Below, one piece after another: positions 1 through 64,000 of a stretch of 64,000 nucleotides of DNA. The stretch's first letter is position 1. Every line of letters starts with the position of its first letter. Under the pieces are notes generated by a model. The model did no database searches and was not told where the DNA came from. It saw nothing but the letters and a program-made list of their open reading frames with translations. The translations under genes were made by a program, and so were the position numbers. Source of the stretch: Adineta vaga (Eukaryota; Animalia; Rotifera); the NCBI GenBank assembly GCA_021613535.1, contig CP075497.1, forward strand, positions 7,130,001 through 7,194,000, written 5' to 3'.

Positions 1-215
1 TCAATTTGTTATTGTATTCTACATACAAACAATGAATTGCCTAAAAGAACTTGTCGTACATGTAAAAAGAAATTTCATGATGCTTGTTTAGTATGTTTCT
101 TTTTAATGAAAACAATAAGTGAATTTTTAAAATATATTTTCTTCTCGTATTTTAGTTTCGCTGGTTTCGATCATCAAATAAATCGACATGTCCTCATTGC
201 CGTGCGAACTTTTAA
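1..215 (+). CDS. LTN1: E3 ubiquitin ligase listerin, 3' end (C-terminal RING); gene starts before the window
   Basis: Exons 1-90 and 156-215 (intron 91-155, GT..AG) give [49 protein letters not shown], matching the listerin C-terminal RING pattern ([27 protein letters not shown]). Confidence 0.9.
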
Positions 216-354
216 TCTATTGAGTTTTTCGTTGTATTTGATTGCTTTTAGCTTCTATCACTTGTTTTTTTATATAAATGTGTTATACGGAATTTGCTCT
301 CACAGAAAGAAGAAAGACATACAAAAGAAAGTATTCTTTAGTTATAGATAATCA

Positions 355-1660
355 ATGCCGGTCGATAAAGCAAAAGAATCAGCAGCTCTTGCTGCAGTTA
401 ATGAACAAATTAATAATGTAGGTAGAGAAAAGAAAGACGAATGTTTTTTTTTGTCAAAATAAGAATTTGATTTTTCAGAATGTGCATATCATTGGTATTG
501 GATCAGGTTCAACAATTGTTCCAGCAGTACAAAGAATTGGTACGAAGTTAGAATTGTTTGATTTGAAATTTATTTGAAATTTATAGCGGAATTGGTCAAG
601 AAAGACAATCTTGATTTGATTTGTGTTCCGACTTCATTACAAGTGTGTATAGAAATAATTCACCTACACCCACCCTCATCATGAATGATTATCTTCTGAC
701 AGACAGAAGAATACTTAGTGACTATGGTTTAGATATGATTCCTCTAGTTGTCATGTTTTTGCATGTTGTCTGCTGCTATTTCTAGGCAATGCTTAACACA
801 CTCTTCGTATATTGATATAAGAAATGACATGATTATTTGCTTTTCGGAAATTTATAGATTGTTCTTATAATCAGAATGTTTTTTTTTCGTTCTAGGCTCG
901 TGATCTGATACTTTCGCATGGTTTAAAACTAGGTAGTCTTGTTGAATATCAAGAAGTAAGTATTCTACTTTCAATCCTCTTCTTTTGATTTGTACTCTTT
1001 TCTTTAGCTTGATCTTGCTATTGATGGTGCAGATGAAGTTGATGAACAATTCAACTGTATAAAAGGAGGTGGTGGATGTCAAACACAAGAAAAACTTGTT
1101 GCTATTTGTGCAAAGAAATTTATCGTTGTTGCTGATGAAAAGTAAACGAAATCAATAAATATCCATTGTTCTTTGAAACAAAATACTTTTCACTATCAAT
1201 TAGAAAATGGTCAACAAATCTTGGTGATAAATGGAAAAAAGGTATACCACTTGAAGTTCTTCCAATAGCTTATAAAATTACAAAAAAAGAAATTGAAAAA
1301 CAACTTGGTGGTGAAGTTGTTGTTCGTGAAGGAACTGAAAAAATAGTAAGATTGATATGATTTACATTTAATTTACAAGAAAAACTAATTTATTAGGGTC
1401 CAGTATTAACAGATCAAGGCAATTTTATTCTTGATTGGAAATTTGATTCTTCAAAAGTTTCAAATTGGTCGGATATAAATCAAAAGTTAAAATTAATTCC
1501 TGGTAACCTATTTCATTCTATTTATTTATCCACTGTATCTATCTTCTTTTCAGGTGTCGTCGAAACTGGTTTATTTATCAATATGATTTCAAAAGCATAT
1601 TTTGGTAACAGTGAAGGCAATGTTCAAGTCAAAACAAATTCAGCAATAGTTTCTGCATAA
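355..1660 (+). CDS. RPIA: Ribose-5-phosphate isomerase A, multi-exon
   Basis: Spliced exons contain [57 protein letters not shown] and [10 protein letters not shown], all RpiA motifs. ATG 355, TAA 1658-1660. Confidence 0.95.
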
Positions 1661-1743
1661 TTTTGTTTTCATATTTTTCTTGTGTTCGGTGAAAATGATC
1701 TTGTAGTGTTTAGATTTCTTTTTCAGATAAGATTCTATTCGAA

Positions 1744-3087
1744 ATGTCAGAACATCCCTTATTAAATCCACCAACTGATGGAATTACAGCGGTGCATTTC
1801 TCACCGAATAATCAAAGCCAATTTTTACTCGCTTCATCCTGGGATGCTTCAGTTCGGTAAGTTTCTCTTCCTATTGTTTAAATGATGCAAGTATTTCTGT
1901 TCTGTAGTTTATATGATGTTAATCAACATACATTTCGTCAAATGTATAAACATGCAGCTCCAGTATTAGATTGTTGCTTTATAGTAGGTTTTGTTTTTTT
2001 CTTTTGAAATCTAAATTTTTCTGAGAAAACGAATGTTTTTCGTAGGATTCTACGCGGACAGTTAGCGGTGGTTTAGATCGCCTTTTGAAAATGTTTGACT
2101 TCAATACACAACAAGGTAAAAATCATTCATCTGAAACGATAATGAGTAAACGTCCAGTCTAATTTTATTTCTAAGAAACCGTCATGGGTTATCATGATAA
2201 TGCAATACGGTGTGTACATTATTCACCTGAAATTAATATTCTTATCACTGGTTCATGGGATTCAACACTTAAATTTTGGGATTCACGTGTACCTAATTGT
2301 ATTGGTACCTGTTCATTACCTGACAAAGTAGATTCATTTTGAAAAATAAGAAAGAAAGAAAGAAAGATTTAACATTTCTTTTCTATCTATAGATTTATAC
2401 ATTAGATAGTGTTAGTGAATTACTTGTTGTCGGTACTGCACAACGTAAAGTATCAGTTTGGGATTTACGTAAAATAAGTACTAATACACCGATTGAAAAT
2501 CGTGAATCAAATTTAAAATATCAAACACGCTGTATTCGTTGTTTTCCTAATAAACAAGGTTATGTTCTTAGTTCAATTGAAGGTATCTATCTAATATCAT
2601 TTACTGGATTTTTCAATATTTATTCTTGATATCAATTAGGTCGCGTTGCTGTGGAATTTTTTGATGCAAATCCTGAGATTCAAAAGAAAAAATATGCATT
2701 TAAATGCCATCGTGCAAAAGAAGGTGCTATTGAAAATATATTTCCTGTGAATGCGATTGCTTTTCATAAACAATATGGAACATTTGCAACTGGTGGATCC
2801 GATGCATTTGTTAACATGTGGGATGGTGCCAATAAAAAACGTTTATGTCAATTTCATCAGTATAATATTTTCTTAATTTAATTCTCGATAGTAATTTTTC
2901 GTTTCTCTTATGTAGATATCCAGCTGGTATTACAAGTTTGGCTTTTTCACCTGAAGGAAATATGCTTGCCATCGCTTCATCCTATAACTATGAATATGGT
3001 GCTGATCCACAACAAGCACCAAATGATATTACAAAAAATAATATTTTTGTTCGTCGTGTATCTGATTTAGAGACTAAACCAAAATAA
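1744..3087 (+). CDS. BUB3: Mitotic checkpoint WD40 protein BUB3, multi-exon
   Basis: [91 protein letters not shown]. Confidence 0.95.
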
Positions 3088-3158
3088 AAAATTGTTGTTG
3101 TTGTTATTGTTATTCTCTAGGATAAAGAAAAAAAAATGTGAATGTATATATTCTTTAG

Positions 3159-3694
3159 ATGGTTGACGAAACACTTTTTGATTATCTTCATATGTCCGTT
3201 GTTGAATATTATTTCAATGAAAACGAGAATGACGTCGATTCATCAGTGTTATGTTTATCACAAATAGGTAAAACTATTGTCTTTTATTTACGTTGTTTAC
3301 TATATATCATTCGATAGGTTATCGAGTTGGTTATTCACTTAGTGAACGGCTTTCCAGAGAAAATCCTCGATATCGAGATGAATTAGATACAATTAAATAT
3401 TTGTGTAAAGAACTTTGGATTTGTTTGTTCAAAAAACAAGTGGATAATCTACGTACAAATCATCAAGGTGTCTACGTCATTCATGATGGACGTTTTCGTT
3501 TATTACAACAAACACTTTTAACAATGAGTAAACCGATCGATGCTACTAATCGATTACATACATTGTATATAGCATATTCAACGGGTTTAATACGTGGTAT
3601 TCTAACAAATATGGGATATCCATGTCGTGTTACAGCAGAAATTGCAGATTTTGGCGTGAAATTTCAAATTGACATGACATTAACCAGTGGATAA
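3159..3694 (+). CDS. TRAPPC6: Trafficking protein particle complex subunit 6 (Bet3 fold)
   Basis: MVDETLFDYLH, short intron, then GYRVGYSLSERL..DELDTIKYLCKELW..FKKQVDNLRTNHQGVYVIHD..GLIRGILTNMG. Confidence 0.92.
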
Positions 3695-4038
3695 AATAAG
3701 AACAGAACGTTTTCTTTTTATTTGATTTTTCCGAAATTAAATTATTGATAGTGAAAAATTTTGATTCTATATAGTAAATTTGATTGAATATATCATAAGA
3801 ATACATGTTAGTGTCATCTATCGAAGATAAGTCTTTTTTGCTTTTGAATTTTCATTAAGTCCTAGTTTTGATTCAATGGAAAATTTATTAACAAGAAAAT
3901 GATGTTTTAAAACAAAATTATCTTTATAAGATTATATATGACTAGACGAATATGAAATTTTCTTTCTCATTTCTCGGTTCAGTTTCATATAAATATCTTT
4001 CTTTTTTCAATCGGTCTGAAAATTTATTCTATCATATA

Positions 4039-4987
4039 ATGACGTCATCCATCTCTAAGAATCGTTGTAAACTTTTAGTTCTTGATCTCGATGTCAACCA
4101 AATCAGTATTGAAGCTTTACGTAAATATTTCACTGCCTATGGACCAGTTGAATGGATTCAACTCTTTCCAGAATCGACCTCTGCTATGATCTATTTTGTT
4201 AGTTATCAAACTGTTGATAATTTAATTACTCATCGAACATGTTCTATTGGTCAAAATCTTGTTCGATTACGTCGATTTCGACTTGATCAAAATAATTGGC
4301 ATATTGATTCTCATACTTTATATATAAAATTCAATTCAAATCATATATTAACAGAAGAATGTTTACATTATTGTTTTCGAGATTATCAATGTCAAATAAC
4401 AAAAATCGATATGCTTTACGATAATCAAGCATTGATTTCATTTTCAAATTATGATTATGTTGATCAAATTCTTCTTATGCCAATAAATACATTTCAAATT
4501 GATAATACTCCACTGGTCTTCGAACGAATGATGGAAAAGATTAAGAAAAAATCTCGTTGGGATCAAACATCAACTCCATTAGCATCGGTACCAGTTTTAG
4601 CTGTTCGAGATCCTCTCACTCATAAATTAATTAATCATATTGAATATTTAACAAAACAACTTCGAGGTATAAAACTTCTTTATTTAGTTTAATAATAATT
4701 AATCAAAGGTACATTCTTGTTTTTTTTAAGAACAACCAAGTCAAACTGAAAATAAAATTAATCGACTTGAAGTTGAAGTTTTTAAATTGAAGAATGAAAA
4801 TGCTAAATTAAAATCCAAACAGAATGTAGTATCTCACCATACTATTGAACAACGTTTAATGACATTAGAAGATATTTCTAATCGATTGATTAATAATCAA
4901 TATCATCAGAAAAATCGACGAGAACGAAGTTACAGTAAAGAAAAATCATCGAAACGTCGACGAAAATATAAAATTAATGATGATTAA
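4039..4987 (+). CDS. Divergent two-RRM protein with ULM-like KKKSRWDQ motif, coiled coil and basic Arg/Ser tail
   Basis: Exon 4039-4667 (LRKYFTAYGPVEWI..AMIYF; ALISFSNYDYVDQIL), intron 4668-4730, exon 4731-4987. Confidence 0.7.
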
Positions 4988-5407
4988 TAATGAATCTAGT
5001 TTTTTGTTAGATATGTATATATCGATATTTAAAATATTTATTTATTTTTCTTTCTTTCTTGTGAATGAACTCGTGCATTTAATATTCGATTGAGTAGTTT
5101 GTTTTTTATATATATTTAAATGTTCAATGGACTATTTCATATAATAAATTAAATATCTATTATAGATAAGAAAATGTAGGATATTGAGTAAAAGTGTGTT
5201 CATTCAAAGTACTAAGATCACACCATAATATTTTTTGTTTACTCAATATCGTCACACTTGATTGATGACGTTGATTCAGATAATGAATAGATATGTTTGT
5301 ATTTATTGACGTAACTAACGTGATATAAACGCCTACCTTTGTTAATAATTACGTATGAGTAATTTTTTTCTCGAAAACCTATTACTCAGTACAGCTAAAA
5401 CCTAAGG

Positions 5408-5415
5408 TATAAAAG
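5408..5415 (+). promoter_or_regulatory. TATA box of the Gly/Tyr-rich peptide gene
   Basis: TATAAAAG about 150 nt upstream of ATG 5557, followed by a 5'UTR intron (GTAAGT 5477 to TTTAG 5538); TGACGT elements near 5266 and 5307. Confidence 0.5.
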
Positions 5416-5556
5416 AAGCAAATGATTCGTTTAGTTTTCATTCGATTCACAAAAACAAGTTTTCTTTTCAAAACAAGTAAGTGTAAATAGAAGCATAAAA
5501 GGAAAACATTTCATCTATATTTCGACTTATTTCTTTAGTTCAAATTTACATATACA

Positions 5557-5781
5557 ATGGGTTGGAGTAGCGATAATCTCTTCCGTGGATACGGTGGATA
5601 CGGAGGAATGGGTGGACACCATCATGGTCACTTTGGAGGATTTCCCATGGGAGGATATGGTGGTGGTTATGGAGGAGGATATGGTGGTGGATTTGGAGGA
5701 GGATATCCAATGGGTGGTGGATATGGTGGATATCCCATGGGAGGTTATGGCAGTGGTTATGGATACGGCTATGGTTGGTAA
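5557..5781 (+). CDS. 74-aa Gly/Tyr-rich low-complexity peptide (GGYG / YPMGG repeats), no signal peptide
   Basis: Intact ORF with GGT/GGA codon bias, upstream TATA box and 5'UTR intron, AATAAA about 45 nt after the stop. Confidence 0.8.
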   Translation: MGWSSDNLFRGYGGYGGMGGHHHGHFGGFPMGGYGGGYGGGYGGGFGGGYPMGGGYGGYPMGGYGSGYGYGYGW

Positions 5782-8700
5782 AAACCAAAGTGATTTACAT
5801 AAATATTTTGTATAATTTTTTTCATAAATAAATATATCATGCCTTCTAAGGCAATGCATTAAACAATCTCTACTGTTAAGGTGTAAATTGAATTATCCAC
5901 GAGTGAAAATCTCTCTATAGATAGAGTTTGATCATAATAAATATTATGGTTGTTCTATTTTATCAATAATTGATAGTTGATGTCTGAGACGATTGTTAAT
6001 AATTCATTCGCCTAGTGCAAACTTTATTTCACTATTGATTTGCTTTTATAGCTATAAATGCGCATAAATATTTGATTAATATTCATTCATAGAGTCTATC
6101 GATAGAAAAGTTCATGAGAACAGTATAACTCTAATCAGATTATAGTACAATCGTATTTATTTTTATTTCGAAGAAAAGTAGAACAAGTTTCAATTTATTT
6201 TTTTTCCAATCTGATCTAATTGACACATTGTAATCCGTTTGTCTCATAAGTTGATATGTAATAATACGAATTATGAAACATGGAGAAGAAAGAGATCAGA
6301 TTCTTTTTAATTTGTACAGAAAGTTAAATAATGACAAACGACTTCTTGACTACTTATTATTTCATCTATCAGAAATAATCAAAAATAAGAAACAATTAAT
6401 GACTATAGACACGCCATTATTTATTATTATATATGTCTATTGCATGTTTGCTGATCATTTTCGATGAAAAATAGAACGACAATCTTTTTCTGTTAGAAAA
6501 AAAAAGACAGAAAATGTTCAAGGGAAAAAAAACAAGATCTATCTATTATCCTTGATAGAATTTAAGTATACATGGTTGATTATCATTCATAGTTACTCTC
6601 TTAGAATCGATCGTGCAATCGATTTAGTATTTGCAAAATAAGGTACTCATTGCTTCAATCTTCAAACGATCTGTCTTTCGCCTCGTTCGTTCCCGGTTAA
6701 TCAAATTTGTCTTTTTTTTTCGGTAGTCTAGTGATCGATCGTGCTATACTGCTAGTTCTTATTCCACGGAACACATGCAACACGATTATCGCATTAACAC
6801 ACATAGACAAGGCTTACATCTCGCGGGAATACTATGTTTCACTCTTTCTCTCTCTCTCTCTTTCTTATGCTTCTGCTCACACAATCGCCGTCATTGTCGT
6901 AATACTGTTATTCGCCGTCAATCTGTAAGCACATGCGTGCGTGCATACTCTATTTTCTTTCCATTTAACTCCAGGAGAACCTATTGTTAGCAATTGGAAT
7001 AGCAATAAGACACCTGACTGACTAACTGGTAAGTCTATCAAATGGAAATTAGCTTCGGTCAAACTTCAAACGAATGATCATACGCACGCACAATATAGAA
7101 TAAATATTGATCTTTTCCGTCTTACTTAGCAGACTAGCTAGTAAGTTAGCTACGATTGCTTTGTTCAATCAACCTAAAGAAAAAAAAGAACATAATGTCG
7201 ACTGTATTTATGTCTGAAATATGCAAATCGAATTAAATATAGGCGAATGATGGAGGAAAGAAGAAATATATGGACACACACATATAGTTCAACTTTCAGT
7301 TGTGTAGAATAGTATCCTCGTATTATGTTTAATAGCTTTAGGGTACAGAAATAGTTGAGCGTATAGGAGGAGTTGTTGTTTTGATTGCATTGTAAATATT
7401 AGATTTTTGTTCTTTCTCGAGTATTTGAATCTATTGTAACAAAACGAAGTGTCATAAAAATTTCTTCTTCTCAATAAGAACTAATTGATGACGAAAAAAT
7501 TAGCATCGCAAATCATTAGGATTGCATTCGCTAATTGACCAAAACCAGTCGTTCGTCGCTGTTCAGTGAATTAGTTCGTTGTTTCAATTCCATATAATAT
7601 AATCATTATCCCTGCTGTTTCTATCCTATTTGATCAATCATTATTTTGTCGTAGGCGGGAGAAGTACACACTTATTAAATTAGAGAAGATGTTTTCTTTT
7701 TCCTTCGCTTTTCCCCCTTTCTCTCTGATGCGCATCATTGTTAGCTAGTTTTAAATGCAAATTTACTATTATTCAAATTATTTTTTGATATCAAACGTGT
7801 CAAGTGTATATGTATATATGAAAGTGTTAATGAAGCACCTTTCGCTTGCCCGCATGCACACGCTCAGATCATCGATCATCACACAGGACAATTTCCGATT
7901 GATTGTCGCCAACAGCACTTGAAAATGTGTGCATTCACATTCATAAAGACAATGAATAAAGGTCATTTGAAGCCTAAATAACATCACACTTTGAAAAGAA
8001 AGAGAACGAGAGAAAATGAGTATGAGACAAACAACTTCCTTTCTCTCGGTTTTTTTCTTTCTTTCTTCGCTTACGAATCTACAGATGGACATTCGCACAT
8101 ACTCATGCATGGCCTCAAGGTTAGTTATCAACGTACATAATAAAGGAAATGATGGTGTTTTAATCAATATCTTTCGCATTGTTGATTAACTTGATCTTTT
8201 TTTCTTTTTGTTTCATTGACAAAGAAGAAAAAAAGATATGCGTTCAAGCGATAAACGACCAAGTGACGTCAGCTGGCGTTCATGCAAGAGATTCAACTAG
8301 ATAAAGATCAGACAAATGAGCTAAATAACTAAGTAAGTAAGTAGTATATTAGTGAAAGGCGAATAGTCATACTATTTTTATTTCTCTCTCTTGTTCAATG
8401 TGATATAGACATGCAATGAAAAATGAGATTTTGTTCTCAATAACGGATGCCACTGTTGAATCGTATGACTGAACATCACCTTTTATATATATATATAAAG
8501 ATAAGCGTCTATCCTAGTTATATGTATGTTGTTTGAAAATTGATCATATTTCTCGCGAGACGACATTGTCTGTCTAAATAAACTCTATCCCTCTCTATAC
8601 ATGCAAACGAAAGTCTCACATCGTATATACAATTTTTAACTTGATTGGCATTCTTTACTCTTTCGGTTATAGGCATATTTCTCTCTTTACTCTCTCACTC

Positions 8701-10833
8701 ACTCTTTCGATGGTCAATTTCGAAAAGTATAATGAAATGAAAATAGTAAGCGAGACAGAGAAGAAAAAATAAGGAGAGTGTAACAATCCCGATCATTCAT
8801 TCATCACAGTAGTATAAAAATTAAATGACATGTCATGAAGGTAAGAGAAGAAGGCGAACGAATGATGATTATGATCATCTCGTTGACAAGAAGTCACAGC
8901 TGGAAGATGAAACGACCGGAGGGTAACAATGATTGATATTATCAATTCGTTAGAAAAATGAAGTTATTGTAAAAAACAATGAGAGACAATGTACTGCTGT
9001 AAAAATACTCTTCGTTTCTTCTCAATGATGATGATGATGGTGATGTTTATTCTGTATGAGAGAAGAGAAAAGATGACAAAGCAAGAAAAGTTAGAAGAAG
9101 AATAATATTAAAGAAACAGAAGCCTCATAAATTATCGATTGTGCTAGTTCAACTAAAGATTCTTCCGTACATTTCCATCTACTTTCCACACTGTTAAGAA
9201 CACTTATTTTTTTATGATCTATTCACGATGCATGCTTTGAAATGATTTATCAAAGCTGTTTCTCATCTGTCTCTGATCTTTTCCACACATTGGTGTCATC
9301 AGAGACATTTAATGTCTTTCTGTTATATGCACTGTTTGGCGCCACTATGCCACATAGATAGATTCAAAATGGGAATATGTGTTTATTTGATTTTTTCTGT
9401 TTATTGAGAATAAGGGTAGAGACATTTGAAACGGTACATAATAAAAATAGGAAGGTGTGATCCATATGGTTAATTCATCTTTATTCTTGACCACCTGTTC
9501 ATTTGTCCGAGAAGAAGAAGAAGAAGAACATTGATTATATAATCCCATTTGGTTCGGTCTGATAGTCAATTGTGGACAGAAGAGAACGAGAGAGAGAGAG
9601 AAGAGAGAGATTTCTTTTTATTTCCCTTCTCTATTTCTTCAGTGGTCATTTATCATTTGTCATTCTCTTCTGTTATTGTCCATAAATACTAAACGTCGTC
9701 TCAAGTAGTATTCACGTGTATGTATTTATATGTATATATATATATATCGTTTGAGTAAAGGTCGACGTCATTCTATTGTTTGCAATATTGAACATTGTTT
9801 TCATTTTTATTATCTTTGTCCTTGTACTTGTACTTATTGATTTGCCTTGGGAGTGTGCTGTAGTTAACAGTTTTTTTTATTTTCTTTCTCTCTCTCTCCA
9901 TGGAACAATACTGTTTGCTACTTGATACTCTCATTCACAATAGGTATGACCTCAAAGAATAATATTATGGATAGAAATATGAAGAAATGATTGACCGAGC
10001 AGCTGTACCTTCAGGGTCAACGATACAATCGTCATGAGTCAATCAGCAGCTCGTTTTATCTTTTTTTTCCTATAATAGAACTACTGTCGAGAGTTAATGG
10101 ATAATGATGGTACTAGTATTAAAAGAAAACGAAGAAAGATAGATAGACAAGGATAAAAGAGTACAATCTTCTACACACAAATTACAGGCTCCTGTCGGAC
10201 AGACATAGAAAGATAGTAGTCAAAGATATGCAATTATCCATTTCCAGTCGAACCAAGTCGACCTTCACACACACGTATGCGAGCAACCATCAGTGAATCG
10301 TAGGAGTGCTGACATATACAATGAGAGATGATGGATGAGTTTGAGGGACGAACCACTTTCGCCAATAGTCTTTATCTATCTATGTATCTCTATATATATA
10401 TTTAGTTCTATAACAATAGTATTGTATTTTATCGAAGGTAAGTAAACATAAACCAGAGACTATGTTTAGTTGTGTCATGTATAGAAAGAGTAATAGAATC
10501 CTGATCGCTATCATCATTTTTTTCCTTTATTGCATAATGATGTTTTTCTTTATTATCATTCCAACATAACAGTTGCCAGAAGAGAATAACTGAAGCCAAA
10601 TGAATTGATCTTCCTTTTTTTTATATTTGGTTTGAATCCATTGGTATATGTATGAAGTAATAATCACACTAATAGGAAGAAAAAACTCCGCCCGCTTTTT
10701 CTTTGTTATACATTTAGAAGAGATCAAGTTGCCAATAAATACTTGATATCTATTTTAACACGTACTCCGATGATTATTTGTTTGATAAACATCTTTTCTA
10801 CATTACTCAATCCTCTTTTTTTAGATTAATAAA

Positions 10834-11801
10834 ATGACTATACGTATATTTTTATTAAATACTATTTTATTCATCTCGCTATGGCAAATCAAACAATTAT
10901 CAGCCGAAACTGTCAGTGGTTGTACAATAAATAATAATAATCGACGAAATAATAACGATAAAACATCCGTGACATTAACTTGTCCAAATAATGGCTATAT
11001 TCTTGTTCGAAATTTAACATTTGGCGTACATAAAACTTCGTCATTAGCAGCTACACCAACAGCATCTTCTTCTTCTTCTTGTACATATCAACAAGGAGAT
11101 TGTACAACAAGAACAACCTATATTGGAATGGAATGCAATGGTCTAACAACATGTGATCTAGATTTAAATCCGCAATATTTACATATATGTAAATATGAAT
11201 AAATATACGACTTTCTAATTATTTCTAATTATTTTGTTCTATTCATAGGTAGTCAATACAGTGATTACATGGTTCTTGATTATTCATGTTTACAAGGGTC
11301 AAGTTTATCTGTTTGTGATAATCGACTAATATCAACATCATTACATAAAGATCATCGTCTATTTCTTCGTAGTCCAAATTATCCACATGAATATGAGAAT
11401 TCTCTCAATTGTTCATGTCAAATTCAAACAAAAAAATCTCAAATAAACTTTCTTGATTTTTATCTCGAAGAACGTGATGAAATGAACATATGTTCACGAG
11501 ATTATTTACAGATTGACAATCGATCTTATTGTGGTTCAGCAGTCGATGAAAATAATCAAATTAAATCATCGATTAATCTCGATTCATCATTTCAATTGAT
11601 CTTTAAAACAAATGATGTAATTACAAGAAAAGGTTTTTGGTTAATGATTAATAGTGAACAACCCTTACAAGTTTCATGTAATAATCTCATTGAATCGTCA
11701 TCTACAATACCGACAACAATACTTACCAGTACAGCTACCACTCTTCAATATTCAACGTCAACAACATTCATTCCTCCGACTGAAACATCCATTTTAAATT
11801 T

Positions 11802-11834
<33 letters not shown>

Positions 11835-12570
11835 ACGTCGTCATACACTTTCATATATTCTTATATTAACCATCATTTTCGTTGTCGTTCTTCTTCTATT
11901 AAATCTTCTTTTAATTATTCTTTGTTGGCGACAACGACGTTCAAAACCTGCCATTGATTCCAAAATAAATGATACTAATCGTCCATTTTTTTGTTCTATA
12001 CGTTCTTCAGGATCATCTTCATCTACGGTAACATACGGTGAAACACCAGTATTAACATCACTTGATGCACAAAAACAACAAACATTATCTTCAAGATATA
12101 TCTTTCAACCGAATCATCAGCATCTCGACACAACACCATCGACATCAACTACAACAGCAACGGGTCCATATGAAGATCTAAATGATTCTTCCGTGACATT
12201 ACAACGACAATCAATTAAACCAAAAACATCTGATAATCATTCATTATATATGCAACATGGACCAATGTTTTCATCTCCTAATACTGCTTATAATCGAATG
12301 GTTCATTTTCCACCAGCGCCAATTCGTTGTCAATTTAGTTCACCAATACAAACATTCTATCCACCTCAACCGTTTCTTGATACACAACACATTTATGAAA
12401 CGATTCAGGATGGACAATGTCCATATCAACGTTTAGCAGCAACACTTCGTCGCCAACAACATCCACCACAATGTACATGTTCTTATGATCATAATGGACA
12501 ACAATATTCGATAAGGACTTGTGATGGAGGCAAACTACATATTGAATCTACTCCTGAAACTCTAGTCTGA
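10834..12570 (+). CDS. Type I membrane protein: signal peptide, SUEL/galactose-lectin-like domain, CUB domain, Ser/Thr stalk, TM, cytoplasmic tail
   Basis: LTCPNNGYILVRNLTFG..CNGLTTCDL..C..YSDYMVLDYSC (SUEL-like); LRSPNYPHEYENSLNCSC..FLDFYLEE..CSRDYL..LIFKTNDVITRKGF (CUB); hydrophobic TM; tail ends ETLV. One short intron at about 11189-11248. Confidence 0.8.
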
Positions 12571-13068
12571 TAAGAAGTAGAAGAGATCTGAAACGAGTTC
12601 ATTTATCTTGCCATGTTTTAATATTTTTTTTCGTTATTGTCTTTATTTGTGTGATGAAATGAAAAGATAACAAAACATTTTCTATCTAAACAAATACTTT
12701 GCATAGCAATTATATGAGATGCTTATAAAGAATGAACAATTTTTACTCATTACAATCGACTCAATAGTATTGTAACATAACACATCTGCTTGATCATTAT
12801 TCATCGAATTTCTAGTCTATTGGTTTATAAAGAATTCTTTGTTCATCAAACGATCTGTACAAAAAATTTATATTTCACATTATATAAATCATTGTCTGAG
12901 ATAATTAACTGTTGAAATGCAAACATCTCTGACTTAAAATAGGACAATTGTATTGAAACATCCAATATATTCTTTGCAGAAGAATTATAATAAGATCGAT
13001 CTATGAAAATTTATTTTACCGTTTCTATTAATATATTTCTGATCCAAAAAATCTGGAAAAACTATATT

Positions 13069-14170
13069 ATGTTGAATCAAATAACAATTACTCAAAAAAA
13101 AACTTCATCATATTTGTTCTTAAACGTTTATTAAGTGTCGAATCTAATAATTCAACTTAGGTGCTCAAATGAAATGGTTCAACAATCGAAAAGAATATAC
13201 AAACATTATCAAGTATGAGTATTACTCAAGCTCTAAAAGCATATACACAAACAAGAAATCTACAAAGTGTTTTAACTATACATCGTCATACTTCATTTCG
13301 TGTAGAAACTGATACTTCTATTTCAACATCATTAATTCATCTTTACAGTAAACGTTTTTAAAACGAATATTATTTAAAAAAAACGTTTTCTTAGTGCAAT
13401 GTGGAGATGTAATTAGTGCTGCATCTTTATTTGATGCATCAAGAAAAAAAACATTATTTATGTATGCTACAATGATGAAAGGTAAAAACAACCATTTAGA
13501 TATATGTATAGAAAAGATGGTTCCATTTGATTTCTTTGTAGGCTATGTAATAAAGCATACGCCAGATAAAGCGATTGATCTTTATAAGGAAATGAAAAAT
13601 CCAGAAGAAGTTATTATTATCGTATTATTTAATGTATTTTCTCAACTAGAAAACAGTCAAATGTTGGAAGTAGTTAAAAATGTATCTAAACAAAAGTTCA
13701 TAAATTATTTTTTTTCAAATCTTCGTTTAACAACATCTTTATTCGATTCATTGATCAAACGTGAAGACTGTTCAAATGCAGAAATTATTTTTCCCAATGT
13801 GATATAATCTATAACATGTTATGTTAACTTAATGAATGGATTTCATAATGAAAAACTGCCCGAAAAAGTATTAGATTTATTTTATCAAATGATTTGAGTT
13901 AGGGCACCCGTACATTGAATCAAAACGAAACAGTGGCATCAGCCTTTTGTAGACATAGCGAACGAATTGCGATCGTCTGGAATTTTGTTCAAAATCCTAA
14001 CACATCAAGAATTCATATAACGAAGAATCTTCGTATATATGGTGATTGTTGTAATTAATTGTTATGTTTATCAGAATTTTTGTCCTCTACACTTAAATCG
14101 CTGATATCCGAAAGTATGAAATTATGATTATAGATGCTGTCATTCTCATTATTGAATCTAAACATTACTA
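13069..14170 (+). pseudogene. Degenerate PPR-DYW (pentatricopeptide repeat plus DYW deaminase) gene
   Basis: PPR-like MQCGDVISAASLFDASRKKTLFMYATMMKG and PDKAIDLYKEMK; in-frame TAA 13805; DYW remnant CRHSERIAIVWNFVQNPNTSRIHITKNLRIYGDC at 13948-14049; frameshifts and an internal deletion. Confidence 0.8.
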
Positions 14171-14328
14171 ATCATACTATGATACTTTAGTTCATGTTTA
14201 TTCGAAATAGTTGTATATTTATATACTTTTTTTCTTTGTAAACAAACAAAAATAAACAGAGATTTGAACAATAGATTGTTAAATGAAAACCCAAAGTAAT
14301 AATAATAACAACTTCTTTCATGTTATAT

Positions 14329-15422
14329 TCAAGCAAAACGCCGTCGTTTAGTTGTTGTTGGCGTTGAAATGCAATCATTTTCATTGTTATTATTATTATC
14401 ATAGACTTGAGTCCAAATATAATTAAATGATCGTTTATTATCTGTTGTCATTGACTGTGGATATGTTTTGACTTGAAAATAATCTGATGGAGCATGACAT
14501 ACAAATGAAAGAGAATTTAATGAACGTGGATATTCTTCATTTGGTCCTGCGAAACATAAAAATATTTCAATAGGAAAACAAAATCGAAAATGAAAACATT
14601 TACCAATCGAATAAGCATTGGGATCAAATTGAAAATTATTAGTAGAAGATTTTATTGATGTTGGTAATAACCATGTTAGAAAAGCATATGCATTTACATG
14701 TTCATCTTGAAATAAGGCTCGAATTTGTGCATAAAAACAAGAAAGATTGGAATCAATCAAATATACAATATCACCAACTTCAAATCGACGTCCCTAAAAC
14801 GAAATTATATTTGAAATAGTACGAAAAGATGATTTTCTAAATACCTTTGAGTATAAAACATCAAATAATTTGAATGTTGTTGATAGAGACGAGCACTTCT
14901 CTGGCTAGAAAAGAGCATATTAAATTTAAAGTAAATTTCGAAGTTTTTTTTTATTACCTTTTTAGATTTGAATGCGAGTGTTTTTCTATTTGAACGAAAA
15001 GCTGGCTGTTGTCGTGTGGATATTTTTATTGGTACTTGAGATTTAACTGGTTCAATGACTTTAGATCGTTTAGGTTTCGTGATCGTCGATGACGAAGATG
15101 ACGATGATGAGGAAACGATCTGTTCATCTTTGATAATTTGATTAGAGAAATGAAAACGATTTTCAAATGTTGATAAATCTTCCACATTTGTATTGATACG
15201 TTTTAATTTACAAAATTGATTCGAAGTTTTCAAATCATGTAAAAAACAATTATTACATAGGAGTAAATTACGAGCTGGAACACGCCAATAAACGGATGTC
15301 ATTGTATCACATATACGACAGCGTGGATTACGCGGATCAATTCTAGAAGAAAATGAATTTATTATGAAGAAGAAAACGGAAGAAACAGAAACTTACGTTG
15401 AAGATTGATTTAAACGAGACAT
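14329..15422 (-). CDS. GATAD1: GATA zinc finger domain-containing protein 1
   Basis: CRICDTMTSVYWR..LLCNNC zinc finger plus GRRFEVGDIV..FYAQIRALFQD..AFLTWLLPT..FDPNAYSIGP.EEYPR..FVCHAPSDYF, characteristic of the GATAD1 C-terminal region. Confidence 0.85.
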
Positions 15423-15567
15423 TTTTGTTCGAATAGAATTGAGTCTCGTTTAGTTAATGGAAATATATGTCATTAAATTGTGATGCGAATGCGAGGAGAC
15501 AGTCTTGTCTTTTATTCTTTAGCAGAATGATAGAGAATCCAATCCAATTCGAATATTTGTATGTCAA

Positions 15568-15576
15568 AAGATGGCG
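15568..15576 (-). promoter_or_regulatory. YY1-like motif (CGCCATCTT) upstream of GATAD1
   Basis: AAGATGGCG on + strand, about 150 nt upstream of the GATAD1 ATG; the identical 9-mer recurs at 18045-18053. Confidence 0.35.
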
Positions 15577-15857
15577 TTAGATACTTATATTGCAGATATG
15601 AAATCATCACTATACATATGCCTCATATTTTAATTTAATGATGTACGACAATCGTAAAGTTTTCATACTATTGAATCACTTCATTCACATCTAAAACCAA
15701 CATAGAAAGGAATTAAATCGATATGTGAAGCAACAAGTAGATTTTTTTATTGAGATCAATAACGATTTCAAATATCATGAAGTTTGAAAGTTAGTCATAA
15801 GATTTTCTGTTGACATTAACAGTTGCGCGTACAGATGAACAATTTCTTATGGTAAGA

Positions 15858-17064
15858 TTATTTTGATTCAACGGAAAGCACTTGATTTTCATAATAAAAT
15901 TTTTCTTCAATCTAAATATATAATCGAGAAGTGTTCATTAAATTAAAAGCATACACAAAACAAACTTTTCCCAAGAGTACATTCCAGAAGAGGTTGATAT
16001 CAGCATACGATTTAAATCGTCGACAACTTGCTACTAAATTATAACCCCATTCCAATTGTAAAAGTTCATCATCAGGAAAACGTTGTTTGAAATAAATATG
16101 TACGAAATCAACAAGAGAGATTTTTACATATGATTTTGATGTTTCTACTGATTGTCGTTGTGAATCATATTCGATTTTCTAGATGAATTCGAAACATTTT
16201 GATTTTTATAAACGAATATATAGAAACAAACTTGTTTCCAAATATCTTCGATTAAAAGTGAGACATCTCGTTGCATAAAATGTCGATTACGAATGCTTGC
16301 TGTTGTTTGTAGAAACGTTGGAACTTTCGAATCAAAACCCAAACCAATAAAATGCAGAACATTATTATACTAAAAATGTCACATCCTCAAAATATCAAGT
16401 AAACAAACGAATAGATTCTATACAATATCATTGCCACCAATGATTTCATTAAGTAAAATATCAACACGTTCATTACTTGTTTTTCCAAGAGATAATTCAT
16501 TCCAACGTTCAACAATAGATGTACATCGTTCCCATTTTGGTCTAAATATTCATTTTTCAAATGATTGTTCGATTTTCATTCGAAATACCTTGGTGTTAAT
16601 GTTGCACGATAAGTTTCACATAATGTAAAATATTTATCTCGATCTTTAATCAGATGGTCAAGTTTCTCTTTCAATGTACTACGACTTAAAAAATAACTTG
16701 AAAATGATTTTAATGAAAGTACAAACTTGTATTCAACTTTAGCATTACGAAAATTTTGTTTTAATTGTTCCGATGATTTGATAAGTTCATCGTAAGTTTG
16801 TTGAAGAGCAAGATAATCATTTTTAGGAACATATTCTTTATTGTCTTCTTTTAATTTTGCTATGCGACGTTCAGCTTCTGCACAATCAAGACGACATCGT
16901 CTAAAATTTATTAATAAATCTTCATTTTCTTACAATATTTGTAATGTAAACGATTAAAACCTAATCGCCACACGAAGTAAGACTGGATCATCGAGAGCAG
17001 TATTCAATATTGTATTAATATATTCTGATGGTTTATCAATAAGACTTGTTTTGAAATCGTCCAT
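15858..17064 (-). CDS. Coiled-coil protein resembling translin-associated factor X-interacting protein 1 (short form)
   Basis: Spliced model has RATLTPRPKWERC, HFIGLGFDSKVPTFLQ..RNRHF.QRDVSLLIEDIWK and EWGYNLV, recalling TSNAXIP1 motifs from memory; ATG 17064, TAA 15860-15858. Confidence 0.55.
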
Positions 17065-17216
17065 TAATCAAATCAATGATCACTTGCAAACAGCTGATTT
17101 CAAAATTAATTATCTCATAGTTTTCAACTTTTATTCTCTCACGCTTGTTTAAATACATATACAAAAAAAAGCACTAGTACTGCAAGATTAAAAAATATTA
17201 AAAACACCAATCTATT

Positions 17217-17927
17217 CTATTTTTTCATATCAACTTTTTGATTTTCACCGATTGCTTTGGGATTTTTAGTAGCTGCTGCTTTTGCCATGGCATACAATTG
17301 AACCATCTTATTACTTGGTGAATCCCAATATTCACCATATTTCGCTGTGACTTTCATCAATGTCAAATCTGGATCATCTAATCCTTGTGGGAAAAAAACT
17401 TTCAAATAAGATGACCATAGTTGTTTCAATTTGTCTTTATCATCAACAAATTCTGCTTCACCGCTAACAGATACAAATGACATTTTGTTTGGATCAGAAT
17501 ATGATACATTCACTTGATCATAGTTCTGTTTGACTTCTTCAACTTTTGGTGAAGATTTTTTTGTGAAGAACCATAATGTTCCATCCCATTTATCAACCTG
17601 ACGACTAGCCATTGGTCGTGCACGAAGACTATTATCTGATTCAACAGTTGTGCTATAAAGAAAATGAAAACAATAAATTCTTTTTCTGAAATCATGGTTT
17701 TTTAGTTTACATCATAGCATAACGAATATCTTTGATTAATTCGAATAGCTTCTTGGTTTTATCATCATTTGTTGTTGAAGCAAATGCTAAACTTTGACGA
17801 ACAACTAAAGTCGCATGTTGAAATTGAAATAAAGTTGGTTTAAATAATGATCGCTATAAGATTGTAACAGAAGAAGAGTTCTCCAATGATATTTCCATAA
17901 AAAAACACTTACCACAAGTCTATTCAT
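17217..17927 (-). CDS. General stress protein 26-like / pyridoxamine 5'-phosphate oxidase-like FMN-binding split-barrel protein with N-terminal extension
   Basis: Exons 17927-17913, 17853-17711, 17652-17217: MNRLVRSLFKPTLFQFQHATLVVRQSLAFAST..KKLFELIKDIRYAMITTVESDNSLRARPMA..DGTLWFFT..SPKVEEV..VNVSYSD..VSVSGEA..LWS..FFPQGLDDPDLTLMKV..EYWDSPS. Confidence 0.85.
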
Positions 17928-18044
17928 GATTATATAATGTTAAGTTTAACAAGTTCGACAAACGACAGGAACGAAACGATGAAGAAGAAGAATAGATGGA
18001 ATCATCGAGGTAAATGAATAGCTACCAATTAGTTATATAGCTGA

Positions 18045-18053
18045 AAGATGGCG
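18045..18053 (-). promoter_or_regulatory. YY1-like motif upstream of the general stress protein gene
   Basis: AAGATGGCG(G) about 120 nt upstream of ATG 17927; same 9-mer as at 15568. Confidence 0.35.
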
Positions 18054-18805
18054 GTAATCATTCGAAAGCAGCTGTCAACTACTGATACAATAATTCGAAT
18101 ATTATAGTTTCTCTTATCCGAAAGATAAATATTCATTTAATGAAACAAAATCCTTGAAACATCTGGAAAGAAAATCCCATTTTATTATTAACGTTTGCAA
18201 TTTTGTTGACATTGTTATCAAGCTTCGTCCATCCTTCTTTTTCTCTTCCTTTCCTATTGTTTCAATAGATGAACAAAAGACACGCCTGGCACATTCGTAC
18301 ATCTGTGCAAATACAAAATTTAAATCTCATAAATTGATCAGTGAATTAACAACATAGGACAGAGAAATGATTGCATCACCATTAGCGTCGTCGTCGTCGT
18401 CGTCGTTTGTTGTTGTGGAAAGAGGAAAAAACGATTCTTAAGTATTACAGAACAACTCCATTAATGCAAATAACTCTTCTTTTAATTAAATTAAATCAAT
18501 TCACATATTTATATATTTGAATAGTAATAGATTTTACCTATTTTGTTTTCTACAACAAGCACGAGACCCCCTGTAGCGATAAGTGATTACAACTACGTCG
18601 TGTCTCGAATTAATTATCATCATAACATAGAAAGAAAAAAAGCTCTATTACGATTAATTATCAATCACTTTTTTTTATCAAGAACAAAAAACATATATAT
18701 ATAATAAGAGTTGTTAGGTACGCATACATCACACATAAGATGTCAATTGATCTGACTGTCGATGCATACTGTTCATTGATGATTAAATATGGATGTGTAT
18801 GTGTG

Positions 18806-20249
18806 TCATATTCTTCGGGTCAGATGATGTCCAAGGAGAAGTGCAAATAAGATCAGACTCATAGTGCATTGTATGAAAGAAGAATGATTATTTGCTAATA
18901 GACGTTGCTGTTGATTATGTTGGAATGCGCCTAGAAATAGATCAAAGAATTCTTATGAGATAACCTTGATGTTTAAATAATAATGAACGGATATGTCTTG
19001 AATTTCTGCTTATCTGTTTTTTATCAACAAACCTTTTTCAACAAATAATTTCGCACTTCTTCTTTGCCTTTCATAAATACATGTCCATAAACCAGTATGA
19101 TACGGTTGAGCATGACGTATAATTAATTGTGATTTGAAAGTATTTGCTTGATAATGTTGTTTTTTATGAATACCATCAAGATGATGATTTGAATTAGATG
19201 TTTGATTTAAACTTGAAAACTGCCACGTTATTAATGATGTATTGACATTATAGATTGTACAATCTAATTCAACAAATGTACCTGGTTCAACATGTAAACG
19301 TTCTGGTGCAATCGTCATAGGTATTTGAACTTGTAAATAGATCTTTATCGATACACTTGCATGACGATTTGATATTTTACATTCATATATACCTTCATCG
19401 GATGCTTGTACATTCGAAATTTCTAAATTCCAATAGGAATCTTCATCCGATATCGAATAAGATGAAACAAAATAACGTTTATTTGAATAGAAAACTTGTT
19501 CATCAACTGACAGTGGTAAATATGTATCCATAGTTGAATCATATCTTAACCAAGTAACATGATGATGACCAAGATTTTTTACATGACATTTTAATATTGC
19601 TGTTTCAGAAACGTTCAATGTTTGATTGTGTGAATGCGTTAAAATTCGAGGAAAAGTATTTGATAGAACAGCTGTAATCAATTCAGCAATGATGATGATT
19701 ATTAGTTGGATAGCTAAAAAATATCGAGAATAAACAATGGATAAAAGAGATAAAGTTGATCCGCTCACGTTTACTGATTCTACTCAGCATTGCATATAAT
19801 CGCTAATGATGACAAGACTCAATGTAAACGAAGGGTCAATTGTACAAACAAAAATCTTTTCGTGGCATTTTTGCCTTGTTCAAAGAGAATTAACCTTTTT
19901 TTTTGTACTCCCTGTGTATGAGAATAAGCCAGATGAACTCAACTGAACGTTGTACTTCACAAAATGATATGGATTAATTAAGTTCGAACTTCTCTCATTG
20001 TGACAAGATAACGAAGACAATATAGTCATCTATCACAATTAGTTTGTTGCTCATCTTCTCACTAACAGAGACATTGATGAATTATACAGATGTCTAGTTA
20101 TCACAGGAAAAAAACATCGAGAAGTGTCGAAAAGTGAGAACCTTCATTATCGTTGAACACGACAGTGATAGACTCATATATTATCTTATCAAATCAATAA
20201 AATGAAACAAAGAAGACTTACCTAAAAAATAAGTTATTGGCGATTTCAT
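18806..20249 (-). CDS. Dpr/ZIG-8-like two-Ig-domain cell-surface protein, probably GPI-anchored
   Basis: Exon 20249-20222 (MKSPITYFL) splices in frame into the main exon, completing a signal peptide; Ig1 TAILKCHVKNLG..VTWLR..WNLEISNVQASDEGIYECKIS; Ig2 VELDCTI..HTGLWTC; last exon 18930-18806 ends in a hydrophobic tail. Confidence 0.8.
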
Positions 20250-21482
20250 TATTGAATTAAAGAAAAATCATTGTTTGATAAAAATTGAAGTCACAAACTA
20301 TCTGTTAACTAATCGTCGCATGTTACTAACTAGAATAAAGAAATGAATGAACGAAAAAGAGGAGAAAAAAAGGATTATGACAAGCTCAGCAACTAGTTTG
20401 TTCTCTTTTTCTCTTATTCTCTCTTCCTTCTCCTCTGCTCTCCTCTCCTCTCTTCTCTTCTCTTTCTTTATCGTTTGCTTGATGTATTTGTAAAGAGAAA
20501 ATAAACCTTTGCCTAATGGCATTACTCACTAAATGAATGCAACAAAGAAAGAAGAAAAAAAAGATTAATAAAAAGCAATGATATTCACTTAAGAAAGAAA
20601 TTGATTGATCATGAATCTTAACAGGTGTCTTTTACTGTTGTTACTTTTCTATTATCGAAGTCAATTAAAAACGAAGCAAATTTTGACACCTATTTGTAAT
20701 TGATTTCTTTTTCGTGCTCACTCAAAAAAAGAAAAAGAAAGAAAGTTCATTATTGAACTACAGTAGAGTAAGTAAAAATAAAAAGGAAATCAATGGTTCA
20801 ATAGTTTGCATTTATTATTCGAAATGATAGAGACATGTCTACTCTATGGTCGCCGTTCTTTTCTCATTTTCTCTTTGATTCTGTATACGATGACATGATA
20901 ATTGACCTTTCTATTGCATATACATGTATAGACCTTGCCGTTACACGTCAGACTCGATCGTTTGGGTCCAACGAAGACATCATGTTAAATGAAGATTGAT
21001 AATTTGCTAGTTACATCATTCAATGGTTTCCATTCGAATCGATTCAATTCAATTCAATTCACTCTTCTTAACATCGATGAAATGACTTTGTTGTTTTATG
21101 ATCAACAAGTAGTGTACATATGTATATCAAGGACAAAAAAGATCAATCGTATCATGTGGGAGAAGTGTCATTTGTTCTTATCGACCTTTCTTTTCTAGGA
21201 CATCGAACAAATATAAAATTCGTTTCATATTCAAACATTTCTTTTTTTTTGTTAATCAGAATATTTGCTTCTGAATACGATATAGCTCTGAATTAAACAA
21301 GATGCATGCGTGTATGACTCTGCTGATGCCATCGAATATAGTCTATGCATAATGTGATAAGTGAAATAGCGATCGTGCATGCTTTTCCTTTGAGCTGAGA
21401 TGATATGTAACGGACAATTTGTTTTTATGACGAACAAATATTGCACGCATATTACATCAGGTTGTCTGTTTGACATACACAT

Positions 21483-23775
21483 TTATTTTAAACGATTTCG
21501 AAACATAGGACTGGCTGGCGCAAGGCGTAACGGAGGACGAAAGATGTTATTGTTATTATTATTATTATTATTATTGTTGGCAGAAGACGAACGTGGGTGT
21601 GGTTGATCTAAAGAAAAAAAAATGATAGGAAAAATACATAGAAAAAGAAGAAAAGAATCATTGACTTACTTGGAAGAGATTCCTTATTTTGATGATCAGA
21701 CATTATTGGACGAGATTTTCTCTGTACAGTTGCAGCTTTTTTTACAGGTTGAGCTCGAGGATTTTTGGTTGAAGGAGTGGAACGGATTGGTGCAGCTGAA
21801 ATATGACGACGAATGTTGGCTGGTCGTCTTGAAAAAAGTAGAAAAGAAAGAAGTTAGCATAGAAAGAGACATTTTTTGAATGAAGAAACCGATATTCTGT
21901 TTGTTTTGATTCGTGTTTAGTTTTCACATTTGAAGTTGGTAACGGATCAATATACGGTCGTTCAATACCAAAATCTTTTGCTATCCGTTGATTTATCTAA
22001 AATCAATGAAATTCTACAATTTTTTTTATCGAGTTCAAATGATTAAATCAGACTCGTGTTGTTCGAAGTTGTTGTGCCTGTCCATGACGAGCAATCATGG
22101 ATATCTGTTGAGCTGATGAATAATTTCCGAATATGGCTTGAATTTCATTCAATACCATTCCGACCTAAATCGAGAAAATCAATTTCACATTTCATTACAC
22201 GTGTATCTTTCATACTTGTTGTATTAATTGATCGATAATATTAATATCATCTAGATCAAGTTTAGTCTTTGTTTGTAAGCATTGTGCTTGAAAATCAACA
22301 GCAAATTTTCGTGTATCCTTTACAAAAGAAAGATAGAACTTTTTTTTTCTCTCATTTATAGAAATATTTCTCACATGTAATGTTTGAACTAATCGTTTTA
22401 CATGATCTGTTCGAAATAATTGTCGTGTAAGATGACCTTTGACGAATGCGCCTAATTTTCGATGAAGAATATTTTGTGCTTCCTAGAAAAAGACACGATA
22501 AAGAATGAATTGCAAGAATCAGTTGTTTCTGTTTTTCTACTCGATGAGTATATCGGAAACGTTTTTGTGGAATAGAAAATGTTGATCGTGCATCAGTGAC
22601 ATTATTAAATGGATTTTCTAGCTGCTGCTGCTGCTGCTGCTGCTGTTGTTGTTGTGGATCAAAACCTTGACTATCCAAACGAACATAGTCATGCTTTGTA
22701 TTTATTAATTCTTTGGTGTTGTCATTCTCATTTTCAGAAGAAGAACTTTGCAACGTATAGGTATTTCGACGTAGTTGATTTGTATAACGTTGAATTTTTC
22801 TTGCTGGTTCAGGAGTAACGATTGGAGTGGTTGCTGATGGATAAATCACATAAGTAGACGCTTGAAGTTCATCTGCACTAACAAATCGACCAATACTTTT
22901 AGTTGGATCAATCCATGTAGTACAATGTTCAAGATCGTCTTGTTCATCATCAGAAGTATCTGACTGAATTTTTCGAAGATCATGATTGATTGAATTCTTT
23001 AAAAGACAAAAAAAAGAAAAGTACGTGAAAATAGATGGAAAAATGATTGCATTTACTGTTGCTAATAGCGGCTCATCAAGTGTGCGACAGAATGATGAAA
23101 TATCTGGTTTATGAGATAATTCTTGAAGTAGATCTTCCATAATTTGTTCAAACTGAAAACAAAATCAATATTGAAATATAAGAAAAACTTGAACCTAATT
23201 TACATCTTTTGTTTTCCTTTCTTCACGTATCCGTTTTCGATCTTCGACATATTTTAAACGATATTTTTCTAATAACTAAAAGAAAAGGAAGTAGATAAAC
23301 GAAAAACTATTGAACAAAAACGACTCACTTCAGAGTCATTTTGTGATAACAAACTCCAATCAATGTCATGAAATGGATCACTATCAAGAACAGTATCAAG
23401 TTTTTCAATAAAATGTTCCATCTAGAACAGAAGTGTAAAAAATTATTTTTCTTATTGTTACTAAGCAAAAAGAAACTTTTTTTTCTTATTTTCCTACATT
23501 TTGTTTTCATGTATTCACTATGCTCTGAACCTAAACATTTATCACCAATCTTTTCAAATAATAATTGTCTATTGTCATCGCAGAATTCAAATGCTTCTAG
23601 ATCGAGAAATCGTAAGAAAATCATTTTTTTTACTTTTCTTTAAAAACAATTCATGGTATTTAAGTACCAAAATCATTTCCAGTGCCAATCGAGGGTCGAG
23701 GTAAATCTGCAAGTTTAAATTTTAAAAAAAAGGGCTTCTTCTAGAGGATTTCTTTTGTGTCGATCCAAAATCATT
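21483..23775 (-). CDS. Uncharacterised multi-exon protein with polyQ and polyN tracts; 5' end uncertain
   Basis: Chain of GT-AG exons (DLPRPSIGTGNDFEAFEFCDDNRQLLFEKI; FEQIMEDLLQELSHKP; polyQ; final exon PASPMFRNRLK*, TAA 21485-21483). No family recognised. Confidence 0.6.
22620..22655 (-). repeat. CAA/CAG repeat encoding a polyglutamine tract
   Basis: (GCT)n(GTT)n on + strand within the exon of the 21483-23775 gene. Confidence 0.8.
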
Positions 23776-24149
23776 AAGTATGGAACAACTGAATGAATAC
23801 AAAAAAGAATTACTTCAATGTAAGAAAAGGTTCGAACTGATCTATACATTAACTGTTGTTAAATTAGTAATTACTACAGAAAAAAAGGATCTTCAAAGAA
23901 GAAAATCTGATTCAAATGCACTTATTAATGCGTGTATGTTAGAATTGAGAAAATATATATTCTATATCGAGAAAGACAATATGCTTTCGTTACAGATAAT
24001 CATGGAATATTGTTAGCTGAAGAAAGTAAATGCTGATTAACTAATTTCATCGATTTCATATGTTTGTTTTATAGTAATAAAATCGAAATCAATGAATGTT
24101 CAAAACCGTATTGATTCAACTTTCTTTTCTCATTTTCAATCTACTAACA

Positions 24150-24745
24150 ATGGCAGATATATTTCAACTCTCTATTGTTTCTTCATTTTCTAGTCTATAT
24201 TTAGAATCTATCGGTTATGTTGATCCAAAAATTCTAACAATCACTCAACTAGAACTCTGTAATATTTTTTCTTTTCTTATTTCAAAATCGAATGCTGTCT
24301 ATTTTAGATATCGAAGGAATGAATGAAGAAATCGTCTATGAAACAAAACTAACAGATGAATTTGAAAAAGAATCTACCTCGCGAATTAAAGCTTGTAAAT
24401 CTCCTGTTCTCTATTTTTCACTAAATAATCTGTTCTTTTGTCTGTCAGGTGAAACTGGTATACAATATGCTGATGATGGTTCGGATAGGATAATCGAAAC
24501 ATATATGAAAGAAATTTTCGTGTTTTTTTGCATTTTTAGAATTAAATGTACGAAAAAGCAAATAACATGTTCAATTCATTATGAACGGAAAAAAAATATA
24601 GATATGTGCAAAACTGATTAGAGTTATACGTCTCACAGAGACTGTTCTGAAAGCTTGGAGAACGCAAGGAATTTCCATACAAAACAAAATTGATTTAAAA
24701 GTTGCTTTCGATGTTATTATCGTTGATTCTTTCTTCATCGAATGA
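24150..24745 (+). pseudogene. Probable degenerate multi-exon gene remnant of unknown family
   Basis: Exon-like segments with GT/AG boundaries (DIEGMNEEIVYETKLTDEFEK; ETGIQYADD; LIRVIRLTETVLKAWRTQG) that I could not join without stops or frameshifts. Confidence 0.3.
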
Positions 24746-24771
24746 AAGGAAAAGTGATTCTTCATCATTAA

Positions 24772-26544
24772 TCATCGAGGCATCCTAAAGAAAAAACAAA
24801 CTCCATATAATATAGTCTTCTTTTTTCCTGAACAGAATATCCTTACCCATTCCTCAGGATTTTCATTTCCGATGAAAAAATCAATTGATTCACCTAGAAA
24901 AATTTCATTAGAAAAAAAACTAAAATCGCTCCGTCTAATCTTCATACTCCTTTCTTCAGTTTTCACATTATGTAAATCCATATGTACTAAAGAGAGAATG
25001 ATAAATAATAGAATTTTCTCATTTAAAAATATATTACTTAGAGGTATTGTCGTTTCAAAATCACTTGTTAATTTCTAAATCAAATTAATTGAATTGTTGA
25101 AATCTATTTTTGTTCGTTTTCTTACCGAAGTTTTCACTCGTTTTTTAATCGAATCCGATATTCCTGTAAGTGTATCTTGTATTAAATCTTCGTTCTTAAT
25201 AGTTTTCGTCAACATAATTGTTCGTGTGATATCCTTCGCGTGTTGCAAATCAACTTTATGATAATTTCGTAGATGTCGATAGAGATTGACTGCACACGGA
25301 CGATCACACGGAATGTTCTGAACAAATTTAGTGAATTTTTTTAAATGAGATTTTGATTGATGTGTATGTTTATCTGTTGAATGATTTGAATAGGGACATA
25401 CACATTTGTATGGAACAATATCGATTTCTTCGGCAATAGTACTATTCTTTGAATTCGAAGAATTAGTGGGCATTGTTGTTATAGTAGATTGTTGTGTGGA
25501 AATATTTTGCAAAAGATCATTAATCACTGTTGATTCAGTACCGGTGCGAATAGCACGAATGAGACGAAGAGCAAGTTCACCACTCATTTGATGATAATGC
25601 CTATAAATACATGGATATATTCTTTTATCAACGATATGAAATACATACTGTAGATGAGCGAATAACAAAAATTTTTCATTGATTTTTGTGCATGGCATAT
25701 TAAAGAATGGTTGTTCATGAATAGATTCCGTTTTGGTTAATGGACAATAATGTCGAAATCTTCGATCATCATTATAAATATTACTAAAATATATAACAAA
25801 TCAATCATTAAGCTTTAAAGATTAAAAATTTCATTTACGGATTAGTATTTAAAACCACATCATCCTTTTGAAATAGAATAATTTCTCTAATATCGTTTTC
25901 AATGGATGATTTTTGTCGACTTTCAATTGATGATGACATAATTGCTTTGACGATTTTCTTCGCTGATTTTATATTTAGATTATGTGAAACACGTAAATGT
26001 GATAATAATAAACATTGTTTGTGATGACGGCAATCGAAATTTTTTATCTTATGATTTAAACATGTTAAATTATACACATTAGTAAAACCGTAAGAAAATG
26101 GGCATTGTCCTTTATGCCAATGGACTGAATGTGAAAATAATTCTTGTGTACTATTGAATATTAGTGGAGATTTTTTCTTTCGATTTGGATTAATTGTGTT
26201 CATACGATCGAGAACGATTTTATTTGCTAAGAAACATATAAATAAAAATTTATTTATTTATTTATTTATTTATTTATAAAATAAAAGACTCTACCGGCAG
26301 TATTTGACAGATTGTGTTTATACATCAAGTGTTTCTTTAAAGATATATGTTCTGTTTTGTCACAACAAGGGAAGTTTGGCATATTGAAACTTAAATTAAA
26401 AGAAAACAAAACAAAAACAAAAAAAGTTGATTTGACACTTTTAGAAAAGTTAACTTTTGTTTTTTACCTTTTTTTAATTCCATAGATTCCATAATGTGTT
26501 AACGGACAAATACCTTCGAAACTATGAATGACTTTTTCACTCAT
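24772..26544 (-). CDS. Lineage-specific protein with repeated CP..C..HL...H (CCHH-like) modules
   Basis: Repeats: CPFSYG..CRHHKQCLLLSHLRVSHNLNIKSAKKIVKAI; CPLTK..PCTK..LFAHLQYVFH..RHYHQMSGELALRLIRAI; CPYSN..PCDRPCAVNLYRHLRNYHKVDLQHAKDITRTI; N-terminal GICPLTHYGIYG. Exon joins at both ends are uncertain. Confidence 0.6.
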
Positions 26545-26963
26545 TAGAATGCTTACAATTAATTCTGAGAAGTAAAATCAATGATAATTTTGAAAGCAAA
26601 GAAACCAATTGAAGAAAAGAAGGATTAGGGAAGATTTTTGATTGGTAAGAAAAATCGACCAATAGGATATGTTCATGCAATGCAATGTTGAAATACCTAG
26701 TGAAAACAAGTATTGCACAGTTTTGATGACATGTTGTGCAAGATTTTATAGTGCAGGTATATAAGATGAAACCAATCTTTTTACTAAAGCATACAAAGAA
26801 TTAGTTCCGTTAAGAGAAGGAGTACGTAAGCACCGCATTCTATTTTTCTTTCTTAACTTCAGTGACTAAAGATTCTTTGCATGTAACGATCGTTGTATAA
26901 TAAATCTTTCATACCATTAATTCATGTTCTAAGGAGACGGTGAGTATGATTCTGTATCTCGAT

Positions 26964-26965
<2 letters not shown>

Positions 26966-27001
<36 letters not shown>
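26966..27001 (+). repeat. (CAG)12 microsatellite immediately followed by a GT donor-like site
   Basis: Perfect CAG x12 then GTAAC. Confidence 0.9.
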
Positions 27002-27002
<1 letters not shown>

Positions 27003-27385
27003 TAACAAAATAAGGAATAGAGACTGCCTTCAGGATGCAATATGACAAATATAAGACTTATATACATAATGAGTGAGATCTCCATTATATCATACTATAC
27101 TTTCGGCAAAGATATAGTTTTGAGCGTTAGTCGAGATATGTTTTCTATAGAGTGCATCTCCCGTTATAGATTGGTAAGACTAACACACTATTCGATGTAT
27201 ATGTTCAGAAGTAAAACTGCAGTTTCAATGATCAATTTTGTAGATATAATCAAAATCATTTTAATGTAATGTTGTTATTGTTGTCCAGAATATGAATTGG
27301 ACATTTTCTACCACTAAATGATTGCTTGATTTTCATTTGATATTCATGTTTATTTTTTTGTAGATACTCATTTCCTCTCTTTCCA

Positions 27386-30155
27386 ATGTCTACCCGTGCG
27401 GCTAAGAAAGCTAAATTAGATACTTTACCCCTATGTCCTTACGGTAATATAATCATTCTATCTTCTATTCTTTCCTCACGTGATCCTTTCATTACTAGGT
27501 ACTACATGTTATCGTAAAAATCCTGATCATTTCAAAGAATACTCTCACTCCGATCCCACATTGTCTTCCACTACGACGACGTCTGAAGAAGCGAAACCTG
27601 GTTCGTCTAATATTCATCTGATTGTATTTTAAACAAACTTTTTTCAATTATCTTTATAGCTACAAACAAATCATTAACAGTATGTCCCTTCGGTGCAACA
27701 TGCTATCGAAAAAATTTACTTCACTTTGCGGAATTCACTCATCCATTTAATCTTTTGAACCCTAACGATGACAGTAGTGACGAAGAAGAAACAACAACTA
27801 ATTCAAAGAAAAAATTACAAACATCTCCTGTTGGAAAAAAACGAAAAGCTCAAAGTGAAGATTCCGACGATGGTGATAAAACGGAGGAGTACAATTCAGA
27901 CGATGTATGTTATACATAGATATATAATTGATGTTAAGTAACAGACATATTTCTATAGGAGAGCGCCTATGATGTGAAACTTGAAAAAACTTTCTCAAAA
28001 ATGAATGATGACGAGAAACGTTTAATGATTGAAAGAGTAAGTATGACTTCATACGTGTATCAAATATTCAGTTGAATAATTTTTAGGCGTTTGAATTGAA
28101 AGAAAAATTACAAGACAAATTGAAGAAGTCTCGTGAAGAAGCTGAAGAGCGGAAAAAAGAAGTGGAACAACTTCAAACGAAAGTATGTTCTTCTTTATGT
28201 TTTGATCTATTGATAAGTAAATGTCGATGTTACTAGATCACTGAAGGTACTCTATTGATGGAAGGTGAAGAGGAAATACTCAAAGGCACCAAAGTGAAGT
28301 ATTTTGAACTATTTCCAGAACGGAGCTATAAACAAGGTAATACTTATTTCTGAATGAAAGCTTTGTTAGCGATTTATATTTGATATTCTTGTCATATAGG
28401 TTCAGCTGCTGAAGTACATTTTCGTCTGGCAGAATCACAATTTTATCGATTGCTGAGTGGCTATGCTACGTAAGTAATAGGGCACCTGTTTATTAACTAT
28501 TTTCGGAAATGTATTCTTAAATTGAGTAATCTATGATTAGAAATAAGAATGAATCAAAATATATTTGAGCTGAAAAATAATATAATAGAATTCAAAGATC
28601 TCTTGTGAAAAAAATTAACCATTGATTTATGAATATGATTTTGAAAAAGACTTCCGATAATCCTATAAACATTCATGGACTCAAAATATGTGTTCTTCTT
28701 TTGCAGAGCTAGGGTATCAAAAGTAGAATATGTTTGCAATCCAGTACTGATCGAGAAATTTAAGTAAGTACAAAGATCATTGTTTTGAAAATCTAGTAAC
28801 TGATTTGATTTGATTTGATTTATTTAGTAAAGCACGTGAAGAATTAAAAGAAAAACGTGGAGTAGAATACTCCTATCCTGTTTTGGCCTTTCATGGTACA
28901 GCAATAGCAAATATTCAACCAATATGTGAAACTGGTTTCAAAGTACCTGGTTAGTAGAACTTATTTAGACAAATGAATTTATGTAAAGTGACAATTTGTT
29001 AAGGTCAAAAAGGATTCAAACATGCTACTGATACTGGATATTATGGACGTGGAACATATTTCAGTGTAAGATACTTCACACAATGAATATATAAATATAT
29101 CGATCGATATTATATTATAGGAATATCCAGGTTATTCAATGGGATATATCAAAGGTTCAACAAAACTATTATTATGTCAAGTTTTGCAAGGAAAAGTAAG
29201 GCTGCACCTAACACCTAAAAGAAAGATATTGATAAATCTTTTTGATTTCAAAATAGGTGTACAAATGTAGTCAATTGATAACTGGTTCTGGTCTTCAACA
29301 TGTAAGTCATTTTTAATGTTTATACATGTCTTATTCTTCTGACTTGTTTTCCAAAAACTTAGGGCTTCGATTCACATTGTTCACCTTGTCAAAAGGAATT
29401 AGTCATCTTTCAAAGTGAACATATTCTTCCTCAATACATTGTTCACTACCAAGTCAATCCTGGTGAATTCAAATATACAGTATGTCTATTCGGTGAAAAT
29501 CATATCCATTCTAAGATTGTTTGTCTTTTTCATTAGACTCATGGAATAGCTAAAGAAGTACTAAAAAAGAAATTAGAAAAAATTGGAAAATTGTACAAAA
29601 AAACACTTGCGGTGAAAGATAAAACGTAAGAAACATTTATTCAATACATTTCGCAAATTATTATTGATTATTTTTCTATATTAGAATATTCACTGGCTTA
29701 AAAATTGCAATGATCGGTCAAATGGCCGATACACCTATTGCTATGGGCGCTCTAGTACACCGATTCGGTGGCGAAGTTTGCAGTAAGTTTATCGTTTTTC
29801 TTTCAATCAAAGAAGAAGACTTTAATCTCCATATTATTTCATAGAGAATGACCTAGGATCTACTAATAAAAAACCAACGAAAAAATATACTGCCTACGCA
29901 TATTATGACAATAGTAACTACAATGCACCGAATATGATCATTTGTTCGGTAGCTGAAATGGAAGCACAGACGTCATCTACAGAATTACAAGCATATAAGA
30001 ACATCGGTGTAAGTTCATAGTTTTACTTTAAAGCGTAAATGAATTTTTCATTTTCTTTATTGTAGTTTCAAACATTTTATCGAGAAGATTTCCTGTATGA
30101 TTCAATTCTTGCTGGTACAATGAAACCTATGGAAGAGTATGCACATAATTCATAA
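27386..30155 (+). CDS. PARP-family ADP-ribosyltransferase with two N-terminal PBZ (APLF-type) zinc fingers, coiled coil and C-terminal BRCT-like domain
   Basis: PBZ1 CPYGTTCYRKNPDHFKEYSH; PBZ2 CPFGATCYRKNLLHFAEFTH; ART motifs LAFHGT, GYYGRGTYFS, YSMGY, LLLCQVLQGK, GFDSH, KELVIF..HILPQYIVHY; BRCT-like IFTGLKIAMIG..LVHRFGGEV..MIIC..REDFLYDSILAG. Many short introns. Confidence 0.88.
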
Positions 30156-30640
30156 CGATATCGATTGTATATTTAGTTTTGAGAATGTAATTTATATTTA
30201 TGTACAACTGTGATAGTATTTATATTTTTATACCTTGTTTGTTTTTGTTATCAATTTTTTATTTATGAAAGCACGAATTCTCATAAGCAATCAAAAGAGT
30301 GAAATGGTAGCGTATGTTTCTTTTAAATATCTCAGAAAATATGGCATTCGTTTTTGATTGATTTGAAGAATTGCTAGATTTATAACGTCAATGCATTAGA
30401 ATTATCTCTATCGAGTGATTTCATTCGATCATAGTTTATTTCATTATGTCTACGAAAAATAGAAAACACATACTCACAACTCTACACTTTTTTCTCACTC
30501 CCAATTGTTGAATGTTCTTTCCAGCGACGATTTGAGCTTCATGTTACATTGAATCGACAACTATCAAATAGGTTCTGAATGAAAAATGATGTTAATTTTT
30601 ATCTGTTTTGATATTTCATCAAATGTATTTTCCTAAACAA

Positions 30641-31261
30641 TCAAAACAAAGACAAAGGTTCATCAGATTCTAATTTCTTCTTCCAATAGTTTTCTGTCGA
30701 GCCATTTGTCCAACTTGAACTTTTCTGCAATACCATATCGTGTTTTGTATCATTTCTTGTTGATGTTTTATGATGGAAAATTTTTCGACATAGAATCGTT
30801 TTTGTCGTTTGAGACATTTCTAAATGTATACCATAGACAAGAGAATTGATTGATGCTTGAATTTGTTCTAATTTAATTTGGATTTCGTCTGCTTCATTAG
30901 TATCAATTCTTTGTCGTGTATTATGCAGTCGATTACTAATGCGTTGTAATTGATGAAAATGTTTTTGTCTAAATCGATTTAGTTGTTCAACTAATTCTTC
31001 ACGTATTGCACGAAGATGAAAGATTCCATCCGATGAATAGATTTCTTCAGATGATATTTGTTCGAATACTTGTCGATAACATTGTTCAATGTTCATTGAA
31101 TGAAGTTTATGATATAATTGTTGAAGAATATCGTAGAAAGATAAATGACGCTGAAGAAGAGTATTATGATGAAGTATGATATGATTTAAACAAAGAGATT
31201 GTTGACAATCATAACATAATGCACAAGAGGACTGAGCGCAGTTAACTTCATGGCACATCAT
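30641..31261 (-). CDS. B-box-like zinc-binding plus coiled-coil protein
   Basis: CHEVNC..ALCYDCQQSLCLNHIILHH followed by a helical coiled-coil region; the 3' end may be spliced. Confidence 0.65.
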   Translation of the reverse strand: MMCHEVNCAQSSCALCYDCQQSLCLNHIILHHNTLLQRHLSFYDILQQLYHKLHSMNIEQCYRQVFEQISSEEIYSSDGIFHLRAIREELVEQLNRFRQKHFHQLQRISNRLHNTRQRIDTNEADEIQIKLEQIQASINSLVYGIHLEMSQTTKTILCRKIFHHKTSTRNDTKHDMVLQKSSSWTNGSTENYWKKKLESDEPLSLF

Positions 31262-31624
31262 GGTTTGATGTGAGAATTGAATATCGAAGAAGATAAAATT
31301 ATTTGACTGTTTATCGTGTTCTCTTATATTTTGTTTTTTTTTCTTTTCGTTTCTTTTCTTTTCCCTTCTACGAAATGTATATGCGTTCGATCACGAGGAA
31401 TAGATGAGATAAAGAACGTTCAGAGTGACTATTTTATTTGGATAAATTATCGAATTCATAGATTTACTACTGAATTCAAAGTATAACGAAATTTTATCGA
31501 CTGTACTACTTGTTTTTCATTTCTTTCAGTTCAGATGTAAATCAATCGATTGAACCCACGTGACGAAAAGCTGCTTCTTAATATGCTATCTACTTAAAAT
31601 ATGTAGAGTTTTGTATATAAATGC

Positions 31625-32104
31625 TTATTCCAGTTGTATTGTTGAAGACTTGGGATCATTTGACTTATGATAAGAGTTTTCTCTTCTCTGGAATAAAATC
31701 AACTTAATCAAAAGACACAATGTTATTATAATAATAATATAAGATATGATAATTAACAATGGTGAACACCAATACAAGACAGTTGCACATCGAATTTGAT
31801 TTAATGTTTGAGATGCAAGACGAAATGCCATGATGCTGACTACGATTCGTGATCCAATAAGATAAATAAATAACGTGTATGTAACATAGAGATTCCATTT
31901 ATTTGAACCATCATATGCATCATATCGATGTATGATGGCAGCAATGATACTTAAAATAATACCTAAAATGCCAGTAATACCTAAAACCAATGAAAGAAAA
32001 GGTGATGATGGACATTCACCATGATAAAGAACTGATAAAATCACATGGCAGATTGAAACGACAAGTAACAACGAGAGATTAATGAATGAAATAGCAATGA
32101 ACAT
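31625..32104 (-). CDS. Four-TM membrane protein, distant TMEM272-like
   Basis: Four hydrophobic segments, GECPSSPFLS after TM1 and a Cys before TM4 (CATVLYW). Confidence 0.6.
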   Translation of the reverse strand: MFIAISFINLSLLLVVSICHVILSVLYHGECPSSPFLSLVLGITGILGIILSIIAAIIHRYDAYDGSNKWNLYVTYTLFIYLIGSRIVVSIMAFRLASQTLNQIRCATVLYWCSPLLIIISYIIIIITLCLLIKLILFQRRENSYHKSNDPKSSTIQLE

Positions 32105-32964
32105 CGTTCTCGAAATGAATCAATACAGATAAACGTGTATCTTAGTAGAAGTTGTTTGATGAAAAGGAATAAACCTTGTCAGTAGTTATTCTATCATCGC
32201 ATAATAATGGATATTGTCCCATGAATGCAAAGAGAATATCGATGAAAGGTATTAATTTAATAAAGAAAACGAACTTATCGCACTCGTGAAGTACAATAAT
32301 AACTATGCAGTCGTATACTTTTTCTGTTGCACTCTACGATACTTTTGAAACAGTATATAAGTTCTCAATCAATGAGAAACAAATGTGATGATCAGTCAAA
32401 TAGAAAATTGTTTAATATGTTCAAATTGTATTTTTCTGTAAATTAAATTTCATTTATACCAAGAGAAAGAAAAAAAAGAAGAAAAAAAGAGAAGAAAACC
32501 ACAAGTGATCTAATCAAACAAGACAATAATGGTACTTTGACAAACATCTTTCATTTCAAATAACCAACAAACATACTATCCAAATAAATATACAATACAC
32601 ATCAAGTAATCATAGGCACTTGTATGTAGTCGAGTAAGCAATAGATTCAGTTATTGCACAATGCCTTGAACAGAGAGATAGATATAGAGAAATACAGAGA
32701 CAAAAGATCAACTAATAAATAGAGTTTAAGAACGAATCTGACCTCGAATACGCAAACATAAATGAAGTATTATTCTTTTCACAAAACACTGTTATATGTA
32801 GAGAAAAAAGATAGAGAGAGAACGAGAACGAGAAAGTGACTTAAAAAAACACGAACAGACACTTGGTTTGAATATTCATAATACCGGCAGGTTATATGCA
32901 ATAGAAATCCATTTTCTTTGATCTGTTTTTATACATAACTATAAACAGGAAAAATGAGCAATGT

Positions 32965-35900
32965 TTAACTATTTTCATGACCCATTAGTATATGTAAATC
33001 GCATGGTGAAGATGAAAATGGTGTTGTTGTCAGTGCATTGATTGATTGTGAAAGATAATCATCTGGATCGGAAGACTTCGAAGATAAAGATGGACGACTT
33101 TGTAAGACAATTAATCTTTTGAAAAGAAAAATAGAAAAGATTTGTTCGATAGAGAGAATGAGAAAAAAGATTTTTTTCGAAAATAATTACCGATCACTAC
33201 CAATAACTCGAAATGATCGAGTTTGATCGTATACTTCTTGTGTAACTTCATTATCCTTCAAACTTCGACCTTGCATACCATGTTCATGAAAAGCTAGTAC
33301 ACTATCTTGTAAACAAACTGAAAGAAGAAATAACATGTTACTATTACAGATTAATTTTCTTTGATTCTTACCTAATGATCGAACTTCACAATCGAAATGA
33401 AGTTCAGATAATGTTCGTTTACTTGTCCGAGGTTTCCCTTGAGAATTGACAATCGTTACATTATCTAAATAGAAAAGAATTTTACAATTTCACTTAATTT
33501 TAGTTTTCATTCCATAACTTACTTCCATGACAAATAAGTACTGTATCAGCATCTTTTTCATGTTGTATTACATAGGATACGTCAGAAAGAAGTGTCACTA
33601 AACACAAATTATTTCAATTGATTGATCATTCAATTCGATTCAAAACAAAATACAGTATAGAAATCAAGCTCGTACTTACCATCATAATAGTTTTCCATTT
33701 TTTCTGTTTCAAAATTTACTGATGCAAATTTATATGAATTTACCGAAGATTTACTAAACATAATGAAAAGAAAAAACATGTGCGGATACACTCTTCTGAT
33801 AAAATGTTCATTACCTTTTACTAATACCAATACATACAATTGCATATTGATTTTCTGGTGAAAAAATCATTTCAAATATCGGCGGTTCTGCAGGAATTGA
33901 AATTGAAACCGTCTAGAACAATTTGCTGAATACAAAAAAAGGAACACAATTGATTTTCTTAATTACTTTTAAATGCATGAATTTCCTTAGTGGATCATAA
34001 TATTGCATAAGAAAAACTTCATTTGTTAACATGCCCGCAAGATAAATAAAACCATTAAATTGATTTCGTCCAACACAACATCGAATACATCCACGAGTGT
34101 TATTAATTTTAACTGATGTGACTAATTTTCTAGATTAGGAACGAGAAATAGAGATTTATATATGAATGAGATACTTTCTGGTGATTTTACTTTGGCATTA
34201 ATTTTTCAAATTTGTGAGGAAATTGAATTTTGTTCAATTGAAGAGACAATCGTGCTGTACTTTTATTATGAAATAATAGATGAAGATCATGTCGATATAA
34301 AGTATTTGATTTTCCTACGAATCACAAATATTGACTGCGTGTGATAAAGTTTTTCAAGAAATGTGTTACCTGAGATTGACCAGAGAATGTTATCTTTAAC
34401 AAACAACCAAGTTGTTCGTCTAGGATATAGCTAGAAAGAATAAGATAGAAGTGAGAGTGGTATAACTTTTGAAAAGAATTTAATTACTAATTCTAATGTA
34501 GCATCATGAAGTTCATTGAGATTCAACGAATAGACACCTTCTTCAGCAGCAATTAATACGATTTGATCTATTTTAAAAGAAAATAACAAAATTTATAATC
34601 ATATGATTATGCATTATTTCAGTAACTCATCGTAGTATACAGTTAGATTTTTATGTAAAGAAAAGTATTGAATTTACCTCTAGTTTCATTATTAATCCAA
34701 CAATAACTACCATGAATTTCTAATGGGCATTCATTAAATATTTTCATAAATCCAGCGCCCATATGTACTCGTGGTACACTTGGTATTCCATTGGATAATG
34801 TTGATCCAGTTGTTTTGTCTTGTTTAGATTTTATTGTACCATCATCACTCTTTGATTTCAATGTATTATTATTAGTATCAATATTTTCATGCGTCGTTTG
34901 TTGTTCTTTTTTCTTTGTTTTATGTGATTTGGACGGAAATGATATCTGGAATGGTGATCGTTTAATAGTGTTTGTATTATCAATTGTTTCTTCTTCGTCT
35001 TCTTCTTCTTCTACAACATCAGCATCACGCATAACGTCAACGATATGTTTAATTTCATTCAATGCTAAGTCATCAAATGCACTTAATGGTAATTTGGACA
35101 TCAATCGCTATAAAGAAATCATATCACTGAAACTTAATTTTCGTTTTTTTTCTGTTTATTACTTGAATATCTTCGTCAGCTAAACCTAAAGATTTCAATC
35201 TTTGAATATGTTCCGAATTGCCAGTATCTTTATTCCTTGATGGTGGTGGAATGTGTCCACTAAAATTAGAAAGAAAATCAATTTTATTTTTCTGTTTATA
35301 AATTCATCATCAATGTTATATGCGTAAATATATAGATGTCTAGTCATGCTAATAGTTGTGTTTTTTTTTCGATTATGTAACTAGGGAATATGCGTTTTTT
35401 TTTAATTATAGAAAATACCGTCGAGATAATTCGTCCAAAAATGAATCCAAAAGTCCACTAGAGAAAGAGATTTTCAAAAGAAAACGACTCATGTAGTTCG
35501 AATACTTACGTTTCATTGATATTCAAAGTCGAATTCTAAAAATATATCATCAATTAATTCTAGATTCCTATGTTGAAATATGAAATTACTGTATCTGATT
35601 TGGAAGGCGTGCTTCCATTGGTTTGAGATTGATTTGAATCATTGAGAATTGAACTACGAATCAATGGTGGTTGATTGATGTTTGTAAGTATGGAACGAGT
35701 ATCTAAATTATTGTTTTATTCATATAAGTCATGTCTGAAAATGAGTACAATGGTTACTTGATGAAGAAATAGCAGATTGTTCTTTGTTTGAAGTAATCTT
35801 TTTTGGAACATGAAGGTTATTCTACGGTATTTAAAAAAAACAATTAGAAAAAGAAAAGTTAAATAGAATTTATGAACTTTATCATCATCATCTTCATCTG

Positions 35901-37251
35901 CTATTTGATTACTGGTTGCACCATTTCGTAATCGATCTAACAAATCACGTGCAATCGATGCCGTCAAGTTTGCTTGTAAAAATGGATGCTAAACAAAAGA
36001 ATTATTTCCGTAGAAATATGTCAAATGGATTTGTTCATTGACTTACTTCAAGTAGTTTCTCTGCTGATGGTCGTTTTTTCGGATTCTTCGTTAAAGCATA
36101 TTTAACAAAATTTTGAAAGGTTACTGTCCATTTCATTTTATCTTTCAATGTCGGAGGTTTAAAACCTGATTTGGACATTAAAAATAATGCGCGCATCGGA
36201 TGTAAATCAAACATGGGAGGTTGTAATTCAGCAAATTCAATAGCAGTTATTCCAACTGCCCAAATATCACATAAATGATTATAACCACCTTTACGTTCAA
36301 CAGCTGCCACTTCTGGTGCCATCCTATACAATGACAAATGTGAGAAGTTCAACTTCTTGTTTTCAATGCTTGTTTCTTACCAATATGGTGTACCAATAAA
36401 TGATTTACGTTTACATATAGTTGCGGTAATACTTGCAGCAACACCAAAATCAGCTGAATAAGAAAAGATATAACAAAGTTAAAATTTAGAACTTAATTTG
36501 AAATGTATCTATTACCTAATTTTACATTTCCATCATCAGTTAATAAGATATTAGCACCCTATTTATAGGAATCAATGCAAATCTTTGTTTTCCCTTCCAT
36601 TATTTCAATCAAAATCTTACCTTAACATCTCGATGCATTTTTCCATTTTTATGAAGATAATCTAAACCTTTCAATGTTTCTTTAAGAATATATGCTATTT
36701 GTAATTCACCAAGTGGTCCATAAACTATACAAACAATAACATTTAGATTTAAAACAATCAAACACAATCTACAAACCATGATAGATATCTTGCATCGAAC
36801 CACCTGCACAAAGTTCCATAGCAATCCATAATTTGTCACGTCTAAATCAATGAGAATATACATTAACAAACGACAAAGAAATTCTCATTCAATTTATTAC
36901 TTAAGATAACTTCCAAAATAGGCAATAATATTTGGATGACTACATTGTAACATCATAAGAATTTCTTGTTGAATTATATTAAAATCATCACCCGCTTCAA
37001 GCTTAATCACTTTTAGAGCACGCATTGATGCTGTTGGAATATGTCTTGCCTGTGGATAAAACTCATTCCATAATTGAATCTTTAATGAATGAAAGGCTTA
37101 CTTTATAAACATCTCCATATGTACCTGAACCAATACGTTGAATGAGTTCATATTCATCATGTGGACTTGATGTTGAAACAAAATCTAACGATGGATAACG
37201 ATTACTGCTCGTTCCAGCAGCTGAGATTATATCACTAACTACTGTTGACAT
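32965..37251 (-). CDS. MAP4K3: STE20/GCK-I kinase with C-terminal CNH domain (MAP4K3/5, happyhour-like)
   Basis: [69 protein letters not shown]; [18 protein letters not shown]; [18 protein letters not shown]; ILMGHENS*. Confidence 0.93.
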
Positions 37252-39890
37252 GGTTTAATAAACATAATACTATGAGAAGTTATTCGATAATATTCATTCA
37301 TGTTTTAATTTCATTAACGATTGATCTATTTAAGAAACAAAACAAAAAAAAAGAAGAAGATCGAACAAAATTGATAATGGACATGATTGATTATCATCTT
37401 CGTTTGGTTTATGATGAGTCATTTTTCTGCTTTCATTGAGTAGGTATCGATGACCTTTATGATATTATTATATTTTTGACAATTTCATCAAAATAGAAAA
37501 ATCATCAATAGAAATTCATTTATTAGTAACTAAAAATATAAATTTCAAATAAAAGAATGTTTCATCGAATGATGACTAACGACCTCTGTATGTCAAAAAG
37601 TTTGCTTTCATGTCGAAATAACTGTCACGTCTGATTTTGAATAATAAATTGATTAACAGAATCATACACCCAAAGGAAATTATATTAAAAGAGTTAGTTG
37701 AACGACGATCTGTGAACAAATCGAAAAAAAAAGAAAATTATTTTGTTCTGAACAACCTTGAAAAGATTATTCTTTTCTAAGATCTCGATTCCAACATCTG
37801 GTTATATAAACATTGGATGTGTTTATGATCGTTTTTCATAGATTAATATCCATCAAAATGATAATCCCATATTTACGAGATCATATAGAAGAAAAATATT
37901 CAATCAACAAGGCATATTTGTTTTCCAATGTGTTTACCAACCCAAGAAAGAAAAGATTTCCAAGACATCTCAAAGTCTATATTGATCTTTGATGAAATTG
38001 TACAATCGCTCATTTGTCTGTCATCTGATGTTTATATTTATTATTCGAGGTCTTGCCTTGTCTATTTCATGTAAAGATGTAAAAGGAAAATCAATTTGAT
38101 CTTTTCAAATGACACGTGTTCGCTTGGAGACATGCGCGAAAAAAAACTTGCAAAAGATATATAACGAATTGACATTCAGTCATTTGTTATTCTCTTTTCC
38201 ACTCTTTCTCTTCATTGTGTATTCATTTCATTAGAGAATCAAACATCATTATCTAATCACAGTAAGTCAAGTCTTCTTGATTGAATTCTCTGAACTTAAC
38301 AATATGTTCTAGACGTCGTCGAAACGTTCAGCGTCTAAAGCGTTTCATTACAAAGATATGAAGACAACTTCATCATCAATGAAAAAGCAACGATGTAAGT
38401 TTTTAAATTCATTCCCCGCCTAATAAAACTCGATGAAACAAACGGTTGTTATATTTTCTTCGCGCCTTATAAATTTCTATCTATTTCTCTTTCAATTCAT
38501 CTAATCAAATAAAGTTATTCTTACAGGTATATTGAGATATTTCTTATAAAAGTAATGTGTTTTTTTTTCTTCTGTATAGATCATACTCGAACATCGGATC
38601 ATCATTCAATTCACAATTTAAATAAACAGGTATGTAAAAACAAAGTATTCGAATTTTGAAATGAATATTCTCATATATAGATGATGTTCCTCTCTATGAG
38701 AGATTTTTTTCTTCTAGATTACTTTCTAGTTTTGCTTATTTTGATTCCTTTGGTATCACTATTGCCTGGCGGATAATGTCATGCTTTTACATCAATTGAT
38801 CGCTCTATCATCTAAATTGTTATTATGATTACTACATCTCTGTTCTCGTCACTGCTTTATCTTTCTCTTCCATTTTATTTATCGTCTATTACCGATACAA
38901 TGTGTCCTGTACAAGAGCGAGACCATCATTGACGACGACGACAACCCTATTAATATAAAAAAAAAGAGAAAGAGAAAACGAGAGAGTAGTTGGTGCCGAC
39001 GAAGGACGTATGATCAATGTGTTTATCGAGAAATCAGTCTTTTTTCTCTGACTGCTTTTTTCTCTTGTCACTATTATCATTTTAGTAGAACATTTTCCAA
39101 CTTTCATCATTATCTGTTCAGATTAAGATATGAGAATGCTTCAGGTAATTAGATCTTTTTTTTCTTGTTTTTTGATATTCTTCTTTTTTTTTCCAGTAAA
39201 AGTAAGCCAAAATCTATTTTGATCCAATTATGAAATCTGATCATTTAGTAATTCTCTATCAAAAAAAGACAATTATTCTAATAGAAAAATGTGTGGATAT
39301 TGACGACGTTGTACAGATTCCAGACGAAAAAGAGTTTAGGTTTCCCTTTCTCACGAGATATACATACACATACATAAATAATAAAAATAATAAAGAGATA
39401 GTAAAAAAATCTAATGTATGTGCGTGTTACCGCAAGGCATACAGCTGTACTCGTTGAGTTAAACAAACGAACAAATACATAGTACCTCATGTGTATGGTG
39501 TATTCTGTTCTTCTTTTTTTTTTTGAGAAAATCATGTCGGTAGCGCCACGATTGTCAAGTGAAATATAAAGGAAATATCTATTTCCTGTCATCTTCTTTC
39601 GATTGAATGTTGATCAGCAGCAGCAGCAACAGCATCATCGGACAAATCGATATGCTTCCTTTTCTTCTTTCGAACGAAGAACTATCTAATAGAATATAGA
39701 TCTATATATGCAAATCTTCTACTTTTCGATCAAATCTAATTAATCATTTTTGGAAATTTTTTATCAACTTTCGAAAAATTGATTAATCAGAAAGAAAAAG
39801 AAAAATACAAAAGCGACAGCTCGGTATGGCATCAGCCGGTTCCGGTCTTTGATTCTTTTTTTTCTCTCTATTCTAACACAAAACAAGACG

Positions 39891-42172
<2,282 letters not shown>

Positions 42173-43358
42173 TCCATTGAAATAGTTTTATTCTCTTTAT
42201 TTGTGTGTGCTCAGTTTGTGTCTTTCTTCTTTCTTTATTGAACAAGGAAACCAATCTTCTAGAAAAAAACAAAATTCAGAACATAAATAACGGACTTCTG
42301 CTGATATATATATATGTATATTGATCATAAAAGAAAAGAAACATGATGTTGATATATTTTCTGCTTCTCTCATCAGAATTGATGATGGATATGTGACTGT
42401 TGTTATCGAGATTCTTTTCTGTTTCATACAGCTGTTCTTTTTCTTCCTTTGAATGAATAGAATAGAACAATTGCCCTTTGCCGTTCGAGTCAGCAAGAGG
42501 ATAACAACTTGTGAACAGGCGAAAAGAATCAATCTTTTTTTTTCTCTGATTAATGTCAGTTCAGCTATCCTTTTTTTTTGTTTTATAACCTTGAACATTT
42601 TTAATAATGAACATCTGGTTAAATAGCTGCCATACTCTTTTTTTTTCTTACGTTCTTCTCCAAAAGAATATAATCTGAACCATCTGGCAGACCAGCTAAA
42701 TGTCTGCCATCTGCATATTATTATTCCCTTGTTGATCAAGAGTTTTTTCTGGTTAACATGCATTTCTACATCTGCACAGTTGCTTTATTTTTACGTTGTC
42801 TTCTTTGATATCCTCGTTTTCTCTCTCTCTCTCCCTTTTCCTACTTCGAAACTTTTGAGAAGAAAATCAGCTGCATGATGATATACAACGTGCTACTTGT
42901 TGTATCATTCTATATGTCGATAGCAGATGGTGATTATTCACACTGAAGAAAGAAAAAACAAGGCATTTCATTTGATTACTCGTTGTCGCTTTTGAAATGT
43001 TCAGAGAATTACTAACCATCTGGATTTCTTTCTTTCTTTTTCACATCTTTTTTCCTGTCTATTCATTTGATATTATTAATCATAAGAATCAGGTATGTAC
43101 ACGTAGTATACCATTGAAAGAACGAATCTGTTGAATATCTTCTTTTATGAATTTAATCTATTTAAATAATTCTTAGATAGTTATCTCACGTAGATATATA
43201 TATATTTCTAAATAAAATGTTTCTTTTACCTTATAATTTTAAGTGGAGACAGCTTGTTCATAGTGACAGCTGTTAACGATGAAATAAGGAAAGGGAGAAA
43301 ATATTTTACTTTACGTTCTCTTTTTAAAATTGACTATCATTCTTTTTTAGATTTTCAT

Positions 43359-45166
43359 ATGTCAACCGATATGAGTGAGAATTCTATACCATCCACATCC
43401 CTAAATACAACTACAGATATTAATAATTCTGAATCATCATCATTATTACCAACATCAACTAATACTAAATCACCTCCTTCTTCTTCTTCTTCTTCTTCTG
43501 TTCAAAATATATCACGATCAAATTCTCCTATTCAAACCTTGTCAAAACAATTAGATAAATTATGTCGATTTCTTAGTACATTGTATCATTTTGGTATGGA
43601 TATTTCCAATGAAATAGGTGAACGTGTTCGAGCATTGATCTTAGCTCTTGTCGTACGTAATCTATTGTTTCATAATAATAAATAAATAAATCTATATAAA
43701 TAGAATAATGCCTTATCCGTTGAAGAATTTCATGGAAAATTACAATCGACGACTAATTTTCCATTACGACCATTTGCATTACCATTTTTAAAAGTAATTT
43801 GATCAAAGAAGAAAAATGAAGTAAATTTAAATGAATTTTCTTTTATTTTCAGTCTACATTACCTCTTCTACAAAAAGAACTTCTACAATTAGCTCGTCAA
43901 TCGAAACAAACTGTTAGTCAGTTTCTTGCGCAACATGAAGAACTAGTATTCTTATCACGTGATGTACTTGAAAATGAAATTAATTCACCAAAAGATCAAT
44001 TAAATGAGAATGGAAAACGAAAATTATCTGACGAGTAAAAATTTCTCTCAAATATTTTTTCAATTATTTAAAATTTATATTCTAGTACTAATGAAATTGA
44101 TGAACGTCCCTATGCAACGAAACGTTCAACCATGAATCATCGAACATATATGAATTCTATTCGACGCGATAAAGATCGTTCATTCACTTCTTGTAATTTC
44201 TTTTTCTTTGAAAAAAAAAGTTTCTTATCTTTCATCTATTTCTTAAAGATCTACGAGAATACTCCAATGATTATAAAGATGTAGAAGATGAATGGAAAAA
44301 CGCAGAAAATGTTTGTAAAATTTCTTACTGTTTTTTTTCTCTTTTAATCAATCTTCTGTAAATTTAGATGCTTAATTGTATGTTGGAAATGGTAACAAAA
44401 AGTAAACGTGTTCTATTTGTTTTACAACAAAAAGATATGCATCTTCGTCGATTGATTGAAACAAATGAACTTGAATGGAGACGAAGACATGCAGATTTGT
44501 TAACACAAACAGACGATCGAATTGCTGAAATCCGACGAAAAGCTGGTAAAAATTGTTTTAGAATAGCTGGAATCATGATCGATTTATTGAGTTCTTCTTT
44601 TTGGTTGTTTAGAAGAAACAGTTTTGGAAATCAAACGGCAATCAATAATTGATTTACAAAAAGCAGTTACTCAAAGTGAACAAAAATCGAATGATCTTTT
44701 ACTTCGTGAACGTGAACAATATCAACGTTTAAAAGCTCAAACATTTGAAGAAGCCTATACATTACTCAATAGACAAGAAGATGGAGCAGAAGTATGAATT
44801 TGTTTTACATTAAAATTGATAATCACGATTAGTTTATTAAACTAGCATTGTTGGCATTGTGGACGAAAAGCAATTGAAACATGTTCAGGTTGTAATGTCG
44901 CACGATATTGTGGACAATACTGTCAACATCGTGATTGGGAATTGCATCAGAAATTATGTGGAGCAGATTTAAAAAGAAAACTTCATGATAATCCACAATT
45001 ATGTCGACATTCAATACCAAAGATGATCTCTTTGAATCAACATAAAGACGATTCAATCATACCAACTACACCGAATGTATCATCACCACCAATAATGAAC
45101 AATGGTAATGAAAAATCCGAAAAGAAAAATGATGAATTTCCTCTGGTCAAGACGGAAAGTAATTAA
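43359..45166 (+). CDS. CBFA2T: MTG8/ETO/nervy co-repressor (NHR1/TAFH, NHR2, NHR3, MYND)
   Basis: [57 protein letters not shown]; [19 protein letters not shown]; [45 protein letters not shown]. Confidence 0.93.
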
Positions 45167-46743
45167 AATATTATTTAGCTACATTTTGTATAAATATTTG
45201 TTTTGTTGTACAATGTATTTGTATGTATGTGTGTATGATTTTGTCAGTCAGACAGAAAAGTCAATATGATATATAGAGTTTTATTAAATATTACAAGTTT
45301 TACAATTCAAATTTCAATTCTATTTATGAAGAAAACGCCATTGAAATTCTCTAAATGCAAGATGTGCATGTAAACAATTGAGTTTTTACATAGACCTATC
45401 AATAAGCATATTCAATAGATTTATTTCTCGAAATATCATTTTTCAATTCGTCGAAAAATCAGAAATGACTCATCCTTAGTTGTCACTATCCTGTGTTCGA
45501 TCTAATTATATTTCCGCACACATACATATAAATAAATATATTATTTTGATTACTTTTATTCTTAACATATCTATTTACCTTTTCTGCCATATAAAATGAT
45601 TTTTTTCCTCTAATTTGATTAGTGCTTTCACGATACGATTGCATCGTGAATATTACAAACATTTCTTCTAAAAATCTTCTCACATTGTAAGTGGATTCAT
45701 TTGTTGAATAGAAAAGTGATGAAAATAATATTGTTTCATTAATCTACAAATGCAGTACAGAGACTTGTGTTTATAAATTATGAACGATATTGAAGGTATT
45801 TTCAAGAGTACGTTGTGCTTAAGAAAGATAAAACGAACATACTTGTAAACAATAATGAAGAAGTACACATAGACACACGTAATCATATACGTCATTGTTA
45901 ATTTGAAAAGAGAAAAAAACAAGACAGCACGCCATAAATTTCATTTTCTTTCCTGAAGTTTACCCTTATCTATGATAATTTTGGAAGTATCTGACTCAGA
46001 TGTTTTCTTATTGATATTGATAATAGAATCATAAAATGTTCTTTTTTTTGCCATCATTATTAATTGTAGTAGAAGAAAAGCGTTGTACCATGCAGAATTA
46101 AACAAGAATAATTATATAATAGAAAAGTCTAATTCAGTCTTTTTGATGTATGTCGAGAAAATGCATTGAGTTTCTCTGAGGAAATTAAATAAATTTCTAT
46201 ATATTATTAGTCTTTTTTTCAGTTCTTTTACTATTTTTTTTCTTCAATCTTCTCGTTTTTATACATTACATAATAGTTAAATACGATTCGAATTCTTCAT
46301 GTCACAAAAATGTATGCTTTTTAAGTATATAAGAGAGAATTTTTTGAACAATTAGCGACTATTTATGACGTTCTTTTTGAGTATATAGATATAAGTGGAA
46401 ATGAGAGATAATAGTTATTCATTTATATGCTCTAATAAACTTTCTAAATTTAGTAGAAGAGGAGAAACGTTTTTGTTCTATTTAATTTTTTTCATCACCG
46501 TTTGTTAAGAAGAAAATAAAGTAAATTTCTTGTTTTTTAAGCGAGTACAACAATCTTTGTAGTAATAGAACTGTAATTGGTATGTTCATATCTTTGCAAA
46601 GAATATTCTAATAGTTTCATTAAAATTCAAGAATTCATTCAGATATATTTTTCAAAAGAAATCTAAGAAAAAACTAATTATGTCGTTCATCGTAGTTTAT
46701 GATCAGCACGAAGAAAACATGTATTTGTAGATTATTAAGTAAA

Positions 46744-47961
46744 ATGGGACGCAGAAAATTAACGGCAGGACATGATTCTAGTTTACCATTAATCTGCTCT
46801 ATATGTGGAGATGTAGCACACGGACATAATTTTAGTATCGCATCATGCATTTCCTGTAAATCATTCTTTCGACGACATGGTCTCCTCAAACCTGTAAGTT
46901 TAATCGTATAAATCAAATTCTCAAATAAATAAAGAAAATATCAATAGAAAAATTATGAATGCAGATTTAATGGAAATTGTTTGATAACGAAAGCAACACG
47001 AGCAGATTGTCTCTATTGTCGACTGACAAAATGTTTAGAAGTTGGTATGGATCCATTAATGATACGAGGTCCATCTAACTTATCTAATAAGTCTATCAAC
47101 GACACACAATTAATAAAAAAAAATATTCAACCACTTTCACTACCACGGGTAAGATTATCATCCTTCATCTCTACTCTTATCGCTTGTGCTTTCTCTTGTC
47201 TATAGCCTGAAACTCTCAATCTCCTTCAGAATGATTGTTCACGTCTTACAAGTGATCAATGGAATCTTCTTTCCAACATCATTCGTTCATATGATGAGCA
47301 AAACACGATTCAGCATGTTCAGAATCTTCTCAACCGAAAATCTTCTTTTCCTCCAAAACTTCGACTCAAATCAGAGGAAATATTTTCTATTTTCAGCAGT
47401 GGTTTCATACCTTCCAACCACTCATCGAAAGATCACCACATTTTCGTCATTTATCGTCTACTACTCGACGCACACTTGTTGTTCATAATATCTTCATGAC
47501 TGGCACTCTCAATGGCTATTTAATCAATCGTGAAACGAATGCATTCTACCATGAAATTCTCGCAACTGTTGCTATGGCTCTCTGTGGAAAAGAGCATGTA
47601 ATGAATTGCATAAGAGACAATAATCAATTGGAAAAGAATGGTACTCTAATCAAAATAATGGTGTTTGTGATGTTATTTTCGAGTAACTGTTCGATAGTGA
47701 TGTATACTGGTGTACCGATTTGGGACAATGTCGAGTTCAGTGGAATTAGTTCGTGTTCAGAATGTGTATGTGACAATGCTGTGGAAATATATGATGTATT
47801 TGTATGGACACGATGAAACAGTGGTACGTTTCTCATTGTTGATGCAACGTATCTTGACAATGTATCAGCGAACTGAAAATACAATGAAAACTACATTGTA
47901 CTCAAAATTTGCGGATGAGATCGCGACACGAACAGAAAAAGTATTGAATATACAGGATTAA
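46744..47961 (+). pseudogene. Nuclear receptor (NR1-like expansion type) with two apparent frameshifts in the ligand-binding region
   Basis: DBD CSICGDVAHGHNFSIASCISCKSFFRR..CRFNGNCLITKATRADCLYCRLTKCLEVGM. After intron 47149-47205 the frame hits TGA at 47497-47499, while LBD-like sequence continues in shifted frames (shifts near 47400 and 47715). Assembly indels are an alternative explanation. Confidence 0.7.
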
Positions 47962-48245
47962 AATACAGTAAAATTTAATGTTTTTATAGAACAATTATAT
48001 TTGTATAAAAAATCTTATATTGTAATAAATGTGTATTGTTTATTTTGAATGTAGGATCTACTTAATTGTAAGCTTGACGTTTTGTGACAAGATTTTATTT
48101 TGCTTTTGTTATTTTCTAGATATTTGATACTTTGTAAAAAAAATAAGCATTGCCATTATAAGACTTCGAGACATTTCTTACGGAAATTACATAGAAACAA
48201 AACCATAAGTTTTTATTTGATTAAAACATATCTCTTTGTTACTTT

Positions 48246-49040
48246 TTATTCGGAAGAAAATTCTTTTGGTTTGATATTATTAATCTTTTTAAAACAAATT
48301 GGACATGATTGTTGAATTAAACTATAAGCACATACATAACAAAAATAGTGTTTACATTCTCCCATAGATTCATGTGGCATAACAATAGATTGTTCACATA
48401 CTGAACAGATATTTGTTTGTTCAAGTCGTTTCATTATTGTTCCTGAAAGATGTTTTCTCATAAATGTACGTGCTTTTAATGAACTAATAAATGGTATTAT
48501 TGTTCCTAATGTTTCATTAAGTGTATGCCAGATTAATTCACGTTTCATATACGAATAATCAAGTACACGAAGTGCTGGAGGATAATTATGAACAGTTGTT
48601 AAACGAGTGAAACGTTCAAATAGATTGATATATGTTCCATGATGAAGAAAGAAAAGAAAATTGATTAATAAAAATGCTTTATAGATAAATTGAAATGGTA
48701 ATAAACGACGATAATCCACGAGAAATTTCTCATAGAGATACGAAAAAACAAACGATGATAAATACAAAAATTTCTGCCAACGAGTCTGTATTGATGGAGA
48801 ATATTTAAGCTGTAGAAGTTGTTGACCAATAGTTGCTGATGAACGTGATGATAGAAGTGTATTATAAGATGTTAATAGACGAAGAAATAATTGAAATTCA
48901 TGTTTTAATGAATGAATTAAATGCGAATAGGAATGACGAAATAAAGATGAAAATATTTCCCAATTATATGACTGAAAATCTTCATCGAGATGATTCGCAT
49001 CAATCTGTGGTGTACGCAATGCTGACATTTGTTGATTCAT
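48246..49040 (-). CDS. PEX2: Peroxisome biogenesis factor 2 (Pex2/Pex12 domain plus RING)
   Basis: LRTPQIDANHLD, ATIGQQLLQLKY, LINFLFFLHHGTY..L.ER, LDYSYMKRELIWH, RING CSVC..PH..CKHYFCYVC..CPIC; intronless. Confidence 0.88.
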   Translation of the reverse strand: MNQQMSALRTPQIDANHLDEDFQSYNWEIFSSLFRHSYSHLIHSLKHEFQLFLRLLTSYNTLLSSRSSATIGQQLLQLKYSPSIQTRWQKFLYLSSFVFSYLYEKFLVDYRRLLPFQFIYKAFLLINFLFFLHHGTYINLFERFTRLTTVHNYPPALRVLDYSYMKRELIWHTLNETLGTIIPFISSLKARTFMRKHLSGTIMKRLEQTNICSVCEQSIVMPHESMGECKHYFCYVCAYSLIQQSCPICFKKINNIKPKEFSSE

Positions 49041-49445
49041 TTTATGATCTGAAATAGGTTTTTGTATAGTAATGAAGAAAATCATTTTGATTGTCAATCA
49101 GAAACTAAAGCAAAAGTTTTCTTCAATAAGGAATAACTGTCAGCTACATTCTAAAGTATCTTTGAAACATTCAGTTAATGATTAAATAGGTTTCTTCATT
49201 GACGATCTTAAATAAGGTTCTATTACCTTTCATTGTACGAACTAACACGATTTCATATGTTTTTATAATTGAAATGTTTGAATGTATTTATAAAACTAAA
49301 TGAAGAAATAAACAACAAGATAAGTAATGACCTCTATTGAGATAATATTGGTCTTGGTTTTAACTAATCGTAACGGAAGATTCAAAACGTTTCTGTCTCT
49401 TGTTCTTGCGGGCTTTTGTATTCAACCAGCGAATTTCATTTTGAA

Positions 49446-50302
49446 ATGTCTAACGATAACGAAGTAAAATATGATGTAATGTACAAATGAGATTCTATCT
49501 AATAAATTGTAGAACGATACAAGTAGCGAACTTGAAGAAAATGATACTATTGAAGATAAACGTCGGAAGAATGTACTGGAGAATCAAAAATTTCTTCGAA
49601 CTCTTCATTTGTTTAATGTATGAAAGTCTTTTTAGAGCGATAAAAGGTTGTTTTTTTACACAATTTGATTTTTAGGTACGTGATGATTTAAAATCGACAG
49701 TAACATCGATGACAACACATGAACGAAAGAAAATTATTGATCCGTAAGAGTTAGTCTTTATTCTTCTCGAAGATAGAAACTCAAATTGAATAGTTTAGTT
49801 TGCTGTTTTCTCAACTTATGTATGTGCTATTTCTTAAATTGAGTTTCATTACAAAATGAAATCGATGACTTTGAAGATCGGATCTGCATTTTATTAATCT
49901 TCTTATTTTTCTTTGTTTAGATCAGAAATACGTCGAAGTTCTCGAATTCGATCAATGCCTCAAACGAACTATAATAATAATAATCAATCGATTGATGATA
50001 AGGAAGAAAACATTGTGATTTTAACTGATGATAGTTCAGACGAAGAAGATGAAGATAAATTAATATCTGCTTTCATATCAAAAGCTGATCAAGATTGGGA
50101 GCCTGTTCATCCAGAAAAACATGTTGCCAACAAACTGCCACATCCTCATCGTAAAGCTACTAAAACAAGTTCTGGTGGTGTGAAAATATATCATCCAAAT
50201 ACGGGATTACAAGCGTCGACAGTTATGTCGACAGAGAGACCACATCGTGTTTGCGTATCGAAAAAGATAAATGTTGCTATTTCATCTTCCGAAGAAGATT
50301 AA
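49446..50302 (+). CDS. Tandem family copy A: R..N..(E/D)NQ.FL..L motif protein
   Basis: Four exons; IEDKRRKNVLENQKFLRTLHLFN|VRDDLKS..RRSSRIR. Confidence 0.7.
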
Positions 50303-50370
50303 ATCTTAATGAAATTTTTTATGTAAATAAATGTATACGTTTGATTTATTCGTTGTAGATTTTGAAACTA

Positions 50371-50876
50371 ATGGCAAAAATAAATTGAAAAGATCTTTAG
50401 TAGAAATTATTATAGTTCTATTATTCTTAGCGCAATGTTGAAAAAATTCGTCAAAAAAATCTGGAAGAAAATCAACGTTTTCTGGAGCAACTTCGTATGA
50501 ATAATGTAAGGATTATTATATTCTCTATCGTTGTTGTTTTTTTTATTGTTTTGATTCAGATTCGTGATGATTTCGTCAATTCAGTTCGTTCAACTGTTGT
50601 TAAAGATAAACGAAAGAAGAAAAATTCTATTCAATATGAAAAGTAAAATAAGCCCAAACAGCAATCTATCGTTTACTTTAAATTTTCATTGATAATAGAA
50701 TTGATCGTGTTACACGATATAGTTTAAAAGTCCAATCAGGTGAAATTCAACCACGTATTCCTCAATGGCAACAAAATATGAAACGAAACAAAGGTCAACC
50801 TTCGAAATGGACCATATTTTATTTCAATAATGCCAATCCATATCAACGTGTCTATAAACCACGAGTTCGAAATTGA
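50371..50876 (+). pseudogene. Tandem family copy B, 5' end apparently damaged
   Basis: NVEKIRQKNLEENQRFLEQLRMNN|IRDDFVNSVRS..TRYSLKVQSG..WTIFY..NPYQRVYKPR. The first donor reads ATAAAT where paralogs have GTAA, and an in-frame TAG lies near the start of exon 2. Confidence 0.55.
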
Positions 50877-50981
50877 TTTCTCTTTAACTGAAAATCTTTA
50901 GTTCTGTCTTAGCTATGTATATGTTTTTGATTAATTAGAATAAAATAGTATTTGTATTTCAGATTATTCAACGTTTAAATC

Positions 50982-51692
50982 ATGACAAAAGTAAGAAGTT
51001 TGAATTTAAAAATGTGAAAATGGTTAATTCGATTGATCGTATTAGTTGGTTTCAATACAAAAACGAAATATTGATGATATTCGCCGAAAGAATCTTGAAG
51101 ATAATCAACTTTTTCTAAAACAATTACTTATGAATGACGTAAAGAAAACTTTATCAATCGATCATTTCGATTTCTTTGTCAATTTAGATTCGAGATGAAT
51201 TTATCAATTCTGCTCGTTCGATTCTTCGAAAAAAGGATAGTACAGAAAAAATGCCTATTCAATATGAAAAGTAAGTTCTCAAGACTAATCTTTAGCTTTA
51301 ATTTCGAGTATGAGATCTGCACTTGTCACTTGACAACTGCACTGAAATACAAGATGATTTGGTTTATTACTGCTTATAAATAGAGAAGGTATTTGATAGT
51401 ATTGACTTTTAGAGTTGAATATCCAACGCGATACAGTTTAAAAGTGAAATCTGGTGCAATTCTTCCTTATACTGAACAACGCCAACTGGATAAAGAACGA
51501 AAACTAATGGAAAAAGAACAAAGAAAACGAGCGAAAGAGATGCGTCAGCAAAGACGTCGCCATCCCTCGAGATGGTCTTTATTTGATAAGAATAATCCTG
51601 AACCATATCGACGTATCTTCAAACCACGTCATACTAAAATTGACGAACGAATTGAACAAGAAATCACAGAATGTTGTATCGAAGAACATTGA
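50982..51692 (+). CDS. Tandem family copy C
   Basis: MTK|..NIDDIRRKNLEDNQLFLKQLLMND|IRDEFINSARSILRKK..TRYSLKVKSG..WSLF..PYRRIFKPR. Confidence 0.75.
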
Positions 51693-51827
51693 TAAATATG
51701 TTTGATTTTTCTTTTGTTATATATATTAGTTGAATAATAATGTCAATTAGAAACTAGTTATATCTATTTTTCAGATTTATCTTTTGATCACTTCTCTATT
51801 TGATTTTTATATTGCGAACAAATTCAT

Positions 51828-52536
51828 ATGCCGAAAGTAATATGCGAGAAGATTTAGAATGAAAATGATTATTTATTGATTAATATAGATTATTCGTTCA
51901 CCTAGACGTGATGTGGAAAATATTCGACGAAAAAATGTAGAAGACAATCAAATATTTCTTGAAAGTCTTCTTATGACAAATGTAAGATCATATTTTGTGT
52001 GATATGTCAAGCAGATATTTAGTCTTATTTATTGTAAAGATTCGAGCCGATTTTCTTCATTCAGCTCGTTCAATTCTTCGAAAACATGAACGTGATCGAA
52101 CTAAGAAAAAACTTGATTTTGAACAAAACAAGTAACATTAAAGATCATTGTCTATTAGTAGTTTTTTGGTTAAACCGATATCTATATCATTTTTAGGAAA
52201 GAATATACTACTAGATACAATGAAAAAGTCAAATCTGGTGAAATTGGGCCTTTCGTACCGGAATGGCAACGTGAACTAGAAGAGAAGAAAAAAGAAGCAG
52301 AGAAGAGATTATTGGAAAAGGAACGAAAGAAATTAGAATTTGAACAAAAACGGCAAGAGTATAAAATGAGAAAAGAAGAAGAATTATTTGAAAAAGAATT
52401 ACGAAAAGTTGAACAACAAATAGCAAAAGAAGAGAAAAGAAAACTATCTCCATGGATTATATATTACAAAAATTGTCCAAATGGAAATCCTTATGGACGT
52501 GTATTTAAACCGCGATTGAGAAAAGTAGATCAATAA
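51828..52536 (+). CDS. Tandem family copy D
   Basis: MPK|..DVENIRRKNVEDNQIFLESLLMTN|IRADFLHSARSILRK..TRYNEKVKSGEI..PWIIYY..NPYGRVFKPRLRK. Confidence 0.75.
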
Positions 52537-52832
52537 GCGGAACAGAACTTTTGTTGATAATTTCTGAAATTCGATTATTTTATTCTTTTACATTTGTTTA
52601 TATACATATACATAGATTTATTTGTTGTTTTTTATATGATCAAATACTGTTTCCTATATTTTAAATGATGAGAAATGAAATAAATAAATGAACTTTAAAT
52701 TGTGTTCTATATAGAAAACAAGTTACTATCTTGATAATGATTTTATATGAAGTTTTCTTTCTTTTTTAATCATTTATTAATCTTATCGTCTATGACAAGA
52801 TTTCCCGATAAAAAAACGCTGAGATCTTTGTA

Positions 52833-53981
52833 TCATTTACATCGAATAACACCTTCCTGAGTACATGTAACAATCAATCGACCATTTCGTGTCCAGATTC
52901 GACCAGAAGTCCAAGCTCGATTATTCATATGAATTGGACATTCTAATTCATACAATAACCAATCATCAGCACGTACACGTACTTTCGATGGAATTGGTGG
53001 AATATCTGGACTACGTCGAATTGATTTTATCGAATCTTTTTGTTGTTCTGATAGATTATTGTCAGTGGTTGTATCAAAATCAAAATCATCGTGAAACCAC
53101 ATTGAATGATCAAGTGATGCTTGCATTCGAATTCGAGGACTGTAACCATTGAGAGCATAAGGAAGAAAAGCACTCCCTAGTAAAACTCGATCACTACAAT
53201 AAGCTACAGCTGAACGATGTATATGTGAATAATCAGGTAGTGGATCTTTTGATTTCATCCAAACAAATTCTTTTGCTGGCCAAGTAGGTTTAGGTTCAAG
53301 AAGATCACGTTGATGACAATATCGTGCATCAATACGAGCAGGCATATAAAGTGCACTTTCGACTAATGGTTTAAGTTCAGGTTTCAAACGTTTATCTTCG
53401 AGAAGTTTGTGAATATGATCTTCTAAAGAAGGAAGATCTTCTGGTGGTGCTACATCTAAAATAAAAAATATTACATTAGTATTGAATGCATTTTTATATG
53501 TAATATAGAATTTACTTGTATGAGGTATAGGATATTGATGTTCCATATTTCCTTTTTCTTTTCGATGAAAATTCATTGAACATTGAAATACAATTCGATT
53601 GTCCTGTTTAGCAGTTACACTTCGTGTTTCAAATGATTTGCCATCACGTAATCGTGAAACTGTATATGAAATTGCTGAGGAATTATCAGCAGCAGTAAGA
53701 AAATATGAATGTAGACTATGTAAAGGATAATCTTTTGTCAATGTTTTTTGTGCAGCATATACTGCTGATCCAATAATTTGACCACCGAATACACTTTTTC
53801 GATTTGGAAAAACAAATAATGTTTCAGCAGGTTGAATAAAAACATCGGTCGAACTTTCAATGACTTTCAAAGTTTCATAAAGAGTTGGTCTATTCGATGA
53901 TAAATAACGGGAGATAATAATATTGTAGAGGGAACGATTTTTTAAAAGAGGCGACATGAAAAATCTTGATTTGACGATCAT
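52833..53981 (-). CDS. ACOT8: Acyl-CoA thioesterase II (TesB/ACOT8 family)
   Basis: VFGGQIIG, LHSLHSYFL, VSRLRDGKSFETRSVTAKQ, AYCSD, ASLDHSMWFH, DWLLYE, GRIWTRNGRLIVTCTQEGVIR; a 60-nt in-frame intron at 53456-53515. Confidence 0.92.
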   Translation of the reverse strand: MIVKSRFFMSPLLKNRSLYNIIISRYLSSNRPTLYETLKVIESSTDVFIQPAETLFVFPNRKSVFGGQIIGSAVYAAQKTLTKDYPLHSLHSYFLTAADNSSAISYTVSRLRDGKSFETRSVTAKQDNRIVFQCSMNFHRKEKGNMEHQYPIPHTSKFYITYKNAFNTNVIFFILDVAPPEDLPSLEDHIHKLLEDKRLKPELKPLVESALYMPARIDARYCHQRDLLEPKPTWPAKEFVWMKSKDPLPDYSHIHRSAVAYCSDRVLLGSAFLPYALNGYSPRIRMQASLDHSMWFHDDFDFDTTTDNNLSEQQKDSIKSIRRSPDIPPIPSKVRVRADDWLLYELECPIHMNNRAWTSGRIWTRNGRLIVTCTQEGVIRCK

Positions 53982-55392
53982 TTACTGTTCTATTTCAAGA
54001 ACATACAGAACCATGATATTGGACTTCGATCGTTCTTTTTCATTTTTTTTTCACTTAGTATAAAAGGGCTGTAGTTAAACACGTGGCCTTTTTTCTCGTT
54101 CTTATTTTATTTTTAAGTACAGGAAGAAAAATAGCTCATACACGTGGGTTTTGGTTGGCTGATATTTTGAGAGCGGTACAATCGCTGAGCCTGGGTTTAC
54201 GTAGAAATCAAATGCATCGAAGCTATGTTATACAAAAAGAAATCATTTTTAGTAGTCCTCCTAGAAGAATAGGTGACCTACTTGTCTGATTAAAAAGAAG
54301 TCATTTCCCATTATGCAGAATTCCTTTTGTGTCTATTATTATTTTCTGAAAGAAATATTTGAGAAAAATTAAAATATAGAAGTTTACGTATCAAACCAAA
54401 CCATCTCTATTTCATTATTAAGAATAAGCAATAAACTAGCACCAATGTTTTAAAAATATCTCTGATAATCACGGGTTTATTTATTATCATAGTATTTGAT
54501 ATAGAATAAATCCGATTTTAAATTCGCAGTGTTCATATTTTTATTGTTTTTCGACAAATCAACTGATACTGTGCTTCGTATTTTACTAAAACTCGAGTAT
54601 GAAGATTTAGAAGCAATACAAAATTCTACACTGATCTATTATTCATTAATATCAAGCCAATACTATTGCAACTCTTTGTCTTTTCTGTTATTTTCTCGAT
54701 TTGTTTTCTCTTGTACATTGTTGAGTCAAACACAAACACTCGTGAGATGATACTTCATCTAACAAAGTTATTTATTAAGAGTGTGACCTGATCATACATG
54801 TTTTTTTTTGTTTCTATTTGAATACTCCATGGAACTCAAGCCATTTCTTTACTAATAGATCTTTCCGAATGAATGACTATTAGATTATTTCGCTTCAGTA
54901 TGAAATGTACGAATCGACAACATCATTTTACTTCGTCATATCCTGTGTATAGCCATGAAGAGTGTGTGTGATATTAAGTGAAAATATATTCTATAAGTAG
55001 AAAAACAAACCACTATTTAATTACTTATAGATTTAGTTCGTGACGTACTTTTAAGACGCAAGAATAGTTAATGTTGTAACGTGTTTAGAGATTAGTTTCA
55101 CCCCATATAAACGTCTGAATTTACATGACTTATTTCTTACAAAAGAATCGAATGGATTTTCTATCGTTTTTCTTCTATTAAATCTGTTGAACAGATCAAG
55201 ACCATGGTGAAGTTTAATAATAGGACATTTCAATCAATTCTATTACTGTATCTATTATATCAAATATATATAGAATAGATAGCAAATTTTATTTACTTCA
55301 TTTCTTAGGAGAGAAACGAAGAAATATTTACATTATTATAAATATTTTCTCGAAACTCATTTTTGAAAATAAGATTTATTCACAAAAGTAAC

Positions 55393-55963
55393 ATGAATTT
55401 TACAACTGCATTAGTGAATAACAGTGTCACGATTTATTTGGATAAAACGACTACGTCAAAATATTCATCATCATATTGTTTTTCTTCTTTTGATTGTTTC
55501 GTTTGTATTTATTATTATCAATCTACCATTTACTCTTGCTTATATGTATACATCACAAATTAATCCATGAAGTAGAACGTTTTGTTCATTCTGGATTTAG
55601 TTTTATTATTCACTTAATATTATCAATTTATATCTATTGGCATTTGCAAGTATCGAACGAAATGGATTTGTCTTTTATCCTAGAATTTCATTGTTTTGTA
55701 CTATTTTGTATGGCTGAGTGTTAAGACATAAACATCCTCTAATGCAACAAAGATTCAAATGGCGACGAAACAAAAAATTAATTCTTCAACTTTGGGCATT
55801 ATCAAGTTTGTATTTAGCTATGTGGATGCCTTTGCAAATATCTGGATTGATTGATTTATATTGGTTACCAACGTTTTTACTTCAAGCTCAAATTGATTAT
55901 ACGTATTTGTTTCCATATATTGTTTTACTTAGTTTTCATTATAAAATGTGGAAAATTAGATAA
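55393..55963 (+). pseudogene. Rhodopsin-like GPCR remnant
   Basis: TM6-TM7-like FKWRRNKKLILQLWALSSLYLAMWMPLQI..YLFPY; upstream fragments are broken by frameshifts and stops, and the whole is too short for seven TMs. Confidence 0.55.
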
Positions 55964-57016
55964 CTAGCAACATACTCAAAAAAACAATTCAGTAAAATCT
56001 TGAAATTTCTCTGATCCTGTCGATACAATAAAAGATTACCTATGTCAACAAGAAAATATGTTTTTTTTCTCGTTTGATGAATAATAAACCTTAGGTCGAG
56101 ACGATTGTGATATACGTCATATTTAGAATTTCTATACTTCCGACAATGTCTGCACTCTATCAATCGTAATATCATGCAGAAAATATTAATCATCGGCATT
56201 ACAAAGACGGTTTTATTGATTAGGAAAAAAAGTCCAGAGATATTATAACTATTCGACGAGGAATAAAACGATAATCTCTTTATAAGAAGATATTCAGAAC
56301 ACGTAAATTTACTCTAATTAAGTTTTACATTAGAAATCAGCAACGTACTGCGCACGATTTCATCTCAATATAATCTTCCTAATAGATTAATGTATATGTT
56401 ATTTTCATAGACTTTCATGTATTACAATGATGAACTATGACATTGAAATAATTTCTCATTTAAAATGAAACTTAAATTTATTCACAAGAAAAGAGAGAAA
56501 TCTAGACGAAGGAAAATATTTTTAGTTGTCAGTTGTATGACGACTGTTATAATTGAATAAGTTATGCGTAAATCATCACTTGTCTTCTCGATCATAATTG
56601 AATCAGATCTAAGAGAACCGCTACTGCCGGTTCAAGCAACGTATACAAATAGAAGACAACGAGAGAAAGAAAAGAGTAGAGGAAATCTAATCGCTCGACT
56701 ATGAACCATCGTATTCGTTCCTCGTTTCAGCTTTCTCTTTCACTAGAAAAACGAGTGTCAACACATTGTTTTGTCAGCTTAGCGACTTGCTCTCAAGCAA
56801 GAACACAAGTCTACATCGATAAAATTGATGAAGGAAAACGCAGCATATATTCAACTGATTTCTTCTTCACTTGATCAACATCTCTCTCTTCTTTTGTCTG
56901 TCGATTATTTTGTAGATAATTGTTGACAACGAGAAAAGAATAAACAGATGTGTCATTATACAAATCATGAATGTTTATACAAATATCAAATTTAATTGAA
57001 CATTTAATCATATCCA

Positions 57017-57988
57017 ATGCCATGTTCTTGGTATTGTTGTATTGTAAGTAAACGATCAATTGATACAAAATAAATAATATTATTGTAACTTTTCTTTTAT
57101 ATTCTCTGTCCCTTATAATTACAATATCGTTTGTTGTTTATAGTATCGATGTTGTTGTTGCCAATGTAAGAGAAATATTGGTGGATTGGAGAATGGTCAT
57201 GGTGGAAATAAATCTCCTGGAAGACAATGGGATAGTTATTTAGATTCACGTTATGATACATTAACTGGCTCTTTGATTGTTGCATGGGAAGAAAGTGAAA
57301 CATGTGTCGAATACATTCATCGATCTCTTCATATCCTCAGTATCAGTAGTAAGAATTTGAATTTCAAAGAAAATTAATAATATTTTTTCATCAAATTCTA
57401 GTTCCTATTATCCTTGTCGAAATCGTTATGGTGCTTGTTTTTGGTTTAATGTTTGTATTTGGTTAGTAATCATTTATTTTTTCCTTTCTATAATCATTGT
57501 ATATATTCTTCGAATTAGGATGTAAATATTCAAATGAATGTCCAAAACAACCTTTGCTAATTATCTATCATCTTATTGGTGGTGGTGTTGGTTTCTTTTT
57601 TTGGTTATGGCTTATGTTGCGAGCATTACGTCGAAGACGATTAGAATCAGGTCTTGAAGATGATGATGATATTGATTATGATGCAAATGTCGCCGATAGT
57701 TCTGGTGGTCAAAGACTTAAAGATAATGGTATTTGGTTTATGGAATTATTAGCATTTATTTTTCTTCTCATCGCTTTCTCAATGGGAAACTACTGGACAT
57801 GGTCCATTTTTTGGCCAGCAAACGATATGACTGAAACTCAACCAATCGATTGGTGTAATCATTCTCTGTATATATTTTCCTTAGTTTCACTTGGTATTAT
57901 CTATATTCTTACAATATTTATTTTATTATTCACCTTTTCATTTATTATCTTTGCAAGATATTGTGCTCGTGTTTTAATTCATGAATGA
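57017..57988 (+). CDS. TMEM272-like four-TM protein with Cys-rich N-terminus
   Basis: Spliced model MPCSWYCCIYRCCCCQCK..FGCKYSNECPKQPLLIIYHLIGG..FLLIAFSMGNYWTWSIFWP..WCNHSLYIFS. Confidence 0.75.
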
Positions 57989-58901
57989 ATAAAATTATTT
58001 GATTAAATCTTTAAACATTTATTGCATATGAATAATTATAAGATATGGCAAAAGAAGAAAAAAAAGAAAAGTTTAGATTTCTTTTTCTGAATCAGTTTCT
58101 TTTCAGACGAAAGCAGCAATTCCTATATAACGTGTCTTTATAGATTTTGATAGATCTTTTCAATTATTAATTATGTTTAATACGAAAAGAAAAGACAATC
58201 ATGACATGAATGACAATTGTTAGTGAGAAAAAACTGAAATATTGCTTTGAAAAGGTTGTTGTGCTTCCGGACCTTGATTATTCTATAGAGAAAGAAATGA
58301 CAAAGCTTTTACTTTCAAAGGTAAAGCAATTTATTATTTTAATATATAAAAATGTTGGCAAAGTACGGAAAGATTGATTGATGAAAGTATAACCTCAAGA
58401 CATATTAATGTAAAGTACACATCTATCAAATCAATATTATAGTTCGGTCTAAATTTGCAATTTTACACCATCGATAAGTACTGTTGAGATATATTGACTA
58501 TTTTTTTTCTTAAGAGTAGTAACCGTTTTACATAATTACTACAAAGCTTCATAATGGAATATTGCAATTTGATTTCGATAGATGGAGCTTGTTTGTGATA
58601 GATCATTAAGTGTACTCTTATCGAAAAATATTCTTTTATAATTTTTCTCTATTAATTTTTATTTTGTTTAGAATAATTAGTTCTAGTAAAGTAAAATGCA
58701 CTGAAAATCTTTGCATCAACAATCGTAACTCATGAAATCGGATAGGAAATCCATGATATACCATGTGTTCTTCCAAATTCTAGTTGTAATAATTTATAAA
58801 CAAATCAGTCAAGTTTTTAGTTTTAGTTACTATCATTGCATGAATATAATATTGATTGAATTTTTATTCTAGATCTCGTAAATAAAGTTTATCGAGTCAT
58901 C

Positions 58902-59600
58902 ATGAAGTAAAATAGCTTTGTAAGTTTTTTCTATCTTCACTAAATCAATCTTTATTTAGACTTGAAATTTGCAACTACAGTGGATATAAAATCTATCCTG
59001 GCCATGGCAAACGTGTTTGTAAAATTGACGGCAAGGTAAGTTAAACTTGTTTCTAGATGATAAGAAAGATAGATTTGATATTTTTTCGTCAAGGTACATA
59101 TCTATTTGAATTCCAAATGTCAACGATCGGCTGATATGCGTCGAAATCCACGTCGTGTTACATGGACTGTTTATTACCGTCGTAAACACAAGAAAGGTGC
59201 AGCTGAACAAGAAACTAAAAAACGTACACGTCGTACTGTTAAATTTCAACGAGCTATCACCGGTGTTACATGGAACGAGATTCTTGCTAAACGTAACCAA
59301 CAACCAGAATTTCGAAAGGCTCAACGACAAGATGCCATCAAGTATAGTTATTTCTCGATATATTCATTTGAAAATGACGTTTTAATTTGTTTTCAGTGCT
59401 GCTAAACAAGCAAAGAAGGTCAAAGCTCAACAAAAGAAAGTTACACAACCATCTGCTCTTAAGGTATGTAAATTTTTATTCAGATATATAATACCAATTT
59501 TTCATTTCGACTTTTCTAGACTGGTAAACCAGTGAAAAAACCAGAAAAGGTCCAAAAGAATGTTCCAAAAGCTGGTCCAAAGAAGGGCACACAACGCTAA
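58902..59600 (+). CDS. RPL24: 60S ribosomal protein L24 (eL24)
   Basis: [55 protein letters not shown]; four short introns. Confidence 0.97.
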
Positions 59601-60242
59601 ATCGTTTATCATTGTTTCGGCTGCCGCCCCGTTTTTCTTGCTTTATATTAGCAAACGTTGCGTGCATTCATTGATTGTATCTCTGTATATCTCATCTATT
59701 TTTTTCTACTGCATCATCATACAATAAGATGAAATAAACAGAGAACAAAAAAGAAGAAGATCAATTGAAATCTCATATTGATATATAAATAATAATCACA
59801 TGTTCAATTGAAACTATACTTCATACTAAAATAATTGAATAGTAGAAAGAACAATCGTATTTTTCTATATTCACAAATCATTTACTCATAGTTTATATAC
59901 ATAGCATTGCTCATAACAGAATAGACTAGTTTCATGATCAGTATTACATCAGTGACATTATTCATTATATATAATACTAAGGAATTTCTTGTTCAAAGGT
60001 TCAACATATGTATTATATAGCAAATTCTTTGTATATGTCATTTAAACGCTTAAATTTGTTGATCAATAAATTCATTTATTGAGGGTTCTCTATGCTGTTT
60101 ATTATTATCTCTTTTTCTTTTCGGACGTGAATAAAGAACAAGAAGAAGACGAAGAAAAAAAACTGTCTACGGCAAATACACACTGAATGATTGAAATGGG
60201 AGTAAAAAGAGCTATAATGTTTCGATTCGTTTGGAACTGTTC

Positions 60243-60864
60243 TTAACCAGGCAAAACACCAGGTGATTTCTGATCAAGTTTCTTTTGTTCTTCAGCACGT
60301 TCAGCTTCTTTTCTAGCTAAATATTCTGGTGACCATGAACCATATGGACCTGTATATTTTTTGATATCTTCTGATGATACTTTAACTTCTTTTTTAATAA
60401 TTTCTTTTGCTTGTTTTTCAATCGAGATATCGATTTGAGGATCTATGAAATAAATTTTCAGATAAAATGTTAAATCTACAAATTTTCTATTTACCTTTGA
60501 AATCGAGTTTTGGTACCGAAAGAAGATCTTCCGCTTCAGCACCATAAGCATTTTTCAATTTATTAAGTGTATCTTCGAGACTTTTGCGAACGTCAGGTGT
60601 CGCATCTACAAGACCATCTTTTGTTTGTCTAAGAAGAAAAACATGAAGAAGAATTATTAATTGGAAAATAGTCAAAGAAAACAAAACTTACTTTCGTTTT
60701 TCATTATATTCACGAATTTTATTGACAAACAATTGTTGAATTGGATCACTGGCTTGTTGTTGTTGCTTGGTTTGTTGGGCAACGCTTGCACTTAATGATA
60801 AATGCCGAGCAACAATGAAACCAAATGAACCACGCAATGATGAAGGAACACACCGGCTCAACAT
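60243..60864 (-). CDS. ATP5PF: ATP synthase peripheral stalk subunit F6 (coupling factor 6), mitochondrial
   Basis: Presequence MLSRCVPSSLRG..RHLSLSA, then DPIQQLFVNKIREY..GLVDATP..LNKLKNAYG..PKLDFKDPQID. Confidence 0.88.
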
Positions 60865-62178
60865 GATACGATTTCTGAAGAAAAAAAAAAACAAATCGAA
60901 ATTTTGTGTTTGAGATCAAAGTTGTTTTGTTTATCATCATCGTTCGTTAGAAATGTTGTTTTTTTTTCTCCGGAAAACCAATTGAAAATGTTGTTGCAAA
61001 GAGGGCGCTACACTATCATTTTCGATAGAGGGCTCGATAAAACGACACGTATATTAACTTGATAGTTTTTCATGAGAAAACAGATAAATTATTCGAATAA
61101 ATAATGTTATCGAGTTTGATATATTTTCAGATTCTCGAACAATGAAGCAATGAAGTAACAATACTGAAATCGTTCCATGTACGATTCACTAAACAAAACC
61201 TTTGTATCTTTAAAAAAATGAGAACATATCAGTGCAAACATGATACGATATATTTGATGTAGAATGTTACTGAAGTGTAAAAGTTTGATTAATAATTATC
61301 TTGATTAAAAAAAAGCGCTGTTGGCACCCTAAAAACATCATCTAATCAATGGTGAAATGTGGATATCACAGTTCGTAATTAGATTAGAATTTTATGTAAC
61401 TTTTCATTTATTCTCTTTTAGATAAGAAATTGTACTCGATCGTTCGTTCTTTTGATATCGTTTGTTAGTCTTATCCAATGGTCTTTCGAATAGAATGAGT
61501 CGAAAGTACATTTAAAGCTGTATGCGAATGACGCTTTTTGGGTACCTTTGATTCTTTTTTGTAATTCATTTTCATTCGCGAAGAAACAGAAATAGAATGA
61601 TACGAGTTCATTGTCGTAAATGATCTCGAACGACATGATAGATCATTCACATATAGAAAATTCATTATTCACTTCTTCTATCTTTAATGAGGTCTTCTAC
61701 GAGCTGTTTCTATCCTTTCGAAACGACGTTTTTCTCTTGCTTGCTTTCTTCTTATTCTTGTGTCTCGTGTTTTTTATGTCTATAGATACTTCCAATAAGT
61801 TCTTTCTCGGTTCGTTATTTTTTTGCTTCTGTCAATTGAGGAAGAAAGAAAGACACAGAGAGAGATAGTCAGATAAAATCGAATGAGAATAAGAATGTGT
61901 CTGTGCTCCTAGTTTCACCATGACCTTGCCTCATCTTTCTATTTTATCCAATGGCACAAGAGTGTTAATGTACGTCTATTCTTTTCTACAAGAACGAGAA
62001 ACTCTTTTATTCGGAATGAAAGAAGAGAGAGCGATGAAAACGTCCATCCACAATGATTAAATGAGCAGAGAAAAAATCCGAGCTTTTTTCTCATTTCATC
62101 CCGACAAGTTCATTTTTGTTTGAATAGAAAAGAATCATTTGTCAACTTTAATTTTCTTTTCCTAGTATTAATATTAAC

Positions 62179-64000
62179 ATGGATGTAAATACGATTGAAA
62201 AGAAAAAATATACAAGAGAAGAAATAGCACAACGGATTATCGATCATGGTGATTTACTTGTTATTTATTTTAATAAAGTTTATCGACTCAATGCTTGGAT
62301 TAAACATCATCCTGGTGGAGAAATGGTTATTTTACATATGGTTGGCAAAGTAAGATAAAAAGAAGAAAAGAAAGATAGATATGATAATAAAGTAATCATT
62401 TTTTTTCAGGATGCAACTGATGAAATAAATGCATATCATTCGGATCATGTTTTACGTACTAAATTACCATTATTCTATTTTGGAGATGTAGATGATCAAA
62501 ATGGTGAAGGTTTTAAATCTCTTATTGCTCCAATACAATATAATTGGCAACAAAGAGATATTAATAATAATCGGGTTCTAACACCTGAATCTTTATTATC
62601 TTTTAAAGATGAAAAAATGATACAAGAGACTAATGAACAGAAACATATCATTGAAGCTTATAGAAAACTTGATTATAAACTTCGTTTTCTTGGTAAAAAA
62701 AATCATAATCTATTCTTATCTAAACTACAATTTTCTAATTTTTCATAGGTTTATTTCAATGTAATTATTTGGATTATGCTCGAGAATGTATACGTTATTT
62801 ATTTCTTGCATGTTTGGCTCTTTATTTCTTCGTGACAGCAACGAAACCGTGGCACTATTACTTATCAGCTATATTTCTCGGTGCTTTCTGGCATCAGTTA
62901 ACATTTACCGCACATGATGCCGGTCATCTTGGAATTACACATTCATATCGTATTGATACGTTTATTGGAATGTTTATTGCTAATATATTAGGTGGAATAT
63001 CAATTGGTTGGTGGAAGTATCATCATAATATTCATCATATTGTCACTAATTCACCTGAACATGATCCAGGTGAGAAAATATGATAATTTCTAAAAGATAA
63101 ACACGTCATATGTCTCGACGTGTATTTCGTTAAAAGATTAATATAAATAATCGATATTCATTTTGACATGTTTTTCATTTTACAAGTGAATTGATGATGA
63201 TTATTAATGCATGTTTAGTTATGCATCGAATTCATAGATGATTACTAATGAGATCGAACATTTTCTTGAAATAAACTAATCAAGAATATAAGTCATACTT
63301 GATTCAATTCATAGATAATCTCTGTGAGTATTGGTAGAAATATTTACTAGAGAAAGTCTTAATTCAAATGTATTCGACGGTTTCTAGTCTGATAAAAACT
63401 ACTTTATATTGTTATAGAAATTTACACCATGTCATTTTATAACTGATTCTTTTAGACATTCAACATTTACCATTTTTTGCTATTACACCACGGTTTTTTC
63501 AATCGATTTATTCAACATATCATAAGCGAATTTTATCGTACACCTGGATTTCTGCGGCTATAATTCAATTTCAACATTTCACTTATTACATTATCATGTG
63601 TTTTGCTCGTTTTAATCTTCAAATTCAATCGTATATTTATCTTGTGAAACATCCGAGATCAGCCTATCGCTTTGTTGAATTTTGTTCATTGTTAATGTAT
63701 TGGTATTGGTATATACTCTTACTATCATATATTCCAACTTATACACAACGTTTCCTATATTTATTCATAAGTTATATGGTAACAATGCCATTACATGTTC
63801 AAATAACTTTATCACATTTTGGTATGTCAACTGAAGATTATGGTCCATGTGAATCCTTTCCATCTAAAATGCTTCGAACAACTATGGATATTGCCTGTCC
63901 AACGTGGTTGGACTTTTTCCATGGTGGTTTACAATATCAAGCCGTTCATCATTTATTTCCACGTATGCCAAGACATCACTTACGTCAAGCAAGTTATTTT
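62179..64000 (+). CDS. Cytochrome b5-fused delta-8 sphingolipid desaturase (fungal-type SLD); runs off the window end
   Basis: WIKHHPGG..ILHMVGKDATDEINAYH; His boxes HDAGH, WWKYHHNIHHIVTNSPEHDPDIQHLPFFA, QITLSHFGMST, LRTTMDIACPTWLDFFHGGLQYQAVHHLFPRMPRH. Confidence 0.9.

Follow-up and report, generated by a model that had tools for sequence, protein, structure and literature searches.

Are four unrelated housekeeping genes that lie almost end to end in the bdelloid rotifer Adineta vaga transcribed as one polycistronic precursor, which is then resolved into separate messages by spliced-leader (SL) trans-splicing? Rotifers have been known to trans-splice an SL since 2005, and a first, sequence-only reading of a 64,000-nucleotide stretch of this genome (contig CP075497.1, positions 7,130,001 to 7,194,000; the window in what follows) had proposed such a unit at the beginning of the stretch, remarking that operons are not well characterised in rotifers. 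This remark agrees with a paper of 2021, according to which no operons have been reported from rotifers (PMC7986045). In the window, the 3' end of LTN1 is followed by RPIA, BUB3 and TRAPPC6, all arranged head to tail on the + strand. We recomputed every coordinate of this layout, and it was borne out throughout: the LTN1 stop codon (TAA, 213-215) is separated from the RPIA start (ATG 355) by 139 nt (gap 1, 216-354, + strand), the RPIA stop (TAA, 1658-1660) from the BUB3 start (ATG 1744) by 83 nt (gap 2, 1661-1743, + strand), and the BUB3 stop (TAA, 3085-3087) from the TRAPPC6 start (ATG 3159) by 71 nt (gap 3, 3088-3158, + strand). Because the genes are separated by just 71-139 nt, and an acceptor before each downstream gene has been kept in every bdelloid lineage obtained, we regard the cluster as a good candidate for an operon of the kind found in worms or sea squirts.

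Gene identities were established by protein searches run exon by exon, and matches above the curated family-specific cut-offs were obtained for RPIA, TRAPPC6 and LTN1. LTN1, the listerin E3 ligase, has its start at contig position 7124353, some 5.6 kb before the window begins; its part within the window (1-215, + strand) consists of an exon (1-90), an intron (91-155) and the last exon (156-215), which together contain the RING-type C-terminus, while the exons just upstream match PF22999 and PF23009 above cut-off. Its orthologue at the same position in Rotaria magnacalcarata is a 1702-aa protein with an Ltn1 domain. RPIA, encoding ribose-5-phosphate isomerase A (355-1660, + strand, about eight exons), matches PF06026 on three exons (1008-1142, 1205-1345 and 1397-1501; best value 2.7e-19), and TRAPPC6, encoding TRAPP subunit 6 (3159-3694, + strand, with exons 3159-3267 and 3318-3694 around an intron at 3268-3317), matches PF04051 at 9.7e-29 and human TRAPPC6B at 6e-30. 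The remaining gene (1744-3087, + strand, about seven exons) encodes a WD40 protein of the BUB3/RAE1 clade, for which PDB and Atlas searches with single exons were not decisive. The call was settled by orthology: since the one other clade member in the genome, located on contig 3, is orthologous to RAE1 (2e-89 against the human protein), the gene in the window is, by elimination, that of the mitotic checkpoint protein BUB3. The start codons match the annotated starts of the orthologues, with an in-frame stop just upstream of each. A second, ohnologous copy of the cluster in the same genome was ruled out, TRAPPC6 and BUB3 both being single copy.

Each downstream gene is preceded by a sequence resembling a 3' splice acceptor, and the sites that the sequence-only reading had placed with their ends at 347, 1726 and 3158, the last abutting ATG 3159, were found at exactly these positions. 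Before RPIA, two acceptor-like sites stand in tandem (334-347, + strand), TTCTTTAG at 334-341 and TTATAG at 342-347, of which the second, followed by AT, is the proposed SL acceptor; it is kept in all lineages with this gap, the gap alignments reading TT(A/C)TAG|AT in 4/4. The proposed BUB3 acceptor (1715-1726, + strand) comprises a pyrimidine tract from 1715 that ends in CAG, with TTTCAG at 1721-1726 and 17 nt remaining to the ATG, and TTTCAG|AT is invariant in six of six lineages, the invariant columns spelling TTTCAGAT. At TRAPPC6, the proposed acceptor is again TTCTTTAG (3151-3158, + strand), placed immediately against the start codon, and a YAG directly before the ATG is found in all seven lineages. 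These acceptors have persisted even though gap length varies between 63 and 140 nt and most of the other gap sequence has diverged. Strong acceptor-type motifs occur in the window at a density of about 0.002 per nt; the chance of finding one within 20 nt of a given ATG is about 4.5%, and that of finding one at three junctions in a row roughly 1e-4, conservation not counted. The earlier statement that convincing upstream donors are missing also held on inspection by eye, in which we saw no usable cis donor in the gaps: the only GT sites are too near the acceptor or no more than 25 nt from the stop codon of LTN1. Two upstream ATGs, at 3136 and 3142, closely precede the acceptor of TRAPPC6, the latter opening an out-of-frame reading frame of 41 codons. 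A leader retaining these ATGs would be expected to hamper translation, and trans-splicing at 3158 would remove them.

A comparison of synteny and spacing was extended to R. magnacalcarata and to bdelloid-like contigs, in which gene order and strand are the same as in the window. Order and short gaps are shared by up to seven distinct lineages; counting the window, four could be compared for gap 1, six for gap 2 and seven for gap 3. The corresponding gaps measure 104-136 nt in the three other lineages with gap 1, 72-140 nt in the five with gap 2 and 63-134 nt in the six with gap 3. The R. magnacalcarata assembly L015 carries different DNA upstream of a BUB3 intron, and a profile search for TRAPPC6 of monogononts (Brachionus) yielded none among the 120 matches listed of 2074. 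Conservation of gene order could in part reflect generally slow rearrangement. Sequence conservation in the gaps moderately exceeds that of a homologous intron in three lineages (z of 4.5-7.3 vs 2-4.9), with no excess in the two most distant ones.

The genome is well supplied with the leader that such acceptors would require. The published 23-nt rotifer SL (Table 1 of PMC3795323) occurs in about 62 copies, often as head-to-head pairs, and each copy is followed by a GTAA or GTAT donor; in environmental cDNA contigs, the SL is found at the start of real mRNAs. Within three mismatches, the SL RNA genes form one family with point variants only, and no specialised second leader comparable to SL2 was found at up to three mismatches, a search that is blind to a very different leader. 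A query joining 10 nt of the SL to the conserved TRAPPC6 start gave no hits in metagenome contigs, which is uninformative because the whole collection holds only two cDNA contigs with the full SL+AT. The bdelloid TRAPPC6 contigs that we looked up were all genomic and included no RNA.

The contents of gaps 2 and 3 bear on whether BUB3 and TRAPPC6 could have promoters of their own. No TATA motif and no initiator of the TCAGT type was found in these two gaps in any lineage, and with 63-140 nt across lineages they leave almost no room for a promoter and an outron; the sequence-only reading had likewise noted little room for a 3' UTR plus a promoter. What they do contain are A-rich hexamers, mostly of non-canonical form in the window: AAAATG in gap 2 and GATAAA or AATGTA in gap 3, in addition to an AATAAA that overlaps the BUB3 stop (3083-3088, + strand) and represents one candidate poly(A) signal. 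The AAAATG (1692-1697, + strand) takes the place of an AATAAA, AATAAG or AATATG found in other lineages, at 30-36 nt from the acceptor, and from this position it may be read as an RPIA poly(A) signal, though a weak one. Among the other lineages, L025 and L027 have a canonical AATAAA in gap 2, L011, L024 and L027 have one in gap 3, and L025 has ATTAAA in gap 3. Gap 3 further contains a conserved block, TGTGAATGTA (3137-3146, + strand), with TGTGAAT in six of seven lineages and TGTGAAG in L025, L027 reading TGTGAATAAA; this block, from which the upstream ATGs at 3136 and 3142 arise, is separated from the acceptor by 11-16 nt in four lineages and by 29-37 nt in two, and is a candidate for a poly(A) signal or a branch-point region. 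The idea that TGTGAAT generally signals an AG|ATG acceptor downstream was rejected, with 338 genome matches at a spacing of 8-25 vs 335 at 68-85, and its excess over a reversed-pattern control was compositional. The gaps had also been described as largely U-rich. Their T content is 42-52%, compared with 45% in nearby introns and 43% in the gap that follows TRAPPC6; the description is only partly right, gap 2 (52%) alone exceeding intron composition, and we dropped U-richness as a distinguishing mark.

The gap after TRAPPC6 provides an internal contrast. It is longer than those within the cluster (165-345 nt) and contains an ATTAAA poly(A) signal (3736-3741, + strand) 42 nt after the TRAPPC6 stop, where ATTAAA or AATAAA is found in five of five lineages, marking the probable end of the unit. 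A TATAAATA box (3988-3995, + strand) then lies 51 nt ahead of ATG 4039, which starts the following gene on this strand, an RRM_PARP14_3-like gene with a first exon at 4039-4689 (+ strand), and TATAAA is present at -41 to -51 of this ATG in four of five lineages (the window, L011, L013 and L024). The box marks an ordinary promoter, and the gene behind it is outside the proposed unit.

We consider it probable on balance that RPIA, BUB3 and TRAPPC6, possibly with LTN1 as first cistron, form one polycistronic precursor resolved by SL trans-splicing. A single transcript would run across RPIA, BUB3 and TRAPPC6, possibly starting with LTN1; the 3' end of each upstream message would be made at an A-rich signal inside the short gap, and the 23-nt SL would be trans-spliced onto the acceptors ending at 347, 1726 and 3158, providing the downstream RNA with a cap. 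The mature 5' UTRs would then consist of the SL plus 7 nt for RPIA, 17 nt for BUB3 and 0 nt for TRAPPC6, and the unit would end at the ATTAAA at 3736, ahead of the next gene with its own TATA promoter. SL addition at 348, 1727 and 3159, the positions of the upstream 3' ends and a single promoter for the unit are predictions from the DNA. A more specific version, which we consider less likely than not, is that of a true operon of a kind undocumented in Rotifera, predating the divergence of the compared bdelloids and using a single SL, with the poly(A) site at the acceptor or within a few bases of it, as in Ciona.

The polycistronic reading gains from the SL RNA genes, the short gaps with their conserved acceptors, the lack of promoter motifs in gaps 2 and 3, the ordinary boundary after TRAPPC6 and the synteny, and is weaker at the LTN1-RPIA junction, because a TATAAA-like block with a TCA downstream in gap 1 could be RPIA's own promoter. 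This conserved A/T block, TATATAAAT followed by GTGTTATA (271-279, + strand), could serve LTN1 as poly(A) signal, followed by a GU-rich element, or RPIA as TATA box. If it is the latter, the operon would comprise RPIA, BUB3 and TRAPPC6 only, with LTN1 a separate gene ending near this signal; RPIA transcription would be driven by a TATA promoter at 273-279 and begin near 302, giving an outron of about 46 nt that the SL might or might not replace at 348. Consistent with such a promoter, TATAAA at 273-278 sits 29 nt before the A of a TCA at 300-302, a TCA follows the equivalent block by 33-37 nt in L024 and L027, so that the arrangement of block and TCA 29-37 nt apart recurs in three of four lineages, and neither in the window nor in L024 is another of the three gaps as long as gap 1. 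The block is, however, degenerate elsewhere: while L024 shares the TATAAA of the window, L014 has CATAAA and lacks a suitably spaced TCA, and L027 has TATCAA. It is also the sole hexamer resembling a poly(A) signal that is open to LTN1 in gap 1, lies 55 nt past the LTN1 stop, within the distance range of the signals of other genes, and is directly followed by GTGTTATA, which resembles a GU-rich downstream element. The exclusion of LTN1, a sub-case of the polycistronic reading, seems to us less likely than not.

The same block can be cited for the view that all four are independent, very compact genes, each with a short outron to be replaced by the SL, as in C. elegans genes that receive SL1 only; the acceptors would then be conserved because trans-splicing is used, and there would be no functional polycistron. 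In all phyla known to use an SL, its addition to monocistronic transcripts is common, and LTN1 itself has an acceptor-like CATTTAG|AT before its start despite about 1.2 kb of non-coding DNA upstream; moreover, the conserved blocks of gap 3 (TTG repeats and TGTGAAT) could belong to a promoter and not to 3'-end formation. Against this, gaps 2 and 3 would have to accommodate the 3' UTR and poly(A) signal of the upstream gene as well, and both TATA and initiator motifs are absent from them in every lineage, whereas the next gene downstream has both. RNA polymerase II normally transcribes well beyond the poly(A) site, so read-through into an acceptor 11-65 nt away would be hard to avoid. We judge independent transcription of the four genes to be rather unlikely. 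Very unlikely, in our estimate, is an arrangement that does without trans-splicing altogether, in which tightly packed conventional genes would have capped leaders and the acceptor-like motifs would be by-products of U-rich DNA, start-codon context or poly(A) downstream elements. Pyrimidine runs are indeed common in local non-coding DNA with 42-52% T, and the SL-TRAPPC6 junction is missing from the metagenome contigs, which means little in a collection with so few SL-bearing contigs. Such by-products would, however, hardly keep an exact YAG at one position, as seen in 4/4, 6/6 and 7/7 lineages, when adjacent bases diverge, nor would they be expected at more than the chance rate per junction given above, and a TRAPPC6 leader left unprocessed would have the ATGs at 3136 and 3142 as a burden.

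Among known systems, an operon at this locus would closely resemble those of Ciona intestinalis (PMC1488885), which share a single SL family, very short gaps, an acceptor at or near the next start codon and unrelated housekeeping genes as members. In Ciona, the upstream poly(A) site coincides with the acceptor, and judged from position it may do so in gap 3 as well, because in four lineages 11-16 nt separate the conserved A-rich hexamer from the acceptor, as is usual between signal and cleavage. In contrast, the candidate signals of gaps 1 and 2 stand 30-65 nt away from the acceptor, so that some intercistronic sequence would remain; Ciona also belongs to another phylum, and the 23-nt rotifer SL is unrelated to its leader in sequence. 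The SL2-type operons of Caenorhabditis elegans likewise consist of tandem same-strand genes about 100 nt apart, favour housekeeping genes, and have an upstream 3'-end signal followed by a U-rich stretch and a trans-splice acceptor, but they employ a specialised second leader, in place of which we find, at up to three mismatches, the single SL family. Monocistronic SL1-only genes of the worm share the conserved acceptor near the start codon, the lack of a cis donor and the removal of upstream AUGs by the SL; unlike BUB3 and TRAPPC6, for which gaps 2 and 3 leave so little space, they have their own promoter and outron. The operons described in 2025 in the chaetognath Paraspadella gotoi (PMC12460157) offer a further comparison, chaetognaths, like rotifers, being gnathiferans; these operons are backed by RNA data and the rotifer candidate by DNA, and the leaders differ. 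The chaetognath study argues for independent origins.

Should polycistronic transcription be shown here, Rotifera would join nematodes, tunicates, flatworms and chaetognaths as animals that employ it. This would bear on the question of joint versus repeated origin of trans-splicing and operons, especially within Gnathifera, and would change the annotation of bdelloid genomes and the reading of co-expression in them. At the level of DNA, the locus contributes a clean and conserved example of four genes, and the ordinary promoter gap that follows TRAPPC6 supplies a contrast within it. Judged from one flank comparison, the next gene downstream has been lost in R. magnacalcarata, where the four-gene cluster is intact.

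Four + strand genes occupy the first 3.7 kb of the window, as the sequence-only reading had proposed: LTN1 (3' end only), RPIA, BUB3 and TRAPPC6, in that order. Re-reading the sequence placed the codons exactly where that reading had them (TAA 213-215 and ATG 355; TAA 1658-1660 and ATG 1744; TAA 3085-3087 and ATG 3159), with stop-to-ATG gaps of 139 nt (gap 1, 216-354), 83 nt (gap 2, 1661-1743) and 71 nt (gap 3, 3088-3158). Gene identities were derived from single-exon searches, with spliced models not joined. RPIA matched PF06026 on three exons, while TRAPPC6 matched PF04051 at 1e-28 and human TRAPPC6B at 6e-30, its closest recorded proteins being those of Rotaria species (85-90% identity). 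Exons of LTN1 immediately 5' of the window gave above-cut-off matches to UBC-like domains and to the HEAT region of LTN1, and in Rotaria magnacalcarata the orthologous protein, of 1702 aa, carries the Ltn1 domain. The WD40 gene (1744-3087) belongs to the BUB3/RAE1 clade; since the single other clade member in the genome matches human RAE1 at 2e-89 and is the orthologue of that gene, we assign the window gene as BUB3. LTN1 starts at G000:C6:7124353 on contig 6 of the A. vaga assembly and is preceded by about 1.2 kb of non-coding DNA, so the cluster ends there and extends no further 5'.

The sequence-only reading had also suggested comparing synteny and spacing across rotifers, and gene order and short gaps indeed recur in R. 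magnacalcarata and other bdelloid-like contigs, all genomic, from several lineages and found via TRAPPC6 look-ups. Of six long R. magnacalcarata contigs retrieved, five (L014, L016-L019) show the complete LTN1-RPIA-BUB3-TRAPPC6 order on one strand, as do the metagenome contigs L024 and L027; RPIA-BUB3-TRAPPC6 is found in L011 and L025, and BUB3-TRAPPC6 in L012 and L026. Gap lengths range from 104 to 139 nt (gap 1), 72 to 140 nt (gap 2) and 63 to 134 nt (gap 3). In the remaining R. magnacalcarata contig (L015:1-4816), homology to L019 and L014 begins within a BUB3 intron, upstream of which JmjC, CFAP300 and DZF genes take the place of LTN1 and RPIA; this could reflect a structural variant, a transposon insertion or a misassembly. 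The BUB3 span differs between R. magnacalcarata assemblies (2.1 to 3.1 kb), and that intron contains an inverted repeat. TRAPPC6 itself shows a presence/absence difference among bdelloids: the window and R. magnacalcarata (gene span 555 nt for 163 aa) share a 50-nt intron after codon 36 (3268-3317 in the window) that is missing from L011, L012, L013, L024 and L027, where TRAPPC6 is one open frame.

Gap sequences have mostly diverged across lineages, with the acceptors kept. Whole-gap conservation is just moderately higher than that of a homologous BUB3 intron, indicating that the signal sits in blocks rather than in whole gaps. The acceptor-like sites previously claimed are all present: TTATAG at 342-347, TTTCAG at 1721-1726 and TTCTTTAG at 3151-3158, directly abutting ATG 3159. 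The chance that a strong acceptor-type motif lies no more than 20 nt from a given ATG is about 4.5% in the window. The gap 1 acceptor reads TT(A/C)TAG followed by AT in all four lineages compared; in gap 2, TTTCAG followed by AT is shared by six of six, the alignment having no other long invariant stretch; and in gap 3, YAG immediately precedes the TRAPPC6 ATG in seven of seven. An A-rich hexamer also holds its position in each gap, being TATAAA, CATAAA or TATCAA in gap 1 (55 nt past the LTN1 stop in the window) and AATAAA, AATAAG, AATATG or AAAATG in gap 2 (30-36 nt upstream of the acceptor). The gap 3 block consists of TGTGAAT followed by GTA, ATA or AAA, 11-16 nt upstream of the acceptor in four lineages. 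The window's own gap signals are non-canonical, save for an AATAAA overlapping the BUB3 stop. A similar junction was seen at 16150-16185, where TTTTCTAG abuts an ATG at 16183 with TGTGAAT 18 nt upstream, a candidate gene start resembling that of TRAPPC6.

The gap downstream of TRAPPC6 provides an internal contrast. It is longer (165-345 nt) and contains ATTAAA or AATAAA about 40-50 nt past the TRAPPC6 stop (3736-3741 in the window; five of five lineages), a TATAAA box 41-51 nt upstream of the next ATG (3988-3995; four of five) and, in three lineages, an initiator-like TCAGTA. Judged by these features, it behaves as an ordinary intergenic region; gaps 2 and 3 lack this arrangement, with neither a TATA box nor an initiator motif, in all lineages compared. 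The next gene on the + strand (first exon 4039-4689) encodes a PARP14-type RRM (PF23085, 1.6e-08) and adjoins TRAPPC6 in L011, L012, L013 and L024, four further lineages. It was not found within 6 kb in R. magnacalcarata, where the four-gene cluster is intact, a single hint that the cluster may be more tightly held together than its flank.

In an operon model, the A-rich hexamers would serve as 3'-end signals of the upstream genes, and the acceptor behind each would be the site where the spliced leader (SL) caps the downstream RNA, with SL joining expected at 348, 1727 and 3159. Upstream ATGs lie at 3136 and 3142, the latter opening a 41-codon out-of-frame ORF; trans-splicing at 3158 would remove both, which would give the TRAPPC6 acceptor a functional rationale. 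In Ciona-type operons the poly(A) site coincides with the acceptor (PMC1488885), and gap 3 would come close to this type if the model holds. RPIA may instead have its own promoter, leaving LTN1 separate from an RPIA-BUB3-TRAPPC6 unit: the gap 1 block at 271-279 doubles as a good TATA box, and a TCA follows it at a distance of 29 nt in the window and of 33-37 nt in L024 and L027. Co-transcription of at least RPIA, BUB3 and TRAPPC6 is somewhat favoured. LTN1, the first gene, may also be trans-spliced; an acceptor-like CATTTAG|AT lies 33 nt before its ATG, with CATAAAT further upstream (G000:C6:7124290-7124353; L034:290-353).

Operons resolved by an SL are well established in nematodes, tunicates and flatworms. 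They have been described in chaetognaths since 2025 (PMC12460157), and for rotifers operons were stated in 2021 as not reported (PMC7986045); a later report was not found in the literature searched. The four-gene cluster is a well-conserved candidate rotifer operon with clear boundaries.

About 62 copies of the published 23-nt rotifer leader (PMC3795323, Table 1) are present in the A. vaga assembly (100.8 Mb, 6 contigs, 30% G+C), each with a GTAA or GTAT donor behind it, which indicates that the SL trans-splicing machinery is present. Copies differ by point variants only, such as A replacing C at leader position 9 (at least eight copies), and some carry GTAT rather than GTAA; no second, SL2-like class was seen among the genome's SL RNA genes within 3 mismatches of the leader. 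These genes often form head-to-head pairs about 155 nt apart (e.g. L002:1340-1560) and cluster on contig 5 (G000:C5 9.88-9.93 Mb and 10.91-10.93 Mb). A scan of metagenome contigs for the SL fused to the conserved start of TRAPPC6 found no match, a negative of no evidential weight, as SL-bearing contigs in that collection total only two. Both are environmental cDNA contigs starting exactly with the leader, and the rotifer SL thus heads real mRNAs. An SL-headed environmental cDNA contig (L038:1-488, minus strand) encodes a Rab2-like protein whose stop codon is followed by a 488-nt tail with a CT repeat, ATTGGAT and TGTGAATGTATTAG, resembling L011 and L024 in their gap 3; next comes a short frame that opens with ATG and ends in GTAAG, and the tail may read into a next cistron.
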